A stretch of 64,000 nucleotides of DNA from the sequence record PP456877.1, one strand, 5' to 3'. Shown piece after piece: positions 1 to 64,000 of this stretch; within the stretch, counting starts at the first letter, position 1, and every line of letters begins with the position of its first letter. A program made the position numbers and the translations under genes. The notes below the pieces were generated by a model. That model searched no databases and was not told where the DNA came from. It saw only the letters and a list, made by a program, of their open reading frames with translations.

Positions 1-66
1 TAGTTACAATAGACAACATAAATACAATTACATATTTCATAATGAATTACCTCAAAATTAATTTTA

Positions 67-330
67 TTAACTATTGGTTTCACCACGAGTATTGAATTCT
101 AAATCCAATACAACTTTAGTAAATTCTTCCAGTGCACCACCCTCGTAGATGAGTGGGTCACTGTCACCCCGGTACATGCTACCTACCGGTACTTGACCAC
201 GAAACACCATCAGCATATCGTTTTTTACTATGACATGATGTTCATCCCCGACAGCAATGTCTTGGATGTGTCTCCAGCGTTCACGCAGTAAGCTGCAAGC
301 GCACCATACGGATTTCAAACGTTCAGTCAT
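67..330 (-). CDS. hypothetical early protein
   Basis: 87 aa ORF directly downstream of the early promoter motif at 364-371. Confidence 0.75.
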   Translation of the reverse strand: MTERLKSVWCACSLLRERWRHIQDIAVGDEHHVIVKNDMLMVFRGQVPVGSMYRGDSDPLIYEGGALEEFTKVVLDLEFNTRGETNS

Positions 331-363
331 TGTATTGCCCTCTTGGTTATTAAATTCATATTT

Positions 364-371
364 GTAATATA
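364..371 (-). promoter_or_regulatory. phiKZ-type early promoter core TATATTAC
   Basis: GTAATATA on +, with AT-rich TTTAAA upstream on - and a terminator further upstream; matches the published phiKZ early consensus. Confidence 0.75.
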
Positions 372-410
372 GCTTTTTAAATAGTTTAAATACAAAAAAA
401 GATAAATAAA

Positions 411-430
411 ACCCTCCCCGAAGGGAGGGT
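411..430 (-). terminator. intrinsic terminator, cUUCGg loop
   Basis: accctccc-cgaa-gggagggt; TTTTATTT follows on -. Confidence 0.85.
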
Positions 431-448
431 GTATATTAAGTAATTATT

Positions 449-1105
449 TTAACATACAATTTCATTATCAGAAAATAGTTTATTATATTCTTTTAGTGCA
501 TCCCCACCAACCATAGTACACCTGCCATAGAGAACAGATATAGCCAGATCTTTAATAGCGGGGTGACAATTATTTAACTTACTGATTAGTTGAGCTTTCT
601 CAGTCAGATACAGTTCAGCAAAATCAGGCTTATCATTAACAATCGACCACATGTTTGAAATGGAATCTAGTAACTTAAGAGATTGACCACTCCATGAAAT
701 GCGAGAAAGTCTTTCATGTTGTAAACTAATCCTAGTTTTACGATTACCTTCGTAAGTTACATTTGTTAGTTCAGTTACTAAATTAACAACAGGGATTGAG
801 AATAGTTTAGTTAGATCAGAAGCAGTTACAGCAGTATCCTCAATTACATCATGTAACCATGCTGCTTTATAAGCAGCGTGAGATAGGTCGAATAATTGCG
901 CCATCTCAGCTACTTGTAATAAATGATGCCAGTAAGGTTTTCCTGAACCATCTCGCAATTGACCAACAGCAGTATGTGCCGCAATGGCATATGATGCAGC
1001 CATTGCATTACCCGCATTGGAATATTTGCCATTACCTAGATGGTTAGTTAAGAGAATATTCTCTTTCCCTCCTTCTAGAATATCGATAATTTCATTCATT
1101 AGCAT
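449..1105 (-). CDS. HD-domain hydrolase, RelA/SpoT-HD (Mesh1/SAH-like)
   Basis: HTAVGQLRDGSGKPYWHHLLQV, AAWLHDVIEDT, LKLLDSISN motifs. Confidence 0.85.
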   Translation of the reverse strand: MLMNEIIDILEGGKENILLTNHLGNGKYSNAGNAMAASYAIAAHTAVGQLRDGSGKPYWHHLLQVAEMAQLFDLSHAAYKAAWLHDVIEDTAVTASDLTKLFSIPVVNLVTELTNVTYEGNRKTRISLQHERLSRISWSGQSLKLLDSISNMWSIVNDKPDFAELYLTEKAQLISKLNNCHPAIKDLAISVLYGRCTMVGGDALKEYNKLFSDNEIVC

Positions 1106-1135
1106 AGCTATATTCCTATTTAAATTATTGGAAAC

Positions 1136-1570
1136 CTAATATAGGTCTTCACTAAATAAATATTTAGTTACTAATCTATTTTCTAATTCAGCTCGATATA
1201 ACTGATTATTATTCTTAGCGATAATTACTGCTTCTTCCCTAGAGTGGAAGTTTTCATACTGATCAATAAAACCTTGTTCATGATCATCTCCTGCATATTC
1301 ATGCAATACCTTAAGACCACCATACATTAGCTGTTGTTGAGTCATTATGATTGATGAATGCCTCGCTGCAATGAAATAAACATCCTTCCATCTATTGCAG
1401 GCGGCAACTATCCTTAATTTCACATCGGGATGTTGTTCCCACCACCATAGACCAGTTTCCTCATTCCAATACCTTTCTTTCATTTGAGTTTTTCTAAACT
1501 CACCTTGTATGTCTAAAAGTCTAAATGCCTCTTCTTTAGACATAGCTTGTAGAATAGGATACTTATCCAT
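1136..1570 (-). CDS. conserved phage hypothetical protein
   Basis: ARH...EQGFIDQ...SREEA..IA...LFSEDLY pattern recalled from many phage proteins. Confidence 0.75.
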   Translation of the reverse strand: MDKYPILQAMSKEEAFRLLDIQGEFRKTQMKERYWNEETGLWWWEQHPDVKLRIVAACNRWKDVYFIAARHSSIIMTQQQLMYGGLKVLHEYAGDDHEQGFIDQYENFHSREEAVIIAKNNNQLYRAELENRLVTKYLFSEDLY

Positions 1571-1600
1571 TTAATACAGATACCTAATTGCGAAATAGAA

Positions 1601-1618
1601 AGAGCCCCGAAGGGCTCT
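1601..1618 (-). terminator. intrinsic terminator, cUUCGg loop
   Basis: agagccc-cgaa-gggctct. Confidence 0.8.
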
Positions 1619-1620
1619 TA

Positions 1621-1977
1621 TTATACAAGTAGCTTTTCAATAGTGAAGCTTGTCCAGACCATTGCCCTATAACCAACACTCTCTTCAGTATAAGTGATAT
1701 CATCAAACTTATTAGGTGGCATGAAACCACGTTGTGTACTAGCATCAGTCACAACAAGATTAGAATCTTTTAAAGTTTCATTTAGAGCCTTAAGTTTATC
1801 CTTACTAATTGATCCCTTAACATGGAACTTAAAATAAGCATAGCCTTTATGATTGATACGACAACTGTCAAGAACAGTTTGTTTATCATTCATTTGACTC
1901 ATCAGATCACTAATAACTGCATCATCTACAGGAGTATCATCATTGACAATATTGATTAATTCAATATAAGTTGGCAT
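1621..1977 (-). CDS. probable phiKZ gp244-like outer capsid decoration protein
   Basis: 118 aa ORF; gp244 by counting genes from thyA (gp235); function recalled from phiKZ capsid cryo-EM. Confidence 0.5.
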   Translation of the reverse strand: MPTYIELINIVNDDTPVDDAVISDLMSQMNDKQTVLDSCRINHKGYAYFKFHVKGSISKDKLKALNETLKDSNLVVTDASTQRGFMPPNKFDDITYTEESVGYRAMVWTSFTIEKLLV

Positions 1978-2034
1978 TCTTTTTGTTTCCTTAATTAGAT
2001 AAACTACATAAGATAATTTTTAATTGATATTCTA

Positions 2035-2931
2035 TTAAATTTTCAATAGGAACCCATTGTGATTAAATGAGATAATACAGTTATGCCCCATCATGACAGT
2101 ATGATAAGATACTATATTGTCACGTGTATTATTTGAAATCTTGTTCACCTTAAATTCATTCATGATAGCATTATGAATGGCTAAGTCTTTTTCTCGATAC
2201 TGATTTGAAAAAATAATAACAGCAGGGTTAATATTGATAGTATCCATTGCATTAAGAAAATATTCAACATCAAACTTTTTAATAGTTTCAGATTTTCCAA
2301 CACAACCCTTAGTTTCATCAATTAATGAAAAACCAATAGTTCTAATTGGTTCGTCCTCATTATGGAAGTCATAATTGGTAATGCTCATACCTATCAATAG
2401 TCCATTTTTATCTACATTAACTACTTTAGAATCAGTGTACTTATAAATATCACTGATTGCATAACCAGCTGAATACAATACATCTTTAAAATGACTAGTT
2501 ACTTTATCAATAATAAAGTTTTGATAATCTGTTTGATATAGTTTATCACTATGTTCAAGCTTTTTGATAATATCACTTAGTTCATGATACACGTTGGTAA
2601 AACTATTCGAAAAATAATTATCTTTTATTCCTAACCTAGTTAACAGATCTAGCTGGATTTCTTTTTTAGATAGTTTCGTAGAATTACTAAGTTTTTCAAT
2701 GACGGATGTAATTGTACGTAGATCAATTGCTAGTGAAAGTGATTTAAAGATATTATTAATTGGTGTATCAGATAGCTTTGAAATAGCTATTAGTAGATTA
2801 TCTAATTCATCATTAGTAATTTTCAGTTCTTTCACAATATCATTATATTCAATTAGTTTACCATCAATAATATTACAGATTAAAAGTTTATGTAATTCTT
2901 TAATAGTGGTATTAACTTGTAGATTATTCAT
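2035..2931 (-). CDS. hypothetical protein
   Basis: 298 aa ORF, very AT-rich. Confidence 0.8.
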
Positions 2932-2951
2932 TTTTTTACCTTTTAGTTAAT

Positions 2952-3389
2952 TTAAAATTTATTTACAGCTCTAAGAAAATATTCAGATGGATCATCGAAG
3001 AAGACAATACTATCAACAACACTATTTTGTCGAGTACACCTTACTTTGATAAGATTATATTCTCTGAATTTATTAAGCCCCCAAGCTTCTTTAGCACGAT
3101 GGCGTAACCCACTACCAACAATAGCCCCATACCTAGTTTGTTCAACAAATAAATAAACATCCCAGCCATGATGATTATCATGGTATTTTGCGTAGTATTT
3201 ATTGTCTTTAGTTTTGTTTAAACTAAGACTATACCTTTCTGTCTGTAGTTGATTAATATTCGATTTAATCATTTCATTTAATTTGGGTTCCACTATATGA
3301 ATGACATCGCCAGCAGTAGTGGCCATTACCTTTAGTTTGTGATGCACGTTCGTAAGAACGTCCTCCCAAATGTTAGTAACTACGTCCAT
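2952..3389 (-). CDS. hypothetical early protein
   Basis: 145 aa ORF, GAGG SD, downstream of promoter 3435-3442. Confidence 0.8.
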   Translation of the reverse strand: MDVVTNIWEDVLTNVHHKLKVMATTAGDVIHIVEPKLNEMIKSNINQLQTERYSLSLNKTKDNKYYAKYHDNHHGWDVYLFVEQTRYGAIVGSGLRHRAKEAWGLNKFREYNLIKVRCTRQNSVVDSIVFFDDPSEYFLRAVNKF

Positions 3390-3434
3390 CTATTAAAACC
3401 TCGACACATTAATTTGATTTTGTAATACACACAT

Positions 3435-3442
3435 GTAATATA
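3435..3442 (-). promoter_or_regulatory. early promoter core TATATTAC
   Basis: exact motif inside a terminator-promoter cassette. Confidence 0.75.
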
Positions 3443-3443
3443 T

Positions 3444-3488
3444 ATCTCAAATAAAATTTAGTGCAATAGCCCTCCCCGAAGGGAGGGC
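3444..3488. repeat. 45-bp direct repeat copy 1 (promoter upstream element plus terminator)
   Basis: atctcaaataaaatttagtgcaatagccctccccgaagggagggc, identical to 18609-18653. Confidence 0.95.
3469..3488 (-). terminator. intrinsic terminator, cUUCGg loop
   Basis: gccctccc-cgaa-gggagggc. Confidence 0.8.
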
Positions 3489-3500
3489 CATATGCTCTTA

Positions 3501-3830
3501 TTATCGATTAACTACACGATAATTATCAATAATAAACTCGATGTACTGTTCGACATCATGTAAGAAGCAGCTGTAGCTATACCGATCAAGTTTATTTAAA
3601 GCTTCAGTTAGAACTGGTTCGATATAGATATTTATTTCAGCTATTGATGGAATCTCAACATACTTATTTTCATATTCGGTAAGCTGCTCCTTTACCTTAG
3701 CCATTTGCTTTTTGTAAATGTATTCCATAGACCATTCTTTGTAAATGGAGCGCGCCCCATCAAAGAGATGGTAACCAAATGCAATACCACCAAGCACCAG
3801 AACACCAGTGGAAATAGATGACATATTCAT
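3501..3830 (-). CDS. early single-pass membrane protein, probable phiKZ gp241 ortholog
   Basis: N-terminal hydrophobic helix GVLVLGGIAFGYHLF; monocistronic between own early promoter and terminator; gp241 by gene count. Confidence 0.6.
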   Translation of the reverse strand: MNMSSISTGVLVLGGIAFGYHLFDGARSIYKEWSMEYIYKKQMAKVKEQLTEYENKYVEIPSIAEINIYIEPVLTEALNKLDRYSYSCFLHDVEQYIEFIIDNYRVVNR

Positions 3831-3866
3831 GACATATCTCCTTTTTTCAAGATTGAATTCATATGT

Positions 3867-3874
3867 GTAATATA
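3867..3874 (-). promoter_or_regulatory. early promoter core TATATTAC
   Basis: exact motif with TTTAAA upstream on -. Confidence 0.75.
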
Positions 3875-3914
3875 CTGTTTAAATATGTTTGAATACAAAA
3901 AAACACAATATAAA

Positions 3915-3932
3915 ACCTCCCCGAAGGGAGGT
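3915..3932 (-). terminator. intrinsic terminator, cUUCGg loop
   Basis: acctccc-cgaa-gggaggt. Confidence 0.8.
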
Positions 3933-3959
3933 ATTTATGGTAACTTTGTAAAAGACTTA

Positions 3960-4442
3960 TTATAGTTGAAAGTCTTTATCTTCTTCAATGATTTCATAAC
4001 CTGGTGAATTAACTATATTTTTATTTAAACGAACTCGTTCATCTACTAAGTGTTTAACTACTTTAAGTAATTGACTTATTGACAGGTCATTATTTTCATC
4101 GGTATCTGATTTAAAAATACGACCACTGGTAGGTGAAGCATTTGTAAAACTAATACCTTCATTATCTTTATAAATATCATAATACCATACGACATATGGA
4201 CTATTGGTATTACTTATGACAAATACTAAAAATAGATCTTCATCATCACCTTGACCACACAGGATCCCGATATTTTTCCGATGCGTTATACCACCTGTAA
4301 TAATCAGGCCATCAGCATCACCACCGAATTTAAATATATCATAACCACCTTCAAGTTTACCATTTTCAAAATACTGTAATAGTGCACCACCTACCACAGC
4401 ACCCCATGAAAAGAAGTTATCTTTGTTTAGAAACTCAATCAT
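3960..4442 (-). CDS. hypothetical protein
   Basis: 160 aa ORF with GAGG SD. Confidence 0.8.
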   Translation of the reverse strand: MIEFLNKDNFFSWGAVVGGALLQYFENGKLEGGYDIFKFGGDADGLIITGGITHRKNIGILCGQGDDEDLFLVFVISNTNSPYVVWYYDIYKDNEGISFTNASPTSGRIFKSDTDENNDLSISQLLKVVKHLVDERVRLNKNIVNSPGYEIIEEDKDFQL

Positions 4443-4443
4443 C

Positions 4444-4626
4444 TTAAAAATCCTCTTTAGGTTCAGTGATTCGAGAATAAAGAATAAACATATCGGTTAG
4501 GATATTTCTATCTAGTTCATAATTATCTTTAATACTTAATTGAATAGTTCCATATTTAACATTGGCACGTGTAAATAAGATTCCATATTGAAATATACCT
4601 GTAGTACACAAATTATAAAACAACAT
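4444..4626 (-). CDS. small hypothetical protein
   Basis: 60 aa ORF abutting the next gene. Confidence 0.5.
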   Translation of the reverse strand: MLFYNLCTTGIFQYGILFTRANVKYGTIQLSIKDNYELDRNILTDMFILYSRITEPKEDF

Positions 4627-4629
4627 AAA

Positions 4630-4656
4630 AAGAGAGAGGAATTTATCCTCTCTCTT
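4630..4656 (-). terminator. intrinsic terminator
   Basis: aagagagagga-attta-tcctctctctt, TTTATG follows on -. Confidence 0.8.
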
Positions 4657-4673
4657 TATGCAACTAAATAGTT

Positions 4674-4796
4674 TTATTCTTTTTGCTTTTCTTTAGCTTC
4701 ACGTTTAGCTTTGAGTTCTGCATTATTAAGCCGCCAAGCAGCTTGCATAGTAGCTAGATTGACAAACTTAGGCTGTTGCTTATTTTTAACTTTCAT
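4674..4796 (-). CDS. 40 aa Lys-rich small protein (not in ORF track)
   Basis: Hand-translated MKVKNKQQPKFVNLATMQAAWRLNNAELKAKREAKEKQKE; GGA SD; ends before terminator. Confidence 0.65.
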   Translation of the reverse strand: MKVKNKQQPKFVNLATMQAAWRLNNAELKAKREAKEKQKE

Positions 4797-4867
4797 TTGC
4801 TAATTCCAAATTTATTTCGAATGGTTAATTTAAACTATTAAATTGCTTCATATTCTTCATGCATAAT

Positions 4868-5161
4868 TTAATCCTCAGTCAGCGTAGCATAATCTACATA
4901 AAGATCATTGAGTTGCTCTTTTAATGAAATATTTATTTTTAATTCATTAAGAGTAATCCTATTCCAATGTTTACGCGGATTACCACATAGCATACAACGA
5001 GACCTACCGCAGTTAAACGGATTATGTTTACGCCATTTACCTTTAGCCTTTGCTGAAGGATTAGTGTCATTATAACGACTCTCGGCTAGTGAAACATAAT
5101 AATTAACTATACGAGTATTGTGATGACGATTAAGTTGTGCAGATAGTTTGTTGCTTGACAT
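4868..5161 (-). CDS. basic hypothetical protein with possible Zn-binding motif
   Basis: HNPFNCGRSRCMLCGNPRK. Confidence 0.75.
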   Translation of the reverse strand: MSSNKLSAQLNRHHNTRIVNYYVSLAESRYNDTNPSAKAKGKWRKHNPFNCGRSRCMLCGNPRKHWNRITLNELKINISLKEQLNDLYVDYATLTED

Positions 5162-5180
5162 ATTTATACTCCACCTTAAT

Positions 5181-5206
5181 ACCCCTACCCCAATATGGAG
5201 TAGGGT
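5181..5206 (-). terminator. hairpin, probable terminator
   Basis: imperfect acccctacccc-aatat-ggagtagggt in an intergenic gap. Confidence 0.55.
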
Positions 5207-5260
5207 AAAGTATGTAGTAGAGTAAATTTAATACATTAACTTTTAACATTCTAAACTTCA

Positions 5261-5761
5261 TTAATTTTCCACAATATCCTGGATGGTACGTAGACTTTCT
5301 TGCATTGTCAGTAAGAAATTACGATAAGGTTCACTGGTGTCCAAAAAAGGTGGCATGTTTAACCTATTAGTAACCTCTTCTAGAAATTCTTTATACTTAT
5401 AAAGATTAATAGTGAATTTATTACAATCTGGATCAGTAGTAGTTGGGATAATATAATTACGAATAATGTAGTAAATATGAAAACTGCTACCATATTCAAT
5501 TAAAGTATAAGGATTATCATCAATGAATTTCTGTGCTTCTTTTCCTTTTAAGGCGAAATCTTCTCGTTCAACGATTTCATGAAGTAGCGGCCCTAAGAAT
5601 TGCATTGGAATCACACCATACATTTTAGCGAATTCCTTAATATCTTTATATGTTACTTTTGGATTAGGATATACCTCACGATTCCTACCAATATTTCTAA
5701 CTAGATATAGTTTTTCTTTTACTAAGATATTTTCGATGCATAGTTCATCTTTAAATAGCAT
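5261..5761 (-). CDS. hypothetical protein
   Basis: 166 aa ORF. Confidence 0.8.
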   Translation of the reverse strand: MLFKDELCIENILVKEKLYLVRNIGRNREVYPNPKVTYKDIKEFAKMYGVIPMQFLGPLLHEIVEREDFALKGKEAQKFIDDNPYTLIEYGSSFHIYYIIRNYIIPTTTDPDCNKFTINLYKYKEFLEEVTNRLNMPPFLDTSEPYRNFLLTMQESLRTIQDIVEN

Positions 5762-5810
5762 AAAATATTTTCCTTTTAATAAGATGGTATTAAACTTTTT
5801 TCTTTATTGA

Positions 5811-6644
5811 CTAATATTTTCTTCGTTCGATGCCCTGTAGTTTCGCGAATGTGTCGATCTTGTACTGGTCAACAAAATGCCAGGCTAGATCGGTAAGTGC
5901 ATAGATGTCCGGACGTTCGTATTTACCGAAGTCTGGTTTCTCACGACTCAATTGAAAATCGATGAACTGATCTAATATAGGGCAACGATCTATCAGATCC
6001 TGTTCAGTAGCCCCAACCTTATCATTAACCAGTTCTTGGATACGTTTATAAAGGATAGGATCTGTTAGAAGAGGCAGTAGATCATGGAATACCATCGGTG
6101 GATGTTCCAGACTTTCACGGACCCAAATTGCAGCCAACAGAGGACGAAGAGAATAGAAGTATTTCTTCATCCGGACTTTCTCATCTGACAACCAACGCAT
6201 TTTGGTTTGTTTGGCCATCGAGATATAATGCATGTAACTCGATTCAGGGATGAAGTGCTTTAGCGCAGCATCACGGATTAACTTGTAGTCCCGATCAACC
6301 TTACGGTAAACGATTGGGGAGTTTAGCCATTCCAAGAGAGTGGGGTTAGACTTGTAAGCAAGCTGAAGAGTCTTAGTGATACTCCAACCAGCTAGGTCTA
6401 GTTCTTTAGACACCATCTCTTCAATAGTATCACGTGCTTCATTATCCACACGAACATAATGACTCGGATGGTTAACGTAAATGAAACGAACATCATAGTC
6501 ACTATTGGTTGAAGCAAAGCCCCATCCACGACTACCGGACTCACAAGCATAAATAATCTTTACACCATATTTCTTTTCGATACGGTCTAGTTCTACATTA
6601 ATCGTTACCCGCATCTCATCGTTAACTGGATGACGTTGATCCAT
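5811..6644 (-). CDS. Pol-beta superfamily nucleotidyltransferase (Nuc-transf/RlaP, T4 NrdC.11-like)
   Basis: YACESGSRGWGFASTNSDYDVRFIY, DLAGW, KSNPTLLEWL, KKYFYSLRPLLA. Confidence 0.9.
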   Translation of the reverse strand: MDQRHPVNDEMRVTINVELDRIEKKYGVKIIYACESGSRGWGFASTNSDYDVRFIYVNHPSHYVRVDNEARDTIEEMVSKELDLAGWSITKTLQLAYKSNPTLLEWLNSPIVYRKVDRDYKLIRDAALKHFIPESSYMHYISMAKQTKMRWLSDEKVRMKKYFYSLRPLLAAIWVRESLEHPPMVFHDLLPLLTDPILYKRIQELVNDKVGATEQDLIDRCPILDQFIDFQLSREKPDFGKYERPDIYALTDLAWHFVDQYKIDTFAKLQGIERRKY

Positions 6645-7051
6645 TATCCACCAACCTTTTCAAATTTGAGTTTTTCTTCTTTACCTGTGTCCAGATACAT
6701 GAACATCGATGTACCCAGCAAGTTGTATACAAACCAACCTTTGCTCACAAGTTCCTCTTCGAATTTCAGTGGTGCCGATAGTTCGCATATAGCCTCGTAC
6801 GGGATGACAATAGGCTCTTTCTCGGGCTTAGTAAGAATCAGTGCATGATCTGCAAGCTTCAACCATTGCTTGCGACTACTGATACCAAGACCAATACTAA
6901 ACTCTTCACCTGGATCTTTTCCGTTAAAAAGGCTACAGCGAGTTTCTTTGGTTACTCTATTACCGGCGATACCGATCGTGAGAGGATCAGGAAAGACCCC
7001 CATCAGTTCAATAACCATTTCAAGTTGACGCTTCAGTTCAGTGTTGTTCAT
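6644..7051 (-). CDS. hypothetical protein
   Basis: 135 aa ORF, stop overlaps the next start. Confidence 0.8.
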   Translation of the reverse strand: MNNTELKRQLEMVIELMGVFPDPLTIGIAGNRVTKETRCSLFNGKDPGEEFSIGLGISSRKQWLKLADHALILTKPEKEPIVIPYEAICELSAPLKFEEELVSKGWFVYNLLGTSMFMYLDTGKEEKLKFEKVGG

Positions 7052-7159
7052 AGGACAAATTCCTTTGTATTGTATTTACGTACTACATCGGTCCACTAGG
7101 CAGGAGTCTGTGCATAGTAGTATTCGCTGAATATCCCAAATGAACCATAGGGAAATAAA

Positions 7160-7177
7160 GCCTCCCCAAAGGGAGGC
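7160..7177 (-). terminator. intrinsic terminator
   Basis: gcctccc-caaa-gggaggc after thyA. Confidence 0.85.
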
Positions 7178-7184
7178 ATTTATG

Positions 7185-8651
7185 TTAGACAGCAACTTTA
7201 CCAGCAATGTGTGAATGATATTCGTAGTTTTCGATAACAAAATCATCTACACCAATTTCCCGAATATCTTTACCAATAGCTTCTTGTTTGAAACGAATAG
7301 TTGGTAGAACCTTCGGTTCACGAGTTAATTGAAGATCAGTCTGTTCTTGGTGATTAGAGTAAATATGTACATCACCACCAGTCCAGATAAACTCTTCAGC
7401 AATCATATTCATTTGGTTAGCTAACATGTGAGTCAGCAGACTATAGAACGTGATGTTAAAGGGTTTTCCTAAGAAAGTATCACAAGATCTTTGATAGAGT
7501 TGACAACTGATGGCTCGTTTTGGAGCACCATGTTGATCCAGCCATTCTACTACTGCTTCATCTGTAGCCTTTTCATAACCACGACAGACACGCAGAAGTG
7601 CTTTAACCTGCTCAGCACTATCGAATGGAGGTTGACCACGAGTAATCTCACCACTAATCTTATCATGATAAGCATCAGCTTCGAACTGGGTTTGGTCTAG
7701 AGCTTGCACTCGTTCATCTACGGTCAGTTCACGGGTCCAGAACTGAATAAATGCGTGGCAAGGTGGGAGTGCCTGCTCATCAATAAGATGTGGCGCCCAT
7801 GCACAAACAATGATCCGACGAGAATCCGGGTTGGTGCGAAGTTGATCGATGATGTCTTGGATTTGGTCGATACGTCGAGTAACCACGCATCTATCGGTTT
7901 CCATGGTTGTACCTGGGATATCCGCCACGAAGTCAAAACCACGCTTCTCATAATCAAACCACTCATATTTAGGGATTACACGAGTGTCTTCAAGATTACG
8001 CCATGTCTTACCGTAAACAGCACCTAGATCGCCACCGACCAGACGCTCTGGTTCTTTATGCATCAAAGCACGATACAGTCGCTTGTTATATTCAGCACGA
8101 ATACCTTCAGGATTTTTGGCTTCATCGAACCCTTCAGTAGCGAACCTATTCCACGACGTTACGCTAACTCCAATGATGTATTGGATTTCCTCACGGTTAA
8201 CTGGATATTCATCCCAGAAGGCCTGAATAGTCTCTGGAGTCATACCCGACTCGAATTCCGCTACAGTCTCAATGAATGGAGTAGAGTCATCGTTCATACA
8301 ATGTAAGTACATTACGAATGGGGCACCAATGAGGGCAGTTACTGCTTTAAGAACGGCCTCATCGGTCATCGGCTCATATACTGCGGTTTCAGGTTTAACC
8401 CACTCGTTCCAGATGCGTACACCATTAGCGATCAGGTAATCCACCTTAGTATCACCTGACAGCATCCAGAACAATTCATGAATTACAGAAGCTAGATGAA
8501 TCTTCTTGGTGGTTACAACTGGTAGCCGATTATTACGCAGACTATAACGTTCTTGTTGACCAAACATGCTCTGAGTACCAGTACCAGTACGGTCACCTTT
8601 ATGTACACCGTGTTCTTTAACTAAACGGATTGAATTAAGATATTGTTCCAT
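7185..8651 (-). CDS. thyA: thymidylate synthase with large in-frame insertions
   Basis: GDRTGTGT, PVVTTKK, RIWNEW, GDLGAVYG, NPDSRRIIV, ALPPCH, YQRSCD, GDVHIYSNH. Confidence 0.97.
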   Translation of the reverse strand: MEQYLNSIRLVKEHGVHKGDRTGTGTQSMFGQQERYSLRNNRLPVVTTKKIHLASVIHELFWMLSGDTKVDYLIANGVRIWNEWVKPETAVYEPMTDEAVLKAVTALIGAPFVMYLHCMNDDSTPFIETVAEFESGMTPETIQAFWDEYPVNREEIQYIIGVSVTSWNRFATEGFDEAKNPEGIRAEYNKRLYRALMHKEPERLVGGDLGAVYGKTWRNLEDTRVIPKYEWFDYEKRGFDFVADIPGTTMETDRCVVTRRIDQIQDIIDQLRTNPDSRRIIVCAWAPHLIDEQALPPCHAFIQFWTRELTVDERVQALDQTQFEADAYHDKISGEITRGQPPFDSAEQVKALLRVCRGYEKATDEAVVEWLDQHGAPKRAISCQLYQRSCDTFLGKPFNITFYSLLTHMLANQMNMIAEEFIWTGGDVHIYSNHQEQTDLQLTREPKVLPTIRFKQEAIGKDIREIGVDDFVIENYEYHSHIAGKVAV

Positions 8652-8851
8652 TACTTGATCCTCGGATTGTCTACTAGTCCACAGTTGAACCAGAGATGTT
8701 TATCATGGCGGCGATCATCACTAATAGATACGATCGTACCCTTACCATCTTTAAAGTTAATAATCAATGCCCGAACTCGGCCATGGGAGAGAGCATTGAA
8801 AATTTTGTACGACTTTACACTGAATGCGATTCTTTCATCAAGACGATCCAT
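8651..8851 (-). CDS. small hypothetical protein
   Basis: 66 aa, GAGG SD, coupled to thyA start. Confidence 0.75.
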   Translation of the reverse strand: MDRLDERIAFSVKSYKIFNALSHGRVRALIINFKDGKGTIVSISDDRRHDKHLWFNCGLVDNPRIK

Positions 8852-8878
8852 ACTTCATTCCTCTAACCTTACTGGTAA

Positions 8879-9172
8879 TCATAGATCAACCTCTATCCGT
8901 TTGTATTTGATATTAACTGGAATACCTAATTCATTTTTTACAAGATTAAATGAGTTTTTCGATGGAGTGTATGTAGCAACTATAACGGCTTGACTATCAA
9001 CTACAGCTACATCTCGCCATTCCATGTGCATGTTATCGAAATCATCTTTACCCATGATCAAGTAATAAGACGTATCATTATGCGTAATGGTATTTTCAAA
9101 CGGTCTAATTACAAAAGCACTTAAACTAGACGGTATACGGTGTCCTACTTGTTCAAGTGTAACTGTATACAT
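8879..9172 (-). CDS. hypothetical protein
   Basis: 97 aa, GGAGG SD. Confidence 0.8.
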   Translation of the reverse strand: MYTVTLEQVGHRIPSSLSAFVIRPFENTITHNDTSYYLIMGKDDFDNMHMEWRDVAVVDSQAVIVATYTPSKNSFNLVKNELGIPVNIKYKRIEVDL

Positions 9173-9193
9173 AAAACCTCCTAGACGATATAC

Positions 9194-9213
9194 GGGAGTC
9201 CCGAAGGACTCCC
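9194..9213 (-). terminator. hairpin with cUUCGg loop, probable terminator
   Basis: gggagtcc-cgaa-ggactccc. Confidence 0.7.
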
Positions 9214-9277
9214 TAAGCGCAACTAACCAATCGGCTAGTATCTTACCTATATTATTAGTCTATCAGAAGTATTTTTA

Positions 9278-9985
9278 TTACAGACCAATACGAGTCAAAA
9301 TTTCAGCCCAACCTTTCTCTTTAGCATATCGCAATAGGCTATTTTCAATATGGGTTTCACTATAGACAATAGGTTCATGGCCACCTTGCACATGATACAT
9401 TGTTAATGGTTCCACCACATGTTGACTAGACCAAGCATCGTATAAACGATCATTGATTTTAATCACCACATATACCATCAATTTATCGTCGATGTCAAGA
9501 TCAATACCTGCTACAAATGCATTAACATTGGAACGCACTTGGTCAGCAGTTAGTTGCACTTGCAACCCGCCATGTACTTCAAATTCGATATTACAGATAT
9601 TCTTATTTAACCAAGTATACACTGCCTGATTAGCATATGTCTCAATTGGATCACTACTACGTAAATCTAATAATGGTCCATATGTTTCTAATGATGAGAC
9701 ACTGGTATCAACTAGGTCATTCAATGAGTATTCGGTACTAGAACAACTATCTAAAACACAGATAGTGTTATCCTCGATATGGATAGGTAATACCTTGAAT
9801 ACCACATTAGCAACATTAGGTAATGACGTATCTGGTTCAGAACTATTGAATGGAGTATAAAATAATCGATCAGCCACTTCAGTATCAATAGTTGATACAT
9901 CCATTGGAATGAATCCATTAAGATCTTGTTTGATTACGTCATTGTGTCCAATTCCAGAAAAAGATAAATACATTTTCTCAGACAT
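9278..9985 (-). CDS. hypothetical protein
   Basis: 235 aa ORF. Confidence 0.8.
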   Translation of the reverse strand: MSEKMYLSFSGIGHNDVIKQDLNGFIPMDVSTIDTEVADRLFYTPFNSSEPDTSLPNVANVVFKVLPIHIEDNTICVLDSCSSTEYSLNDLVDTSVSSLETYGPLLDLRSSDPIETYANQAVYTWLNKNICNIEFEVHGGLQVQLTADQVRSNVNAFVAGIDLDIDDKLMVYVVIKINDRLYDAWSSQHVVEPLTMYHVQGGHEPIVYSETHIENSLLRYAKEKGWAEILTRIGL

Positions 9986-9993
9986 ATCCGTAC

Positions 9994-10251
9994 CTATTTA
10001 TTTACACAGATTAGAGTATGTTCTACTTTACTAGTACTAGAAGAAAAATAACGTAATAGAACACCATCACTGATTTTTACAGTCTCTACATTATTACGAA
10101 TAGCACTTGCTTTAGCTAGTTTTTGAATGCGCTCAATCGCGCTAAAACAAGTAGCCATGTCAGAGAACTCAGCGGTTGACTGCGATGCACCATTGGCTTG
10201 ATAACCAGCGATACTGATACTACTAAAAAGAATTGCTAAAGTTGCATTCAT
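9994..10251 (-). CDS. small exported protein
   Basis: N-terminal hydrophobic signal-like segment; two Cys in the mature part. Confidence 0.7.
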   Translation of the reverse strand: MNATLAILFSSISIAGYQANGASQSTAEFSDMATCFSAIERIQKLAKASAIRNNVETVKISDGVLLRYFSSSTSKVEHTLICVNK

Positions 10252-11156
10252 TTCTTACCACCTTTAATAACAGTGAGTTTTGGTGTACCGGTAGGACGAG
10301 AAGGTTTATTAATAATAACCTGCGAATTGGAAGAATTATTGAAATCCTCAACCATCTTATTTACATCATTGTCAAATGAATTAGATGTATTATCACCCGA
10401 GTCCACAGTTGATTCACTAACCACATTTGAAATAGGGTAACTGAGGAGTTCCATCATAAGTACATTGATGTTATCCTGATAGTTTTCATTACGTGTACAA
10501 TTAATAACCCGCTCACACCAATCCATAATTAATTCTGGTGCATTCTGTTTAATTACAGTTACCGCTACTCTAATATGTGCATCTAATTCTGGATTACTAA
10601 ATTCAGTTACTCTGTTAATGGCGCTTTCAATCATCTGATCATGCTCATTCTCAGATGTATTCCTTACAACTAACTTACCATTAGTGGTATCGGCTTTATT
10701 TTTAAAATTAACCTCAGTGACATTACCTACGGTAGTTAATACTGGGTTTTTGTCAACTACATTATTAACAGTTCCTTCTAATGTTGCACGAATAGTATCT
10801 GCATTGAGATATCTATCTACTAGTGGCATTTCAAAGAATGCGTTAGAATTATCATCAATAGGTGTAACTACACCCAATACTGCATAAAGAGGAAGTTTAA
10901 TACTGACCCCAACTCCATTTACTGTTACATTGAAAGAGATATATTCGTCACTGATATAAAAATTCTTTGCACAGCGTGGATGGATATTGAAAGTGATAGT
11001 GTGATCTTCTTTCGCATGCTTTAGAGCTACCTCAGATAAATCAGGTACTAATTGAGTATGTGCTACAATTAGAATATCTCTGAAGTTATTCTCAAGAAAC
11101 CAATCATAGGTAGCTCGAAGAATATGGCCAGTGAGTAATGATTTTACCTTTAGCAT
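10248..11156 (-). CDS. sspB: SspB-like ClpXP protease adaptor
   Basis: ILRATYDWFLEN, ITFNIHPRCAKNF, ISFNVTVNG, LPLYAVLGV match E. coli SspB YLLRAFYEWLLDN, IVLNIAPRAVGNL, VRFNARFGG, VPLAAVLAI; C-terminal PKLTVIK resembles PALRVVK. Confidence 0.8.
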   Translation of the reverse strand: MLKVKSLLTGHILRATYDWFLENNFRDILIVAHTQLVPDLSEVALKHAKEDHTITFNIHPRCAKNFYISDEYISFNVTVNGVGVSIKLPLYAVLGVVTPIDDNSNAFFEMPLVDRYLNADTIRATLEGTVNNVVDKNPVLTTVGNVTEVNFKNKADTTNGKLVVRNTSENEHDQMIESAINRVTEFSNPELDAHIRVAVTVIKQNAPELIMDWCERVINCTRNENYQDNINVLMMELLSYPISNVVSESTVDSGDNTSNSFDNDVNKMVEDFNNSSNSQVIINKPSRPTGTPKLTVIKGGKK

Positions 11157-11178
11157 ATTTGTATTACCTTTAAATAAA

Positions 11179-11646
11179 TTATAGGAAGATATCTTCTACT
11201 GAGGGCACTATATTCTTTTCTTTTACAAGTTCAGTAGATTTGGTATAATGTGCATTAAATAGTTTCTTTAAATCTGCTTTTTCATATTTTACAGTATCTG
11301 CTAATTTCCAAATAGTAAGACCTAGATGAATACTAACTGAATTAACATGTTTTACGCATAGATCAATTAATTTGTTAAACTCTTCTAATTCATTTTTAAT
11401 CAACGTTGCATCTAAAGCTTGGTGCAAACGATTAGATAATTTAACTTTATCTTTGTCAATTGTAAAGTTATTTTCAATATCCTTAGCACTCATCGGTGGT
11501 TCAACTTTATACCACACATTGGTTAGTTTACCGTCCACACGCGTCGTGATGGGATGTTTATAATCAGTCCAACTTCTATGTAGATTATGTTTATCATCAA
11601 GAACATCTACAGTAACTTTCTCATTACCTGTAAAGAATGGATACAT
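11179..11646 (-). CDS. hypothetical protein
   Basis: 155 aa ORF. Confidence 0.8.
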   Translation of the reverse strand: MYPFFTGNEKVTVDVLDDKHNLHRSWTDYKHPITTRVDGKLTNVWYKVEPPMSAKDIENNFTIDKDKVKLSNRLHQALDATLIKNELEEFNKLIDLCVKHVNSVSIHLGLTIWKLADTVKYEKADLKKLFNAHYTKSTELVKEKNIVPSVEDIFL

Positions 11647-11819
11647 TAGGTTGCCTTTATTTTATCAATGAGTAATTTTAATAGTTCATCATTAGTTAAA
11701 TTGTCTTTATTTTTAATAATGTCTTTTAGTTTAAACATATTGAAAGTATACCACAACCACTTATGAATTATATAACAAATCACTATAACTAATAATAGTA
11801 GTGAATGTAATGCTAGCAT
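11646..11819 (-). CDS. 57 aa membrane protein (not in ORF track)
   Basis: MLALHSLLLLVIVICYIIHKWLW...; TAATG overlap with the next gene; first ORF after promoter 11856. Confidence 0.7.
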   Translation of the reverse strand: MLALHSLLLLVIVICYIIHKWLWYTFNMFKLKDIIKNKDNLTNDELLKLLIDKIKAT

Positions 11820-11855
11820 TATAACTACCTATTTTGATATGACTTGACCAAATAT

Positions 11856-11863
11856 GTAATATA
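11856..11863 (-). promoter_or_regulatory. early promoter core TATATTAC
   Basis: exact motif within cassette. Confidence 0.75.
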
Positions 11864-11890
11864 GATTTCAAAAAAAATTTAATGCAATAA

Positions 11891-11912
11891 AGGAGAGCTA
11901 AATAGCTCTCCT
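11891..11912 (-). terminator. intrinsic terminator
   Basis: aggagagcta-aa-tagctctcct. Confidence 0.8.
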
Positions 11913-11920
11913 ATTTATGC

Positions 11921-12211
11921 TTATTTATTTTTCTTTCTTGACTTATCTTTAATAACTAAGTCTAATGCTTCAAACATTTTAACAGCAGTTAAATGGTCGA
12001 TAGAGTATGCCTTTTTACGTAAACGTCCAATAGCTACTGTATACTGGTATTCAGATAAACCATCACTCATATTGTCAATAATTGATAGTGCTTCTTTATA
12101 AAGCCTGTTACACTTTATCGTGTGTTTGATGGCATAATAACCCCAGTTAATTAAAGCCATCATTATAATCAGAAACAAAATACCTATAATTACTGTCATG
12201 ATATCATTCAT
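11921..12211 (-). CDS. single-pass membrane protein (paralog A)
   Basis: N-terminal TM VIIGILFLIIMMALINW. Confidence 0.8.
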   Translation of the reverse strand: MNDIMTVIIGILFLIIMMALINWGYYAIKHTIKCNRLYKEALSIIDNMSDGLSEYQYTVAIGRLRKKAYSIDHLTAVKMFEALDLVIKDKSRKKNK

Positions 12212-12521
12212 TTGCTGTTTCCCTATTATTACATTTTAATATAATCAATGAGTTGATATCGTAAATAAAAGATGTAAAAATATGTTGATTTGTTATTTTA
12301 GATGATTCTTTATCTATAATGTCTTGGACAGCATTTTGATAGAAAAAATAACTTATGCCATTGGGCATTTTATCTAATACATATCTAACCTTATAAACAC
12401 CCATCCAGTGAATATAATGATTTTTTATATTAATAATGAAAGTTACACATGTTGATATAGCCGTTAGTGTTATCATTGATATAACAAATACTTTATACAT
12501 TTGCAACCCACAGATTCTCAT
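12204..12521 (-). CDS. single-pass membrane protein (paralog B)
   Basis: TM VFVISMITLTAISTCVTFII; shares YK..(I/V)(I/L)D.M..G(L/I)S...Y..A with paralog A. Confidence 0.75.
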   Translation of the reverse strand: MRICGLQMYKVFVISMITLTAISTCVTFIINIKNHYIHWMGVYKVRYVLDKMPNGISYFFYQNAVQDIIDKESSKITNQHIFTSFIYDINSLIILKCNNRETANE

Positions 12522-12534
12522 CTAGATGAAATAA

Positions 12535-12554
12535 ACCAGCCCCGAAGGGCTGGT
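12535..12554 (-). terminator. intrinsic terminator, cUUCGg loop
   Basis: accagccc-cgaa-gggctggt. Confidence 0.85.
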
Positions 12555-12556
12555 AT

Positions 12557-12925
12557 TTATTTTACAACCACAGCTTTACCGTAGTTGTTATCCATACAGG
12601 TTTTAAATGATGTAACGTATGCATCACGTGGGCTTTGTCTACGTGAATACACAACGTGCACCTCTTTAATTGCTGCTGGGAGAACATTGTAAAGAACGTT
12701 ATCTTTGTTCTTCACGCCGTACCCTTTTAGGGATCGTAGGTTTTCTTCCCATTGTAAAATGGGTGTTTTACGCTGACGTGCTTCTGCTGTGGCATGTGCT
12801 ATAAGTGCAACACCATTACAGTAATTCTCGTCAACTACCAACGATGCAGCTAGTGGGTTTGATACGTATAACAACGTACTTAATACGGCCACTAACTTCA
12901 TTACGTGTGTTAAACATTGCATCAC
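12557..12925 (-). CDS. exported protein with signal peptide
   Basis: MKLVAVLSTLLYVSNPLAA signal-like segment; Cys pair. Confidence 0.75.
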   Translation of the reverse strand: MMQCLTHVMKLVAVLSTLLYVSNPLAASLVVDENYCNGVALIAHATAEARQRKTPILQWEENLRSLKGYGVKNKDNVLYNVLPAAIKEVHVVYSRRQSPRDAYVTSFKTCMDNNYGKAVVVK

Positions 12926-12978
12926 GTTGTACCTAGGTTGCTAAGATCAGAATATAAAGCTACTAAAATAGCCTTAAA

Positions 12979-13578
12979 TCATTCTACAACCTTAACGTTA
13001 CCATCTTCAATAACTAGATCTTTACCTACAACATCGGCAAGATCTAACTTATCTTTTACTTCCAGTTTCTTGATACTGTGTACAAAACGGAATACAGATA
13101 GACGAAGAATTAGTTCTTCTGGTACATCAACAACATCAATAAAGTATTCTGATGGGTTGATATCACAATTGACATATTCCCAACTTTGTCTTAGTTCAGT
13201 TTCATTCTCAGTTACTTGTGCATCAAGAACTTCTTCAAAGTTAATATTGGCAATATTAGTATCATTATCATTCAGATAAGTAAATTGAAGACTAGCATTA
13301 TTAATGAATTCTTCTTCAACTACAGTTAGTGCACGTTGAGCGTGAATGGGCAGATGATATCGAATACACCCATTAATAATAACCTCATTTGCCTTTTCAA
13401 TATAACGTTCTTCTTTGAATTTTACATTAGATACGACGTAATCTAGGATTGCCTTGTAATATTCTTTATGATCTGGGTGGCTCTTTTCAATCCACTGTCG
13501 GCTACTTACGCTAATTTTTTTCTCGGCTAGAAAATCTCGGAATTTAGCACGATCGATATAAGCGGTACGTTTTTTCAT
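12979..13578 (-). CDS. hypothetical protein
   Basis: 199 aa ORF. Confidence 0.8.
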   Translation of the reverse strand: MKKRTAYIDRAKFRDFLAEKKISVSSRQWIEKSHPDHKEYYKAILDYVVSNVKFKEERYIEKANEVIINGCIRYHLPIHAQRALTVVEEEFINNASLQFTYLNDNDTNIANINFEEVLDAQVTENETELRQSWEYVNCDINPSEYFIDVVDVPEELILRLSVFRFVHSIKKLEVKDKLDLADVVGKDLVIEDGNVKVVE

Positions 13579-13590
13579 CAGTAGTTCCTA

Positions 13591-14106
13591 TTATTTAACA
13601 TTTCTAGGTGTTAGTTCGATATGTGAACAGATCACATAAGATGCACATGCCAGTACATCTAAACCATAATACTCATCATAATGGAAATATCCTCTGAGAT
13701 TACCTTGTTTAGTAAAGGTGTATTCATCAGCTAAATCTAACTCGTTACTTGTCTCTAGCACATTGATTAATTTATCATATTCAACTTTTAGTGCTATATC
13801 AGTACAGATTATTTGCTTGATATATTTATCAGAGTTTGGATCATTTTTATAATCTAAAGTATCAGTTAATACAGTGGTTAATGCTAGAATAACATAGTCA
13901 TGGTAACTTTCCGGTTGTTTAATCTCACCTTCAGGTATTTCAATCCATTCCCAACCATGTCGTAATATATTTAGCATTACATGCCACTTACTGGTTTCAT
14001 TACTAACCACAGCTATTGGTGAATCATTATAAGGTTTATACAAACCTGTTGTTTTTAAAAGATCTTTTTTAATAGCAGCTATATATAACGGGCGGTTTTC
14101 TGACAT
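13591..14106 (-). CDS. hypothetical protein
   Basis: 171 aa ORF. Confidence 0.8.
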   Translation of the reverse strand: MSENRPLYIAAIKKDLLKTTGLYKPYNDSPIAVVSNETSKWHVMLNILRHGWEWIEIPEGEIKQPESYHDYVILALTTVLTDTLDYKNDPNSDKYIKQIICTDIALKVEYDKLINVLETSNELDLADEYTFTKQGNLRGYFHYDEYYGLDVLACASYVICSHIELTPRNVK

Positions 14107-14115
14107 TTTTATAAC

Positions 14116-14445
14116 TCACATATATTTCAAATGTTTGCCAATTGGTCTGTTAGGGTTATACATATAACCACGACCTGCTGCCGCCCTAATTACTAATTTC
14201 TGCATATCTGTTAATTTTCTATAATTATCACCAATTAATTTAAGTATAATACTTTCTATAGAATCATTAGTTAATTCAGAAGGATCTGTTACTTTGAAAT
14301 AATTATATACTAATTCTCTTTTAACTAGAAAATCAACTCTTCGTTTTTCTTTAATTCGTTTATAACGTTGCGATACATGGATAAATGAAAATAAAACAAC
14401 TATCCAGAATAAGGTCAAAAGTAGGTACTCATCAACTACATTCAT
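14116..14445 (-). CDS. single-pass membrane protein
   Basis: TM YLLLTLFWIVVLFSFIHV followed by a basic stretch. Confidence 0.8.
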   Translation of the reverse strand: MNVVDEYLLLTLFWIVVLFSFIHVSQRYKRIKEKRRVDFLVKRELVYNYFKVTDPSELTNDSIESIILKLIGDNYRKLTDMQKLVIRAAAGRGYMYNPNRPIGKHLKYM

Positions 14446-14447
14446 TT

Positions 14448-14771
14448 TTAATCCCTATCTTTTTTTTTCAAATTATCTTGTAACTCAACTAGTGTTCTGT
14501 TTAATAAACTAATTTGTTTCTGTTGTTCACATACAAGTTCACTTAACGTATTAATCTGTGCCTGTAGTTCTTTAGTATTAGTATCAATAACATCAAGAAT
14601 ATATTCTTTATTTTTCTTAGGCATTCTTTGCTTCCTCAACGTTAATTCACCAAACGGCAGAAAAGATGACTGGGCAGCCAACACTCTTTTAGAATGTCTT
14701 TTGCCCAGTCTTTTAAATGTCTTACGAAGTTTAATTGGTATAAGCATTAAATAATATCTCTTGATGCCCAT
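14448..14771 (-). CDS. basic coiled-coil hypothetical protein
   Basis: 107 aa, heptad-like C-terminus. Confidence 0.7.
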   Translation of the reverse strand: MGIKRYYLMLIPIKLRKTFKRLGKRHSKRVLAAQSSFLPFGELTLRKQRMPKKNKEYILDVIDTNTKELQAQINTLSELVCEQQKQISLLNRTLVELQDNLKKKDRD

Positions 14772-15181
14772 GTACCATCTACAGAGTCATTTACAAATGG
14801 TGCACGGTCACCAGGTATTACTTGAGCCCATAAATCCACTTCAAGTAATATCCGACGACATGCATAAAAAGGCTCTACTTCTACCCTGTATGAATTATCT
14901 TTAGGATCAATATACACAGTAGCAACTAGCTTAGGCTGGGCTCTTCGCCATTTATCCCATACTTTAAGAATTACTTCGCCTTCCATTCTGGCTATACGTG
15001 GAGTTATCTTTACCTCACTAATGATTAGCCCATCTGGACCTACCACTCGTTTAGGGGATAGCCATTTATGATAACCAATATCATTAATCCCATTCTTTGA
15101 AAATACCGAGTCTTCAAGATATCCTCTCACACCAGGGTATAACGGAACCATTGTAAGCATATGACACCTATAGTGATCCAT
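14747..15181 (-). CDS. hypothetical protein
   Basis: 144 aa ORF. Confidence 0.75.
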   Translation of the reverse strand: MDHYRCHMLTMVPLYPGVRGYLEDSVFSKNGINDIGYHKWLSPKRVVGPDGLIISEVKITPRIARMEGEVILKVWDKWRRAQPKLVATVYIDPKDNSYRVEVEPFYACRRILLEVDLWAQVIPGDRAPFVNDSVDGTWASRDII

Positions 15182-15566
15182 TGGATGCCCATAAAACTGA
15201 ATAAGGATTTTGAGTTAATTGGAATCTAATTGCAAAGTTTTCGATTTCCCAAAAACGATCAGTCTTATTCCACTCTAATTCCTTTTTCGCCAGATCAACA
15301 TTAATTGTTGATATAATACGATTACGCTCTTCTTCAAATACAGTAAACCTGACGATTGCTGGAAATAAGCAATCTCTTTCTTTATAAAAGTTTAGAGTAT
15401 TCTTATCGATATAACCTGGTCCTGGAATAATTTCAAGGATATTAAAATCAGTCCATCCTAAGTCTGGTGTACCTAGATCAGGTAAATGTTTTAAAACCCC
15501 ATTGCGTATAAAGGGTTTTCCATATTCTAGTGTGACCTCATGAAAAGAAGAACCATAGATTTTCAT
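15168..15566 (-). CDS. hypothetical protein
   Basis: 132 aa ORF. Confidence 0.75.
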   Translation of the reverse strand: MKIYGSSFHEVTLEYGKPFIRNGVLKHLPDLGTPDLGWTDFNILEIIPGPGYIDKNTLNFYKERDCLFPAIVRFTVFEEERNRIISTINVDLAKKELEWNKTDRFWEIENFAIRFQLTQNPYSVLWASNGSL

Positions 15567-15726
15567 ACAACCACCGTGCGTTTTAATTCATAGGGTTAGT
15601 ATGTTTAGTACCGTTTGAATTTTATTTCATTACAGATGATCGCTTTGTTATATTTGGTGTTTGAATATTTTAGACTAGTTTCAATAAATGCTTTCTTTTT
15701 CATATATACACTTACGCAAAATAAAT

Positions 15727-15749
15727 AGGGACTCTCATTAAGAGTCCCT
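15727..15749 (-). terminator. intrinsic terminator
   Basis: agggactct-catta-agagtccct; ATTTATTTT follows on -. Confidence 0.8.
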
Positions 15750-15754
15750 TAATA

Positions 15755-16087
15755 TTAAACGAATAATAACTCCAGTACTAATACTGGAAATTTATGCCGA
15801 TATTGTGGATGTACATACGTATGAAATTTATGTGTGCCTAAATGGAATTCAACGTACAGTACAATAAAATCTTTAGCTACATTTCGATCATGTACGTAAA
15901 TAGTGAGTATTTCACCATCATCATCTTTCTTACGTCCATAATCAAAATAGTAATTTTTGTTATCAGCTATCCCTTCAGCATTTAATTGAATGCCCCTTAC
16001 ATCAACAACATTTAAACTAGAATCTTCATTAAATAAAGATCTAGTGCTACCATGGTAAACCATTAATGGATCTAATTGAATCTGCAT
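15755..16087 (-). CDS. hypothetical protein
   Basis: 110 aa, GAGG SD. Confidence 0.8.
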   Translation of the reverse strand: MQIQLDPLMVYHGSTRSLFNEDSSLNVVDVRGIQLNAEGIADNKNYYFDYGRKKDDDGEILTIYVHDRNVAKDFIVLYVEFHLGTHKFHTYVHPQYRHKFPVLVLELLFV

Positions 16088-16155
16088 GTGTTAGTCCTCT
16101 ACTATGTAGTGAGGCACATGCCTCACTTATATTGTTTTAATTTTCATATTAATGA

Positions 16156-16503
16156 TCAATTAAAGTTAACAGTGCTATAAGCTTTGCCTAAAGCTGTAAA
16201 TAGTTCTTCATTAAGTTCATCAAATTCTAACCAACCATTCATTTCACCTAAGATAGTTTTAACAATCGTAAGATTAACAATCTCAGAGCTAGGAATGATA
16301 TCTCGAATTCGCTCATGGAAATTAACTACTTGTTGAATACTTACTTTAGTATCATTGACTGAGATATCATCATCAGTTAACTTATTAATAGCCATCATTG
16401 CTATACGTGAGAATAGATCAGTATGTTCTTCCTTAACAATTTCCCATGCTGCATTAAAGGAGTCAAGAACATCTAGATCATCAGAATTTAGTTGCTTTTG
16501 CAT
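16156..16503 (-). CDS. hypothetical acidic protein
   Basis: 115 aa, GAGG SD. Confidence 0.8.
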   Translation of the reverse strand: MQKQLNSDDLDVLDSFNAAWEIVKEEHTDLFSRIAMMAINKLTDDDISVNDTKVSIQQVVNFHERIRDIIPSSEIVNLTIVKTILGEMNGWLEFDELNEELFTALGKAYSTVNFN

Positions 16504-16605
16504 TTTAACCTCTTAAACATTATAACACATATACCCCACAACATAAGTCATGGAGTATATGCCTCGAAAGGTACGTAATAGAAATACTACTACATAGTAT
16601 TGTAT

Positions 16606-17076
16606 TTACTCATTAATAACAGATACTTTGTTATTCTCAGCTTTATTTTTAGCCGATAGGGCTAAATAGAGACAACTATACCAAGTGAAGTAGTCTCTTG
16701 GGAAATAACCCTTTAAAAAAGTAGCCATATTTTTAGCACACGCTTTATTAATATTCTTATTAATGATTTTCCTCTCATTCATTATTTTACAAGCTAACAA
16801 TGAATAATGTAGTTGATTATTAGTACTTAGGTCTTCAAGGAATAGTTCTTTCACTGCTTGTGGCTTAGAACTTAGACACATTATAATTTCTTGAACAATA
16901 TAGTCATTCGTCACTGAATGAATGAGTTCAAGATAGAGTGAAAGATTAATCGAATACAGATCTTGTTTATTATTGAAAATGTATCCATTTCTATCTAATG
17001 TAACTAATTTCTTATATGTGGGAGACATCTTTTCATTAACTATTTTATAAAAAAGACTAATCACTAATTTAATCAT
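16606..17076 (-). CDS. hypothetical protein
   Basis: 156 aa ORF. Confidence 0.75.
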   Translation of the reverse strand: MIKLVISLFYKIVNEKMSPTYKKLVTLDRNGYIFNNKQDLYSINLSLYLELIHSVTNDYIVQEIIMCLSSKPQAVKELFLEDLSTNNQLHYSLLACKIMNERKIINKNINKACAKNMATFLKGYFPRDYFTWYSCLYLALSAKNKAENNKVSVINE

Positions 17077-18206
17077 TTTAATAAACTTCCATCTACTCTA
17101 TAAAAACCATGGACATCACGTTTACCATTTAGACTAGGTATCTCATATGGATCAGTTGATGGATTTATCAGTTTGATTTTGCATTTATCTAAACGATCAC
17201 GCAAGCTGATATTACCAGATAATGTTAAACCACGATACTGAATATCGATATTATCTAAATCAACAATGAGCGTACTAAGCTCCCCATTTGTTAAGTATGG
17301 TACTACAACCGAGTCAATTACTTTTGCAATTGTCTTAGCTTCAATATGTATCCAGTTTCCAATATGATTAGCAATCTCTGGAAACTTATCTAGATCTAAT
17401 ATGATACTATAGTCACACCTAATTTTGATAATTCCATTACTTGACCAATAATGCATTGCACTATTTATACCACCTAAATGATTCTCCATAGGTGTGAACT
17501 TTAGCCGTCCATTGAAATCTATAAGCACTTTTGAGTTATTACATGTATCAACTATTCTTGACTGATACATAAACATATTAAGTAGTTTTCTATTGATGGC
17601 CACAGTTGTACCATTAGTTAGTTCAACTACGACGATATCACCATCTGCTTCATAAGACTCTACAATTAGAGTTATTGGGTTACTATCAAATTTGGAATTA
17701 TTAGATAACCCACCCATCACAATCTTGTAATTACTATTAACTGATTTAACTTGATCTATTAAAGATGGATCAATGAAATCCTTAGTGAGTGGTTTTGATG
17801 TGAAAATTACAGCCACATTTAGATCACTATTGATTGGTGTATTTACAGGTATGTATTGTTCATTAGAGAAATAGAATAATTTAAGATCTTCTATATCAGT
17901 TAGATTAATAATATCTAATGAATTATTAGTTACTTTATACATGAATGAATCAAAATTTTGTTCAACAAAATAAATCATCCATGTCTTAGTTTCTTTGGTA
18001 TAATAACCCCATACTAAACTTCGATCATGTAATTTCCCAGATAGCATTCCTGTGAAATAACCTGACAGAATATCAATTTGATCAACATCTACATTTTCTC
18101 TGATGTATTTATCATTTAGATTAGCTATCTTTTGTTCTAATGTATCTACCTTTTTTGGTTTGTTAAAAATATCAATAACATTTTTTAAGTACTTAAACAT
18201 AATCAT
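17073..18206 (-). CDS. hypothetical protein
   Basis: 377 aa ORF. Confidence 0.85.
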   Translation of the reverse strand: MIMFKYLKNVIDIFNKPKKVDTLEQKIANLNDKYIRENVDVDQIDILSGYFTGMLSGKLHDRSLVWGYYTKETKTWMIYFVEQNFDSFMYKVTNNSLDIINLTDIEDLKLFYFSNEQYIPVNTPINSDLNVAVIFTSKPLTKDFIDPSLIDQVKSVNSNYKIVMGGLSNNSKFDSNPITLIVESYEADGDIVVVELTNGTTVAINRKLLNMFMYQSRIVDTCNNSKVLIDFNGRLKFTPMENHLGGINSAMHYWSSNGIIKIRCDYSIILDLDKFPEIANHIGNWIHIEAKTIAKVIDSVVVPYLTNGELSTLIVDLDNIDIQYRGLTLSGNISLRDRLDKCKIKLINPSTDPYEIPSLNGKRDVHGFYRVDGSLLK

Positions 18207-18255
18207 AAATTACCTTTTGAGTATAAACACGGAATAAAAGCGGTGTACACACCGC

Positions 18256-18555
18256 TTATTGTTCAAATTTGATTTTGATATATCCACCACCAACATTAGG
18301 CTGCTTAGGTCTTAGCCATCCTAGATTAAGATCCATATTCAAAACAAACGTATATGCTGTTACTCCATTTTCATCATCAACACTAATGGAGTGCCATCCA
18401 TCATGATTTTGATCTTTAAGAGAATGGATTTTGGGATATAGTTGATTATGATTCAAATCAAATACTGTAACATCTCCAATTGATCTAATTGGATAACCGC
18501 GAGATCCTAAATGATGGGCTCCTCTGCGGTCCAGTGAAATAATAGCTTCGTTCAC
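18256..18555 (-). CDS. hypothetical protein (GTG start)
   Basis: 99 aa, GAGGT SD. Confidence 0.75.
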   Translation of the reverse strand: MNEAIISLDRRGAHHLGSRGYPIRSIGDVTVFDLNHNQLYPKIHSLKDQNHDGWHSISVDDENGVTAYTFVLNMDLNLGWLRPKQPNVGGGYIKIKFEQ

Positions 18556-18599
18556 GATAATTACCTCATGTAGATGTTTCCATTAGTATATGCTAATCT

Positions 18600-18607
18600 A
18601 TAATGTA
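18600..18607 (-). promoter_or_regulatory. variant early promoter core (TACATTAT)
   Basis: occupies the exact TATATTAC position next to the second 45-bp repeat copy. Confidence 0.45.
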
Positions 18608-18608
18608 G

Positions 18609-18653
18609 ATCTCAAATAAAATTTAGTGCAATAGCCCTCCCCGAAGGGAGGGC
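18609..18653. repeat. 45-bp direct repeat copy 2, includes terminator 18634-18653
   Basis: identical to 3444-3488. Confidence 0.95.
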
Positions 18654-18665
18654 TTTATGACAACA

Positions 18666-18896
18666 TTACCGCTTACTCATTATCGCAGCTAGTTCAACTT
18701 TAAATAATGCTTCTTCGACTTTACGAGAAATAGCATTTATTTGAACACGTTTATTATTTTCACGATCTAATGCAATTGTATTTTTTCGTGTACAATAATC
18801 GTGTAAACCCAGTTGGCGCCTAACATAGAAAATAACAATTAATTTCAAAACACGAATATATCTCATAACGCGCTTGAACATTTTATAAATCCTCAA
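18666..18896 (-). CDS. small basic protein
   Basis: 76 aa ORF. Confidence 0.65.
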   Translation of the reverse strand: MRIYKMFKRVMRYIRVLKLIVIFYVRRQLGLHDYCTRKNTIALDRENNKRVQINAISRKVEEALFKVELAAIMSKR

Positions 18897-18900
18897 TAAT

Positions 18901-19092
18901 TTAAGGAATTGCTTTTAAAGCTTCTTCGCGTTCAGCTAAAAGCTTATCATATTGTATTTGTAATCGGTTAATTTCCGCACGAGTTAATTTTGTCTTAGCA
19001 TTAGGTTTCAACTTATGGTTAATATCAACGGTAATACCATGGTACCTAAATAGAGCTTCCATTTTGGCTATTTTCTTTTCAATATCATCCAT
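18901..19092 (-). CDS. small hypothetical protein
   Basis: 63 aa ORF. Confidence 0.7.
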   Translation of the reverse strand: MDDIEKKIAKMEALFRYHGITVDINHKLKPNAKTKLTRAEINRLQIQYDKLLAEREEALKAIP

Positions 19093-19122
19093 AGCTAAAA
19101 TCCAAAAAAATAATAATGACTA

Positions 19123-19142
19123 AGGGGACCAGAAGGTCCCCT
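19123..19142 (-). terminator. intrinsic terminator
   Basis: aggggacc-agaa-ggtcccct. Confidence 0.75.
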
Positions 19143-19148
19143 ATATCG

Positions 19149-19625
19149 TTAGGCAGTAATAGCGCGGCGGAAGACTGAATCAAACTCTTCCTGGTATGCT
19201 TTAATCAGCTTTGCAGTTTCTTCACAAATGGTATTATTACCATAAAATGCATCTGCAAAAGATTCTTGCTTACGTACTTCACAACCGAATAGCTCAAGAC
19301 CATTTTTTGCTAGCTCAACTTTGAACTTAGCTAATTCGGTCATACCAATTGGTTTGGCCCGCCCTTCTTCGATGCCATTTTCTTTTAGTTTAATATTATC
19401 ACATACACTGCAATGACGAACATCTTTTTGTTTGTTCTTACGGAAGTTAGGACTTGATTTAGTTTGTTTTGCAGCAATGTCCATAAAGGTTTCCCTAGAA
19501 TTTTTACGAACCGCAGCTTCATGATTCTTTTTAGCTCGATTTTTCTGTTTCTTCTGAACCGGCTTCGGCTGTACACCCAGCATTGAACCAAGTTCACTCC
19601 AGGAAGAAATAGTATTGCGTGACAT
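19149..19625 (-). CDS. basic early protein with CxxC
   Basis: 158 aa, GGAG SD, Lys/Arg-rich N-half, CSVC. Confidence 0.8.
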   Translation of the reverse strand: MSRNTISSWSELGSMLGVQPKPVQKKQKNRAKKNHEAAVRKNSRETFMDIAAKQTKSSPNFRKNKQKDVRHCSVCDNIKLKENGIEEGRAKPIGMTELAKFKVELAKNGLELFGCEVRKQESFADAFYGNNTICEETAKLIKAYQEEFDSVFRRAITA

Positions 19626-19664
19626 GTATTAGAATCTCCTATATATGTTGATTATATCACATTT

Positions 19665-19672
19665 GTGATATA
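19665..19672 (-). promoter_or_regulatory. variant early promoter core (TATATCAC)
   Basis: flank ctgtttaaaatgctttgaatg resembles ctgtttaaatatgtttgaata at the 3867 promoter. Confidence 0.6.
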
Positions 19673-19715
19673 CTGTTTAAAATGCTTTGAATGTATAAAC
19701 CACTATGTTGGTCAA

Positions 19716-19952
19716 TCATAGATAGAATGGTTCATGAATAACAACCCGATAACGAGTGTTATATTGGTTAATTGGAAACATATGAACAATCTTAAAATGC
19801 AGTTCAGCAACCAAATTAAAGAATTCAGCATGCATGTTATCAGTTGAAATATCAAATGAGATTGTATCATTAACTGCACAAAGTTCTGAATCAGATGCCT
19901 TTGTAATTTCAGTTAGCCGACTGACAAACTTTTCTTGGTTAGGACTAAGCAT
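19716..19952 (-). CDS. hypothetical protein
   Basis: 78 aa ORF. Confidence 0.75.
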   Translation of the reverse strand: MLSPNQEKFVSRLTEITKASDSELCAVNDTISFDISTDNMHAEFFNLVAELHFKIVHMFPINQYNTRYRVVIHEPFYL

Positions 19953-19954
19953 TA

Positions 19955-20524
19955 TTAAAGTCTCGCTGTTGTGATACCAATTTGATTTTGATATTTACCA
20001 TTACGTTTTGCATAACTAACTTCACATGGGGCATCACCTCTAAAGAACATAAACTGAGCAATACCCATATCAGCATAAATTTTTAGAGGTAGTGTAGTGC
20101 AGTTTGCAATCTCAATAACGACTTGTCCTTTGAAACCTGGTTCAATAGGAGTGACATTAACAATTGCACCTAGTCGTGCATAGGTTGATTTACCTGTGCA
20201 AATAGCTAGGACATCATCTGGAATATTAAACGATTCTACAGTATGACCAAGAATATAACTGTTAGGTGGAATAATACAATAATCACCAGTCCAATCTACT
20301 AAGAATCCATCACTAGGGTCTAATGGGTCAATAACTGCACTTGTTACATTAGAAAAGATCTTAAAATTACGGGCTAGCCTTACATCGTACCCATATGAAC
20401 TAAGCCCATAACTAATAATCTTTTTACCATCTTTTTCACGGACCTGGTGACCAATGAAATCCGTAATCATTGGTTCACGACCTTTAGATAAGTCAGTGAT
20501 TGTTTTATCAGATAGAATAGCCAT
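19955..20524 (-). CDS. dcd: dCTP deaminase
   Basis: ISYGLSSYGYDVRL, GKSTYARLG, TPIEPGFKGQVVIE, YADMGIAQFMF, GKYQNQ. Confidence 0.97.
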   Translation of the reverse strand: MAILSDKTITDLSKGREPMITDFIGHQVREKDGKKIISYGLSSYGYDVRLARNFKIFSNVTSAVIDPLDPSDGFLVDWTGDYCIIPPNSYILGHTVESFNIPDDVLAICTGKSTYARLGAIVNVTPIEPGFKGQVVIEIANCTTLPLKIYADMGIAQFMFFRGDAPCEVSYAKRNGKYQNQIGITTARL

Positions 20525-20547
20525 TTTTAACTTTTCCTGTTAAGTAA

Positions 20548-21132
20548 TCATCCCCAGAATCGGGCGATGAAGTGAACACACTCCATCTTTTTAGTTTCTT
20601 CCAGGAACTTGAAATAACCATCATCCACACCATTGCTCAAAAATAGCTGGCGATAGGTTTTTTCCGAAATGACTTCACCATTAACATCTTGATCGAACAT
20701 CGTTGGCTTCTGATCATAATCGAAGTTCCAGAGGTCTTCCATATTGAAGATCATTGTAAGTGGGTACCAACCATCTTCACTATAATAGGCGTACGGTGTT
20801 AGATTGTCCTGTTTGGAATTGACAATTTGTGAAAGGCGACCTTCAAAGTTGTTCCATACTGGATGCGAGTCATCACTGACGAGTGTACCAAATCCACAGC
20901 CTTTAAGAGTCGGTCGACAGAATCGGTTGGTATACTCATTATTATCGGTTAACCAATCCCAAAGATAATAGCAACGGCTAAAGTTAAGAGCCTCGCATGT
21001 ATGCATGTCAATGAATTTAAGTACACGTGCACCATCTGAAGAACGTGTGGAACGTTTGGTAACTACAGGGAAAACATCAATACCCATTTTAATCATCCAT
21101 TTAACAGAATTTTTCTTGACCAGGGATTTCAC
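20548..21132 (-). CDS. conserved phage hypothetical protein (MGxD...FDYDQ...TYR type)
   Basis: MGIDV, SRCYYLWDWL, LWNFDYDQ, TYRQLFL; likely starts at MKMGID. Confidence 0.75.
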   Translation of the reverse strand: MKSLVKKNSVKWMIKMGIDVFPVVTKRSTRSSDGARVLKFIDMHTCEALNFSRCYYLWDWLTDNNEYTNRFCRPTLKGCGFGTLVSDDSHPVWNNFEGRLSQIVNSKQDNLTPYAYYSEDGWYPLTMIFNMEDLWNFDYDQKPTMFDQDVNGEVISEKTYRQLFLSNGVDDGYFKFLEETKKMECVHFIARFWG

Positions 21133-21445
21133 CGTCCATAACCTCTAGTACCCAACGGCCAGTCATCAACTCACGTGCAACATCACATGCCGCCCCGCCA
21201 ATCTTCTCAGCTACTTTGTCCAGCAGAATTGGATGATAGTTGTGATCACCCATTACTGCGAACTTGCTTTCCCGTTCTATTTCAGCAAGTAAATCAGTGT
21301 CAACCCATTCAACACGCCCATCTGGATAGACAATATTAAGACCATACCACTTACAATAGTTTTCGATGGTTACAACTGGAATGTCATAAACACCTTTAAA
21401 ACACAGCGGTAACTTACGATCTGAGTAATGAATACGTTCAGTCAT
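21101..21445 (-). CDS. hypothetical protein
   Basis: 114 aa ORF. Confidence 0.75.
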   Translation of the reverse strand: MTERIHYSDRKLPLCFKGVYDIPVVTIENYCKWYGLNIVYPDGRVEWVDTDLLAEIERESKFAVMGDHNYHPILLDKVAEKIGGAACDVARELMTGRWVLEVMDGEIPGQEKFC

Positions 21446-21861
21446 TTGCCATTCACCAATTCAAAATAATTTTTTAGTAGATCTTCAGTTATTGGACGAG
21501 TATGTTCTTTAATCGATAATTCCTTACTGTCCATTTCAATTTCATATTCAGAAATTTGAAATTGCTTATGTGGCACTGAACCATCTAACATAATGATCAC
21601 ATCTGCTAAGACTTGATCCACTGCACATTGCAACAAATTATTAACTTGTTGATTATCAGTAAGTGAGTAATCATTGATGGCTTTATTACGAATGTCATAT
21701 AGCCTTTTACTTAAAGGAGTATTACGTTCAATATGTTCTGTTCGCCACTCTTCTAAAATCTGTTCTGTACTTAGTTTGGATAATGACGATCCGCCAAGTT
21801 TCTTCCTAACTTCATTTTCTGAAAATGGTTTATCATGCCAGAATTGATGATCTTGTTTCAT
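21442..21861 (-). CDS. hypothetical protein
   Basis: 139 aa ORF. Confidence 0.8.
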   Translation of the reverse strand: MKQDHQFWHDKPFSENEVRKKLGGSSLSKLSTEQILEEWRTEHIERNTPLSKRLYDIRNKAINDYSLTDNQQVNNLLQCAVDQVLADVIIMLDGSVPHKQFQISEYEIEMDSKELSIKEHTRPITEDLLKNYFELVNGK

Positions 21862-21873
21862 AGTAAATCCTTT

Positions 21874-22041
21874 TTATAATTTAGAAATAGGTTTTAATAC
21901 CGTATCTTTTTCATTGAATGGATTATAAACTTTATGCGGATTAATCATCTTTAGTTGCTCATTCTTTCTTTCTAAATAAGCATCTGATGGTTTAATTGTT
22001 TTAGTTTTCCAAAAGTCATCGATTGGTTTTAACTTATCCAT
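21874..22041 (-). CDS. small hypothetical protein (probable start MDKLKP)
   Basis: Track ORF 21874-22131; the internal ATG avoids overlap with ORF 22058-22222. Confidence 0.55.
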   Translation of the reverse strand: MDKLKPIDDFWKTKTIKPSDAYLERKNEQLKMINPHKVYNPFNEKDTVLKPISKL

Positions 22042-22057
22042 TTCTGACTGTTCGTTA

Positions 22058-22222
22058 TCAAAAGGAGTTTCCCGATTTCTTAGTCGGGTCGAATTGAATA
22101 GGAGTCGTAAACTCCCGTCGTAATTCCTCATCTAAATTCTTCTCTTGAATTAATTTAGGAAAATGTTTTCTAACTGTTTTAATTGAAGCTATTAAATTGG
22201 AATAGGCTTTTTCTATGGACAT
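22058..22222 (-). CDS. 54 aa protein (not in ORF track)
   Basis: Hand-translated MSIEKAYSNLIASIKTVRKHFPKLIQEKNLDEELRREF... Confidence 0.55.
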   Translation of the reverse strand: MSIEKAYSNLIASIKTVRKHFPKLIQEKNLDEELRREFTTPIQFDPTKKSGNSF

Positions 22223-22247
22223 TTTTATAACTCAAAATACATTATAA

Positions 22248-22271
22248 AGACAGTGGCTAAAACCACTGTCT
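22248..22271 (-). terminator. probable terminator
   Basis: agacagtgg-ctaaaa-ccactgtct; TTATAATG follows on -. Confidence 0.65.
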
Positions 22272-22382
22272 AATTATTTCCCATAATGATCCACCTATAA
22301 CTGCACTTAGAAAAAGCATTTTGAATATGGGTGGTTCTTCTTGTTCATGTTGCATGTCTGATTTATTATTTTCGCTAGCCAT
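22257..22382 (-). CDS. 41 aa protein with C-terminal hydrophobic helix (not in ORF track)
   Basis: MASENNKSDMQHEQEEPPIFKMLFLSAVIGGSLWEIIRQWF. Confidence 0.5.
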   Translation of the reverse strand: MASENNKSDMQHEQEEPPIFKMLFLSAVIGGSLWEIIRQWF

Positions 22383-22393
22383 TTTCTTTTACT

Positions 22394-22762
22394 CTAATGC
22401 CCACCATATTCTCTAATTTTCTCACCATCCCAAAACTCATAACCAGTCATATTGTGATTAAATGGCTTTATTTTAGTAAACCCACTACGATAGATCCAGA
22501 AATGACCAGTGCCTCTTTTTAAGCGGCACTTATACATTGCTTTTTTCTCATATTCCGTGGGAGGGCTAATTTCTAGAACTTCAAGTTCATCACCCCGTAT
22601 ACAGAATAGCGCTGGTGGATGCTCACAGGATGCTTTCATACCGAGAACACCTGTTGACCAAACTGTATCACCTGGCTTAATAACAGTGATGTCATTTGAT
22701 ACAGGTATTACAGGAATTGCACACATATTAGATGCTCCAGAGTAATTACCTCCAAAGAGCAA
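22394..22762 (-). CDS. hypothetical protein
   Basis: 122 aa ORF; true start may be internal (MCAIP). Confidence 0.65.
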   Translation of the reverse strand: MLFGGNYSGASNMCAIPVIPVSNDITVIKPGDTVWSTGVLGMKASCEHPPALFCIRGDELEVLEISPPTEYEKKAMYKCRLKRGTGHFWIYRSGFTKIKPFNHNMTGYEFWDGEKIREYGGH

Positions 22763-22853
22763 ACACTGATATATTCATAGTCTGCTCTTTAGTAATATTT
22801 AAGAAGTTGGAATACTCATACTGGAGATAAACTAATGTCCATTTATACTAATC

Positions 22854-23456
22854 TCATTGTGTATAATAATTCTTTTTGAGATTATCCATATCGTAAGAAT
22901 CATGTTTGAACTCAAACTTCTTAGCTATCTCACTCGAAAAAGCTTGTTTACGTTTTTCTTCTTGTTCACGGATATCGTAAGGACCATTCTCTTTAACAAG
23001 ATATTTTTTATACGGCCCAGTTCCTTGGATATATCCATCAGGAATAATGGTTGTGAGATATTTAGCCTCTACCAACCGGATGCACCGTCCATAACCAACT
23101 TCATTGGCATGACGAACTTGGATTAGTTGTCTATTCTTGGCAATACGTTCAGATATGCATGGGAAGTAAACCGGATCATCTCCTTTTTTACAGTTACCCA
23201 TATCAACCTTTGCGTACAGAATTTTTCTATGATTGGCTTCGAAGAAAGCCCGAGCTTCACGAATACGTTGGGACCGAATAGCTTCCTTAGTTCTGACATT
23301 CTTTAGATGTGCAGGTTGTAAAAAAGGATTCATCTTTCGCACGTGACGTTGGATAAGTTTTGTCGTGTAATGAGGTGAATCATTAGCCATAGCCAGTAGG
23401 CTATTGTACATCTCAATCGACATGATTACTTGCTGCGGGTCATTATTGCGCTGCAT
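22854..23456 (-). CDS. basic hypothetical protein
   Basis: 200 aa, GGAG SD. Confidence 0.8.
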   Translation of the reverse strand: MQRNNDPQQVIMSIEMYNSLLAMANDSPHYTTKLIQRHVRKMNPFLQPAHLKNVRTKEAIRSQRIREARAFFEANHRKILYAKVDMGNCKKGDDPVYFPCISERIAKNRQLIQVRHANEVGYGRCIRLVEAKYLTTIIPDGYIQGTGPYKKYLVKENGPYDIREQEEKRKQAFSSEIAKKFEFKHDSYDMDNLKKNYYTQ

Positions 23457-23563
23457 GCTGATCTCCGTATGTGAAATAATGCTTTACTTTAAGGTCATCA
23501 GGATTATAAATAACACGTTGGAATTCATGTTTCTTCGCTAGTTTAAAAGCAGCTTACTTTTCC

Positions 23564-24664
23564 TTAGAAACCTACACGACTTGCTTTGCGTGGGCTACTG
23601 CAAGAACTAGTATTCAATGCTTCAGCTAAAGTAAGATTATTACCGACAAACTCAACTGGATCTAGACCATTAGCTAAACGAGCTGCATTCGCTTGTTCAG
23701 CAGTAAGTGTTTTGAAGGTAAGAATATCGAAAGCACGGCCAGGTCGAACTAAAGCTTCATCAACATCACGAAGAGTCGGAAGATTAGTAGAAATGATAAT
23801 CTTGGTCTTAGTAGATACTAGACCAGCTGTAGCATTTAATAGCCCTGACATATTACTATTACCATCTACACGTTTAGCCACCATTTTATCAGAGTCTTCT
23901 GTAATAATGAGTGAATTATCCTCAACACCACGAATAAAATTAGTCAAACCGGCGTGGCCAAGTACATCATCTTGATCAGCTAGATACACATTACGATCAT
24001 TATAACCACGAGCCCGAATAATCTCATTGATATAATTAGACTTACCAGTACCAGGAGGACCAATCAATAGTAGAACATTAGATTCAGATGCAGCGAATTC
24101 AGTCCAGATTTCAGCTGGAGATCGATCTAGGAATGGATACATTTCCATCATATTTGGATTGTAGTTACGAACAGAAATAACTTCACTAAAGCTATATAGT
24201 TCATTATTTTGATAGTTAACCCGAATTCTTTTAATACTAGGTGGACGAGTCTGATCAAATACTTCTTCAAAACGTAATTTAAATACTTTGATCAGTTCTT
24301 CATTGGAGTATAATCTAAAGTTCTGACTAGTGGTACCTTCCATTCCATTCATTAGGAAACCAATGATTCCTTCATCATCTAGTAATGCAAAACCACCACT
24401 AATTCTGAATGCTTTCAGATTTAAAGGGCTTATAACTTCATCACATAGTTTGTAAATTTGTTCTTTGATGAATTCTTTTCTATCAACTCCAAAAGGATAG
24501 TGAATACGTAGATCTTCACTATCTGAACTAATTCCCTGTTCATTAAGAGTATAGCGATATGCATTGGAAATTGCACGGCCATTATCAACCTCCATAGCAA
24601 TGGAGATAAAACGATCAATCCACTTCTGCTGGACTAACGTAAGTTTGCTATTACGATAATTCAT
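23564..24664 (-). CDS. AAA+ ATPase
   Basis: Walker A GPPGTGKS, Walker B IITEDSD, sensor ISTN, Arg-finger ALVRPGRAF. Confidence 0.92.
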   Translation of the reverse strand: MNYRNSKLTLVQQKWIDRFISIAMEVDNGRAISNAYRYTLNEQGISSDSEDLRIHYPFGVDRKEFIKEQIYKLCDEVISPLNLKAFRISGGFALLDDEGIIGFLMNGMEGTTSQNFRLYSNEELIKVFKLRFEEVFDQTRPPSIKRIRVNYQNNELYSFSEVISVRNYNPNMMEMYPFLDRSPAEIWTEFAASESNVLLLIGPPGTGKSNYINEIIRARGYNDRNVYLADQDDVLGHAGLTNFIRGVEDNSLIITEDSDKMVAKRVDGNSNMSGLLNATAGLVSTKTKIIISTNLPTLRDVDEALVRPGRAFDILTFKTLTAEQANAARLANGLDPVEFVGNNLTLAEALNTSSCSSPRKASRVGF

Positions 24665-24708
24665 TTGATGTTCCTTTTCTAATTGATAATCTAATTTGAG
24701 ACGATATA

Positions 24709-24732
24709 AACCCTCCTACTAAGAGGAGGGTT
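24709..24732 (-). terminator. intrinsic terminator
   Basis: aaccctcct-actaag-aggagggtt. Confidence 0.8.
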
Positions 24733-24767
24733 TATTTTGGCTATTATAACTAATTCATTTGAGAAAA

Positions 24768-25421
24768 TTAATTATTATATTCATCCATCAATTCAGGTAG
24801 ACGGCTATCTCTAGGATCTAAGATTTCAGACCAATCAATTGGCATATATGGCTCATCAGATTCATTTTTATTTAACCATTCTTCTAGTCTCTTTACATCA
24901 TCGGACCAGTATAGGTTATACATAGTTGGCACATTTGCATCTAATGCCAACTGCCACGCTGTATTAGTACCACCACTAATTACAGAGGTTGGTGTCTTTT
25001 GTTCACCGTATGCAATAATAGTTGAAACAGGTTCACGTAAAGTATGGCCATGAATTTGAAATACATTACGAGTATGTAGTTCAATACCTGTTCTACCTAA
25101 ACCATTGAAACTTCCCCGAGCTGCACAGGCCATTGCCATAGCTGTGGGAATGGTATCAGTATATACGGAGGCATCATGAAACCACGCTAGATTCTCAATT
25201 CGTCTTCCAAGAAATCCATTTCGAATAATGTAAATACGACTTTCTACTGTATCCCATTTATCAGACTGAATTGCACCATACCAACCAGCTCTATCTGATC
25301 CATATGCATCGCCTGATGAAATACCTATACCTAGATCAACAAATGTTCTTCCTGCGCGTATCATCAATTCTAGGGCCCATGTAGGGGCATAGCGACTACC
25401 GACAATAGCTGTCATTGCCAT
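24768..25421 (-). CDS. SLOG / DprA-Smf-like Rossmann-fold protein
   Basis: AIVGSR, ISSGDAYGSDRAGWYGA, SGGTNTAWQLA. Confidence 0.75.
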   Translation of the reverse strand: MAMTAIVGSRYAPTWALELMIRAGRTFVDLGIGISSGDAYGSDRAGWYGAIQSDKWDTVESRIYIIRNGFLGRRIENLAWFHDASVYTDTIPTAMAMACAARGSFNGLGRTGIELHTRNVFQIHGHTLREPVSTIIAYGEQKTPTSVISGGTNTAWQLALDANVPTMYNLYWSDDVKRLEEWLNKNESDEPYMPIDWSEILDPRDSRLPELMDEYNN

Positions 25422-26131
25422 TATCTAACCCTCATTAGAAGACGGATATCACCGTACTTAAGAACGGCATTTCGGACTTGATAAATAAAAGGTTTAAATT
25501 CTTTCCGCTGTTGATCAGCCGTGAGTGTATAAGTTACTTTGATAGGTTCATTAGGAACATTGCAGAAAGATAGATAACGCGATACTCGACGTAGATTACG
25601 TAGGTGATTCTTACCACATTTAGGCCCGACTCGTTGTAACCGACCGTCGATAACCTTCCAATCATAATTAGCTTTAAGGTTTAGAGAATAAAAACTTTCA
25701 GTTAAATTCTTATAATACTGTAATTGTTTTTGAGAGATTTTATTAATTTTTGGTTCATCTGTTACAAGACGTGGGCTATACCGTGAATAGCAATCTGGTT
25801 CTGACATACGATCCCAGGACATATAAGTATATAGACTCATATATACTGTTTTAGTAACTGGTTTAAGCTCACTCATACCTTTTAGAATAGCTTCACCACT
25901 AATCCATGCATCACAGCGTGGATCATCATCATAACTACTCCACCATTCTGGTTTCTTTTTCAGATCATCAGGAACACCATTATGGTAAGCAAATGGTTTT
26001 ACATCCCAATAATTGCGAATATCAAGTAGATATGCATAAAGATCATAATTCTGTGTTAGTTCAATATCTTCGATACCAATCCATTCATTATTTACTTTAG
26101 CTTGAGTTTCTAAATATACATAATCACCCAT
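25421..26131 (-). CDS. conserved phage hypothetical protein (phiKZ gp206 position)
   Basis: MGDY...NYDLYAYLLDIRNY...GVPDD...DIRLLM pattern. Confidence 0.75.
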   Translation of the reverse strand: MGDYVYLETQAKVNNEWIGIEDIELTQNYDLYAYLLDIRNYWDVKPFAYHNGVPDDLKKKPEWWSSYDDDPRCDAWISGEAILKGMSELKPVTKTVYMSLYTYMSWDRMSEPDCYSRYSPRLVTDEPKINKISQKQLQYYKNLTESFYSLNLKANYDWKVIDGRLQRVGPKCGKNHLRNLRRVSRYLSFCNVPNEPIKVTYTLTADQQRKEFKPFIYQVRNAVLKYGDIRLLMRVR

Positions 26132-26335
26132 TTTCTTTATTTCCTGTATTAGATTAATATAAATGTTTTATAACAACTATTTCAATATTGAATAACGTAT
26201 TATTGGTTGTTTTAATTTACTACTCAACCTGATAATGTGTAATACGTCTATCTATATATCTCTTTTCTCTGGTGAAGAGCATTAGCATTATTCCAAGGTA
26301 GAGTCCTTATTCTATTAAACATATAAGTAAATAAT

Positions 26336-26357
26336 CCCTCCCCAATAAAGGGGAGGG
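26336..26357 (-). terminator. intrinsic terminator
   Basis: ccctcccc-aataaa-ggggaggg. Confidence 0.8.
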
Positions 26358-26373
26358 TATATGTTATCTTAAT

Positions 26374-26775
26374 TCATGCTTTTGAAAGATCATATTTAAT
26401 AGCTTCATCTTTCATAGGAGTTAATACAATAGTCACTTTTTCAAAACCATGTATATCCCTACCATTATAAGAAATATCAATACTCTCCCAATCCTGGTTA
26501 ACTACTTCAGCATGAAGAATATTTTTAATATTGATAGCATCTGTTTTATCAAACCATTTAAAAACCTTTGGGTTAAATACAAGTTCGAAAGTAGTTTGAT
26601 ATGGATAGCTTTTCTGTTTAACAAGCCTACTAGATGCTAGTGATGTATTCTCAATATTTCGAATAACATCAATCATTGCTTTACGGATAGTAAGTAATTT
26701 ACTTTTCAGAACCAAATCAATAAATGCTGGATCAGTTGTCATTACTTCTTTTACAGATGGAAATGTGATTTCCAT
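26374..26775 (-). CDS. hypothetical protein
   Basis: 133 aa, GAGG SD. Confidence 0.8.
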   Translation of the reverse strand: MEITFPSVKEVMTTDPAFIDLVLKSKLLTIRKAMIDVIRNIENTSLASSRLVKQKSYPYQTTFELVFNPKVFKWFDKTDAINIKNILHAEVVNQDWESIDISYNGRDIHGFEKVTIVLTPMKDEAIKYDLSKA

Positions 26776-26791
26776 AGCATCCTCTTATAGG

Positions 26792-26968
26792 TTAATTATT
26801 AAAAGATAAATCATAATCACTTTGTCTGCGATTCGGATTAACAGGATCAGGATATTTTCCAGTTTTGATAACTTCTTTTATAGCTCTAAAATCACGTTCT
26901 AGAAAATCTAGTTTTTTAACTAACTCTTTTTCTAATTCTTTATTGAGTAGTCTTCTTAATTTGCTCAT
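26792..26968 (-). CDS. 58 aa protein (not in ORF track)
   Basis: MSKLRRLLNKELEKELVKKLDFLERDFRAIKEVIKTGKYPDPVNPNRRQSDYDLSFNN; fills the gap, GAGAG SD. Confidence 0.7.
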   Translation of the reverse strand: MSKLRRLLNKELEKELVKKLDFLERDFRAIKEVIKTGKYPDPVNPNRRQSDYDLSFNN

Positions 26969-27335
26969 CTACGTATACTCTCACAATGAACCAATTGATT
27001 AGGCCAAAACCTTTTGGTGTGATGGTAATGTCATCTTTATATCCATTTTTAGTGATTACATTACGTAATACTTTAATTGCTTCAGGTGGAATAAGATTAG
27101 CATTACCGGTAACACTATACTCGAAATAATAACCTACACCTGGTAAATAACCTGATGCAATCTGGTTAGTACCTGTGATATTACTAACGTGTTGGAAGTC
27201 ACTAAAAGCATTCTTGTAGAATAACAAAATATTAGGAATTACTTCATCCCTAATAGTAGAACTAGTAATGGCATCCGCCGATGGAAAATAAGGTACTAAT
27301 TCATCTGTTACATTGGTGCTATTAATATCGGACAT
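26940..27335 (-). CDS. hypothetical early protein
   Basis: 131 aa, GAGG SD, first gene after promoter 27382. Confidence 0.8.
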   Translation of the reverse strand: MSDINSTNVTDELVPYFPSADAITSSTIRDEVIPNILLFYKNAFSDFQHVSNITGTNQIASGYLPGVGYYFEYSVTGNANLIPPEAIKVLRNVITKNGYKDDITITPKGFGLINWFIVRVYVDEQIKKTTQ

Positions 27336-27381
27336 AATCTTTTCCTCATTATAAAAGGATAAATATCTTTATGGTAATCCT

Positions 27382-27389
27382 GTAATATA
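27382..27389 (-). promoter_or_regulatory. early promoter core TATATTAC
   Basis: exact motif with TTTAAA upstream on -. Confidence 0.75.
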
Positions 27390-27420
27390 GATTTAAATTA
27401 ATTTATAATGAATGGCATAA

Positions 27421-27441
27421 AGGAGCCCCTGGTGGGCTCCT
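27421..27441. terminator. hairpin terminator, possibly bidirectional
   Basis: aggagccc-ctggt-gggctcct flanked by TTTATG (-) and TTTAAT (+). Confidence 0.7.
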
Positions 27442-27455
27442 TTAATGTAATAGGT

Positions 27456-27617
27456 CCGACCCCTATCTAGAGGTCGGTGAGTAGCAAGGCACCGTAGTTG
27501 GGGTTCGTGTCGTTCCTGACGATACTTTAGTACCCCGGTTTATTTACGACTGGATCACCCCCTTAAAGTGCAGTGCGTTTTACGCAAACTGCCTTGCTCT
27601 ATATCATTGCACTGTGC
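27456..27617. ncRNA. candidate structured non-coding RNA or cis element
   Basis: about 50% GC by hand count, no ORF, several nested helices and a possible pseudoknot. Confidence 0.5.
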
Positions 27618-27641
27618 GTATTTTTATTCGTTAGCTAATCT

Positions 27642-27645
27642 TATG
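27642..27645 (+). promoter_or_regulatory. possible late promoter TATG
   Basis: phiKZ late consensus 40 nt upstream of a virion gene; only a 4-mer. Confidence 0.35.
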
Positions 27646-27685
27646 ACTTAGAGTTATATTTACATACCCCTTAAGGAAAAATGCA

Positions 27686-29797
27686 ATGATAGACTCATTT
27701 AGGAAGCTAATGGGCTCGCTATCAATTACTGAAACTGATCAAGAAATTATCATCAGTGGTTTTGATGGTGCTGCATTCATTAGAGATATTAACAAGTATT
27801 GGCGAACCACTAAATTAGCTACGCAGTTATTTAACACGGTTAGTCGTCGTAGTATTTCATTTTATAAATTCTTTGCTCCTGAAATATATTACATGCTAGA
27901 AGCAGTAAAGAATTATAGAAGTAGATACATCTCTATTAAAACTGTTAATGCCATCCGTGAAGCAATGCTTCAATATACCTGGTTAAAAAATACTCGTCCT
28001 GTAGATACCAACTCTGTACCAGGTAGACTCAATTTCAAGATGTTAGACAAATTGACATTTACACCAGATGGGTCTCAAAAAGCTTATTTTGAAAATTATA
28101 ATTATCGAATTGACCAGTATGGTTTACGTGGTGATATTGTTGCAGGTAAACCTGGTACTGGTAAGACATTCATGACGATGGCTATTGCTGAAATGGTTGA
28201 GTCGGATATCATTATAGTTGTTTGTGAAAAGAAGTCTATTGATCTAATATGGAAGCCATCTATTATTGAGATGTATAAGGAAAGACAAAAAGTATGGTCG
28301 ACCATTGATGATAAAGCCTACAACGGTCAAAGAATACTTATATCCCATTACCAGGCGCAAGATAAAATAATTGATCTATTAAGAAGCGGTATATTCAAAG
28401 GTAAGAACATTACGGTGATTCTGGATGAATCACACAATATGAACGATCCTAATTCTGCACAATCTCTTAAGTTCCAGCAAATATGTTTTATGTCTAACTC
28501 TAATAACAGATTATTAGCGTCAGGTACCCCTGTTAAAGCACTTGGTTCTGAATTAGTAAGTGCATTAAGAGTATTAGACGATCTCTTCACCAATGAGGTT
28601 GAAGAACGTTTTAAGAAAGCATTTGGAAAAGAGACACAGAAAGGATTAGATATTGTCCAACATCGCTTTGGGTTAATTGCGTACGTCATTGAAAAGAAAG
28701 ATACTGAGGTTTTACCACCGAGGATAAAAGCGTATCGTATCAAGATACCAAATGGATCACAGTATACTCTTAATGCCATTAAACGTGATTGTGAAGCTTT
28801 TATTAGAGAACGTGTAAAGTTCTATGCTGCGCGCCGACCAGAAGATGAGAAGTATTGGGCTAAACTAATGGCGATACACGAGAACTCTCTTAAGACCCAG
28901 GCGCAGAAAGATGGTTTCGCTCGCTATAAGAATTTGATTAAAATAATTCAGAAGAATCAAGACCCGCGATACATTGGTGAAGAAATTAAAGAATCTAACC
29001 AATATGAAAAAATGTTTATAGAGCCAACTTTACCTCGTAATGAAATAGCTGCTTTTAGAGATATTAAATCAGTTATAAAATACGTTATGCTAAAGATACA
29101 AGGTGAATGTTTGGGAAGGGTTTTAGGTGCTAAACGCATTCAGTGCCATGTGGACATGGTACCGTATATTGACTGGGTTGGTATCACTGAATCAACTATG
29201 AAGAAAACGATTGCATTTACATCGTTTGTTGAGGTTGTTGATACTGTTGATAAGTACACCAATAAATTAGGTATGCATCCGGCGGTGGTGTATGGTAAAA
29301 CCAATGACAATTTACCTCAAATAATCAGTAGATTTGAGAAAGACCCTAAATTAAATCCATTGGTAGCTACATATGCTTCCCTTTCAACAGCGGTCCGTAT
29401 GACGATGGCTGATACTATGGTGACAATTAATTCACCGTTTAGGCATTACATTCTAGAACAAGCTATTGCTCGAATTTACCGTAAAGGTCAGGATTCACAA
29501 ACAGTCGTATATCAATGTACTCTCGATACAGAAGATGAACCGAATATCTCAACAAGGTCAGATGACATTCTAAAATGGAGTCAGGCAATGGTTGAAGCTA
29601 TTATGGGTATTAAATCTCCATTTGAGATCACAGAGTCATTAGAAAGTTATGTTGATAAAAATAATAATTTTGATGAAAATAAAATCATTTATCAGATGCT
29701 AAAAGAATCATTTGAGAAGTATGATATCGCAATTGATTTTAATGACTTTGATACACGTATGTATAAACCATATCAGCCCGCATATATGCGGTTTTAA
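27686..29797 (+). CDS. SNF2/DEAD-like helicase (phiKZ gp203-like virion protein)
   Basis: GKPGTGKT, ILDESH, LASGTP, EQAIARIYRKGQ; 703 aa. Confidence 0.92.
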   Translation: MIDSFRKLMGSLSITETDQEIIISGFDGAAFIRDINKYWRTTKLATQLFNTVSRRSISFYKFFAPEIYYMLEAVKNYRSRYISIKTVNAIREAMLQYTWLKNTRPVDTNSVPGRLNFKMLDKLTFTPDGSQKAYFENYNYRIDQYGLRGDIVAGKPGTGKTFMTMAIAEMVESDIIIVVCEKKSIDLIWKPSIIEMYKERQKVWSTIDDKAYNGQRILISHYQAQDKIIDLLRSGIFKGKNITVILDESHNMNDPNSAQSLKFQQICFMSNSNNRLLASGTPVKALGSELVSALRVLDDLFTNEVEERFKKAFGKETQKGLDIVQHRFGLIAYVIEKKDTEVLPPRIKAYRIKIPNGSQYTLNAIKRDCEAFIRERVKFYAARRPEDEKYWAKLMAIHENSLKTQAQKDGFARYKNLIKIIQKNQDPRYIGEEIKESNQYEKMFIEPTLPRNEIAAFRDIKSVIKYVMLKIQGECLGRVLGAKRIQCHVDMVPYIDWVGITESTMKKTIAFTSFVEVVDTVDKYTNKLGMHPAVVYGKTNDNLPQIISRFEKDPKLNPLVATYASLSTAVRMTMADTMVTINSPFRHYILEQAIARIYRKGQDSQTVVYQCTLDTEDEPNISTRSDDILKWSQAMVEAIMGIKSPFEITESLESYVDKNNNFDENKIIYQMLKESFEKYDIAIDFNDFDTRMYKPYQPAYMRF

Positions 29798-29808
29798 AGG
29801 AGACAGAA

Positions 29809-30279
29809 ATGTCTGATCCACATTCATCTAATACTGGTGAAGATCTTATTCTTGGGCCTGAAGCCACCAGTGAAGAAATGTATAATGCGATTTTAAGGTG
29901 GGTTGACAAAGTAACAACCATCCTAGAATCTGGTGGTGGCCCTGGTCCAGGTCCTAGTACTGGTTTAAAACCAATTCTATTTCAAACTGGTACATTAAAC
30001 CCAGGAGATGTAGTTACTTATGATCTTTCCAAAGTTATTACTTCTATGGGTGATTATACTCTGGCTACATCCATCGTTGATCTCAAGATTATCGACCCTG
30101 AAACTACTAGTCCTACTAGTGGTAAGCTTATTAGCGCTTCTGCTAGTATTGGTTGGGATCTCGATTCATCTACAGGGATTTTAAATATCCGTGGGTATAG
30201 CCTGTCTGTACCAATCACTTATTATATTCGAGTTGACTCACCTATTAAGACGGCTGATATTCCCGTGTATACCCCGTAA
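29809..30279 (+). CDS. virion structural protein (gp202-like)
   Basis: 156 aa with GGGPGPGP linker; synteny. Confidence 0.7.
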   Translation: MSDPHSSNTGEDLILGPEATSEEMYNAILRWVDKVTTILESGGGPGPGPSTGLKPILFQTGTLNPGDVVTYDLSKVITSMGDYTLATSIVDLKIIDPETTSPTSGKLISASASIGWDLDSSTGILNIRGYSLSVPITYYIRVDSPIKTADIPVYTP

Positions 30280-30289
30280 GGAGTGAGAA

Positions 30290-32239
30290 ATGCCTTCTAT
30301 TGTCCCGTCGCAAGTGCCGGGTCCTGTGGCACTAAACTCTAAAGTTAAATTTAACTTTAGTTCAGATATTCAGAAGGTGTATTATACAGTGAGCCCGGAG
30401 TTACCTCCGGTGCTCTCTGAATACATTGCTTATGATGGTGACCCTGCAACAGGTGGTAGTCCATTTATTGCTGTTGTGCAAGATGGCACTGGTAATGTTC
30501 TTTATGATTGTAGTTTTCCAAAATTCTATAATTTAAACTATGATACTTACCAAATTCCGGCTAATACAACAAACCCTCAAGATCTATGGGGATGGGTAAG
30601 ATATTTTTATAATGCTATTGGGTTTATTAGGAATGGTAGTAAGTACGAATCAACTGGAAAGAAATTCTTAGTAATCACAGATAGTAATCCTAGTGAACCT
30701 TATTCAGTCCTCAATACGTCAGGTAATGGTTTTAAAAAGATACTAGATACGGCTGCTCGTGTACAAGATTCTACCTATGATGTTTATTACCCAGAAATGA
30801 TGGGTGGCACAGTAGACCTTACTTTAACAGATCTTAATAAGTATTATGCATGTATTCTATTCTCTACTAAAGATCATAATACTGGTGCATTAACTCCTGA
30901 AAGAGTGAGTCAGGCGACTATTGATAATCTAGCTACTTGGCGTAAATCGGGTAATGGTATCTTTGTTATAACTGATTCTGCTTCAAGAGATTACACTAAT
31001 ATTGAAGATGCTAAAGAAAATAATGGTAGTTTTGCATTTACCGCTAATAGACTAGCCTTTAATTTTGGTTCTTATTTCTCTGGTGTTGTTGATAGGTCAG
31101 ATGTTCAATATACTGTAAATCAGATGCTAAGCTGGTCACCAAAAGCCGCATCATCTGGTTTGTTTACAGGTATGAATAAATCTATTGGTAATGGTCAAGT
31201 AACTGACTTTGTTATCAAAGGTGATTCAAGTGAAAGTGAGATTAAGCTTGTTACTTTCCCAGCGTATAACAAAGAAGATATTCCTGAATTTACCTTCGAT
31301 CATACTGGCGAGTACATTTACAATTTTCTTTGTACGACATCTGAAAATCCTAATAAACCGTATGCTATTTCATTTAGATTCCAAGTTGGTGTAGATGATG
31401 GTATCTTTGTTGCACGTGATAATGGCCAAGCTATTGATACTACTCAGATACTAACAGCTAAGCGTTATTTTGATCTTAATCTAGGTTACTCAAATGGTAC
31501 TGACCATCAGGATTATCTAGGCGATATTCAAATAAATGGCTATTTAGTTGGATCATTCTTATTTAGTCAGGGCATTACTCAGTGGGATCTGATAACTCAT
31601 GGATCAACTCTTTTAATCCATGATAATGATCAGATACGTATTAACGTACGTGTACCTTATACTTACACAATGCAGCATCAAGTGGTACTTAGTTCAAAAC
31701 CTGCTTCTCTTTATAATGAAGCATCCCTTATAGGTACAATGGCATGGGATGATTATAAAGGGATAAGTAAAGCTAAAATTTATGAATATATTAATCTTAG
31801 CATGACCAAGTATATGTATCGTGTAGCGAATGCATATAAGAATAACATTAATATAAAACCAATAGTATTGACTGCATTACGCCGTACATTCCTTGGTGAG
31901 ACATTAAATACAGCTAATGTATATGTTTATGATAATAACTCCACATGGGGTAAACTATCACAACGTGTCCAGAACGGACGACATGGTGATATTGTTATCT
32001 TTGCAGATACTTCTAAAGTTGTCCAGTATGATGAACTGGCTTCAACACCTGGCTGGTATGTAATGAAAGATCCAGGATTAGCTGATGTAACAGTAGCTAA
32101 ACTAGTTCCATTCTTTGGAAATAACCGAGCTATTAAAAATAGGTTAAAGACTGGTGACATTCTTGATGAGACCACTGGTCAACCAATTTCTTTCCATGCT
32201 AATTGGAAAATAGAAAATGATAAACTTGTAAAAGTTTAA
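30290..32239 (+). CDS. virion structural protein (gp201-like)
   Basis: 649 aa, beta-rich composition; synteny. Confidence 0.7.
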   Translation: MPSIVPSQVPGPVALNSKVKFNFSSDIQKVYYTVSPELPPVLSEYIAYDGDPATGGSPFIAVVQDGTGNVLYDCSFPKFYNLNYDTYQIPANTTNPQDLWGWVRYFYNAIGFIRNGSKYESTGKKFLVITDSNPSEPYSVLNTSGNGFKKILDTAARVQDSTYDVYYPEMMGGTVDLTLTDLNKYYACILFSTKDHNTGALTPERVSQATIDNLATWRKSGNGIFVITDSASRDYTNIEDAKENNGSFAFTANRLAFNFGSYFSGVVDRSDVQYTVNQMLSWSPKAASSGLFTGMNKSIGNGQVTDFVIKGDSSESEIKLVTFPAYNKEDIPEFTFDHTGEYIYNFLCTTSENPNKPYAISFRFQVGVDDGIFVARDNGQAIDTTQILTAKRYFDLNLGYSNGTDHQDYLGDIQINGYLVGSFLFSQGITQWDLITHGSTLLIHDNDQIRINVRVPYTYTMQHQVVLSSKPASLYNEASLIGTMAWDDYKGISKAKIYEYINLSMTKYMYRVANAYKNNINIKPIVLTALRRTFLGETLNTANVYVYDNNSTWGKLSQRVQNGRHGDIVIFADTSKVVQYDELASTPGWYVMKDPGLADVTVAKLVPFFGNNRAIKNRLKTGDILDETTGQPISFHANWKIENDKLVKV

Positions 32240-32247
32240 CGGCATAA

Positions 32248-32268
32248 GCCCTCCCGCAATGGGAGGGC
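32248..32268. terminator. bidirectional terminator between convergent genes
   Basis: gccctccc-gcaat-gggagggc with TTATG on both strands. Confidence 0.85.
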
Positions 32269-32279
32269 ATTATGTTGTT

Positions 32280-32939
32280 TTAACCACGCGTTATATTAAA
32301 TAACCGTCTTTTCTGATCAAGTAATAAAATAGCGCTTGTGGTAATTTTAATGTTAAACCTACGTTTAGCTAAACTCTGAGCTACTAGTTCAATAGCATCA
32401 ACTAGATCGATTGATTCTATATCACCTGTATTTTTAGATTTACTAATTGGTTTACTAAGAATTTTCCATCCCTTAGTAAAATTACTAGCTGATGGCTTTT
32501 GACCTATCTTGCTACGAAAAAATAGTCCAACTAATTTACTAGCCAGTTCACGTGGATCATTAAAATCTGCTTCTGGTGAATGTAAGGTAATATTACTGTT
32601 TGCCAGGAATTCATGGTTCTCCGCACGATCCTCGATAGTTTTAGCACGTGGATCAAAATCCCAACAATTAACAGTTATATTTACGTCATTACCATTACGA
32701 CGTAGATCAATACATCTAACGAAATCAGTCATGTCAAACTTACGTTCAACATCACGCATGTCATTAGCAATCTTCTCTAATTCATCGTTATCAGTAATAC
32801 CAACTTGCTTAGTAATATCAAAAGTCAAATCGGCTAAAACGGATTGAGGAAAACTGGTTGCGATCAGCAAACGCAGTACGATTTCTGGACGACTTTTTCT
32901 ATATTTGTCGCCTGACATCTTCTCAAAGGTGTTAGTCAT
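32280..32939 (-). CDS. hypothetical protein
   Basis: 219 aa ORF. Confidence 0.8.
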   Translation of the reverse strand: MTNTFEKMSGDKYRKSRPEIVLRLLIATSFPQSVLADLTFDITKQVGITDNDELEKIANDMRDVERKFDMTDFVRCIDLRRNGNDVNITVNCWDFDPRAKTIEDRAENHEFLANSNITLHSPEADFNDPRELASKLVGLFFRSKIGQKPSASNFTKGWKILSKPISKSKNTGDIESIDLVDAIELVAQSLAKRRFNIKITTSAILLLDQKRRLFNITRG

Positions 32940-32958
32940 GATGGCTATCCCAAAAAGG

Positions 32959-33390
32959 TTAGTTCACACCATTTAAACGCTCCCAGTCATCTAGAGTTGC
33001 ACGAGCATCAAATAGTGCGTTGTGAAGCATTTTAGAACCTTTTCCACTTAGCTCATGATTTAATTCAAATATAGTTGGTAACTCAACAACTTGTTTACCT
33101 TTACCCATATCCATAGCTTTACCAGTGTAAACCATATCGTTAACATGATTAGCTATAAAATGTAATCGAGCAAACTGACCAAGAAACTTGGCTAGTCTAT
33201 CATGGAATTCTTCTAAAGAGATTGGTTCTTTTTGAAGAATAGGAATAACGTTTTCTTTAACCCATTCATCTTCAATATTGTCATATGGTAGAACTTCGTA
33301 GAATTCACAACGTCGATCTTCACTAACAATACCGAGTGAAATAAGAGTACCAGTAGGCGTATCAAATTCTGTATCAACAAAAAGTAACAT
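32959..33390 (-). CDS. DEDDh 3'-5' exonuclease (Rv2179c-like)
   Basis: FVDTEF, LISLGIVSED, WVKENVIP, HNALFDAR. Confidence 0.85.
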   Translation of the reverse strand: MLLFVDTEFDTPTGTLISLGIVSEDRRCEFYEVLPYDNIEDEWVKENVIPILQKEPISLEEFHDRLAKFLGQFARLHFIANHVNDMVYTGKAMDMGKGKQVVELPTIFELNHELSGKGSKMLHNALFDARATLDDWERLNGVN

Positions 33391-33445
33391 AGTAGTTTTC
33401 CTTATACGAAAGTCTTATCATAACAATAATGCACTTACGTCAAAA

Positions 33446-33470
33446 AGAGAGAACCATGGCGGTTCTCTCC
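33446..33470 (-). terminator. intrinsic terminator
   Basis: agagagaacc-atggc-ggttctctcc; T-run follows on -. Confidence 0.75.
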
Positions 33471-33480
33471 TATAAAAGTA

Positions 33481-33969
33481 TTAGACTTTTAGTCCACGAA
33501 TATTGAAGATTATTTGACAAGCTGCAATTATTCTATTTCTAGAAATCTTTACAGGAATTTTGTAGTGGTTGAGTACAGCTTTAGGATTCTCAACACTCAT
33601 CAATTCTTTAAGTAATTCGTCGCTAATTTTATTATGTGTCAGGACAAAGGTTGCGACATCGTGGTCCCAGCATCGTTTTATTGCACTACAAGCACGAATA
33701 TACTTCTCGGCTAATTCGGGGCTAAAATCTAATGCTTCTAGCCATCTTTTGCGACCAGCAGTGTAAATCACTCGTGTACGAGTATTCGATGGGACAGCTA
33801 CAATGTAGCCTGTACCTGGTGTCCTACGCTCTTCAATAGGTCTGATATTCCAATCACCAATCGTCCTAATTAGTGTAGATAAATCATCATTAGCACCATA
33901 GTAGCCAATAGGTAAACCTAAACTTACTTGTGTATCTATTTGGTCTACAGTTTGATGTGTAATAACCAT
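33481..33969 (-). CDS. hypothetical protein
   Basis: 162 aa ORF. Confidence 0.8.
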   Translation of the reverse strand: MVITHQTVDQIDTQVSLGLPIGYYGANDDLSTLIRTIGDWNIRPIEERRTPGTGYIVAVPSNTRTRVIYTAGRKRWLEALDFSPELAEKYIRACSAIKRCWDHDVATFVLTHNKISDELLKELMSVENPKAVLNHYKIPVKISRNRIIAACQIIFNIRGLKV

Positions 33970-34077
33970 TGTAGTTCTCTTCCCAATAGGGTTTTATAAA
34001 CTTCCACAAGACTAAACTCCATTATAGCCCTATCAGATTGGGTAATAAAACTTAACAAAAAAAATATTAAACATAAA

Positions 34078-34099
34078 ACCCTCTCCCGAAGGAGAGGGT
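34078..34099 (-). terminator. intrinsic terminator, cUUCGg loop
   Basis: accctctcc-cgaa-ggagagggt; TTTATG follows on -. Confidence 0.85.
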
Positions 34100-34110
34100 A
34101 ATATATAACT

Positions 34111-34473
34111 TTATCCATACATTACGAAAGGTACTTCGTAAACAATTAGATAAGTATACATCAGTTTAAAACCAATGTGTAACCACTGATCTTGATTAAA
34201 TGTAATTTTATTATCACATTTTAAATAATCAATAATGCAATGAGCAATTGCTTCAATAAGTCCTAAAACTAATGAACCAGTGATGAAATAAACTGCACCG
34301 CCATGCATAAAACTATGCGCGGGTAATACCCATTTCCAGTATAGCGAACCTAGTTCAGTAGTATGATTTTTAGCCTTTGCAATGAAATCATTTTGCAATG
34401 AAAAATCAAAGATGAAGTGTGCCACAATTAAACCAAAGAATAATGCCATTGAGCTGACACTGATTAATTCCAT
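34111..34473 (-). CDS. DUF3307-like His-rich membrane protein
   Basis: AHFIFDFSLQ, AHSFMH, AHCIIDYLK, DQWLH; several TM segments. Confidence 0.8.
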   Translation of the reverse strand: MELISVSSMALFFGLIVAHFIFDFSLQNDFIAKAKNHTTELGSLYWKWVLPAHSFMHGGAVYFITGSLVLGLIEAIAHCIIDYLKCDNKITFNQDQWLHIGFKLMYTYLIVYEVPFVMYG

Positions 34474-34484
34474 TTTATTTCCGC

Positions 34485-34847
34485 CTAGAAAGGTATTTCA
34501 TCTTCAACAATGTGTGAATAGTCGATATTATGTTTTTTACATAATTCTTTAAACTTATTTAATTTAGTTTCAGCTTCTAATAAATCAGAATGTAACTTTG
34601 TCTTATAGTTTTTACCGAAGTCGGCTGGGTTGAATACGGAATTGTAATAAGCATGTATCTCAGAATATTCTTTCTTTATAAGATCAATAAATTCTGGATC
34701 ATTGCCGTCACCAAGATAACTAATTAAATGTCCCAGATCATAATTCTGCCGCCTAGCTGCTTTTAATACAAGTTCATTAATTTCAATTAATTCAGACTTA
34801 TTACATCGCCTTCTTTTGAAATATCGGATAACTTTATTAAATAGCAT
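34485..34847 (-). CDS. hypothetical protein
   Basis: 120 aa, ends DEIPF. Confidence 0.75.
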   Translation of the reverse strand: MLFNKVIRYFKRRRCNKSELIEINELVLKAARRQNYDLGHLISYLGDGNDPEFIDLIKKEYSEIHAYYNSVFNPADFGKNYKTKLHSDLLEAETKLNKFKELCKKHNIDYSHIVEDEIPF

Positions 34848-34848
34848 A

Positions 34849-35223
34849 TTAATTAATCCCTAGCCATTGTAAATAACCGCTATCACTTAATCCACGATAA
34901 TAATCATCTTTATTTTTACGTAAATAACAATAAACTATTTTACCCATTAATTGATAGCTAGCTTCATTATCAAAGGTAAATTCTTTTTCTAATCTATTAT
35001 TACTATCCACTAATGAAATTACTACATTACCATAGCGTACTGTTAATTTAACTGTACGAGTAGAGTCGGTATCATGAAAGATATAAGTCAACCCATAATT
35101 CAACTCATTATTTAATACTTGAATACTAGTGGACCTATCAGATTTAATCTGAAGTGGATGTTCGACAATCGCCTTGAATGCTTTATTGCATAAGAGAATG
35201 TTTTGTATTTTTAATGAATCCAT
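34849..35223 (-). CDS. hypothetical protein
   Basis: 124 aa ORF. Confidence 0.8.
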   Translation of the reverse strand: MDSLKIQNILLCNKAFKAIVEHPLQIKSDRSTSIQVLNNELNYGLTYIFHDTDSTRTVKLTVRYGNVVISLVDSNNRLEKEFTFDNEASYQLMGKIVYCYLRKNKDDYYRGLSDSGYLQWLGIN

Positions 35224-35292
35224 GATGTTACCTGACTTTGTATTTATAATTCACCTATATCAAATTAGAATTAGGTAATAGTGGGTTGACTC

Positions 35293-35347
35293 AATAGTCT
35301 TCAATCTCAATCTAATCAGATTAGTGTTTAGACTGAGATTGAGTATT
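35293..35347 (-). other. long intergenic hairpin without U-tract
   Basis: 15-bp stem on - (one G-U): tcaatctcagtctaa / ttagattgagattga. Confidence 0.7.
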
Positions 35348-35378
35348 AAGCTGTAGTAACACTTTGATCAATGATGCG

Positions 35379-35735
35379 TTATTGATTCCCGGCAAGCCAG
35401 TTTACTGCACATGTTGCTGCTTCATCAAATTGATTCAATGAAAATTTGGTTATCCGAACAGCCTGTGCCATGTTAAGAACTTTAAATTCACTATCATCAG
35501 ACTCAATATGGGATATCATGGCAAGATGGTCATTACTGGTATCATAAACTGCAATGCGGATATCCTTACCCCTCTCAACCACATATGCGATAGATCGTTT
35601 TGTTACAGGGTTATCGATGACATTAACTGTTTCACGCAATGTAGCGTCAATCTGGGATGCATTAATATGGGTACTAATAGCACTCAGCAAATAATGCTCA
35701 ATCTGTCGCCCTGTTTCAAGAGTTAGAGAACCCAT
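35379..35735 (-). CDS. hypothetical protein
   Basis: 118 aa, GGAG SD. Confidence 0.8.
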   Translation of the reverse strand: MGSLTLETGRQIEHYLLSAISTHINASQIDATLRETVNVIDNPVTKRSIAYVVERGKDIRIAVYDTSNDHLAMISHIESDDSEFKVLNMAQAVRITKFSLNQFDEAATCAVNWLAGNQ

Positions 35736-35747
35736 TGTAATCTCCTT

Positions 35748-36110
35748 TTAGAATCCAATATAATCTAGGAACCCATGGTAATCGAATGTTCGTGTTGGGA
35801 TACTTGTATCCGAAAAGAACGTATTTATTTGTTTAGCTAATTCAGTATGGTAATGTGAATTGTCTTTGTTGATCTTAGTAACCACCTTAGCATCAAAGAA
35901 ATAGGTTACGCACATATTCAGTGGTTTATCTACATTGATTTCAACAACTACCTTACGAACCGTATCCTCAGACAAGAGTGTACACTTAGCGACCCACGGT
36001 GAAACCTCTATTTTAATATCTACATGAGGCTTGAGGTTATCATGATATTTCATGAGTTCCTTCAATACATCATCCATCGTTTGGATGAGCTTTATATTGG
36101 TAATATTCAT
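35748..36110 (-). CDS. hypothetical protein
   Basis: 120 aa ORF. Confidence 0.8.
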   Translation of the reverse strand: MNITNIKLIQTMDDVLKELMKYHDNLKPHVDIKIEVSPWVAKCTLLSEDTVRKVVVEINVDKPLNMCVTYFFDAKVVTKINKDNSHYHTELAKQINTFFSDTSIPTRTFDYHGFLDYIGF

Positions 36111-36847
36111 TACAACCCCTCGTAAATATCCTTTCGTTTTGGATTGATACCTGCAACCTTGCCTTTACTGTTATCGATGTAACAAAGGTATTCATCACAA
36201 GTGGCAGTCTTTACAAAAGGAATCAATTGGTTTAGTTCCAATAGAGTATACTCTTTACCCAAATATTTACACATCTGGGTCAATGGACTACACACCACAT
36301 TATAAAAGCCTCTAGTATTTTGTAGTGTAAGATATTCACCATCAATCACTCTATCATTATTTATCATGTAAATATCACGAATAGGGTAAGTGTCTTTTAA
36401 TGGACCATTGCCAAATTTAACACCATGTACCCCATTAGGTCCATTTAGTAAATAGTATCCAGTTGGCACTGACCAATAAGTAGTACCTTTAAATCCTGAA
36501 ATTAAACCATATGGTTCATGATAATCAGAAGTAAAGCATTGTTCACCATTACAGATGATTTCTTGATACATTGAATAATTAACAAGAATCTGTTTAGTGG
36601 GATTACTTGGTTTAACTAATGGAATAACTGAATATTCTGGATAACTAGTCCAGCCGCAGCTACCAAATCCAGATTGTTGGTCGAAGTTACATGGAGCAAT
36701 TCGCGGAGTATGATTAGAATAAAATAGTGGCACACCATAATAAGCTAGTGGTTCGTAATTAACACTAGCTTTAGCACACAGACCAATACTAATCAGAAAT
36801 ACCGCACAAAATACACGCATTGATAATTTAAACATCAGCGCATCCAC
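36110..36847 (-). CDS. exported Cys-rich protein
   Basis: signal-like RVFCAVFLISIGLCAKA; 8 Cys in the mature part. Confidence 0.75.
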   Translation of the reverse strand: MDALMFKLSMRVFCAVFLISIGLCAKASVNYEPLAYYGVPLFYSNHTPRIAPCNFDQQSGFGSCGWTSYPEYSVIPLVKPSNPTKQILVNYSMYQEIICNGEQCFTSDYHEPYGLISGFKGTTYWSVPTGYYLLNGPNGVHGVKFGNGPLKDTYPIRDIYMINNDRVIDGEYLTLQNTRGFYNVVCSPLTQMCKYLGKEYTLLELNQLIPFVKTATCDEYLCYIDNSKGKVAGINPKRKDIYEGL

Positions 36848-37619
36848 CCTCGGTTTCCTTAATTGCCAATTTTACTAATACATTAACCCATGCACCCTCA
36901 TCGAGTAGCCAACCAGCAGCGCCTGTACCATGCTCGGCAAATCCAAGACCATCTAGGTAATGTAGCATGAATGTAGTTGGACCAAATCCATATTTCTTAT
37001 TACATTCATTACGTTTAGAAGTATTCCGACCTTGGCGATATATATCCAATACATCATCAATATAACGCAACTCTGCTTCTGGATAACCACAGCCACACAG
37101 GTTAAATAATTTGCGTGTAATGGTGTTATATGTATCACTATATTCTTTTTCATTATAATCAATGAAAGAGCCTACCTGTTTGAATAGTTGCTTATCGGAT
37201 GCTAAATCATCAAAATGACCAGGGTAATCTTGAGATGGAAGTGCACCTAGCGCCATTAGTATAATAACGCGCGGATCTTTACGTTCAACTGATTCAATGA
37301 GTACTTCAAAGTTAAGTTCTCGTTGCACCACATTGTTATTGCTGTTGATATTATTCAGAAGAATATCCATAGCTTCTTGACCATGCCAACTACGGATGTT
37401 AGGTTGGTTATTAGTATAACCAGTAATGGTCAATTGGTTAGCTGTATTTGATTCACCAACAGTAACATGTAGGTAATAAGGACATTGTTCTAATTTCGTA
37501 GCAATACCAGTTGAAGATTTATTACCCTCAAGTAGTCCAATATCGCCATGACCGATATACAAACAGATACCTTCAGTAGAAGGTTGAGTGGTGTAGTTAA
37601 AGTTCAAGGATTTAAACAT
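36828..37619 (-). CDS. hypothetical protein with conserved phage C-terminal domain
   Basis: CGCGYPE...YLDGLGFAEHG...GWLLDEG. Confidence 0.8.
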   Translation of the reverse strand: MFKSLNFNYTTQPSTEGICLYIGHGDIGLLEGNKSSTGIATKLEQCPYYLHVTVGESNTANQLTITGYTNNQPNIRSWHGQEAMDILLNNINSNNNVVQRELNFEVLIESVERKDPRVIILMALGALPSQDYPGHFDDLASDKQLFKQVGSFIDYNEKEYSDTYNTITRKLFNLCGCGYPEAELRYIDDVLDIYRQGRNTSKRNECNKKYGFGPTTFMLHYLDGLGFAEHGTGAAGWLLDEGAWVNVLVKLAIKETEGGCADV

Positions 37620-37646
37620 ACTCTTTCCTCTATTATAAATGATTAG

Positions 37647-38087
37647 CTATTTACCGTTTATATAAAGATTAAATGGACATTGACACATGAATTCCGCATT
37701 TAGAATACTTTCGATATTGTAACTAATTGATTTATCAGTGATGATGTTGATATCTAAATGCCATGTCTTAGTATTTTGAGTAACTAACCTGTATTCAATG
37801 TCAATACTAAAACCTGGTGCATCGACTGAGTCATCATCTCCTTCATTCTGATGGATAAAGTATGAAGATAAAGTATACCTGGCTTTAATATATTCATCTG
37901 GTTTTATAACTTTTAAAGGGGCATTGATATGTGAAATAAAACCATGATAATTAAATTCTTTATCCCTAATATCGATAACTTTAGGAGTAACCGATACATA
38001 GGCTGGCCATTGTGGTAGATCTAGTTCACCATGTTTAGATTGGTCTTTATCGATAATGTGAAAAGCTCTAACAATTCTATTGAACAT
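37647..38087 (-). CDS. hypothetical protein
   Basis: 146 aa ORF. Confidence 0.8.
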   Translation of the reverse strand: MFNRIVRAFHIIDKDQSKHGELDLPQWPAYVSVTPKVIDIRDKEFNYHGFISHINAPLKVIKPDEYIKARYTLSSYFIHQNEGDDDSVDAPGFSIDIEYRLVTQNTKTWHLDINIITDKSISYNIESILNAEFMCQCPFNLYINGK

Positions 38088-38120
38088 TTGATATACCTTT
38101 TAACAAAAAAATTATAAAGA

Positions 38121-38143
38121 AGAGTCCCCGTAATGGGGACTCT
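38121..38143 (-). terminator. intrinsic terminator
   Basis: agagtcccc-gtaat-ggggactct. Confidence 0.8.
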
Positions 38144-38156
38144 ATTATATCGTATT

Positions 38157-38408
38157 TTATTTTTTATCGCGATTAGATGGTGCTAGTTTATAAAACTTCC
38201 GGAATTTATTAATAGACAATGTAAATGAATCTTCCCTACCATCCGGATAACCAAGATAAACATCTCGGCGAGAGAGTTTAATTAGCTTATGCGCTGTAGA
38301 CACGCCATTTCGTTCGACTAGAAAAGTACGACCAATATAATCTTCTAGGTTATCTAGATTAGTTGCAGGGATATATTTAGATTCTTTCAGAGTCAGGGTA
38401 GTGCTCAT
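38157..38408 (-). CDS. hypothetical protein
   Basis: 83 aa ORF. Confidence 0.75.
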   Translation of the reverse strand: MSTTLTLKESKYIPATNLDNLEDYIGRTFLVERNGVSTAHKLIKLSRRDVYLGYPDGREDSFTLSINKFRKFYKLAPSNRDKK

Positions 38409-38445
38409 TTAATTTCTTCACCAATTACGAAATAATAAATTAATT

Positions 38446-39504
38446 TTATTTCCAGAGTGTTTTACCAATTAGATCATTTTCTGCAATGAATGCATCTAAT
38501 TGATGTCCATAGTAAAGTAAACTATGAATTTGTTGATTTAGACGTTCTTTATTTGAACCTAAGAACATCTTGTGCTTTTCACTATCAGGTAGCTGATCGT
38601 AAACTCGTTGGCAGTACTTCTGTGCCACAACCTTACCAGATGCAAGGAAACGATCATCACCTTCGAATAACTGAGGGATAATATTTTCATCAAGATACTT
38701 ACTGATTTCAGCATCTAGATCAAAATTAATAGTGTCATCGGTTGTTGCGACAGTATCTTCTTGCTGTTCATCATTCCATGGTATTTCAGAACTTACACTA
38801 TCATCAAACTGATCACTAGTTGTAGTTTTAGCTAGTTGTTCATCAAATGATGATTGTTTATTTTTCTGTTTATCACGCAGGAAAATAATTGATTCAACAA
38901 TCTCATTAACAATGATGTCTAGATCGCGATTGGTATCTACAACAATTGAACTAGGTTGATTAATTAAGCGTCCATAACCTTCATCTACTTTATTAAAGTA
39001 ACTGGAACCCTTAGACTCATAATAGTCAAGACCTCGGTCGCGCATTTCAATTCGTTTTTTACGAACTTCTTCAGGAGCAGTTAAAAAGAAAGTAGCCGGT
39101 TCTGGAATAGAATGTAGTGTTCCTTGAAGAATATCCATAAATAGTTTTGATAGGTATGGATTAGTTTCTTCAAAAGGTACTACATTAAGAGCATAAGTAG
39201 ATGCAATGAAACGTTCAGTGATAACGATTTTATCATCTTTTAAAGCAGGTCGAATAATGTTTTCTACATTAAGCATCCTACCTGCACTATGCATCAATAC
39301 ATCGAATTCTGGCGGACGAACTTCATCTTTAAATTCTGGCCAAATTAACATTTGTCGAATCTTTTCCGATGTAGCTGTGCCACCTGGTTCACGCATTGCT
39401 ACTACATCGTAATTGCGCTTACGTAGTTCCTCAACAACCATCTTTGTAACAGTTGTTTTACCAACACCTTCAGTTCCTTCGATACATACAAATAAACCAT
39501 TCAT
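38446..39504 (-). CDS. tmk: thymidylate kinase with long C-terminal extension (gp188-like)
   Basis: FVCIEGTEGVGKTT, REPGG, VITERFIAST, DYYES. Confidence 0.95.
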   Translation of the reverse strand: MNGLFVCIEGTEGVGKTTVTKMVVEELRKRNYDVVAMREPGGTATSEKIRQMLIWPEFKDEVRPPEFDVLMHSAGRMLNVENIIRPALKDDKIVITERFIASTYALNVVPFEETNPYLSKLFMDILQGTLHSIPEPATFFLTAPEEVRKKRIEMRDRGLDYYESKGSSYFNKVDEGYGRLINQPSSIVVDTNRDLDIIVNEIVESIIFLRDKQKNKQSSFDEQLAKTTTSDQFDDSVSSEIPWNDEQQEDTVATTDDTINFDLDAEISKYLDENIIPQLFEGDDRFLASGKVVAQKYCQRVYDQLPDSEKHKMFLGSNKERLNQQIHSLLYYGHQLDAFIAENDLIGKTLWK

Positions 39505-39506
39505 TA

Positions 39507-39836
39507 CTAATCCCTCATCCTAAGTTTAATTACTGCTTCAACATTATCTTCTAAATCTTGTTGCGATAATTCTAATGAAGCTCTATAACCTAAGCTATAT
39601 AGAACATCAACTAATACATCAATGCTTAAAGCTGGTAAATTAAACATTTTAATATTCTCACTAAGTTCATCAGAGATGCCTAGTTTAGTGAAAACATCAT
39701 CAATCAATACTTTTTGAGAAATGGCTTTTTGACGGGCAGTTTGTACAATTGCAATAACTAGATTATATTTGATATTGTCAGAATGTGATTTTTTATTATC
39801 ACCATGAACTTCTTTAAATAAATTCTGATCCGCCAT
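39507..39836 (-). CDS. possible XRE/HigA-like helix-turn-helix protein
   Basis: KLGISDE...LSIDVLVDVLYSLG resembles XRE C-terminal pattern FSLD.L...L..LG. Confidence 0.4.
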   Translation of the reverse strand: MADQNLFKEVHGDNKKSHSDNIKYNLVIAIVQTARQKAISQKVLIDDVFTKLGISDELSENIKMFNLPALSIDVLVDVLYSLGYRASLELSQQDLEDNVEAVIKLRMRD

Positions 39837-39905
39837 AATACTCAGTTCCTTAAATTATTAAAATGTACTATTTAGCCATTAAACTTTTTTAATATAAAAA
39901 ATGAC

Positions 39906-39926
39906 CAGTGGGCAATGCACCCACTG
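39906..39926 (-). terminator. intrinsic terminator
   Basis: cagtggg-caatgca-cccactg; T-run follows on -. Confidence 0.7.
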
Positions 39927-39956
39927 ATCTTATTATATTGAAATAGCTAGTATATA

Positions 39957-40361
39957 TTAGCTATTGACATCTTCAAAGAAGCTGGCTACACTTTCAACAA
40001 CGTCAGTCATAGCGCTACTCTTATATTTGGTATCTACAACTGTTACAAGAGCACCACTGCGATCAATGATACCAGAAACAGTTGCACCGCCTGCATTATA
40101 AGAATAACCAAGTTCGGCAATGCTTTCATTTTCTTTCATGTACGGTGCGGCTTTTTCAGCAAATACATAACTTACAGCCGCTGCTAGTTGACCTGCACCT
40201 TCATGTACCTGCGCATACTGCTCGGCAGTAACGCCTGCTGGTTGAAGAACAACTTCTTCAAATAGACCATCAGGGATCTCAAATACCCCGGCATCAGACA
40301 TGCTTACTTTTTCATTTAGGTTGTGGGTTTCGATAAACTTCTTGGTGGTTTCGATGGACAT
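39957..40361 (-). CDS. acidic Ala-rich hypothetical protein
   Basis: 134 aa with own terminator. Confidence 0.8.
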   Translation of the reverse strand: MSIETTKKFIETHNLNEKVSMSDAGVFEIPDGLFEEVVLQPAGVTAEQYAQVHEGAGQLAAAVSYVFAEKAAPYMKENESIAELGYSYNAGGATVSGIIDRSGALVTVVDTKYKSSAMTDVVESVASFFEDVNS

Positions 40362-40391
40362 TTTAGTACTCTCTCTATTTACGGTGGTGGT

Positions 40392-40634
40392 TTAATTTAC
40401 ATCTTTTATCACAAAGCAACTACCATCATTAAAGACAACCTTAATTAGATTATCAGTTAATGGTCGTTTATATACAACACATTTTACATCGGGGAGTTTA
40501 ACTACTTCTTTTAAAGCATCTGGCATACCAATTAGATTAATGGTAGTTAATACTTTATTCAGTGGGCCAAGATGTGAAGTCAGTTCTTGCGCTGACTTAA
40601 TCAAATCTACCATTGTTTTGTCTTTATCTACCAT
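40392..40634 (-). CDS. hypothetical protein (probable start MVDKDK)
   Basis: Track ORF extends to 40685; internal ATG sits just after the upstream stop. Confidence 0.65.
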   Translation of the reverse strand: MVDKDKTMVDLIKSAQELTSHLGPLNKVLTTINLIGMPDALKEVVKLPDVKCVVYKRPLTDNLIKVVFNDGSCFVIKDVN

Positions 40635-40635
40635 G

Positions 40636-41190
40636 CTAGTTACTCGATTTGATATATGAAGTACATACGTCACCCAGATCTTCACCAGAGTCGATCATCC
40701 CACGAGCACCACCAATGGGAGTACCAGGGTGCTCACGCTCGGTTGCTTTAGCCGCGTGTTCAATTGCAACTGGAGACCATCGAGCGGCGACAGCCTCACA
40801 TACACCGATCGAATTCACTCTACGGATCATATGTGCACCAGTATCAATTACACTGAAACTGAGTTCACTAATAATTTCCACTCCTTTTAGTTTATCGATA
40901 CTATCAATAACCTGCGTACTAATTAGATAATTAGCTGTATCGTTATTATACTCAAGCACTAGTTTGAAACTCATTAGGGAGTTATCTTTATCGGTGGCCC
41001 CAGCGATTAACTCATGATTTGAAGTGAGTGTATAGATACAACTACTCTCCTGAGCAGTAATTGGCGATCCTGGTGAAGAACTATATACACTAGGTGCATT
41101 AGCTGTATTTAGTGCAAACTTATTTACAGTGGAATTAGCGCCAGGAACTTTATAACCAATAGGTCTGGCAGTGAAAATTACAACGCTCAT
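40636..41190 (-). CDS. hypothetical early protein
   Basis: 184 aa, GAGG SD, first gene after promoter 41236. Confidence 0.8.
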   Translation of the reverse strand: MSVVIFTARPIGYKVPGANSTVNKFALNTANAPSVYSSSPGSPITAQESSCIYTLTSNHELIAGATDKDNSLMSFKLVLEYNNDTANYLISTQVIDSIDKLKGVEIISELSFSVIDTGAHMIRRVNSIGVCEAVAARWSPVAIEHAAKATEREHPGTPIGGARGMIDSGEDLGDVCTSYIKSSN

Positions 41191-41235
41191 TGTGATTCCT
41201 CTTTACTAGATAGATGGTTTCCTAATTACACACTA

Positions 41236-41243
41236 GTAATATA
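41236..41243 (-). promoter_or_regulatory. early promoter core TATATTAC
   Basis: exact motif within cassette. Confidence 0.75.
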
Positions 41244-41273
41244 AATCTCAAATTTTTTTTAATACGAAATAAA

Positions 41274-41291
41274 GCCTCCCCGAAGGGAGGC
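41274..41291 (-). terminator. intrinsic terminator, cUUCGg loop
   Basis: gcctccc-cgaa-gggaggc. Confidence 0.85.
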
Positions 41292-41298
41292 ATTTATG

Positions 41299-41991
41299 TC
41301 AATTACCACTATAGGTACCTTCAGTACCTTGTTCTTTACGTCTTACGAGGCGTTGATGAATTGCACTAAGAGCACGGTCCATTGAATTAATCACTACCTG
41401 ATTCTCTTCACATGCAAATGGGCCTGCTTGATAACCTTCAAATAAATCTTTAACGATTTTAAGTAGACAGTCAGCAGTTAGGCCATTTACACCAACTTCT
41501 GGAACAAGTCCATTCTGCATTAGGATAACACATTCAGTCAGATTATCACCAGGCATAGCAGCTGGGTTAGTCTGAGCATTATAACCAGTTACCACATAAC
41601 GTTTAGTTGCACCTGATTTCTGATCAATGCCACTTGCTTCAATATTTAGACCATTTTCATCAAAATGTTCATGGCCATAAATACCTTGCATAGTTACCCA
41701 TCCACCATCTTCTTGATAAATCCAATCTACCCCATTTACATGATAAGTATCACCTGGTTCAGGGTCAGCTGGAAGATCTTTAGTAGTGGTTAATGCACGG
41801 ATACGCGCATATTCTTCAATTGCAATTTGTACATCAGTTGCAGTAATTTTCTTCTCAGGTTCAGTAGCTTCGTCTTGCTGAGACTTATCACTACCTTCCT
41901 TTTGGTCATTATCCATATCAGAAGCATCTACTGTACTTTTAGCTTCTTTACTTTCTAAGGAAGCTAACCACTCAAGATTAGGTTTAGACAT
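41299..41991 (-). CDS. tad1: Tad1-like nucleotide-signal sponge domain with N-terminal extension (phiKZ gp184 position)
   Basis: QNG..E.GVNG...LLKIVKD...YQAGPF...EN...AL...R...R...GT aligns with recalled CbTad1; start set at MSKP with GAGGT SD. Confidence 0.7.
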   Translation of the reverse strand: MSKPNLEWLASLESKEAKSTVDASDMDNDQKEGSDKSQQDEATEPEKKITATDVQIAIEEYARIRALTTTKDLPADPEPGDTYHVNGVDWIYQEDGGWVTMQGIYGHEHFDENGLNIEASGIDQKSGATKRYVVTGYNAQTNPAAMPGDNLTECVILMQNGLVPEVGVNGLTADCLLKIVKDLFEGYQAGPFACEENQVVINSMDRALSAIHQRLVRRKEQGTEGTYSGN

Positions 41992-41998
41992 ACTTACC

Positions 41999-42304
41999 TC
42001 AATAAATGAAACCACCAATGTAAAGTGACACTACAACATCGGCAACCCGAGGGTCTTGTGAATATTTAGATTTGACTAGTTTAATAAGTTCGGCTCGATT
42101 TTTAATGAAGCCTAGTTTCTTATTATCAATTTCTTCAGCTTCAATTAGGAAGTCATTTAACTTCTTCTTACTACCCAGTACATTAATCACCATTTGATCA
42201 ATAACTGCATTAGTATTTGATAGTTTAGTTAACTCTTGTTCAAAAACTTCCTTACGTCCTTCTGATCCAATTAGAGCTAGACCGATCTTTTTAAGTAGAG
42301 ACAT
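41999..42304 (-). CDS. hypothetical protein (gp183 position)
   Basis: 101 aa ORF. Confidence 0.75.
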   Translation of the reverse strand: MSLLKKIGLALIGSEGRKEVFEQELTKLSNTNAVIDQMVINVLGSKKKLNDFLIEAEEIDNKKLGFIKNRAELIKLVKSKYSQDPRVADVVVSLYIGGFIY

Positions 42305-42362
42305 GTTAATTACCTATTACATTGGTTTAAGAATGGTTACAATAAATAACTATTCCAAGTAT

Positions 42363-51123
<8,761 letters not shown>

Positions 51124-51153
51124 ATTAAACTCCATTGACGATTAGTAAAGTAT

Positions 51154-51157
51154 CATA
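51154..51157 (-). promoter_or_regulatory. possible late promoter TATG for gp181-like gene
   Basis: TATG on - about 30 nt upstream of start; only a 4-mer. Confidence 0.35.
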
Positions 51158-51198
51158 TCGTTGTTTAACTTAGTATTACCAAAATAGGAAAATAGAAA

Positions 51199-52851
51199 AT
51201 GAAGAAGGCATTAGTTCCTTTTAATATTTCTTTACTTATTCCTACTAAAGAACAATTAAAGTTCTTAGGTCAAGTAAAGAGTCATGAGATATTTGAAGGT
51301 TTAGGTGGTAACTTTCATGAAGATGGTTTGTTCTCTGTTTCCATTTTTGGAAGAGTTGGATCAACTGATCGTGAGAGTTTATTTGGATATATTCATTTAG
51401 GTTTAGAACTTATCCATCCAGCTGTATATCGAAACTTAATTAAATTAAAAGCTTTCTATGAAGAAATTATTCTTGGTAAGGCATTTGCAGTATTTGACGA
51501 ATCTATTAAAGATTTTATCCGCGCCGATGAACTAACTGGTAAAACTGGTTATACATTCTTTTTTGATAACTGGAAACGAATTGACTTTGGGTCCACTAAG
51601 TCAGGGGTTCGGCTATCAAGGTTACAATTAATCGAAAAATATAAAGATAACTGTATTTTTAAAGACATGCTTGTAACACCAGCCGCTTATCGTGATGCAG
51701 AGATTGATGAGAATAATCGTGTTGAGATGGATGAGATCAATGAACACTATAGGTATCTATTAAATCAGTCGTTTGGTGTACCTGATAGCTTTGGACCAAA
51801 TGATGACTTGAGTATCTATGATCGCAAACGAGTAGCAATGCAAAACACCGTATTAGCTATTTATGAACATTATGAACGACTGCTATCCGGTAAACGTGGA
51901 TACATTCAATCTAAATGGGCATCCCGTCGTATTGCCAATGGTACACGTAACGTCATTAGTTCGCTAGATACTAATGCTGCTGATCTTGATTCACCTAATC
52001 GACCAACATTCAAAGATGCCGTAGTTGGCTTACATCAAGCAGCTCGTTCAGTTGCACCGCGTACAATCTTTGCACTAAGGCAAGGTGTAGTTGGTGAAGT
52101 GTTTGATACAGTTACTAACACTGTACAGCTCATCAATAAGAAAACACTACGTTTAGAATGGGTTGATATCTCTAACGAAGATATGGATCTATGGGGAACT
52201 CCTGAAGGGCAAGAACAAATCATCAATGAGTTAGATGTCATTGAAAAACGTTCACGTGCAATTGAAATTGCTGATCATTATCTAGCCCTTATTTACGTTG
52301 ATGATAAACAGAATTTTAAAATATTCCGCAACATCGATGAGTTACCTACTAATCTAAATAAGAAATTTGTTAGACCTATTACTTATGCCGAATTAGTTTA
52401 CCTTAGTGGATTAAGTATGTGGCGAACAAACTCAGCGTTTGTTACACGATATCCTGTAGAAAACTACAATAGCTCTATCCCCTGTAAGATGTATGTTAAA
52501 ACAACCGTAGTGGGTGAATTACGTTATCCGTTAAATGATCAATGGGAACGTGATGATACGTTGGAACCAGCCTTAGAATTCCCTGTGTTTGAATTAAATA
52601 AACCAGCCCAGTGGCATGACTCAGTATCCATCTCTCCTTCTATTCTCGCGCCATTGGGGGCGGATTTCGACGGGGACACTGTATCATTTAACGCAGTTTA
52701 TTCAGAGGAAGCTATCGCTGAAACAGATGCTTTCTTTAAGAAACGTATTGCATATATACATGCCGATGGTCGACTGGCATTTAGTGTTGGTATCCATACA
52801 CTCAATTTAACTCTTCGGTACATGACTGGGGAACCCAAACAAAGGGATTAA
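51199..52851 (+). CDS. virion RNA polymerase beta-prime-like subunit with catalytic motif (gp180-like)
   Basis: GLFSVSIFG, GKRG, LGADFDGDT. Confidence 0.93.
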   Translation: MKKALVPFNISLLIPTKEQLKFLGQVKSHEIFEGLGGNFHEDGLFSVSIFGRVGSTDRESLFGYIHLGLELIHPAVYRNLIKLKAFYEEIILGKAFAVFDESIKDFIRADELTGKTGYTFFFDNWKRIDFGSTKSGVRLSRLQLIEKYKDNCIFKDMLVTPAAYRDAEIDENNRVEMDEINEHYRYLLNQSFGVPDSFGPNDDLSIYDRKRVAMQNTVLAIYEHYERLLSGKRGYIQSKWASRRIANGTRNVISSLDTNAADLDSPNRPTFKDAVVGLHQAARSVAPRTIFALRQGVVGEVFDTVTNTVQLINKKTLRLEWVDISNEDMDLWGTPEGQEQIINELDVIEKRSRAIEIADHYLALIYVDDKQNFKIFRNIDELPTNLNKKFVRPITYAELVYLSGLSMWRTNSAFVTRYPVENYNSSIPCKMYVKTTVVGELRYPLNDQWERDDTLEPALEFPVFELNKPAQWHDSVSISPSILAPLGADFDGDTVSFNAVYSEEAIAETDAFFKKRIAYIHADGRLAFSVGIHTLNLTLRYMTGEPKQRD

Positions 52852-52853
52852 TC

Positions 52854-55800
52854 ATGCGCTTAAATATTACACAGTTTCTGAAAAATTATAGTGTACGCGA
52901 ATATGCTAAACTTCAGTCACCTAAGTTGCATGCTCTAAATAAACTTGATCTACCTTTCGAATCCATTTATCAGTTCTTCGATGGTAATAATGCAGTAATG
53001 GGTCCTAGTCAAACAGACCCATTATTCTCCAAACATCAAGGTAAAGTATATATTGAGCATGTTACTGATATGCTTACATTTGAAGGTAATCCACGTAGGA
53101 CTTCAAATATCCCAGCAACAATGATTCAAGAGTTTCGCCGCCAGAACCGTTTCTTTAAACCTTTACGCAGTGATACCGGTTTTAAATTATCAAACCAGAA
53201 CATTCTGGTAATGAATTATAATTTAATTAACCCTCAATGGAATTATATGGCTTCTTATAAAGCTACATGGTTCCGTTGGTCAAATGACATGCGTACATTC
53301 TGGAGTGGCGTAGCGGCTGCATGTGAACGTTTTCCTGGTTGGAACCAGTTCATTGATGTACACTTACCTGAGTTAGTTCCACCTCCTTCTTCTTTTAATA
53401 AACTACGAGGGGGTTTAACTCAAGATCTAGCTAATCAATTCAATACACCTGATATTCTAAATATATTTGATTTAGTTCGCTGGGTTTCTGATGATCGTGA
53501 AAGTTCTTTCATGAATGTCATCGATGCTAAGTATTACGGTAACATTAATCTTTTATTCCGTGTACAAAGTTCATTCTTTGTTATTAACTTAGGGATGCTT
53601 GATCAATGGCGTCGTGATCCAGAAATTAAAGATGATAAAGGTTATGATACCCAGCAAATAGCTAGGCGCCTTATTTCACTAGTATCAGCGATGGTTGAAT
53701 ATAACCAAGGTAATACTTCATTAATTAAAGAAGATACGCCTATCTTTAATGAAGATATTATTGTTGATGAAGAAACTCCGGTTAGTTATGAAGAAGGTGA
53801 AGCAGAAGAGGTTGAGGATGTTGAGTCTAATAACGTTGAAGAAGAAGTAACTGAAGTTGATGTTATTGATGATGTTCAATTTGACCCAACCAACTTAACT
53901 AACTTAATTGATATTGGCGCAATTGAGGTAACATATACCCCACCACCAGAAAGTGATCTTGAGGTAACAAAGCTTATCATTGAAAAAGATCCACTGGAAT
54001 CTTCACCTTCTCGCCAAATTAAAGAAGAGAAGGAACTCATTGTAACAGATGTACCAGAAGATGAGTTATTCATCAATACTGAAGTTGATGAAGAAGATAA
54101 ACTAATCGATGCCATTAGAGCTAAAGCATACGACATGTATCGCGTGAATATGATTTCTGCGAATACATTCGAGCAAGCTCAAGAAGATTCGATTATGTAT
54201 CGTCGTCTACCTGATCCATTTACCGATCCTAATGATGAATCAGTAGAACCTATGACGATCGCTGAGGCGATGGAATATCATCCAGATGATCTTAAGATTC
54301 CAGAAGACACCACTTTTGAAGATAAGCCAACCATTGTTGATAAATCAATGTTGGGTAGTAAGTTAAAAGCCATCCAACGCAAATACAACAAGGTCTTATT
54401 AAAGAAAGATATTTTAAACAGTGTGTTATCTGTTCAGAAACAAGGCGTATCAGTAACTAATTACAAAATTGAAACTGTACGCGATTCTGGTAACCATTAC
54501 CAAATCCACAAAGTTACATTAAAGCCTATTCGTGGTAGAAGTTCACAAGTAATGTTCCGTATCCCTGTCATTGATAATGACGGTAGGTTCATGTCTAATG
54601 GGGTAACATATCGCCAACGTTTACAACGTGCTGATATTCCAATTCGTAAAGTTAATCCACGTAAAGTTGCATTGACCTCTTATTATAATAAGACCTTTGT
54701 GACCAGATCTGAACGTGCTGAAAACAACTTTGATAATTGGTTAATCAGAGCGATTACCAACCGTGCATTAGATGGAAGTGATATGTCTGTACATTCAGTT
54801 ACCTATGCTGAATTAGATCAATCCAACTATGTTCTACCAAGGGTGTACACTACTTTAGGAACAGCTTTTAAAGGCTTCCATAATCACCGTAATGTGTTCT
54901 ATTTTAATTTCAAAGATCGTAATGAATTCTTTGCAAAACAAGGATTACATATCGAAGATTATGAAACTGATGATTTGATAATGGTGGGGTTCAATGGCAC
55001 TGATGCTATCTTGTTAGATAAGAATTCCATCTTTTACATGAAAACAGGTAATGAGCTAGAACCTATTGGTACCATTACAGATATACTTGGCTTAGATCTA
55101 ACCAAAGCGCCGTTAGAAGCTATTCTAATGTCAATTGGTGGTAAAGAGCTACCATTAGGTTTCATTTTAGCATATCACCATGGCTTAAACAATCTACTTA
55201 AGAAGTTGAATGTTAATTATCAGCGTCATCAGCGTGGTACCAGGATTGTTGTCAATAGTACGGATTATACATTAGCGTTCGCTGATGAGATCCTAGTATT
55301 TGATCGAGCTGATTATAAAGCAATGCTTGTATTAAGTGGACTCAAACGTTATCATAAATCACTGCGGCGTTATTCTGTTTATGATTTCAATAAACGAGAT
55401 GTTTACTTCAGGGTTCTTGAAGAAGCTGGATTAAGTAATAGATTTACACGTGATATTGATACACTCTTCTCAGCATGGGTCGATCCAATCACTGAGGGTC
55501 TACTCAAGGAGATGGGTGAACCAACTACTTTTGAAGGATTGCTTTATCGGTCTGTCGAGTTATTAACGAACGACTGGAGTCCAGCAGAAGTAGATGGTGC
55601 ATATATGCGCTATCGTGGTTATGAGCGCATGGCAGGGGCTATTTTTAATGAACTCAATAGAGCGGTACGTGTATTTAATATGCGTAATGGTGGGTCAGTG
55701 CAAACTGTCGAGTTAGATCCACACGTGATCTGGCGCAAGATTGTACAAGATCCGACAGTAGCCACTATTGAAGATTCTAACCCCATTGCAAATATCCGTG

Positions 55801-57209
55801 AACAAGAAGCGATGACTTATCGTGGAGATGGTGGACGCGGTCCAACTTCAATGGTTGCACGTACACGTATTTACGGTGAAGCGGATGTTGGTGTGGTTAG
55901 TGAATCAACTGTGGACTCAGGTGACGTTGGTGTTATTGCTTACTTAGTACCTGATGCTAACTTTGTAAACATGCGTGGTGTTACGCGTATGTTTGATCCA
56001 AAGACAGATGGGCCAGCTAGACTACTCTCAACTAGTGCACTGCTTGGTGTTGCAACCGAACATGATGACCCTAAGCGAATTAACTTTATCTCAATTCAGC
56101 AGCAGCAAGGTATTTATGCTGATGGGTATACAGTTACACCAGTTCGTACAGGCTATGAACAAATCATAGCCCAAAGGACTAGTTCTATCTTTGCTGTAGC
56201 AGCAGAACAAGATGGTGAGGTTGTAGCTATTGATGAATATGGTATCCAAGTTAAATATGCCGATGGTAATGTATTTGGATATCAATTAGGTACAGTTCAT
56301 GGCACAGCAGCTGGTGTTAACTATCCACACATTCTTGTTACCTCATTAAAGAAAGGTGATAAGTTTAAACGTGGAGATACTATCACATATAACAAACGTT
56401 ATTTCTCTGAAGATAGGTATACGCCTGGGCAAGTATTATGGAAAGCCGGTTGTATGGCTGTTGTAGCATTTGATGATAACCTTGACACTTTAGAAGACGG
56501 TTCAGTTATTTCTGAAGACCTAGCTAAAAGGTTAAATACTCAAACAACTGCAATCAAGAATATCGATGTTAGGTTTGATCAGACTATTCGAGATATGGTG
56601 AAAGTTGGGGATCATGTCGACTTAAATTCAATTCTATGTATAATTGAAGATCCTGAAACAGCTGCTCACTCACTATATGACGAGGCATCTATTGAGACAT
56701 TACGCAAACTATCAGCATATTCGCCACGTGCTAAGCTCGTAGGTACAGTATCAAAGATTGAATGCTTCTATCATGGTGAAATAGACGATATGACACCAAG
56801 TTTACAAGCATTAGCTAATACGTCAGATAAACAACGCGCTGAACGAGCTAAATCATTGAAAGAACCTACTTTCACTGGACAAGTAGATGCTAACTATCGA
56901 GTGAAAGGACGAGCCTTAGAATATGACCACATGATTATTCGAGTGTATATCGATCATGATATCCCATGTGGTGTTGGAGATAAAGGCGTAGTAGCTAACC
57001 AGATGAAAACGGTATTCTCCCGTGTAATGACTGGACGTAATGAAACTGAAGATGGCCGTAATATTGATCTACTATTCGGTAATACATCGGTAGAAGAACG
57101 AATGGTTCTATCTCCTAAAATCATTGCTACAACAACTGGTATCTTGTGGGCAGCTGGAAAACATCTTGTAGCTGTATATAGAGGAAACACTAATGCAAAA
57201 GCTAAGTAA
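52854..57209 (+). CDS. virion RNA polymerase beta-like subunit (gp178-like)
   Basis: 1451 aa; FMSNG, TVDSGDVG, QQQQ, VRTGYE, LEDG, GDKG motifs. Confidence 0.93.
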   Translation: MRLNITQFLKNYSVREYAKLQSPKLHALNKLDLPFESIYQFFDGNNAVMGPSQTDPLFSKHQGKVYIEHVTDMLTFEGNPRRTSNIPATMIQEFRRQNRFFKPLRSDTGFKLSNQNILVMNYNLINPQWNYMASYKATWFRWSNDMRTFWSGVAAACERFPGWNQFIDVHLPELVPPPSSFNKLRGGLTQDLANQFNTPDILNIFDLVRWVSDDRESSFMNVIDAKYYGNINLLFRVQSSFFVINLGMLDQWRRDPEIKDDKGYDTQQIARRLISLVSAMVEYNQGNTSLIKEDTPIFNEDIIVDEETPVSYEEGEAEEVEDVESNNVEEEVTEVDVIDDVQFDPTNLTNLIDIGAIEVTYTPPPESDLEVTKLIIEKDPLESSPSRQIKEEKELIVTDVPEDELFINTEVDEEDKLIDAIRAKAYDMYRVNMISANTFEQAQEDSIMYRRLPDPFTDPNDESVEPMTIAEAMEYHPDDLKIPEDTTFEDKPTIVDKSMLGSKLKAIQRKYNKVLLKKDILNSVLSVQKQGVSVTNYKIETVRDSGNHYQIHKVTLKPIRGRSSQVMFRIPVIDNDGRFMSNGVTYRQRLQRADIPIRKVNPRKVALTSYYNKTFVTRSERAENNFDNWLIRAITNRALDGSDMSVHSVTYAELDQSNYVLPRVYTTLGTAFKGFHNHRNVFYFNFKDRNEFFAKQGLHIEDYETDDLIMVGFNGTDAILLDKNSIFYMKTGNELEPIGTITDILGLDLTKAPLEAILMSIGGKELPLGFILAYHHGLNNLLKKLNVNYQRHQRGTRIVVNSTDYTLAFADEILVFDRADYKAMLVLSGLKRYHKSLRRYSVYDFNKRDVYFRVLEEAGLSNRFTRDIDTLFSAWVDPITEGLLKEMGEPTTFEGLLYRSVELLTNDWSPAEVDGAYMRYRGYERMAGAIFNELNRAVRVFNMRNGGSVQTVELDPHVIWRKIVQDPTVATIEDSNPIANIREQEAMTYRGDGGRGPTSMVARTRIYGEADVGVVSESTVDSGDVGVIAYLVPDANFVNMRGVTRMFDPKTDGPARLLSTSALLGVATEHDDPKRINFISIQQQQGIYADGYTVTPVRTGYEQIIAQRTSSIFAVAAEQDGEVVAIDEYGIQVKYADGNVFGYQLGTVHGTAAGVNYPHILVTSLKKGDKFKRGDTITYNKRYFSEDRYTPGQVLWKAGCMAVVAFDDNLDTLEDGSVISEDLAKRLNTQTTAIKNIDVRFDQTIRDMVKVGDHVDLNSILCIIEDPETAAHSLYDEASIETLRKLSAYSPRAKLVGTVSKIECFYHGEIDDMTPSLQALANTSDKQRAERAKSLKEPTFTGQVDANYRVKGRALEYDHMIIRVYIDHDIPCGVGDKGVVANQMKTVFSRVMTGRNETEDGRNIDLLFGNTSVEERMVLSPKIIATTTGILWAAGKHLVAVYRGNTNAKAK

Positions 57210-57390
57210 TAATGTAGCACATGGTCAGAACATTGCTGTTCTTCATGCTGCTGTTAAACTAGGTACTCAAGCAATTCTACAATCGCTTGGTGGCACCACC
57301 AGCTCCCCATCTCTGAATGGGGAGTTTTTAACTGAGGCTGATATTGCAGCAGCTTTAAACGCTCGCTTAATGAAGAACCTCAATATCTAA
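57193..57390 (+). CDS. small hypothetical protein, possibly head-associated
   Basis: 65 aa, GAGGA SD, fills the gap inside the operon. Confidence 0.65.
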   Translation: MQKLSNNVAHGQNIAVLHAAVKLGTQAILQSLGGTTSSPSLNGEFLTEADIAAALNARLMKNLNI

Positions 57391-57401
57391 GGAGTGTTAA
57401 A

Positions 57402-58961
57402 ATGTTCTGTAAAGAAACCCAAGCTGCGATTGTTGGCTCAGCACGTAGTCTAACTGAGGATAACCTTGTTCTAGTTATCCCTAATGAAACATATCCCCTT
57501 GCGGTCTTTGCAGATGGTTTCAGTGTAGATGGCAACTCTAATAAAGTTGCCCTCTCTGAAGAGCTGGAAGCATCTGTAGAAGAGTTCTTCGAGGAAGCTA
57601 ACCAAGAGCAACCTGTTAGTGTAGAAGAAGAGCAAGAAGCTCTGATTGCACATGTCTGCTCATCATTACAAAAGATCCAATTCAATACGCAGAATGTTAT
57701 TTGCCCTGCAATTGAATATATGGTACGTGTTTTTAATGAGCGTCAAAGCATTAGTTGTCAACCAGATGTAAGCGCTACATTCTACCACTATAATGCAGTT
57801 CATAGTGATCCCCGCTTAACTGCACACGTTAGTACACGATACAATAATTTACAGCCGCTACCTGAGTATCGTACCTTTATTCTAGAATCAATTGATGCTA
57901 ATGAAATTATTCGGTTAGTGTCAATGGGTAATCCGCATCTAGATCAAACTGAAGTTGAAGAATGGCTACTATCTATTCCTAATAGTGCCGCTGTTATTGA
58001 AGGTGTGTGGAATTCTATCTTCAATGATGGTCGTCTTCTCATTCCAGGTGAACTTGAATATGTTGTGGGTAGGTCCTTCCCATTCACTGTTGATTCACTA
58101 GCTCTGGCTTACATGATTTGCGGTCACTACATCGATAACCCGGTTGAAGTTATTGGCGAGAGTGATGTTGACCTAGAAACATGGTCACTAACTATTCGTA
58201 AACTACATGAGATGTTTGGATTCTATCTCAAGCGTGCTTATGAACGTCGTCAAGCTGATCGTGATGCAGGTCTACTCATCCTAGCCTCAGAAGCTAATAA
58301 TGTAGTTGCTAATTCTCGTTGCAAAGTAATCATTAATGGTGATGTTGCACCTCAATTTGAATTAGCCGGTGGTGACATCCAAGCTATCCTTGGTGCAGCT
58401 GTAGCAGGTAGTAATAACATTTACCTAGAACAGATTCTTAATAACTCAGAACAGTTTATTCAACGTTGGCTATCAGTATATCCGCTGATTAAACAATCGG
58501 CTATGGATAAAGGTTTACGTAAACTACGCAATGACATTCATGAATCATTTATGGATGGTGTCATTAATACTGAACTTAAAGATCGCCATGTTAATGAACT
58601 CGAATATCGTATTAAAGAAGCAATGAGTACGATGACGACTGAAGATCTTAAGAATCCTTATATCACCTTTGGTAAACTTATCTGTAAAACATTCTTTACA
58701 GAAAATGTTTACTGGCAATATCTGCTAGCAGTTGATGAATTTAGTCAAATGTATCCTGAGGCCACTCTACGTGAACTCAATACACAATCACTAATTTCAC
58801 TAATGGCAGCATGGCTGTCTCAACAGATTAAAGTTGAGCGGTTCACTGGTGTTGTTGATCCTTATGCAAAACTACCAGTAAAAGAAGTTATTGAAACTGT
58901 AGAAGATGATAGCACTGAAACTTTAGATAATGTTGAAATCGAAGAAGAAGTTTCTAATTAA
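57402..58961 (+). CDS. internal head protein (gp177-like)
   Basis: 519 aa; Glu-rich N-terminus with S-V-E sites typical of gp175 processing; synteny. Confidence 0.75.
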   Translation: MFCKETQAAIVGSARSLTEDNLVLVIPNETYPLAVFADGFSVDGNSNKVALSEELEASVEEFFEEANQEQPVSVEEEQEALIAHVCSSLQKIQFNTQNVICPAIEYMVRVFNERQSISCQPDVSATFYHYNAVHSDPRLTAHVSTRYNNLQPLPEYRTFILESIDANEIIRLVSMGNPHLDQTEVEEWLLSIPNSAAVIEGVWNSIFNDGRLLIPGELEYVVGRSFPFTVDSLALAYMICGHYIDNPVEVIGESDVDLETWSLTIRKLHEMFGFYLKRAYERRQADRDAGLLILASEANNVVANSRCKVIINGDVAPQFELAGGDIQAILGAAVAGSNNIYLEQILNNSEQFIQRWLSVYPLIKQSAMDKGLRKLRNDIHESFMDGVINTELKDRHVNELEYRIKEAMSTMTTEDLKNPYITFGKLICKTFFTENVYWQYLLAVDEFSQMYPEATLRELNTQSLISLMAAWLSQQIKVERFTGVVDPYAKLPVKEVIETVEDDSTETLDNVEIEEEVSN

Positions 58962-59007
58962 ATTATCTTAATGGTTAATAATCATTAAAACATGCAATCG
59001 ATGATAA

Positions 59008-59035
59008 ACTCCGGTATTTGGAAGGATACCGGAGT
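59008..59035 (+). terminator. hairpin, terminator or processing site
   Basis: actccggtat-ttggaagg-ataccggagt; no clear U-tract. Confidence 0.5.
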
Positions 59036-59108
59036 AATACAGCGAATATTTAAAGGTGCATGATTTTGATTAAGTATTTTAATCTTTACATAAATGAACA
59101 ATTAGGAC

Positions 59109-59837
59109 ATGATAATGGACGTACGTTCTCTTCGACGGGATCCAGAACGGGTCCACAGTCATCTAACTGATTTAGAAGATAATTCAGTAGTAACTAATGC
59201 CCCATGTAAAATACAGATTCCAGAAAGATTTACAGGAAGACATCTAGCTGTTATTGGTAGTGAAGTATTCACTATTGGTATATTTCCTATTATTTTTAAT
59301 GATGAATATTACGCAGTAAATAATACCATTGCAATGATGCGGATAAATCCAATCTCTACTGAACGCGTCCACATCAATGGTGAAGTTTATCTAGAATTTC
59401 ATTTTGATAAAGGTAGTAAGATTTTCCAGAATACTTACTTAGTTGTTAATGATACATTAACTTACTATGTCTATGATGAGTTAATTAACAAAGGAAACTT
59501 CCCTTGGTATATTAACTATTATGACAAAGCCAAATTATTTGAGACAGCTAATTTACACGCTGGTGTTAACCTTGGTGGATGGCCTACATTACAACTTATT
59601 ATTTCAACCACTCAGCGTGCCTCGGATGATATATCACAACTATATCGACATGTGTTAACTAGACACAGTGATATCGTGGATAATCCACCAGTCGACGTAC
59701 CATTCCGTTCAGTTATCTGGAATACTTCAGACACAACATCAAAACTCAATGGGGCTTATTTTGATCAAGGTATCACATCAGCACTTGTTAACCCATCTGA
59801 GTCAGTAGAGCTTATTGAAGAACTCCTCAGGACCTAA
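59109..59837 (+). CDS. virion protein gp176-like (proposed fifth vRNAP subunit)
   Basis: 242 aa; synteny with the recalled phiKZ/SPN3US cluster. Confidence 0.65.
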   Translation: MIMDVRSLRRDPERVHSHLTDLEDNSVVTNAPCKIQIPERFTGRHLAVIGSEVFTIGIFPIIFNDEYYAVNNTIAMMRINPISTERVHINGEVYLEFHFDKGSKIFQNTYLVVNDTLTYYVYDELINKGNFPWYINYYDKAKLFETANLHAGVNLGGWPTLQLIISTTQRASDDISQLYRHVLTRHSDIVDNPPVDVPFRSVIWNTSDTTSKLNGAYFDQGITSALVNPSESVELIEELLRT

Positions 59838-59848
59838 GGAGTTGCGTT

Positions 59849-60661
59849 ATGCAACCATATTCTAATTTTTCTGGTTTGCAACAGCGTACTAATAACCAAG
59901 TAGTTATCGGCAGTGATATGTTAGCCGGTACTAATAAAAAAGGTGTATTAGTACCTGATGCGGATGGTTACTATCTAACTCCACTAGGAGCTTATGGTAC
60001 CCGAAATTCAGCTGGTATGTTCTATGAAATGGCATCCGGCGTATCTATGTTTAATCCAGACTCACCTTTAATGCGCCGTGTTAAAAAGGGTGTTCTATTC
60101 ATGGAATACAAACACCCTGAACCCTATCGTAAAGATGGCACACGGATGAATGAACATGAGTACCTAATGCGAATTCGTCAAATCGATGATGATCGTGTGT
60201 GTGCACATATTAAGGAACTTATTCTGGTTGATTCTACAGATGAGAAAGGTCTTCCTATTAAACTAGTACTTGGCAAATGCAAACCATACGGTCCTTTTGG
60301 TAAGTACTTCGAAGCATCTATTACCAATCCTTCTCAGAATACTTATTGCTCGGTAAGGTCAATAACTCAAGATGATCCTATGCGCGGTATCAAATATACC
60401 CGTGAGATTTCAACTTGGGATATGGTTGGGGAAGGTGGTATTTACGGTGCTAATAAATGGAATTCCCCTGCATTAGAGAACTATGAAGATCAATTAATGG
60501 TTATCACGCCTGATACTCTATATCAGGTACAGCGTGAACGTGAACGTCAAATTAACATGGGTTTTGAATGTTCTGATATCACCAATGTGACAGATCTAGC
60601 GAAAAGTCTTGGCTGGGATATTTCACCAGTTAAACATAGGCGCCCTGGCTTCATGCGTTAA
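59849..60661 (+). CDS. prohead serine protease (gp175-like)
   Basis: 270 aa; EYKHP, VCAHI, SVRS, TWDMV; A-L-E site near the C-terminus. Confidence 0.85.
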   Translation: MQPYSNFSGLQQRTNNQVVIGSDMLAGTNKKGVLVPDADGYYLTPLGAYGTRNSAGMFYEMASGVSMFNPDSPLMRRVKKGVLFMEYKHPEPYRKDGTRMNEHEYLMRIRQIDDDRVCAHIKELILVDSTDEKGLPIKLVLGKCKPYGPFGKYFEASITNPSQNTYCSVRSITQDDPMRGIKYTREISTWDMVGEGGIYGANKWNSPALENYEDQLMVITPDTLYQVQRERERQINMGFECSDITNVTDLAKSLGWDISPVKHRRPGFMR

Positions 60662-60682
60662 AAATAAAAAAAAAGACATAAT

Positions 60683-60703
60683 GCCCTCCCGTAATGGGAG
60701 GGC
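60683..60703. terminator. bidirectional terminator between convergent genes
   Basis: gccctccc-gtaat-gggagggc with TTATG on both strands. Confidence 0.85.
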
Positions 60704-60711
60704 TTATGCTG

Positions 60712-61848
<1,137 letters not shown>

Positions 61849-61858
61849 TTAAAAACTA

Positions 61859-62785
61859 CTATTTTTTATAAGCAATAAATTTTCCAATATGCTTGAATCC
61901 CTTACAACTAATAGTAACTTTAATCGGATATTTAGCCTTCATTACATAAATTAACCTGGACATATTAAACGGCGCATAAAGTATAAAATCATTATCTACC
62001 ATTTCTTTATGGAATGCATTAATCTTATCTTGGACTAGTTTAATATAATCCTCATCATTAATAATACTTTGTTTATCTGAAATAACAATCTTATCTACAG
62101 TATCGCCTTCAGCACATAGTCTTTCATATACCTCAGTGCGGATAAATGTATTAACTGCGATATATGTATTTTCTGTTACTTGTGTAGCTTGTGCACTATA
62201 AATATCACTAATACAGTAATTAGGTTTATATGGACCAAATGGATCAATAATATCTTTAATAGATACACTCTTTTTTGGTAGAACATGGGGTGTTTCTAAA
62301 AATGAAACACTGTCATGTGCATCAATATCTAAATACTTATTGACTAGTGGGGCAACGCGGTTGAATGCCTCTTCATAGATAGCATACATGTAGCCACGGT
62401 AATCTGGTAAAGACGCATAATAATTACGCTGAACAACAGTCTCGCAACTACTAACATAATTATAAAAAATATCTGCGTGCCTTAAAACATTATTAAATTC
62501 ATCTACGCCTAGAATTGAACTAATCCAACTAACATCATTATCGTGGATAAATATAGCTAAACGAAGGTTTTGCCGTTTTGGATTAGTTTCATCTTGGAAT
62601 GGATATGTTGTATATAGCTCAGTGATAGCTTGTTTAACTACATCAGGTGATTCATTGAAAAATTCTTTTGAGAATTGATCAATTGACATATTTTGTCTTT
62701 GCTGATATAGTTCATTAATACGTGCTTCTACTTGCACAAGGAAGTTAATCTTTTTACTGATTTTAAGGCTATGTTCAGTATGCAT
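61859..62785 (-). CDS. hypothetical protein (gp173 position)
   Basis: probable start MHTEH just after the upstream stop. Confidence 0.7.
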   Translation of the reverse strand: MHTEHSLKISKKINFLVQVEARINELYQQRQNMSIDQFSKEFFNESPDVVKQAITELYTTYPFQDETNPKRQNLRLAIFIHDNDVSWISSILGVDEFNNVLRHADIFYNYVSSCETVVQRNYYASLPDYRGYMYAIYEEAFNRVAPLVNKYLDIDAHDSVSFLETPHVLPKKSVSIKDIIDPFGPYKPNYCISDIYSAQATQVTENTYIAVNTFIRTEVYERLCAEGDTVDKIVISDKQSIINDEDYIKLVQDKINAFHKEMVDNDFILYAPFNMSRLIYVMKAKYPIKVTISCKGFKHIGKFIAYKK

Positions 62786-62789
62786 TAAG

Positions 62790-63230
62790 TTATCTCTGTT
62801 TGATTGATTTAATAACATCACAAACAATTTCAAACCATTCTTTTTCTTGAATGGTTAGGTTTGCTCCTGATAAAACTAATGGACCAAAACTTTTTGCTTT
62901 AAATAAAACGAATGGTCGACTATTAAGATTTAATAATAGGGTATCACGAAGGATATTGGTAAGTCCATCTACGTATTGATACTTTAAACCATAGTCTAAT
63001 TTATAATGGGAATTAACCTCTGGTTGAAGAAAAGCCTTTTCTTTTTTACCAGTGATGAGATACATCCGAAGACCTTTGAATGAAAAGAAATTCTCATTAT
63101 CAAGTGTGGTCTTCTTCTCTTTTCCATTAAACTGAAATAGATCAGGGAGCGGTGTATTACCGCTCTGATCTACAATGATGCTATCTACAGGATAATTATT
63201 TTGTACCCATGGGGTTTCTGGATTATTCAT
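62790..63230 (-). CDS. hypothetical protein (gp172 position)
   Basis: probable start MNNPET overlapping the upstream stop. Confidence 0.7.
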   Translation of the reverse strand: MNNPETPWVQNNYPVDSIIVDQSGNTPLPDLFQFNGKEKKTTLDNENFFSFKGLRMYLITGKKEKAFLQPEVNSHYKLDYGLKYQYVDGLTNILRDTLLLNLNSRPFVLFKAKSFGPLVLSGANLTIQEKEWFEIVCDVIKSIKQR

Positions 63231-63984
63231 TTGAATTAGGCTCCACCCAATGAGGATCAGGTACAGGAACAATATGCACACTGTCCTCTAGTTTATCTCG
63301 AAGATTAGGATCATCAGTCCATTGTAGAGAAAGAGTGTATCTCTCCTCTTTAGGCCGTAGTAGTAGGAATCCACGTCTTAATGTATTCCAAGACATATTG
63401 GGCGATAGTAAACCACGCCTTTGTGTATTAGCCAATGAGGTAAGTTTCTTTTTATCCAATCCTACAAGGTTGACTGGATTATTTAAAAACTCTTCCCATA
63501 GCTTATCCCACTTCTCCTGGTTAATTCCTTCTTTCCAGAGAATATGCCTATACAGATGGGCCATTGTAGTTGTAGCTGGTTTTTGATTCTTAAAAATTTC
63601 ACATTCTTCATAGGGGAAATCATTTGCAGAGCAAGTTACCTCATCTTCAGTTGGATCGATATTGATCGTATAAACTGAATCAGGTTTTGATGTACCCCAA
63701 ATCAGACGTACCTCTAATGTTGCTTTAACAGGTGATAAGAAATCAATAGCTTTCTTAAAGCCATCCCAACTCATTGTATCAGCTTTAAGTGCTTTATTAA
63801 GATTACCTTTATCTGGGTTATTCTTGTTATGTGGTTTTTGAAAGTATGCATTCAAACGTTTATCCCAAGCAAACTGTGTCATATTACGCCACAGTAGTAC
63901 TTCCCGGAAAACATAACACAAAACCCCTTCTGCCTGCCTTAATCCTTTTTGAGGATCGCTTAATAAGTCTTTTACAGATTCCAT
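63223..63984 (-). CDS. hypothetical protein with internal duplication (gp171 position)
   Basis: two WDK...P.N...MSW...L.P...L.W units. Confidence 0.8.
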   Translation of the reverse strand: MESVKDLLSDPQKGLRQAEGVLCYVFREVLLWRNMTQFAWDKRLNAYFQKPHNKNNPDKGNLNKALKADTMSWDGFKKAIDFLSPVKATLEVRLIWGTSKPDSVYTINIDPTEDEVTCSANDFPYEECEIFKNQKPATTTMAHLYRHILWKEGINQEKWDKLWEEFLNNPVNLVGLDKKKLTSLANTQRRGLLSPNMSWNTLRRGFLLLRPKEERYTLSLQWTDDPNLRDKLEDSVHIVPVPDPHWVEPNSNE

Positions 63985-64000
63985 CTTTTTTACACCTACG

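Follow-up and report, generated by a model that had tools for sequence, protein, structure and literature searches.

What does a jumbo phage do with a protein that combines an SspB-like domain with a tail resembling the peptide by which SspB docks on ClpX? The question is raised by gp232 (PHIKZ232), which is encoded at positions 10248–11156 (minus strand) of the stretch of 64,000 nucleotides analysed here (the window). The gene is intact, begins with ATG and encodes 302 amino acids followed by a stop codon. The encoded protein matches PHIKZ232 of phage phiKZ, and its counterparts in many phiKZ-like phages, at 100% identity. The identity of bases 9000–13000 is 100% to Pseudomonas phage vB_Pae3705-KEN49 and 99.7% to phiKZ, which places the stretch in a nucleus-forming P. 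aeruginosa jumbo phage of the phiKZ type. In such phages the DNA is shielded, while cytoplasmic proteins and mRNAs are still exposed to the host. The SspB of P. aeruginosa, a protein of 135 amino acids, binds ClpX via tail residues 128–135 and bridges the AlgU–MucA complex to ClpXP (PMC13251409).

The RefSeq label for the phiKZ copy is PHIKZ232 only, with no functional name. The likeness to SspB is, however, already present in public annotation: the phiKZ-like records Bobae and Churi name the gp232 match ‘stringent starvation protein B’, PhiPA3 gp270 carries a similarity note, and PHROG 8945 and RAY gp039 are annotated in the same sense, while a 2017 paper described pf16 gp18 as a phage SspB (PMC5587285). 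Within this known phage SspB-like family gp232 represents a long-form variant. The present analysis adds the long-form subfamily, its anchor made of an XB motif plus GG[KR], a second motif, a phiKZ-specific helical insert and the measurement of the anchor as the most constrained part of the protein. In the record of the phiKZ-like phage U5 (MT995928.1) the feature under the gp232 match is labelled ‘HNH homing endonuclease’, which is either a mis-annotation or refers to an adjacent or overlapping feature.

The gene lies within a long series of genes on the same strand, its stop codon overlaps the start of the next open reading frame, and terminator-like hairpins on its strand are found at 12535–12554 and 7160–7177. 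From this arrangement gp232 is probably co-transcribed with the thymidylate synthase gene located downstream (7185–8651, minus strand). Placement upstream of thymidylate synthase is common to phiKZ, PhiPA3, Phabio and the P0007 contigs. A dRNA-seq paper does not mention the gp232 gene, and ARAGORN finds no tRNA or tmRNA genes in the window (1–64000).

The thymidylate synthase of the window is unusually long, 488 amino acids as against 376 on the P0007 contigs, and on the contigs that carry another SspB-like gene, P0094, the Thymidylat_synt matches are split over two open reading frames with a 160-amino-acid frame between them (L019, 9566–11598). Jumbo-phage copies of this gene may contain insertions or mobile elements. 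The 85-codon open reading frame that begins on the gp232 stop codon (9994–10251, minus strand) has a hydrophobic, signal-peptide-like N-terminus; it is intact in the window, while in the phiKZ RefSeq record one in-frame stop leaves two small frames, 232.1 and 232.2. This frame has no Pfam match, nor do gp231, gp233 and gp234, and gp233 is without similarity to the gene downstream of the Psa21 SspB-like gene. The order in D6, Psa21 and RVTF4 is the SspB-like gene, a gene for ~225–240 amino acids and then one for a BCS1-like AAA+ ATPase (Pfam AAA and BCS1_N). The BCS1-like homolog of phiKZ-like phages lies ~30 kb from the SspB-like gene and is recovered by tblastn in two pieces.

The SspB-like domain and its groove

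The substrate-binding domain comprises residues 1–112 (10821–11156, minus strand) and consists of an N-terminal helix (residues 8–22) and a β-sandwich. When compared with the PDB by phmmer, residues 11–110 match E. coli SspB with an E-value of 1.4e-8 and the H. influenzae homolog with 2.9e-8, and the domain matches the NCBIfam model NF008762 with an E-value of 3.9e-13. The scores remain below the curated cut-offs, with a best NCBIfam score of 49.7 bits against a cut-off of 202 bits and a Pfam PF04386 match of 23.5 bits (E 6.1e-5) against a gathering score of 27 bits. The protein is thus significantly homologous to bacterial SspB without being its equivalog.

The AlphaFold2 model of gp232, calculated from a 66-sequence alignment, has pLDDT values above 90 across the SspB-like domain (about residues 11–120). 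A Foldseek search of the PDB with this model returns SspB structures as its best 13 matches, with E-values of 8e-9 to 2e-7, target-normalised TM-scores of 0.74–0.83 and rmsd of 2.5–3.7 Å, and a viral structure library contains ~20 phage proteins with the SspB fold, several of which are already named SspB. As modelled, residues 1–112 are shown to have the SspB substrate-binding fold. The assignment of the N-terminal ~110 amino acids to an SspB core in the earlier note is borne out by phmmer, NCBIfam and Foldseek, and a structure search does find the SspB fold in this protein.

The groove appears to be preserved in part. At 39 reference columns, each at least 60% conserved in the SspB-family set analysed, gp232 is identical at 19 and similar at 23. 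The residues W19, N23, N57, F75, G81, P89 and F107, which belong to the scaffold, are kept, while 20 of the 39 columns differ, several of them being 75–93% conserved in the family, and the conserved A-R-F triplet reads V-T-V. Good conservation within SspB is limited to the dimer interface and the ssrA groove (PMC9963277). Judged from these columns, binding of the ssrA tag by gp232 is doubtful. With only about half of the conserved columns kept, the cargo is more likely to be a protein chosen by the phage than the ssrA tag.

The tail, the tether and the distribution of constraint

The C-terminus of gp232, PSRPTGTPKLTVIKGGKK, reads exactly as the earlier note had quoted it, and its likeness to the XB motif of E. 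coli SspB, on which that note had built, is more than chance. It was scored on a tail matrix of 10 columns derived from 57 SspB-family tails. Residues 289–298 reach 12.5 bits, a value attained by none of the 18,900 other 10-residue windows in the open reading frames of the 64-kb window, where the maximum is 7.4. The core of the match, PKLTVIK (residues 292–298; 10263–10283, minus strand), is the putative docking peptide for the ClpX N-domain. E. coli SspB, whose sequence was taken from an E. coli RefSeq record reached from a metagenomic sspA-sspB contig, ends in RPALRVVK and scores 21.1 bits with its own, experimentally defined tail; the counterpart in gp232 is TPKLTVIK, followed by GGKK. In comparisons E. 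coli SspB and pf16 gp18 stand in for the P. aeruginosa protein, pf16 gp18 being highly similar to P. putida SspB and a near copy of that of its host (PMC5587285). The SspB family ranges from 7.6 to 28.2 bits on a near-identical 58-tail version of the matrix, and gp232 lies low in this range because T-G-T stands where basic K/R residues usually precede the proline. The tails of PA1C (24.0 bits), PhiPA3 (24.7 bits) and P0007 (21.2 bits) score as high as that of E. coli SspB. In 6 of 25 relatives the key leucine of the XB motif is replaced by tryptophan.

The GGKK extension (residues 299–302; 10251–10262, minus strand) is not a peculiarity of gp232. An SspB-like domain, an XB-like core and a C-terminal GG[KR] occur together in 24 of 25 distinct phage-type relatives, gp232 included, and across them GG[KR] is more invariant than the leucine of the core. 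The XB motif binds the ClpX N-domain at any position in a polypeptide (PMC12373786), so that residues following it are consistent with docking. That they are so conserved requires another explanation, and the near-invariant GG[KR] is unexplained by the XB/ClpX model. In IMG/VR the exact tail with its stop codon is found in phage PA7 itself only, while a scan with a looser protein pattern gave 5 confirmed loci.

In 20 of 25 long-form relatives the XB-like core is preceded, at a distance of ~20 residues, by a second motif, PLL[DNE]F, which usually has a glycine after it. At the aligned position gp232 and its metagenomic relative P0002 have the degenerate form MVEDF, which in gp232 occupies residues 268–272 (10341–10355) within a short helix (264–273; 10338–10367, minus strand) and is followed by a disordered tail. 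PLL[DNE]F loosely resembles a degenerate XB motif, with P-x-L and then a hydrophobic residue. Additional internal XB-like strings are present in PA1C, at residues 221–230 directly before PLLDF (14.2 bits), and in Phabio, at residues 152–161 (9.1 bits), and their sequence suggests tandem docking peptides in these two proteins.

Between the domain and the anchor lies a long tether. The earlier note had described an extra ~170 amino acids, partly helical and partly rich in Asn, Ser and Asp. Its description of the composition agrees with the AlphaFold2 model and with the S+N+D+T fraction, although the size has to be corrected to 190 amino acids (residues 113–302). A linker (residues 113–166; 10659–10820, minus strand) starts with two short helices and continues in segments modelled with low confidence (127–166). 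It leads into a four-helix domain (residues 167–240, with helices spanning 169–238; 10437–10658, minus strand), which is modelled with pLDDT values of 85–93 and is found in phiKZ-like phages only. A disordered stretch rich in Ser, Asn, Asp and Thr follows (residues 241–263; 10368–10436, minus strand), with an S+N+D+T fraction of 0.65 and pLDDT values below 50 at 244–260. The disorder of the tether, at 127–166 and 241–263, is thus broken up by a confidently predicted helical domain, and a separate model of residues 160–302 contains the same helices.

No relative of the middle region was found outside the phiKZ-like phages by HMMER among 1.84 billion representatives, and no fold relative of the four-helix domain by Foldseek in the PDB (best E 0.58). 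Residues 113–302 have no accepted relative in the PDB by phmmer, and the same search with the last 25 residues found nothing. The middle is also the fastest-evolving part of the protein, with 44–54% identity to P0002, and the 6 positions at which gp232 differs from P0001, a variant with 98% identity, all lie in the part from the linker to the Ser/Asn/Asp-rich stretch. The tether thus contains in its middle an insert that is specific to one lineage and changes fast, and that may have a role in binding. That it constitutes a new substrate-recognition module, as had been proposed, gains no positive support from a region that is restricted to phiKZ-like phages, has no relative and evolves fastest. 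A folded four-helix domain is nevertheless present there and might have such a role.

Some matches within the tether were rejected. The staphylococcal superantigen-like protein SSL7 matches residues 129–198 (10563–10772, minus strand) with a PDB E-value of 0.002, but with 26 bits against a cut-off of 313, and the match is judged to be compositional; in the AlphaFold2 model this low-complexity linker shows a low-confidence hairpin and a helix, with no OB or β-grasp fold. A weak match of residues 115–195 to Fur is far below the cut-offs, falls in the same low-complexity linker and has no corresponding fold in the model. The NCBIfam and MAFFT alignments place the C-terminus of the SspB family within the gp232 linker, at residues 135–144. 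A possible XB remnant there scores 2.1 bits, and with ~0.2 such windows expected per protein it is not significant alone.

In the HMMER search gp232 has 89 relatives. Most of these are SspB-family proteins of 125–183 amino acids, largely metagenomic, which end in [KR]-P-x-L-[KRT]-[VIL]-[VI]-K. Full-length relatives are confined to phiKZ-like phages, with the single addition of P0002, which is 61% identical to gp232. The identity between these two proteins is unevenly distributed, with 77% in the SspB domain, 54% in the linker, 45% in the helical part and 44% in the Ser/Asn/Asp-rich part, rising to 90% over the last 39 residues and 92% over the last 25. More distant long forms of 196–265 amino acids, with an alignment-wide identity of 20–26%, are encoded by PhiPA3 (gp270), PA1C, Psa21, D6, RVTF4 and metagenomic jumbo-phage contigs, and further SspB-like proteins that share the tail occur in Serratia and other phages.

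Nine divergent long forms have 10 invariant columns, of which 6 lie in the last 16 residues (R287, P292, L294, I297, G299 and G300), and the last 11 residues of gp232 and of PA1C, both proteins of P. aeruginosa phages, are identical at an alignment-wide identity of 23–26%. On these alignments, conservation across very divergent jumbo-phage relatives is shown to be highest in the tail and in the motif ~20 residues upstream. The SspB-like domain is retained in all deep phage subgroups, and its identity to gp232 there is no higher than that of bacterial-type SspBs, which is about 29%. The P0094 gene, which encodes an SspB-like protein of 140 amino acids on jumbo-phage-like contigs of 207–241 kb, lies upstream of thymidylate synthase and carries a canonical XB motif at its very C-terminus. 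In the light of this synteny and this plain canonical tail, the long-form tail is most simply seen as a descendant of an ordinary XB tail.

The probable docking partner of the tail

The data support the view that gp232 is an SspB-fold protein with an XB-type tail, and that this tail is more strongly constrained than the remaining protein. The most probable explanation, held with moderate confidence, is that gp232 acts in the cytoplasm as a long-form adaptor, which is anchored through residues 292–298 to the N-domain of ClpX, brings cargo held by its SspB-like domain to ClpXP and competes with host SspB. The tail would dock on the zinc-binding N-domain of host ClpX, like the tails of E. coli and P. 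aeruginosa SspB, and the SspB-like domain, probably as a dimer, would hold a peptide of the cargo. The 180-residue tether with its four-helix insert would keep the cargo near the ClpX pore, leading to its degradation by host ClpXP. Such docking would necessarily compete with host SspB and with other clients that depend on the N-domain. A cytoplasmic site fits the observations that gp232 was one of six proteins fused to mNeonGreen, most of which were diffuse outside the phage shell (PMC10449902), and that its homolog RAY gp039 is cytoplasmic (PMC10299810). Functional tests of a phage SspB-like protein, for binding or degradation, were not found in the literature searched. Several observations count against this explanation, namely the missing basic residues before the motif, where T-G-T replaces K/R, the unexplained GG[KR] and the tryptophan in place of leucine in 6 of 25 relatives, the failure to reach curated cut-offs with 19 of 39 columns kept, and the behaviour of the protein in cell fractions. 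The gp232 protein was detected in infected cells, where it is enriched in the shell fraction analysed by SEC-MS, and is absent from virions (PMC10449902), and this enrichment hints at another partner.

It is rather unlikely that gp232 docks on ClpX N-domains, bivalently if it is a dimer, and delivers nothing, so that host SspB and other adaptors or substrates are shut out. Phage proteins would then be protected, or host stress signalling blunted, for example the SspB-dependent turnover of MucA. Such a blocker would fit a protein in which the tail is the most conserved part and only half of the groove-forming columns are kept, in a host whose own SspB occupies this site with a tail of the same type (PMC13251409). 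However, a short peptide would suffice for blocking, whereas the identity in the SspB fold holds at 77% while that of the middle falls to 45%, and the fold persists in every deep phage subgroup, which avidity through dimerisation could account for in part. Quite improbable in our view is docking of the tail on a partner other than ClpX, for instance the phage BCS1-like AAA+ ATPase or the shell of the phage nucleus, with GG[KR] and PLLDF as the real recognition elements. The shell-enriched SEC-MS fraction (PMC10449902) points in this direction, as do the conservation of GG[KR] in 24 of 25 relatives beyond that of the XB leucine, the position of the SspB-like gene two genes upstream of the BCS1-like gene in D6, Psa21 and RVTF4 and the presence of a BCS1-like homolog ~30 kb away in phiKZ-like phages. 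Against it, the tails of several relatives fit the XB matrix as well as that of E. coli SspB, the short syntenic phage form has a plain canonical tail, and BCS1-like ATPases are common in jumbo phages whether or not SspB-like genes are present. Moreover, the mNeonGreen fusion of gp232 did not mark the shell (PMC10449902).

The kept fold and scaffold residues might also indicate an ordinary ssrA-tag adaptor, by which gp232 would boost the clearance of tmRNA-tagged proteins during infection. This appears very improbable, as the parts conserved in SspB are the dimer interface and the ssrA groove (PMC9963277), 20 of the 39 conserved columns differ in gp232, several of them at positions conserved at 75–93%, and the host already has an SspB of its own.

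If gp232 does act as an adaptor for ClpXP, the host protease would allow the phage to dispose of selected host proteins, or to safeguard its own, without encoding a protease itself. A more far-reaching proposal is that the long-form SspB-like proteins of nucleus-forming jumbo phages are natural devices for targeted degradation. Each would combine an invariant anchor for host ClpX (the XB motif and GG[KR], to which PLLDF perhaps adds a second contact) with parts that bind cargo and diverge fast (the remodelled groove and, in phiKZ, the four-helix domain), and each lineage would thereby direct a different host protein of the cytoplasm, for instance one involved in defence or the stress response, to the host protease. 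This proposal is speculative and, taken as a whole, unlikely. The near-invariant anchor amid a diverging remainder could help to recognise such proteins in other phages. The practical gain is modest for now, and consists of a better annotation of a hypothetical phiKZ gene and of a subfamily with two diagnostic motifs.

Comparison with known systems

Bacterial SspB (E. coli and H. influenzae structures with the PDB codes 1OX9, 1OU9, 1YFN and 8ET3) shares with gp232 the fold of the N-terminal domain, at the target-normalised TM-scores of 0.74–0.83 given above, and the order of a folded domain, a tether, which in gp232 is predicted to be flexible in part, and a C-terminal motif of the docking type, P-x-L-x-V-[VI]-K. 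The sequence identity is ~29%, and gp232, with 19 of 39 conserved columns kept, stays below the curated cut-offs. From the aligned domain to the motif, the tether measures 180 residues in gp232 and contains a folded four-helix insert, as opposed to roughly 45 residues in E. coli SspB. Bacterial SspB ends at the motif, while gp232 adds GGKK and lacks basic residues before the motif. The Caulobacter SspB ortholog (PDB codes 2QAS and 2QAZ) is a more distant and weaker fold match, with E-values of 0.015–0.045 and target-normalised TM-scores of 0.47–0.62.

The long-form SspB-like proteins of other jumbo phages (PhiPA3 gp270, PA1C, Psa21, D6, RVTF4 and the metagenomic P0007–P0111) have the same organization as gp232, with an SspB-like domain, a variable middle and an XB-like core followed by GG[KR]. 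They are shorter, with 196–265 amino acids, lack the phiKZ four-helix insert and have PLLDF or PLLNF where gp232 has MVEDF. The short phage proteins P0094, pf16 gp18 and RAY gp039 are likewise phage-encoded SspB folds, and the first two end in a canonical XB motif; unlike gp232, they have the length of bacterial SspB (128–140 amino acids), no insert and no GG[KR] extension.

The closest parallel to the mechanism proposed for gp232 is engineered. In the XB-fusion degraders called CLIPPERs, an XB peptide joined to a target-binding module suffices to send an untagged protein to ClpXP (PMC12373786). These are synthetic peptides and contain no SspB domain; if the proposed mechanism is true, gp232 would be their natural counterpart.

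Follow-up and report, generated by a model that had tools for sequence, protein, structure and literature searches.

The GC-rich gap between PHIKZ204 and the PHIKZ203 helicase gene of phage phiKZ harbors, on well-supported grounds, a conserved gene for a non-coding RNA of about 183 bases, encoded on the minus strand of the window. The most conserved part of the predicted RNA is an unpaired box complementary to the 3' end of 16S rRNA. We propose, with a probability of about 0.5, that this phage sRNA occupies the anti-Shine-Dalgarno tail of the 30S subunit; both the binding and its consequence are deduced from sequence comparison. The window, i.e. the whole stretch analyzed (64,000 nucleotides of record PP456877.1), is reverse-complemented phiKZ sequence with 100% identity, and the element carries no annotation there. 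phiKZ is the model nucleus-forming jumbo phage. On the plus strand of its genome (NC_004629), the predicted sRNA interval lies at approximately 212854-213037.

The coding status and composition of the region were as the initial annotation had described them ("GC-rich", without ORFs). No ORF of at least 30 amino acids was found on either strand between 27336 and 27685, and the GC content was 0.47-0.48 at 27400-27624 versus approximately 0.27-0.35 in the flanks. An unannotated phage non-coding RNA had been among the options listed, and this option is supported by a dedicated promoter and terminator, by covarying helices and by occurrence in 20 lineages. The main point had been overlooked, namely the strand and the complementarity to the 16S rRNA 3' end. 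ARAGORN returned no tRNA or tmRNA gene in the whole window, and no Rfam 15 family matched the whole window at gathering thresholds. With permissive filters, 27300-27720 and 27478-27568 gave only chance-level Rfam matches (at most 18 bits, E of at least 0.9). Pfam and PHROGs assigned no function to gp204, gp204.1, gp205 or gp206. Literature searches returned no description of the sRNA or of its 16S complementarity, and a transposon-mutagenesis preprint is silent on the gp203-gp204 intergenic region. The features of the locus, in the direction of transcription, are the following:

27416 to 27599, minus strand: predicted sRNA transcript of ~181-184 nt, with the start placed by promoter geometry and the 3' end after the terminator.
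27599 to 27628, minus strand: sRNA promoter, with an A-rich tract and TAC (27620->27618), a 14-nt spacer and an invariant TATAG (27603->27599).
27592 to 27598, minus strand: 5' strand of the closing stem P1, AGCAAGG (RNA positions 2-8), pairing with 27483-27489.
27570 to 27592, minus strand: hairpin H1, GCAG-UU-UGCG-UAAAA-CGCA-CUGC, whose inner stem covaries (CG, UA and AU pairs).
27545 to 27565, minus strand: anti-16S box, 5'-UAAGGGGGUGAUCCAGUCGUA-3', the most conserved segment, unpaired in the consensus structure.
27500 to 27536, minus strand: H2 domain, in which H2a (GGGGU/ACCCC) encloses H2b.
27492 to 27497, minus strand: conserved unpaired CUACGG, complementary to 16S 1509-1514 (5' strand of helix 45).
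27483 to 27489, minus strand: 3' strand of P1, CCUUGCU (RNA positions 111-117).
27456 to 27477, minus strand: hairpin H3, CCGACCUC-UAGAUA-GGGGUCGG, 8 bp including one U-G pair.
27416 to 27441, minus strand: phiKZ-type intrinsic terminator, AGGAGCCC-ACCAG-GGGCUCCU (hairpin 27441->27421) followed by UUAUG.

In phiKZ, AAAAATACG sits 19 nt ahead of the G of TATAG, and AAAnnTAC(T) occurs at the identical distance from TATAG in 19/19 aligned homologues. By its A-rich tract and TAC, this region appears to be a promoter of the phiKZ middle class, for which a motif AAanTTACc centered at about -24 (PMC4666361) and a TACT located ~22 nt upstream of the start, after an A-rich repeat (PMC8244752), have been reported. 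Its geometry predicts a transcription start near 27597-27599. TAC-N14-TATAG occurs a single time in the window, against 3.96 expected in shuffles, a count that carries no weight by itself because so short a pattern is common by chance.

At the other end of the gene, the hairpin is followed by the tail TTATGCCA in phiKZ and by TTTATGYCGT in relatives, as in the phiKZ terminator motif, in which TTATKYYGT comes after a GC-rich hairpin (Putzeys et al. 2024). Terminators of this type are overlooked by a generic terminator scanner. The motif at 27421-41 was detected on the minus strand only. Of 14 minus-strand terminator sites in the window, 12 lie 2-18 nt past the stop of a same-strand ORF; unlike these, the site at 27421-41 has no ORF upstream. 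The remark in the initial annotation that this hairpin implies a minus-strand transcript was correct. The terminator is kept in the 19 homologues of the alignment (A5), with G-U pairs on the minus strand, and the Noxifer hairpin is present without the TTAT tail.

In the predicted fold of the ~183-nt RNA, the closing stem P1 brackets H1, a long unpaired segment and the GNRA-capped H2 domain; the variable H3 and the terminator come next. All five helices seen in the initial annotation are real, each corresponding to a conserved helix: 27456-61/27472-77 to H3, 27483-91/27590-98 to P1, 27500-04/27532-36 to H2a, 27507-13/27519-25 to H2b, and 27574-78/27582-86 to the inner part of H1. In contrast, the pseudoknot or switch proposed between 27568-77 and 27608-17 had to be rejected, as the second segment lies upstream of the predicted start, in the promoter spacer, and its sequence is unconserved in relatives. 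The 5' strand of P1 covaries (AGCAAGG, GUCAAGG, GACAAGG, GACGAGG and others), with G-U pairs on the minus strand. All five H2a pairs have changed on both sides. H2b consists of 2 bp, a conserved A-N mismatch, a stem of 4-5 bp and an apical loop, which is of the GNRA type on the minus strand in 16 of 18 lineages (GGGA, GAGA, GCGA, GUGA); phiKZ has the pentaloop CAGGA. The H3 stem differs in sequence in almost every lineage while its pairing is kept (10 G-U cells, no A-C), and H3 is missing from the L163/L166/L169 clade.

The covariation of these helices was assayed on the 19 homologues. Paired cells amounted to 86.1%, versus 75.5% in shuffles, and 13 pairs had changed on both sides; neither value was reached by any of 500 shuffles. 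As a control, the 3' partner was slid by 1-3 columns, and pairing fell to 31-46%. Folding of the phiKZ sequence alone gave z-scores of -4.95 (minus strand) and -4.37 (plus strand), and none of 200 shuffles was as stable. MAFFT alignments were of such poor quality that RNAalifold missed most helices in them.

The element was found, by BLAST, pattern scans and a covariance model, in 20 lineages of Pseudomonas-type nucleus-forming jumbo phages: Phikzvirus (phiKZ, SL2), Pawinskivirus, Miltoncavirus, Serwervirus, Phabiovirus, Noxifervirus, D6, Viktualia and 11 environmental contigs. The tabulated and aligned set comprises 19 homologues, Noxifer being the 20th lineage. Five IMG/VR carriers of known full length measure 305-317 kb. 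A loose pattern, CAAGGC...TGGATCACCNCC, matched more than 100 random viral contigs. A scan of metagenomes returned ~120 matches, mostly random GC-rich coding sequence, of which only L169, L212, L221 and L282 were real; a covariance-model screen of the remaining metagenome matches yielded nothing further. In the Xanthomonas, Ralstonia, Erwinia and Escherichia relatives and in Pseudomonas phage OBP, the search next to the helicase gene turned up no homologue. In every carrier the element adjoins the helicase promoter. The equivalent unit of 201phi2-1 is on the complement strand of NC_010821, at approximately 229020-229199.

The box is complementary to 16S rRNA 1522-1542 (E. coli numbering), including the anti-Shine-Dalgarno sequence, the site by which the ribosome docks onto mRNAs. 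The host 16S 3' end was taken directly from L137. Contiguous pairing extends over 21 nt in phiKZ and over 14-21 nt in 19/19 tabulated homologues; it reaches at least 16 nt (17-21 nt) in 18 of them, with 14 nt in Phabio, and by inspection the Noxifer box offers 16 nt. The complementarity ends at the mature 16S 3' end. The box is also the longest invariant run of alignment A5, with 12 of the 13 positions A37-A49 invariant, whereas its flanks diverge to ~65% identity. Within the 16-nt core (18/19 homologues; Phabio stops after 14 nt), only three positions vary and each state still pairs: A or G opposite U1541 and U1537, and C or U opposite G1526. No second copy of the box occurs in the window, where 0.14 matches are expected even with two mismatches allowed.

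The second conserved unpaired segment, CUACGG, occurs in 8 of the 11 homologues whose detection did not depend on it; in later homologues its conservation is partly built in, because the pattern searches required CGTAG. In the mature 30S subunit, 16S 1524-1529 and 1509-1514 are base-paired in helix 45, leaving ~13 nt of the target free. The predicted duplex energy was approximately -20 kcal/mol with this 13-nt free tail and -26 to -37 kcal/mol with 21 nt; the predicted opening cost was 3.6-8.2 kcal/mol. Shine-Dalgarno sites of phiKZ genes had a mean predicted energy of -4.9 and a best value of -8.9. Pairing of the box with 16S is predicted to be far stronger than that of any phiKZ Shine-Dalgarno sequence. 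In single-sequence folding the box is partly occluded, and GGGGG of phiKZ can pair with ACCCC of H2a.

The G-rich box could instead serve a conventional trans-acting sRNA that pairs with C-rich sites close to where ribosomes bind phage or host mRNAs, the 16S match being a by-product of its preference for targets that look like the anti-Shine-Dalgarno sequence. The constant position of the gene next to the helicase promoter fits this idea, as does the helicase 5' UTR of phiKZ, PS119XW, L010 and, more weakly, SL2, in which CCCC(C)UU(U)AAGG directly precedes the Shine-Dalgarno sequence and could base-pair with CUUUAAGGGG(G) of the sRNA over ~10 bp. This leader pairing, although real, is limited to four lineages: the motif is missing from PhiPA3, the D6/L163/L166/L167/L169 clade and L162, whose sRNAs keep the box. 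Moreover, the invariant part GGUGAUCCAG is unneeded for leader pairing, yet matches 16S exactly. We regard an mRNA-only role as rather unlikely; if it were nevertheless correct, the locus would still encode a jumbo-phage sRNA that is both new and conserved, and for which promoter, structure and seed are defined.

Read on the plus strand, the element resembles 16S 1493-1514 and 1524-1542 in the same order, and could be a 16S 3'-end mimic (CAAGG-CACCGUAG...GGCUGGAUCACCCCCUUAA) acting as a decoy for Shine-Dalgarno sequences, ribosomal or assembly proteins, or tail nucleases. Judged on phiKZ alone, the two strands fold about equally well, and the initial annotation had held that G-U pairs favor the plus strand. 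Across homologues the opposite was observed. The hand-assigned helices, which could carry a bias toward the minus strand, contain 639 Watson-Crick, 31 G-U and 7 A-C cells, and their non-Watson-Crick cells flanked by Watson-Crick pairs comprise 18 G-U versus 3 A-C. RNAalifold energies were -15.0, -13.4, -22.5 and -25.8 kcal/mol for the minus strand, versus -2.5, -2.3, -12.4 and -20.0 for the plus strand of identical alignments. In the covariance-model alignment the G-U to A-C contrast was weak (30 vs 21), because H2b is misaligned in the D6-like clade. Per-sequence minimum free energies did not separate the strands and had mixed signs.

The remaining signals also speak against a plus-strand transcript. 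No conserved plus-strand promoter or terminator was found. The apparent plus-strand terminator, a small hairpin with a T-run at 27606-27630, is unconserved and corresponds to the A-rich/TAC element of the minus-strand promoter, and the TATG that seems to follow the 27421-41 hairpin on the plus strand is not conserved as such. On the plus strand, the apical loops of H2b would read UCNC. CCCCC replaces CCUCC in 11 of the 19 tabulated homologues (Noxifer has CCUCC) and would mismatch GGAGG, whereas the complementary GGGGG still pairs with CCUCC. Rfam SSU models gave no match. The plus-strand mimic, our first idea, was dropped, as promoter, terminator, GNRA loops and wobble pattern all point to the minus strand, and it now seems very improbable. 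Transcription of the sRNA from the window minus strand, from a middle-type promoter to a phiKZ-type terminator, is by comparison well supported.

Equally improbable is that the RNA acts in cis on the downstream PHIKZ204 operon, as a 5' leader or attenuator working by premature termination. The RNA does lie upstream of gp204-like genes on the same strand in phiKZ, SL2 and D6-like phages, and 17 5' UTR-derived ncRNA candidates are listed for phiKZ (Putzeys et al.). The downstream same-strand gene is nevertheless variable: there is none in PS119XW, the helicase in PhiPA3 and gp305 in 201phi2-1. In addition, a conserved early-type promoter belonging to gp204 itself, AAATCTATATTAC (27394->27382), separates the terminator from that gene. 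The initial annotation had suggested a regulatory leader for the helicase operon, an idea that is not supported: a conserved promoter belonging to the helicase itself, GCTAATCTTATGAC (TATG at 27642-45), sits outside the element; in phiKZ the helicase and the element occupy opposite strands; and in PhiPA3 the cassette, from promoter to terminator, is inverted as one unit relative to the helicase gene.

Least credible of all is a functionless relic of a captured, inverted host rRNA operon fragment, or a DNA-level element (origin or packaging site, as was once suggested): collinear antisense similarity to two 16S 3'-end blocks would suit a relic, but the element, which has a promoter and a terminator of its own, is conserved in at least six named genera and in unclassified phages, keeps its helices by compensatory and wobble changes around an invariant box, and shows one-strand G-U pairs and GNRA loops on that same strand, which argues against a role as DNA. 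A sense 16S gene fragment was likewise rejected, the similarity covering only ~20 + 19 nt on the non-transcribed strand, split by the ~55-nt H2 domain. A BLAST search of the 16S tail against phages did not retrieve phiKZ-like phages.

Returning to the proposed occupation of the 16S tail, the RNA would dock on the free anti-Shine-Dalgarno tail (1530-1542) of the 30S subunit, far more tightly than any mRNA. The docked RNA would occupy the mRNA-docking platform, so that a fraction of ribosomes might be sequestered or reprogrammed during middle and late infection. More speculatively, pairing of the box with 1524-1529 and of CUACGG with 1509-1514 might invade helix 45 and clamp it open. phiKZ genes themselves use ordinary Shine-Dalgarno sequences, so a stoichiometric anti-Shine-Dalgarno block would harm the phage too. 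A bolder formulation, which we hold only tentatively, is that this jumbo-phage antisense RNA seizes the 16S tail, possibly unzips helix 45 through both strands, thereby inactivating, marking or reprogramming the 30S subunit, and belongs to a wider, hitherto unrecognized class of phage anti-16S-tail RNAs. Such a class is suggested by the independent boxes in XD2, the vB_PpuM phages and FLC1-1B (see below).

To our knowledge, only proteins have so far been implicated in the takeover of translation by phiKZ, e.g. the ribosome-binding gp014. If 16S is the target, we know of no earlier virus-encoded RNA proposed to act directly on bacterial rRNA, and this one, pairing over up to 21 nt, would be the first. 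Targeting of 16S would also explain the retention of an intergenic sequence across at least six phage genera. The sRNA could then serve as a portable module for binding 30S subunits or for blocking anti-Shine-Dalgarno sequences.

The closest known parallel is that of rreB/rreR of alpha-proteobacteria, a 165-nt transcript with 16-17 nt complementary to the 16S 3' end (Hahn et al. 2017, PMC5711450). These RNAs co-sediment with 30S, and their extended Shine-Dalgarno sequence impedes rather than promotes translation (PMC5711450). The phage RNA is similarly short, with (outside Phabio) at least 16 nt complementary to the 16S 3' end. Unlike rreB/rreR, which are chromosomal mRNAs with a conserved ORF of 14-18 codons behind the box, it is virus-encoded, without a conserved ORF, and highly structured (P1, GNRA-capped H2, H3), and its complementarity extends deeper into helix 45. 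Indeed, no AUG, GUG or UUG lies 5-10 nt past the GGRGG core in the homologue sequences; the only recurring GUG sits inside the box, and the frames following it differ in length among homologues.

Non-coding RNA candidates have been described in phiKZ and 201phi2-1 by Grad-seq and ONT-cappable-seq, including the PHIKZ298 3' UTR, the p40 5' UTR and an sRNA upstream of gp182/gp277. They share with the present RNA a short, structured and terminator-ended form and the same phages, and one is conserved across jumbo-phage genera. However, none of the candidates named in the main text of these papers lies between gp203 and gp204, and none is reported there as complementary to rRNA. 6S RNA follows the same logic, being an abundant structured RNA that imitates a nucleic-acid ligand of a core expression machine and sequesters it. 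It differs in targeting RNA polymerase, as an open promoter decoy, rather than 30S, and there is no sequence or structural relationship and no Rfam match between the two. Bacteroidetes ribosomes are reported to sequester their anti-Shine-Dalgarno sequence (PMC7797042), and MazF-type toxins to remove the 16S tail (PMC12274833); both share the target and a changed choice of mRNA initiation, and are protein-based, versus antisense RNA here. The Val-tRF of Haloferax is reported to be a small non-coding RNA that sits on the small subunit and competes with mRNA (PMC5711459, PMC11009984). It differs in being archaeal and tRNA-derived, and in binding near the decoding site rather than antisense to the rRNA 3' end.

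The unrelated 96-kb Pseudomonas myoviruses XD2 and vB_PpuM-KoPa-4 have, inside a tRNA cluster, a perfect 17-nt copy of the box, preceded by a GNRA hairpin in which two pairs are compensatory. This recurrence in unrelated Pseudomonas phages suggests that the strategy may be a general one. Finally, Ralstonia phage FLC1-1B displays another independent box.

The 350-nt intergenic region at 27336-27685, which carries no annotation in the phiKZ record, is 100% identical to phiKZ NC_004629 213117-212768 (reverse-complemented) and to its counterpart in dozens of phiKZ isolates. The initial annotation had described a GC-rich, ORF-free stretch with five helices. Indeed, GC content is 0.47-0.48 over 27400-27624 against about 0.27-0.35 in the flanks, the intergenic region contains no ORF of at least 30 aa on either strand, and all five helices were found in the sequence. 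The Rfam search proposed there was run on the element and matched no family; ARAGORN gave no match either. Sequence comparison makes it very likely that the region holds an independent, conserved gene for a structured small RNA (sRNA; 27416-27599, minus strand, about 183 nt), running from a middle-type promoter to a phiKZ terminator.

Features around the sRNA gene (window coordinates).
26940-27335, minus strand: PHIKZ204, left neighbour of the intergenic region
27382-27394, minus strand: putative gp204 promoter AAATCTATATTAC, between the sRNA terminator and PHIKZ204
27634-27647, plus strand: helicase promoter GCTAATCTTATGAC, late-type TATG (27642-27645), +1 = G at 27645, 41-nt leader
27686-29797, plus strand: PHIKZ203, virion-associated SNF2/DEAD helicase, right neighbour of the intergenic region

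The core of the element was detected by BLAST, with about 70-85% identity, in other nucleus-forming jumbo phage genera: PS119XW/PA1C (Pawinskivirus), PhiPA3 (Miltoncavirus), 201phi2-1 (Serwervirus), Phabio, Viktualia and D6. Eleven environmental lineages came from pattern scans of IMG/VR and JGI metagenomes (the five IMG/VR contigs with a known length measure 305-317 kb), and a covariance model recovered the Noxifer copy, for a total of 20 distinct lineages. In every case the sRNA gene adjoins the conserved helicase promoter GCTAATCTTATGAC, which is a handy anchor for finding it. The promoter core AATCTTATGAC occurs in phiKZ, SL2, PhiPA3, D6 and the homologue loci L010, L162, L163, L166, L167 and L169, with GCT or GCC just 5' in most phages. 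The sRNA diverges from the helicase in phiKZ, D6, L010 and others, PhiPA3 has the two in tandem on one strand, and small genes separate them in 201phi2-1 and Phabio. As judged from sequence, the mobile unit at this locus is the promoter-to-terminator cassette. No homologue was found beside the helicase gene of Xanthomonas RTH11, Ralstonia FLC1-1B, Erwinia Ea35-70, Escherichia Goslar or Pseudomonas OBP.

Predicted fold of the sRNA (minus strand; RNA position n = window 27599-(n-1)).
2-8 with 111-117: closing stem P1
8-30: hairpin H1
31-63: unpaired segment holding the box complementary to 16S rRNA
64-68 with 96-100: H2a, surrounding H2b
75-81 with 87-93: H2b (2 bp, conserved A-N mismatch, 4-5 bp stem)
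101-110: unpaired AACUACGGUG
123-144: H3
159-179: terminator

The phiKZ sequence folds much more stably than its dinucleotide shuffles whichever strand is taken (minus strand, z = -4.95; plus strand, z = -4.37). A structured RNA, as initially annotated, is borne out by covariation in the relatives. In a covariance-model alignment of 19 sequences and 21 pairs, 86.1% of cells were paired, versus 75.5 ± 1.1% in shuffles, 13 pairs had changed on both sides, and the covariation score was 0.417 versus 0.222; none of 500 shuffles reached any of these values. Sliding the 3' partner by 1-3 columns left 31-46% paired. H3 and the terminator keep their pairing though their sequence differs in nearly every lineage. 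The D6-like clade has an adjacent small hairpin instead of the nested H2a, and H3 is lost in one sub-clade. A pseudoknot had also been proposed between 27568-77 and 27608-17; this pairing was rejected, since its partner reaches upstream of the predicted start and is not conserved.

A non-canonical site in H2b (sRNA 77/91; window 27523 and 27509), two pairs beneath the 5-bp apical stem, is conserved at the equivalent sites of the homologues, its 5' side always being A and facing C, G or A. Within the apical stem, a C-A opposition is kept in the clade of 201phi2-1, Viktualia, L212, L012 and L221. Both could be protein or tertiary contacts.

The evidence for the window minus strand as the functional one has six parts. 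The terminator hairpin (27441 to 27421), followed by UUAUGCC on that strand, fits the published phiKZ motif, a hairpin then TTATKYYGT (Putzeys et al. 2024), and relatives read ...GGGC-TTTATG(Y)CGT. When the whole window was scanned for a hairpin plus TTAT, 14 minus-strand sites emerged, 12 of them 2-18 nt past a same-strand ORF stop; the same scan showed neither an ORF upstream of the site at 27441 nor a plus-strand counterpart there. In 19/19 aligned homologues the minus strand carries an A-rich tract with TAC(T), a fixed 14 nt and an invariant (A)TATAG immediately 5' of the first sRNA helix. This arrangement fits the published phiKZ middle-promoter motif, given either as AAanTTACc centred at about -24 (PMC4666361) or as TACT some 22 nt before the start and preceded by an A-rich repeat (PMC8244752). 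Middle-promoter geometry places the predicted start at 27597-27599. The PhiPA3 inversion spans exactly promoter to terminator.

The H2b apical loop is a GNRA loop (GGGA, GAGA, GCGA, GUGA) on the minus strand in 16/18 lineages, and reads UCNC on the plus strand. Hand-assigned helices in 18 lineages comprised 639 Watson-Crick, 31 G-U and 7 A-C cells; an A-C cell on the minus strand is a G-U on the plus strand, and where Watson-Crick pairs stood on both sides the count was 18 G-U to 3 A-C. RNAalifold, where hand-made helix choices play no part, was run on four alignments and their exact reverse complements, giving -15.0, -13.4, -22.5 and -25.8 kcal/mol for the minus strand and -2.5, -2.3, -12.4 and -20.0 for the plus strand. 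Per-sequence minimum free energies did not discriminate between strands, and the covariance-model alignment, in which H2b is misaligned for one clade, gave only 30 G-U versus 21 A-C. Thus the initial call of an ncRNA stands in kind, but the plus strand that it favoured from G-U pairs does not, and it had missed the 16S complement.

Many phiKZ-type terminators of the window are near-palindromic with TTAT on each side (41268-41298, 32243-32274, 60677-60708, 12530-12561, 11886-11919 and 7154-7184, for example), and therefore read as terminators on both strands. Unlike these, the sRNA terminator (27416-27441) is one-sided.

The longest invariant block of the sRNA family, A37-G38-G39-n-G41-G42-U43-G44-A45-U46-C47-C48-A49, is the complement of the bacterial 16S rRNA 3' end. 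The host sequence was checked in Pseudomonas paraeruginosa ATCC 9027, whose 16S gene terminates ...aagtcgtaacaaggtagccgtaggggaacctgcggctggatcacctcctta, followed by the spacer atcgaag. The phiKZ box 5'-UAAGGGGGUGAUCCAGUCGUA-3' pairs with 16S 1522-1542 over 21 contiguous nt, including three G-U pairs, and contiguous pairing covers 14-21 nt in 19/19 tabulated homologues; the Noxifer box AGGAGGUGAUCCAGUU pairs over 16 nt by inspection. Complementarity ends with the mature 16S terminus and does not extend into the spacer. In 18/19 homologues the 16-nt core varies at three positions, in pairing-compatible states only (Phabio stops after 14 nt), and never opposite an A or C of 16S.

Variable positions of the box core.
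opposite U1541: A or G
opposite U1537: G or A
opposite G1526: C or U

Selection to keep an RNA paired with an invariant partner RNA would produce such a pattern. In the 64-kb window the exact box is found a single time, where 0.14 occurrences are expected even allowing two mismatches. Pairing with the 13 free nucleotides 1530-1542 has a predicted energy of about -20 kcal/mol, and the 21-nt duplex one of -26 to -37 kcal/mol; opening the box within the sRNA is predicted to cost 3.6-8.2 kcal/mol. For 58 phiKZ ORFs of the window, the best upstream Shine-Dalgarno duplex has a mean energy of -4.9 kcal/mol, the strongest reaching -8.9. Comparison across the lineages supports well that the complement of the 16S tail in the sRNA is extreme and has been maintained by evolution.

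Single-sequence folding predicts that the box is partly occluded. Both phiKZ (27470-27476, minus strand, in H3) and the D6-like clade have GACCUCU 3' of P1; it complements the AGAGGU/GGAGGU portion of the box and could mask it within one molecule.

We put the probability that the sRNA functions by 16S pairing at roughly 0.5-0.55. Its affinity for the anti-Shine-Dalgarno tail of 30S would far exceed that of any mRNA, and it would thereby take up the mRNA-docking platform. The main difficulty is that phiKZ's own genes rely on ordinary Shine-Dalgarno sequences, so that the phage itself would suffer from a stoichiometric block. The sRNA may therefore act in less than stoichiometric amounts, or only on part of the 30S pool, for example free or immature subunits. 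It may also serve some end beyond simple inhibition, for instance to protect the tail or to tether the GNRA domain of the sRNA to the ribosome. CUACGG (27497 to 27492), another unpaired motif that is conserved, complements 16S 1501-1514 together with the CCUUG of P1, so that the sRNA reads as antisense to 16S 1493-1542 with H2 replacing the helix 45 tip. Speculatively, extension of the duplex into 1524-1529 and capture of 1509-1514 by CUACGG could open helix 45 and inactivate the subunit, but we consider such a clamp unlikely. The CUACGG block is less well conserved than the box; it was given little weight because Phabio, L010 and Noxifer deviate and because later search patterns required it.

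The sRNA might instead target an mRNA such as the helicase leader. CCCC(C)UU(U)AAGG, complementary to sRNA CUUUAAGGGG(G), lies by the Shine-Dalgarno in phiKZ, PS119XW and L010, with a weaker version in SL2. PhiPA3, the D6-like clade and L162 lack it, and such pairing leaves the invariant GGUGAUCCAG unexplained. The helicase 5' UTR (27660-27680, plus strand; equivalents in L002, L129 and L010) contains ACCCCUUAAGGA, whose CCCCUUAAGG part complements CUUUAAGGGG and overlaps the Shine-Dalgarno. Against a plus-strand mimic of the 16S tail, promoter, terminator, GNRA loops, wobble counts and RNAalifold all favour the minus strand; moreover, GGGGG still pairs with CCUCC but CCCCC would mismatch GGAGG, so the variation is sensible only for a minus-strand RNA. 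As a leader of the gp204 operon, the sRNA would precede a gene that is unconserved among phages, and gp204 would have a separate early-type promoter (27394 to 27382), AAATCTATATTAC, which resembles the AT-rich early-promoter core and is conserved in D6-like and L163-like phages. Covariation, promoter and terminator speak against a DNA element or dead rRNA fragment.

Transcriptome and Grad-seq papers on phiKZ and 201phi2-1 report ncRNAs from the PHIKZ298 3' UTR, the p40 5' UTR and the PHIKZ221, PHIKZ302 and gp182/gp277 leaders; none named in the paper texts lies at the sRNA locus or is tied to rRNA. Possibly the transcript is one of 17 "5' UTR-derived candidates" that are listed for phiKZ without names. 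Full-text literature searches turned up no description of a phage RNA that complements the 16S 3' end. As an experimental precedent, Bradyrhizobium rreB comes closest: this 165-nt transcript has a 17-nt Shine-Dalgarno and co-sediments with 30S, and the extended Shine-Dalgarno suppresses translation of rreB itself (PMC5711450). Unlike rreB, the phage sRNA has no ORF behind the box. It is akin both to phage sRNAs and to 30S-binding RNAs with hyper-extended Shine-Dalgarno sequences. If rRNA truly is its target, it would potentially be categorically new.

The 16S tail was also searched by BLAST against 50,697 phage records, contaminating rRNA genes being set aside. Unrelated 96-kb Pseudomonas myoviruses (XD2, vB_PpuM-KoPa-4, Amme-3 and others) carry a perfect 17-nt complement, UAAGGAGGUGAUCCAGC, non-coding and within a tRNA cluster, on the tRNA strand. 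About 30 nt 5' of it lies a GNRA hairpin with two compensatory pairs, UAGCC-GAGA-GGCUA in XD2 and CAGUC-GCGA-GACUG in KoPa-4, and no start codon stands at Shine-Dalgarno distance at this locus. The stretch may be an independent anti-16S-tail RNA. In FLC1-1B, the 14-nt box AAAGGAGGUGAUCC, some 2 kb past the 3' end of the helicase gene, directly follows the stop of an unannotated 27-codon ORF, 12 nt ahead of a phiKZ-type terminator (GAGCCGGC-GCGA-GCUGGCUC + TTATGCCGT).

Stretches that hold boxes in other phages (locus coordinates).
1140-1440 of L161 (XD2), minus strand of the locus: XD2-group box
146-425 of L288 (vB_PpuM-KoPa-4): XD2-group box
6940-7085 of L291 (Ralstonia jumbo phage FLC1-1B), plus strand: 14-nt box

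Finally, LUZ19-like podoviruses (NC_010326 23906-23926, for example) show a 21-nt match of 95% identity to 16S 1515-1535. In many phiKMV-like Pseudomonas phages it falls within coding sequence, that of the head scaffolding gene, and is probably due to chance or codon-driven.

Follow-up and report, generated by a model that had tools for sequence, protein, structure and literature searches.

The gp184 locus in phage KEN49

We analysed a 64-kb stretch (hereafter the window) of PP456877.1, the record of Pseudomonas phage vB_Pae3705-KEN49, and focused on the gene at 41299–41991 on the minus strand, a homologue of phiKZ gp184 (tad1). Its open reading frame and translation start at an ATG at 41991 and comprise 230 codons and a terminal stop, uninterrupted by any earlier stop codon, so the gene is intact. 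Window coordinates equal PP456877.1 coordinates minus 62000, which puts the gene at 103299–103991 of the record (100% DNA identity), and the record's annotation of 62001–111000 (49 kb) agrees with the ORFs of the window. The encoded protein is identical to phiKZ gp184 (PDB 8y6v chain I) at 228 of 230 residues, the two substitutions being A23 for S and A75 for T, and the gene's DNA is 98.7% identical to phiKZ ORF 184 (AF399011, PHIKZ184). Bar these two substitutions it is the same protein, in the same place after gp181–gp183, and nothing of substance differs between the two proteins. The original prediction, made from the letters alone, had named phiKZ gp184 at this position as a minor inner capsid protein, which is correct (8y6v chain I, the phiKZ annotation and PMC11297242).

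The neighbours of the gene are homologues of phiKZ gp181 (2240 aa, the tail lysin), gp182 and gp183, then of gp185 to gp188 (thymidylate kinase), and the order gp181-gp182-gp183-gp184 ... thymidylate kinase is retained in two distant phiKZ-like contigs. A GAGG ribosome-binding site, read from the sequence (41997–42000, minus strand), lies 5 nt upstream of the ATG and overlaps the stop codon of the upstream gene, the gp183 homologue at 41999–42304. On the other side, 8 nt past the stop codon, a GC-rich hairpin followed by a T run (41274–41291, minus strand) matches the consensus for a terminator, and only the consensus, and probably forms the 3′ end of a gp182-gp183-gp184 unit. A second terminator-like hairpin, likewise a consensus match only, is found at 44378–44405, after the gp181 homologue. 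Scanning for sigma-70 promoters gave matches no commoner than in shuffled sequence, a search that is uninformative for a phage with its own polymerases, and no tRNA genes were found in the 64-kb window.

The gene product is labelled 'hypothetical protein' in KEN49 and 'structural protein' in phiKZ. Matches were found in 47 phage records, and the 20 listed are all named 'hypothetical protein' except phiKZ ('PHIKZ184') and one unannotated record. The annotation of gp184 in databases trails published knowledge. The name 'ABC transporter ATPase', which is misleading, stands on one solved Tad1 chain and on some phage records.

The C-terminal half is a Tad1 domain

By both sequence and fold, C-terminal residues from about 109 to 230 (41302–41667, minus strand) are a Tad1 domain, in which two long helices follow an antiparallel beta sheet, as delimited with HMMER, AlphaFold2 and Foldseek. 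In a phmmer search of PDB sequences, residues 117–226 matched five distinct solved Tad1 chains (E = 2e-6 to 4e-6), and a profile built from 20 relatives reached Tad1 chains at E = 1e-12 to 1e-10. Residues 119–227 also matched phrog_2428 (E = 3e-18). A local Pfam scan returned no family for the whole protein, either half or four relatives, with noise only (WASH-7_C, E of about 0.1); precomputed matches to PF24729 (Acb2_Tad1_hairpin) are available for 16 of the 20 relatives and are marked 'weak' in the two looked up.

The full-length AlphaFold2 model was weak (pLDDT 59) and its Tad1 matches had an rmsd of ~16 Å, and a domain-only model was used instead. This model, of residues 111–230 (pLDDT 89.1, pTM 0.79), has strands at 116–122, 129–135 and 153–158 and helices at 173–189 and 195–220. 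When it was searched with Foldseek, the best 20 matches were all Tad1 (E = 4e-7 to 2e-5, TM 0.65–0.72), and the first unrelated match appeared at E = 0.12. The original prediction had aligned the C-terminal ~110 aa by eye with the Tad1 of a Clostridium botulinum prophage and had proposed HMM and Foldseek comparisons with Tad1 structures. Run here, these matched the Tad1 fold, and the likeness, far above chance, is borne out by phmmer, by the profile and by AlphaFold2 with Foldseek. The three substitutions relative to the C. botulinum protein that had been singled out (AYH to ATK, MW to SA and F to Y) are all present in the HMMER alignment.

The closest structural comparators are small sponges that consist of this domain. 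The stand-alone CbTad1 (C. botulinum prophage; 7uav, 7uaw, 8smd, 8kbe-h) and CmTad1 (8kbb-d) have the same fold at 20–28% identity. At about 122–132 aa, however, they are without the N-terminal module that gp184 has, and neither is known to be packaged. Acb2, another small phage protein, likewise sequesters cyclic nucleotides, and Pfam PF24729 joins the helical hairpins of Acb2 and Tad1, but Acb2 structures were absent from the Foldseek matches of gp184.

Pocket residues point to a restricted ligand range

The residues that form the ligand pockets are borne by the helical hairpin (residues 173–220; 41332–41475, minus strand). We mapped them with HMMER alignments, taking the role of each residue from bioRxiv 10.1101/2023.11.15.567273, a 2023 preprint on Tad1 in which phiKZ is not mentioned, and checked the numbering offsets on every residue named there. 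The CbTad1 residues that make up the gcADPR/cyclic-dinucleotide pocket (F82, N92, R109 and R113) correspond to Y187, N197, R214 and R218 in gp184, and the pattern aromatic, Asn, Arg, Arg is common to CbTad1, CmTad1 and gp184. Across the family, N197 and R214 are invariant in 168 of 169 aligned members (the exception being a gap in a partial sequence), R218 is found in 163, and an aromatic residue occupies position 187 in 164 of 169.

The second pocket differs. Hexamers of CbTad1 and CmTad1, each a trimer of dimers, hold two cyclic trinucleotides, with an Arg and a Thr as the binding residues (CbTad1 R90 and T97; CmTad1 R88 and T95), whereas gp184 has E195 and N202 at these positions. The hexamer contact of CmTad1 (M102, W103 and K106) maps to S209, A210 and Q213, so that the Met-Trp pair of the solved proteins is replaced by S209-A210, and these positions are not conserved. 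The trinucleotide-pocket Arg occurs in none of the 21 close relatives that cover the column (E in 18, D in 2 and P in 1) and in only 12 of the 80 stand-alone Tad1 members sampled. The trinucleotide pocket is a feature of a Tad1 subset, and its absence is no bar to family membership.

Because E195, N202, S209 and A210 differ from the solved Tad1 hexamers, signals of the cA3 type are predicted not to be sponged. Judging from these alignments, the chances are somewhat better than even that the phiKZ-type Tad1 sponges gcADPR and dinucleotides and has no trinucleotide site of the known kind. The predicted loss of the trinucleotide pocket draws on two residues and on alignments at about 25% identity. 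In published experiments, a phiKZ mutant that carried tad1 was still sensitive to cA3/NucC CBASS, which the phage's own Tad1 did not neutralise, and was rescued by Acb2, which binds and sponges cA3 (10.1101/2025.11.23.690004); this sensitivity is consistent with a Tad1 that leaves cA3 free. The original prediction had proposed an altered ligand preference on the strength of its three substitutions. Such a shift is plausible, with more telling changes at the cyclic-trinucleotide pocket than at those three sites.

The N-terminal half anchors gp184 in the capsid

Upstream of the Tad1 domain we distinguished three segments on the minus strand. Residues 1–13 (41953–41991) end in the motif S-L-E13 and are a candidate short propeptide or targeting peptide, which would be removed by the head protease. 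They are followed by an acidic linker, residues 14–73 (41773–41952), which is predicted to be mostly disordered, includes SKE16, ATE44 and AIE59, and shows low conservation and a variable length among relatives; residues 1–63 have a pLDDT below 50 in the full-length AlphaFold2 model. The third segment is a small beta unit of residues about 74–108 (41668–41772), delimited from the full-length model and its superposition on 8y6v, with strands predicted at 82–85, 88–92 and 98–100. The N-terminal 108 residues are acidic overall (24 D+E versus 10 K+R). An acidic N-terminus with SLE, ATE and AIE motifs had been described at the outset, and both the charge counts and the motif list agree with that description, SKE16 and GHE108 also being there.

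A near-identical gp184 chain forms part of capsid model 8y6v, and only 34 gp184 residues are modelled in the capsid map (chain I). These superpose on the beta unit of our model with an rmsd of 1.5 Å, a TM of 0.80 and 97% identity and, because the identity is 97%, the modelled stretch includes residue 75 (A75/T75). The small beta unit is the capsid-bound wedge that was resolved by cryo-EM under hexamer 1 beside gp86. Order in the capsid map is confined to those 34 residues, which all belong to the N-terminal half, and this half therefore holds the capsid anchor; since the ordered stretch is the beta unit, the Tad1 domain is not the part ordered in the map. In the published description, gp184 belongs to an inner vertex-binding complex, consists mostly of beta strands, sits between the centre of hexamer 1 and gp86, and counts among the substrates of the head protease gp175 (PMC11297242).

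As a statement about sequence, the earlier description of the N-terminus as 'head-protein-like' did not hold, there being no significant likeness to gp120 or to a Pfam family, and its placement in the capsid comes from cryo-EM only. BLASTP of the N-terminal half against gp120, the major capsid protein of phiKZ, gave no significant hit (best E = 0.15), the protein had no match to PF25620, and a profile of the capsid-protein-like N-termini of other Tad1 fusions did not recover gp184. On these three results we rejected the N-terminus of gp184 as a paralogue of the major capsid protein. A 27-residue similarity between residues 112–138 and gp120 157–181, in the region of the gp120 maturation site, was taken as chance (E = 0.15).

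These data also bear on the second of two readings originally offered, in which the sponge fold was co-opted as capsid cement and the Tad1-derived fold serves structure and no longer binds signals. In favour of such a role, gp184 belongs stoichiometrically to the inner vertex-binding complex, and it has not kept the residues that form the hexamer contact and the trinucleotide pocket in solved Tad1 proteins. The piece that is ordered on the capsid, however, is the N-terminal beta unit rather than the Tad1 domain, and the residues of the gcADPR/dinucleotide pocket are kept in gp184 and invariant family-wide, which a purely structural role would not need. The gene is, moreover, dispensable by transposon sequencing (10.1101/2025.11.23.690004), and activity against Thoeris and CBASS is described in the literature (10.1101/2025.11.23.690004, PMC13282480). 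The cement reading is therefore unsupported by our analysis, and we give it almost no credence.

A conserved protease motif separates anchor and sponge

The protein contains seven S/A/G-x-E motifs, among them SLE13, SKE16, ATE44, AIE59 and GHE108, and we compared their positions with an alignment of 20 relatives. The residue-13 motif occupies the same alignment column in 16 of the 20, and those at residues 44 and 59 recur in only 2 and 5, respectively. The motif at the junction of wedge and sponge (alignment columns 128/129) is present in all 20 and is the only S/A/G-x-E position common to them. In gp184 it reads G106-H107-E108 (41668–41676, minus strand), which makes it, from the motif list and the relatives' alignment, a candidate head-protease site between anchor and sponge. 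A cut after E108 would yield a product of 122 residues, similar in length to the chains of the solved stand-alone Tad1 structures. On this motif pattern, we put at about even odds that the head protease cuts gp184 after E108 and so frees the Tad1 domain.

Alternatively, the sponge may never be cut from its anchor, with cleavage only after E13, E44 or E59. The capsid would then hold the beta wedge together with a flexible and hence invisible Tad1 domain, and the whole would be freed as the head empties. Sites of the right kind do exist upstream, including the residue-13 motif kept in most relatives, and the proteolytic product was reported to be longer than the modelled part of gp184, a difference attributed to flexibility (PMC11297242). 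Yet the sole motif kept in every relative falls exactly on the wedge/sponge boundary, a wedge held fast between the hexamer centre and gp86 is hard to square with the injection of a C-terminal tag from an uncut chain, and the C-terminus is described as liberated by the head protease (10.1101/2025.11.23.690004). We consider the uncut arrangement unlikely, both in its choice of cleavage sites and in the release of the protein as a whole. A modelled part shorter than the cleavage product would equally fit one cut further upstream.

Packaging and injection of gp184

Several published observations bear directly on the fate of the protein. C-terminally FLAG-tagged gp184 is packaged and injected, as seen by western blot in translation-blocked cells (PMC10449902), and since a C-terminal tag was detected in such cells after infection, it is the C-terminal part of gp184 that is injected. 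A recent preprint identifies gp184 as Tad1 and reports it to be non-essential (10.1101/2025.11.23.690004), a review calls it Tad1 and states that it blocks CBASS and Thoeris (PMC13282480), and both describe the N-terminus as wedged in the capsid and the C-terminus as freed by the head protease and injected. For phiKZ Tad1 both cite Li et al. 2024, Nature 635:719, the study whose earlier version is the 2023 preprint used above for the residue roles. AntiDefenseFinder lists Tad1 as the sole known anti-defence gene of phiKZ (PMC11724313). The view of gp184 as a virion-packaged Tad1 sponge is thus already published, and our analysis is in this respect a rediscovery; what it adds is the junction site at G-H-E108, the pattern of pocket residues and the diversity of N-terminal modules among Tad1 fusions.

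Within phiKZ, gp93, gp162 and gp86 follow a similar course, with N-termini woven into the inner capsid, processing at S/A/G-x-E and C-terminal parts that are released or injected. These three carry helix-rich domains of the inner-body type and of unknown activity, whereas gp184 is beta-rich in its modelled part, where the remaining proteins of the vertex-binding complex are rich in helices, and carries a domain of known function. Outside the jumbo phages, T4 IPI* and P1 DarA/DarB have a head-targeting N-terminus, are cleaved by the prohead protease, are co-injected with the DNA and act before phage expression. They block restriction enzymes by direct binding or otherwise, and their folds are unrelated to Tad1.

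Together, the fold, the 8y6v capsid model and the literature support the first of the two original readings, a head-loaded sponge that the prohead protease matures and that acts from the moment of infection, and gp184 is very probably a packaged, protease-processed and injected Tad1 sponge. In the sequence of events that we propose, the N-terminal half, with its SLE13 peptide, disordered acidic linker and beta unit (residues ~74–108), would bring the protein into the prohead, where the beta unit, as part of the inner vertex-binding complex, would be wedged between gp86 and the middle of hexamer 1. Processing of gp184 is by gp175, the head protease, whose cuts fall after S/A/G-x-E, and the 122-residue C-terminal Tad1 domain would be severed from its anchor at the putative G-H-E108 site. 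The freed domain would leave the head with the DNA and be inside the cell ahead of any phage gene expression. There it would sequester Thoeris gcADPR and CBASS cyclic dinucleotides in the Y187/N197/R214/R218 pocket, predicted to lie at the dimer interface, and with the signals sequestered the host effectors would never be switched on. In this scheme the capsid location, the proteolysis, the injection and the anti-defence role are known from published work, our own tests establish the identity of the protein, its Tad1 fold, the pocket residues and the conserved site, and we infer the cut site, the ligand spectrum and the oligomeric state.

From five complexes per vertex we estimate that a capsid would hold about 55–60 copies of gp184. 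For a sponge that acts stoichiometrically the dose would be small, and newly made protein may therefore matter equally. Taken further, the same consideration would have the sponge act chiefly as a newly synthesised cytoplasmic protein, its presence in the virion being a by-product of co-production with head proteins. Besides the low estimated dose, this would be in keeping with a gp182–gp184 structural-gene unit between terminator-like hairpins, which would give much full-length protein during infection. The capsid-binding unit and the junction protease site are, however, kept in all relatives, and in other phages the N-terminal modules to which the same domain is joined are unrelated and include a capsid-protein-like one; both observations suggest that delivery itself has been under selection. 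Were transcription late, an early burst of signal would be met by the injected protein only. We judge a role chiefly through new synthesis to be very unlikely and retain the packaged and injected sponge as our preferred reading.

Tad1 domains are fused to diverse N-terminal modules

We then looked at how often a Tad1 domain is found behind an N-terminal extension. At a threshold of E = 0.001, an exhaustive profile search with the domain recovered 4458 cluster representatives; a word-indexed protein search with the C-terminal domain alone as query found no stand-alone Tad1. We sampled 168 Tad1-domain sequences, among them 80 stand-alone proteins, 12 with a C-terminal extension and 76 with the domain at the extreme C-terminus, preceded by 50 to 460 extra residues.

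The N-terminal modules of these 76 proteins fall into at least four unrelated classes and many singletons. The phiKZ class, in which the beta wedge is present, has 9 members, and a shorter class of 15 members is without the wedge and keeps the N-terminal peptide and the junction motif. A third class (10 members) matches phrog_11049. The fourth is capsid-protein-like (8 members), its N-terminus matching the family of phiKZ-type major capsid proteins (PF25620 with E down to 1e-24, and phrog_3231) and being a paralogue of their insertion domain. One example of it is encoded on a 253.7-kb viral contig (L006:10001-11131): residues 27–198 align with gp120 265–468 (E = 2e-10), within the insertion domain (residues 248–472), and the C-terminus is 37% identical to the Tad1 domain of the window.

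Of the 76 extended proteins, 56 have an S/A/G-x-E motif in the 30 residues ahead of the domain; of 261 background windows, 137 have one. The comparison is rough and ignores kinship among the sequences. We think it quite possible, at somewhat short of an even chance, that the gp184 layout of capsid anchor, protease site and sponge is one case of a widespread design. None of the papers searched describes these Tad1 fusions, and the family-wide fusion pattern may be the one new lead of this work.

Implications for signalling-based immunity

As a jumbo phage protein directed against signalling-based immunity (Thoeris and CBASS), gp184 is a textbook case of a sponge that arrives inside the virion. 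It explains how a phage that shields its DNA by a vesicle and a nucleus also silences signalling defences, against which a DNA shield is no block. On the predicted ligand range, the phiKZ lineage would have a Tad1 for dinucleotides and gcADPR only, its trinucleotide pocket having been lost. And if the N-terminal modules found across the family are alternative devices for head packaging, then many uncultured large phages would deliver signal sponges pre-made in the virion.

Architectures of Tad1-domain proteins

N-terminal extensions of 50–460 aa were found in 76 of 168 Tad1-domain proteins, a survey that included proteins P0022–P0168, and these comprise four or more classes unrelated to one another, together with about 34 singletons. 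C-terminal extensions occurred in 12 of the 168 (for example, P0122, a 320-aa protein with its Tad1 domain at residues 7–124). In some of these proteins, the Tad1 domain follows a module paralogous to the insertion domain found in the phiKZ-type major capsid protein; examples are encoded on a 253.7-kb viral contig from IMG/VR (L006:10001–11131) and include P0085, P0098, P0091, P0041, P0088, P0079, P0159 and P0111. The capsid-protein-like segment of such fusions was matched by the Pfam family PF25620, with E-values down to 1e-24, and that of the L006 protein aligned with residues 265–468 of gp120, the phiKZ major capsid protein. A search of 50,697 phage records revealed no complete fusion of this type.

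The beta wedge, which is the sole capsid-ordered part of phiKZ gp184, is itself missing from one group of syntenic gp184 homologues in our alignment of gp184 relatives (P0005 and P0007–P0019, 196–207 aa; locus L001:8001–8609 in a phiKZ-like contig). These proteins retain the N-terminal peptide, including its S/G-x-E site, and also the candidate head-protease site at the junction with the Tad1 domain.

Two other capsid-protein likenesses were observed. In the same phiKZ-like contig, the fifth gene downstream from that for the gp184 homologue encodes a 373-aa protein (L001:9902–11023), residues 206–351 of which gave a borderline match to the major capsid protein family (26.0 bits, below the cut-off of 27). 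The equivalent place in the window holds no similarly sized gene, the gp185 and gp186 homologues there being 184 and 134 aa. Within the gp184 homologue, the start of the Tad1 domain (residues 112–138; window 41586–41666) resembles gp120 residues 157–181, which surround the major capsid protein maturation cut E163/N164, with 11 of 27 residues identical. This likeness is non-significant (E = 0.15) and probably due to chance.

Tad1 homologues bear misleading or empty names in databases. The solved Tad1 in PDB 7uav (chain A) is named 'ABC transporter ATPase', as are some phage genes, in records of Agrobacterium phages OLIVR5 and OLIVR6. Among the matches listed, nearly all phiKZ-like records label gp184 'hypothetical protein'.

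Genomic context

Elsewhere in the window, G+C content at 6001–10000 is higher (0.39–0.43) than in the flanks (~0.30–0.35), a stretch carrying genes for a nucleotidyltransferase (5811–6644) and a 'thymidylate synthase' (7185–8651, 488 aa).

The gp182, gp183 and gp184 homologues are flanked on both sides by GC-rich hairpins followed by T runs (41274–41291 and 44378–44405, both minus strand); five terminator-like sites were detected in 4 kb, versus 2.0 expected. The hairpins at both ends suggest that these three genes are transcribed as one unit, of which the gp181 homologue is not part.

Follow-up and report, generated by a model that had tools for sequence, protein, structure and literature searches.

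The 64-kb stretch of DNA analysed here, referred to below as the window, is that of a phiKZ-like Pseudomonas phage. Its virion RNA polymerase locus contains a gp180-like gene, 100% identical in DNA sequence to Phikzvirus records that bear the annotation RNA polymerase beta subunit, whose product carries the Mg-binding DFDGD motif close to its C-terminus. The gene is continuous, and the stop-to-ATG gap that separates it from the beta subunit gene is indeed the 2 bases given in a preliminary description of the sequence. The genes and sites discussed below are as follows.

44413-51135, minus strand: gp181-like gene for a giant tail or lysin protein of 2240 aa, adjacent on the left as it is in phiKZ
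51199-52851, plus strand: gp180-like virion RNA polymerase subunit gene, uninterrupted, beta-prime N-terminal part, 550 aa (ORF and translation)
52231-52668, plus strand: resident version of the stretch that phages OMKO1 and fMGyn replace with a 15%-divergent tract (difference mapping)
52645-52677, plus strand: GC3-rich patch, probably the resident 'W' haplotype of a homing site (codon counts; identity across intron-less records)
52660-52665, plus strand: GCGGAT, 5'-exon strand of P1 in intron-bearing relatives, without a role in the window allele (RNAfold)
52665-52666, plus strand: empty intron insertion point, separating GAT (Asp) from TTC (Phe) in ADFDGD (insertions in relatives; BLAST split)
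52666-52674, plus strand: first three codons past the insertion point, with wobble positions +3, +6 and +9 (allele comparison)
52854-57209, plus strand: gp178-like virion RNA polymerase beta subunit gene, 1451 aa, beginning 2 bases past the gp180-like stop

A GC3-rich patch over the catalytic motif

Eleven in-frame codons at 52645-52677 on the plus strand (CTC GCG CCA TTG GGG GCG GAT TTC GAC GGG GAC), which encode LAPLGADFDGD and are codons 483-493 of the ORF 51199-52851, have a GC content of 23/33 and carry G or C at 9 of 11 third positions; the GC-shifted patch of the preliminary description is thus real. The gp180-like gene as a whole has a GC3 of 0.26, the patch is its one 11-codon window to reach 9/11, and the 15 codons on either flank have G or C at 6/15 and 3/15 third positions. 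When the scan was extended to the 69 long ORFs of the 64 kb (17,683 eleven-codon windows, GC3 0.256), a GC3 of 9/11 was found in just two windows, the patch and a second one that holds three Met/Trp codons, where there is no synonymous choice. Given the amino-acid string and the codon usage of the window, in which GGG makes up 8.7% of Gly codons, GCG 8% of Ala codons, and CTC and TTG 5% and 7.5% of Leu codons, the expected GC3 count is 2.2 and the probability of 9 or more is 1.7 × 10^-5.

About 0.3 windows as extreme as the patch are expected per 64 kb, so that by itself it stands at roughly chance level for a scan of this size. It exceeds chance because it encloses the insertion point of an intron, which was mapped in relatives independently of the scan; the probability that one of the two top windows among 17,683 would straddle that point is ∼10^-3. 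The G/C wobble set is specific to Phikzvirus: six intron-less outgroup genes have a local GC3 equal to the gene average, with no excess, while 34 of 35 intron-less GenBank records (compared over 52606-52725) and 10 further contigs have the patch unchanged. The wobble changes could not be polarised with outgroups, whose silent sites are too diverged.

Intron insertions within the patch in related phages

In 12 of 47 Phikzvirus records (phiKZ and 11 others) the gene is interrupted by a group I intron at GAT|TTC, that is at 52665|52666, and the patch accordingly spans -21 to +12 around the insertion point. The preliminary description had placed an HNH gene, gp179, between gp180 and gp178 of reference phiKZ, and had proposed that the patch is a homing site. 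Reference phiKZ does carry PHIKZ179 between PHIKZ180 and PHIKZ178, and the gp179 intron inserts inside the patch. The intron is 1443 nt long with the gp179 HNH gene and 481 nt where that gene is deleted: in L001, L002, L005, L033, L035 and L036 a 1443-nt insertion lies after ...GCGGAT and before TTY GAY GG, and in L003 and L004 the insertion is 481 nt. BLAST alignments of 52606-52725 split at query base 61, and joining the exons without the intron restores the reading frame of the window and the same protein. The allele described previously as lacking both intron and HNH gene is just that, since the ORF is uninterrupted and an Rfam search of the entire 64-kb window found no intron; it shares this state with 35 of 47 records.

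The insertion has the hallmarks of a group I intron. It follows U and terminates in G, with boundaries ...GAU|UAAUUG...AUAACG|UUC; it scores 88-92 bits against Rfam RF00028 (gathering score 50); and RNAfold predicts a P1 helix, in phiKZ and OMKO1, in which exon positions -6 to -1 plus intron positions +1 and +2 pair with intron nt 7-15, with the caveat that the splice site in HNH-bearing copies is U-A, not U.G. The exon strand of this helix, GCGGAT, is invariant across all Phikzvirus alleles read. At least four sublineages of the intron have intact nuclease genes and one has its nuclease gene deleted, and group I introns occupy the same phosphodiester in Goslar, in Xanthomonas phage RTH11 and in Vibrio phage Yong XC31. 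In the EL-like phage GXNNA8 and in Photobacterium phage PDCC-1 an interruption lies near the equivalent place, at a different motif, and gave no Rfam match at the gathering score.

The reference annotation of PHIKZ180 covers the first 490 aa only, because the intron opens with an in-frame TAA. This annotation calls for correction: reference gp180 is without the FDGD half of its active-site motif, which is encoded by a second exon of 183 nt that carries no annotation. A transcriptome survey of phiKZ reported no evidence that the gp179 intron is spliced (PMC10914365).

The gp179 intron ORF matches Pfam HNH_3 (E = 7 × 10^-9), and its closest solved structure is that of I-HmuI (1U3E, E = 5.5 × 10^-8), with homology covering the catalytic region only, residues 121-229. 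Its sequence identity is 31% with PhiPA3 gp210 (E = 10^-28), which was shown by experiment to nick an intron-less RNA polymerase gene (PMC11620839), and 30% with gp56; a literature search found no published cleavage, homing or splicing experiment on gp179 itself. Between phiKZ and Wadjak1 the HNH ORF has 21 nucleotide but only 4 amino-acid differences. Judged from this comparison it is under purifying selection, which would imply that usable targets exist; the sole known empty sites are of the window ('W') type.

Allele variation and the signature of mobility

The 33-base patch is identical, with 0 differences, in the joined exons of the HNH-bearing phages phiKZ, LC and Wadjak1. A/T wobble variants, at 1-4 positions, occur in seven HNH-bearing records or contigs (including T2P, U1B, U5, phi9_PA9, PizzaParty and L036), in both records whose intron has lost the HNH gene, and in one intron-less phage, KEN51. 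Whether the codons are common to all relatives, with or without the HNH gene, which would have refuted the preliminary description, has a divided answer: phiKZ, LC and Wadjak1 have them, and the records just listed do not.

The wobble positions +3, +6 and +9 are a variation hotspot beside introns, and they make up the shortest co-conversion tract observed. Exon 2 starts with TTC GAC GGG in the window, phiKZ, LC and Wadjak1, with TTT GAC GGA in T2P, TTT GAT GGA in PizzaParty and TTT GAT GGG in L036, and with TTT GAC GGG in OMKO1 and in the intron-less KEN51. Near-identical introns are found on discordant backgrounds: T2P and PizzaParty differ at 2 of 1443 intron nucleotides and at 32 of 1467 in exon 1, and phiKZ and LC at 2/1443 and 63/1467, respectively. 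Near-identical backgrounds, in turn, are found with and without the intron. The intron-less PA7 differs from the intron-plus PizzaParty at 1 of 1467 upstream nucleotides and at four downstream, three of which are +3, +6 and +9, while upstream differences between LC (intron-plus) and KEN51 (intron-less) number 0. Discordant backgrounds under near-identical introns, together with siblings that differ at +3/+6/+9, constitute a signature of homing and co-conversion.

The PA7 and KEN51/SRR36553059 backgrounds, which carry the patch, both have near-identical intron-plus siblings. Sites of the window type therefore appear, on these sequence comparisons, to get invaded by the intron; we infer the direction, gain rather than loss, and the sibling pairs could also come from loss of the intron through conversion by an intron-less phage. 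SNPs at 52164, 52189 and 52792 were considered as intron-linked markers; they held among seven sequences and failed across all records, being present in many intron-less phages and absent from PizzaParty.

A longer tract distinguishes OMKO1 and fMGyn, which have 66 differences from the window within 52231-52668 and sparse differences elsewhere; the tract ends at the insertion point. Identity to the OMKO1-type tract is 100% in OMKO1 and fMGyn only, 90.8% in phiKZ, which is mosaic, and ∼85.5% in the other 43 records. The tract differences are unbiased in direction (23:26), and 4 of the 33 patch positions differ from OMKO1, which equals the tract average of 15%. Differences from T2P-, PizzaParty- and OMKO1-type flanks are likewise no denser at the patch than in the surrounding imported tract.

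The position 52665|52666 thus combines several of the properties by which a homing site is recognised: exact insertion in relatives, group I hallmarks, an endonuclease of a homing family and a mobility signature.

Origin of the G/C wobble set

We consider it probable that the patch is where the gp179 intron of Phikzvirus homes, an unoccupied site present here in a resident and apparently invadable 'W' form that is not nuclease-proof. By analogy with studied homing systems, co-infection with an intron-bearing phage would allow the HNH enzyme to nick the continuous ...GCGGAT|TTCGAC... near the insertion point; repair would then use the intron-bearing genome as template and copy the intron in, and a few flanking exon bases, chiefly on the 3' side, would be co-copied. 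Homing by itself leaves the GC shift unaccounted for, and the distribution of alleles, with G/C variants in all 35 intron-less records and A/T variants almost only beside introns, is one that a resistance model would also predict. In our view the G/C wobble set more likely reflects intron traffic than chance, whether through gene conversion, as the footprint of an earlier occupancy or through nuclease-related selection. Candidate causes of the GC3-rich haplotype are intron-linked gene conversion or nuclease-related selection, weak RNA pairing, and chance.

As expected for foreign co-conversion, the GC3 of the patch departs from that of its gene, with the insertion point at its centre. The patch may have been imported by recombination, as suggested earlier, but no donor sequence was found. 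It was not found in phage records outside Phikzvirus, and it does not match the exon flanks of Goslar, RTH11 or Yong XC31, so that no foreign, GC-richer donor was identified by flank match. An IMG/VR search with a 20-mer gave a single match, to an unrelated 54%-GC virus sharing the motif; a scan of a metagenome collection for all wobble variants of the empty site gave 0 matches, which indicates that the collection contains no Phikzvirus. A general rise of GC3 at intron sites was rejected because GC3 is not high at the phiKZ gp55/56 and gp71/72 intron flanks or at the gp178 D1072 site, and a simple GC-biased repair model falls with it.

The preliminary description had read the patch as a possible recoded immunity scar: the intron-less allele would have been changed synonymously from A/T to G/C, would be unrecognised by gp179 and would persist as immune. 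Such an allele would account for the G/C form in all 35 intron-less records and 10 contigs (one of which has T at +3), for the presence of the intron in all alleles with A/T at -19, -16, -10, -7, +6 or +9, and for invasion of just 12 of 47 records despite a shared host. We nevertheless find this reading very unlikely, and a nuclease-proof scar is not supported by the sequences compared here. The HNH-bearing introns of phiKZ, LC and Wadjak1 are flanked by exactly the 33 bases of the window, and the intron-less allele is for this reason without a fixed difference from its cognate intron-plus counterpart. Synonymous differences from cognate HNH flanks are not concentrated at the site, and intron-plus and intron-minus siblings occur on one background, so that invasion is not absent where intron-bearing relatives circulate. 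The unbiased OMKO1 tract, with patch divergence at its average, also argues against recoding. That all variants run from GC to AT was discounted as a sign of a directed shift, because transitions at G/C necessarily yield A/T, a direction that is near-automatic where 9 of 11 wobbles are G/C.

Selection could instead act on discrimination between sites, the G/C wobbles keeping the vRNAP ADFDGD distinct from nvRNAP (gp55) homing sites or from rival gp179 targets. Ectopic or heterologous cleavage would then be avoided, and after an intron had interrupted the motif the constraint would no longer apply, leaving +3/+6/+9 to drift to A/T. As a precedent, Goodrich-Blair and Shub reportedly described, in a 1996 study cited in a later review (PMC12908238), self/non-self discrimination between the intron nucleases of SPO1 and SP82. 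The gp55 motif reads GCT GAT TTT GAC GGC GAT in phiKZ exon 2 and GCA GAT TTC GAC GGA GAT in PA7/OMKO1, so that these two and the window gp180 use three different wobbles at Ala and Gly. Moreover, the gp56 HNH intron is present in 40 of 47 records, the lineage of the window included; the gp56 and gp179 introns have an identical 70-nt tail, and the two loci therefore exchange sequence; and wobble variation at +3/+6/+9 occurs beside introns only, KEN51 excepted. Against this, the comparison involves a handful of allele sequences, nothing in the gp55 site corresponds to the upstream half of the patch (CTC GCG CCA TTG GGG), and phiKZ, LC and Wadjak1 are intron-bearing yet have G/C at +3/+6/+9; discrimination of this specific kind is quite unlikely. 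That the ADFDGD wobbles form a recognition code in an intron-nuclease contest, in which the lapse of constraint after the intron splits the site would explain A/T at +3/+6/+9 almost only beside introns, or, in a related reading, that they are a footprint of earlier occupancy kept after loss, is a suggestion that we make tentatively and regard as unlikely. If either were true, synonymous sites of an essential catalytic motif would record nuclease conflict.

The wobbles might also have been selected in an intron-bearing ancestor, in which exon positions -21 to -3 paired with the intron, and be a relic after its precise loss. Pairing of 12 + 4 bp (-27.4 kcal/mol) is possible between exon positions -21 to -10 and -6 to -3 and CUGCACGUAAUGGUGCGGG, which lies 31-51 nt upstream of the 3' splice site; the substitutions found in nature at -16, -10 and -7 maintain or strengthen it. 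Against shuffled exons the pairing has z = -3.5 when the last 70 nt, a region chosen post hoc, are searched; over the whole non-coding tail, shuffled exons do equally well in 2.3% of cases and random synonymous recodings in 8%. The intron segment folds into a hairpin of its own, and the pairing, marginal in phiKZ, is missing from five other introns (those of Yong XC31, RTH11 and Goslar and of phiKZ gp56 and gp72), so that it was rejected as a conserved feature. P1 was likewise rejected as a cause of the GC shift, since it needs positions -6 to -1 only and is shorter with GGG at -7 than with GGT. We judge such an RNA legacy to be highly improbable. An explanation without any intron, either a chance cluster or a choice of codons that makes the catalytic loop be translated accurately or slowly, is improbable rather than remote. 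The ∼0.3 such windows expected per 64 kb speak for it, as do an insignificant local mRNA structure (z = 0.05, on which a hairpin at the patch was rejected) and a search of the patch in which no promoter, terminator or repeat was found; GAC and TTC, moreover, are codons favoured by the GC-rich host. GGG, GCG, CTC and TTG, however, are not known to be host-preferred codons. No GC3 excess is seen in the outgroup homologues or at the paralogous gp55 motif, and the ∼10^-3 probability of a top-two window straddling the insertion point counts against coincidence.

An unoccupied homing site of the gp179 intron closely resembles the PhiPA3 gp210/phiKZ gp178 system (Birkholz et al., 2024; PMC11620839), in which a nucleus-forming Pseudomonas jumbo phage carries, within a virion RNA polymerase gene, a group I intron with an HNH nickase, insertion is at the codons of conserved acidic residues, and the target is the intron-less homologue in a co-infecting phage. 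The sites differ, AD|FDGD of gp180 here and D1072 of gp178 there; the polymorphism lies within one genus here (12/47 records) and between genera there; and the gp210 target codon in the window (56067-56069, GAC) shows no GC3 anomaly, unlike the patch. Mobile introns that target RNA polymerase genes have recently been shown to serve as weapons between co-infecting jumbo phages (PMC11620839). The gp180 locus would be a natural within-genus version of this warfare, with one insertion point in the catalytic DFDGD, 35 empty sites, and sibling pairs that differ by little beyond the intron and three wobble bases. Given the sublineages, empty sites and sibling pairs, homing, co-conversion length and nuclease specificity are directly testable with existing isolates.

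Nicking HNH enzymes, group I introns and gene conversion of flanking markers are also features of I-HmuI and I-HmuII in the DNA polymerase genes of the Bacillus phages SPO1 and SP82. These enzymes recognise chiefly the 3' exon, which fits the 3'-biased tract at +3/+6/+9. As in the co-conversion tracts left by the mobile group I introns of T4 td (I-TevI) and angiosperm mitochondrial cox1, intron-plus and intron-minus alleles are distinguished by short exon stretches beside the insertion point, and these travel with the intron (PA7 versus PizzaParty; the OMKO1 tract); in those systems the footprint matches the donor, whereas here the patch of odd composition is the resident haplotype. The introns of phiKZ gp56 and gp72, in the non-virion RNA polymerase genes, are paralogous, with HNH genes and related 3' ends, and reside in the same genomes; that of gp56 lies in the same catalytic motif, at KAPN|ADFDGD. 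Unlike the gp179 site, neither has GC3-rich exon flanks, and the gp56 intron is near fixation (40/47 records) whereas the gp179 intron is in the minority.

An empty homing site at the catalytic motif

The patch locus, odd in composition, is a real but ordinary empty homing site, a known kind of feature; its intron-plus and intron-minus alleles form a natural population that is well resolved. The gene encodes the gp180-like N-terminal beta-prime subunit of the virion RNA polymerase; its neighbours are a giant gp181-like gene, on the minus strand, and the gp178-like gene for the beta subunit. Several Phikzvirus genomes match the DNA of the locus at 100% identity, and every one of 47 megablast matches was a Pseudomonas phiKZ-like phage.

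51199-52851, + strand: gp180-like ORF, 550 codons, continuous (ORF call and translation)
52645-52677, + strand: patch, codons 483-493, LAPLGADFDGD, CTC GCG CCA TTG GGG GCG GAT TTC GAC GGG GAC

The preliminary description took the gene to be uninterrupted and intron-free, and this holds: the ORF is continuous, two bases separate its stop codon from the start of the following gene, and an Rfam scan of the whole window detected no RNA family. The GC-shifted patch was also correctly seen, with 23 of 33 bases and 9 of 11 wobble positions being G/C (gene GC3, 0.26; window GC, 35.9%). GGG, GCG, CTC and TTG each account for 5–9% of their own codon families in the window; conditioned on the residues and on window codon usage, 2.2 G/C wobbles are expected [P(≥9) = 1.7e-5]. 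No other 11-codon window of the gene reaches nine, and among 17,683 such windows in the 69 long ORFs one further does, which includes three Met/Trp codons. The composition alone is about the chance yield of a 64-kb scan. Minus-strand stretches in which 8–9 of 11 codons end in G/C lie at 20722-20754, 5829-5885, 6689-6829 and 40317-40361.

Extra DNA was present in the gp180-like gene of 12 of the 47 records: a 1443-nt insert with a 357-aa gp179 ORF in phiKZ, LC, Wadjak1/2, PizzaParty, T2P, U1B, U5 and phi9_PA9, and a 481-nt insert with this ORF deleted in OMKO1 and fMGyn-Pae01. All exon junctions read ...GCG GAT before the insert and TTY GAY GG after it, and the insertion point is therefore between window bases 52665 and 52666, splitting the patch into 21 nt upstream and 12 nt downstream. 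The inserts match the group I intron family (Rfam RF00028) at 88–92 bits; U precedes the first base, the last base is G, and RNAfold predicts a P1 helix in which exon -6 to -1 (counted from the insertion point) and intron +1,+2 pair with intron nt 7–15. The guess that the catalytic motif is the gp179 homing site thus appears right, given where this HNH-bearing intron maps in relatives.

In the phiKZ reference (NC_004629; L005 588-2060 and 3501-3683) gp180 is annotated as 490 aa only, because the intron opens with an in-frame TAA. Exon 2 (183 nt, FDGD... to stop; window 52666-52851) is left unannotated in phiKZ, T2P, LC, Wadjak and OMKO1, so that the deposited gp180 protein is without half of the catalytic motif. 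A full-length match to the C-terminal part was absent in 53 of 296 phage records having a homologue. Two partial members (P0013, P0014) of the 90% gp180 protein cluster are labelled Klebsiella pneumoniae; their contigs, of 432 and 1180 nt, are probably phage reads within a bacterial assembly.

Group I introns occupy the same phosphodiester, between GAT and TTY, in Escherichia coli phage Goslar (L013), whose intron carries a gp179-like ORF, Xanthomonas phage RTH11 (L014), whose intron has none, and Vibrio phage Yong XC31 (L016). EL-like Pseudomonas phage GXNNA8 (L017) and Photobacterium phage PDCC-1 (L018) are interrupted near the same place in a different motif, with no Rfam match at gathering score.

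The intron and its nuclease

The gp179 ORF matches Pfam HNH_3, and its closest solved structure is I-HmuI; according to a citation in PMC10914365, the first phiKZ genome paper already predicted it to be an intron nuclease. Between phiKZ and Wadjak1 the HNH ORF differs at 21 nucleotides yet just 4 amino acids; selection therefore maintains the nuclease, implying that targets it can use are present. PhiPA3 gp210, 31% identical to gp179, nicks an intron-less RNA polymerase gene, but at the gp178 D1072 codon, which escape mutants alter, rather than at the gp180 motif (PMC11620839). This codon (window 56067-56069) is GAC, the wild-type state. Our literature search found no paper mapping the insertion point, assaying gp179 or describing intron polymorphism.

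The 481-nt intron (L003/L004 2561-3041, OMKO1 and fMGyn-Pae01) retains the ribozyme (88 bits); its position 9 is G, so that the splice site has the canonical U.G pair, and its P1 is 10 bp long. The base is A in every HNH-bearing copy, making the pair U-A; this difference may bear on the report that transcriptome data revealed no splicing of the gp179 intron in phiKZ (PMC10914365).

Recoding, resistance or co-conversion

The preliminary description proposed that the intron-less allele was recoded to escape gp179 cleavage. No fixed difference supports this: phiKZ, LC and Wadjak1, whose HNH genes are intact, have the same 33 bases once their exons are joined, and 10 more contigs encoding the same protein share the patch. 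Across 52606-52725 the 35 intron-less records have one sequence, save KEN51, which has TTT at +3 (L015 1663; window 52668), a state otherwise found beside introns; the change could be a trace of homing that aborted or was reversed, or could have arisen by mutation alone. Patch variants lie almost exclusively beside introns.

T2P group: GCA at -16; TTT..GGA
PizzaParty: TTT GAT GGA
L036 contig: TTT GAT GGG
OMKO1: CTA, TTA, GGT, TTT

Such a distribution is predicted if the intron-less form of the patch escapes the gp179 nuclease, and is likewise predicted if donor flanks were imported along with the intron. That all variants are towards A/T says little, since any transition at a G/C site yields A/T; in the rest of the OMKO1 tract the differences are unbiased (23:26). 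T2P and PizzaParty differ at 2 of 1443 intron nt and 32 of 1467 exon 1 nt, and phiKZ and LC at 2 and 63, respectively. Intron-less PA7 differs from intron-plus PizzaParty at 1 of 1467 nt upstream, and downstream at 52668, 52671, 52674 and one distant site, while intron-plus LC and intron-less KEN51 have no upstream differences. From these sibling pairs, two intron lineages recently entered, or left, backgrounds with the window's empty site. The conversion tract spans <16 nt 5' of the insertion point and 9 to 117 nt 3' of it. In OMKO1 and fMGyn, 52231-52668 is replaced by a stretch with 66 differences (15% divergence) that ends at the insertion point, the classic co-conversion picture; the stretch is complete only in these two and partial in phiKZ. 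As read from these alignments, population structure points to invasion of sites like the window's.

High wobble GC and the gp55 paralogue

High wobble GC is specific to Phikzvirus; in six intron-less outgroup genes local GC3 equals the gene average. Intron sites in general do not share it, the gp55/56 and gp71/72 flanks and the gp178 D1072 site being ordinary (3–5 of 11 G/C wobbles and no GC3 anomaly flanking D1072 in the window). No mRNA hairpin, promoter, terminator or repeat was found at the patch, and P1 covers only six of its bases and is shortened by GGG at -7. Exon -21 to -3 (L005 2037-2055; window 52645-52663) pairs with a hairpin, CUGCACGUAAUGGUGCGGG (L005 3450-3470), near the intron 3' end (12 + 4 bp, -27.4 kcal/mol), and natural changes at -16, -10 and -7 retain the pairing. 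This pairing is marginal, 2–8% of controls being equally good, and was not found in five other introns examined. A search for a donor carrying the patch found none. An unrelated 54%-GC viral contig, IMG/VR UViG_3300028454_001165 (L031 10677-10696), encodes ...LSGADFDGDTVMV... and shares the 20-mer GGGGCGGATTTCGACGGGGA with the patch; we judge this coincidental, because these are ordinary codons in a GC-rich genome. A mapped insertion point would fall inside one of the two highest-GC3 windows, of 17,683, with a chance probability of ~1e-3, and we therefore favour an intron-linked cause, of no specified kind, for the high wobble GC of the resident haplotype.

The non-virion RNA polymerase paralogue gp55 is interrupted by introns at two other positions of the same motif, and its ADFDGD codons are GCT GAT TTT GAC GGC GAT or GCA GAT TTC GAC GGA GAT. 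The intron lies between KAPN and ADFDGD in phiKZ (L019 9924-12762) and in 40 of 47 records overall. PA7 (L041) and OMKO1 (L042) have a different group I intron after ADFDGD (~2030-2370), probably shared by five other records in which the phiKZ-junction match stops short; a further Rfam intron match lies upstream in OMKO1 (1608-1909). The gp56 nuclease occurs in the window's lineage, and through its G/C set the gp180 motif may stay distinguishable from that of gp55 to these intron nucleases. Over their terminal 70 nt the gp56 intron (L019, phiKZ 38000-72000, ~12470-12540) and the phiKZ-type gp179 intron (L005 3431-3500) are the same, bar the final few bases, and the Wadjak1 gp179 intron tail has a different hairpin with compensating changes. 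Such sharing suggests that gp56 and gp179 introns of one genome may exchange sequence.
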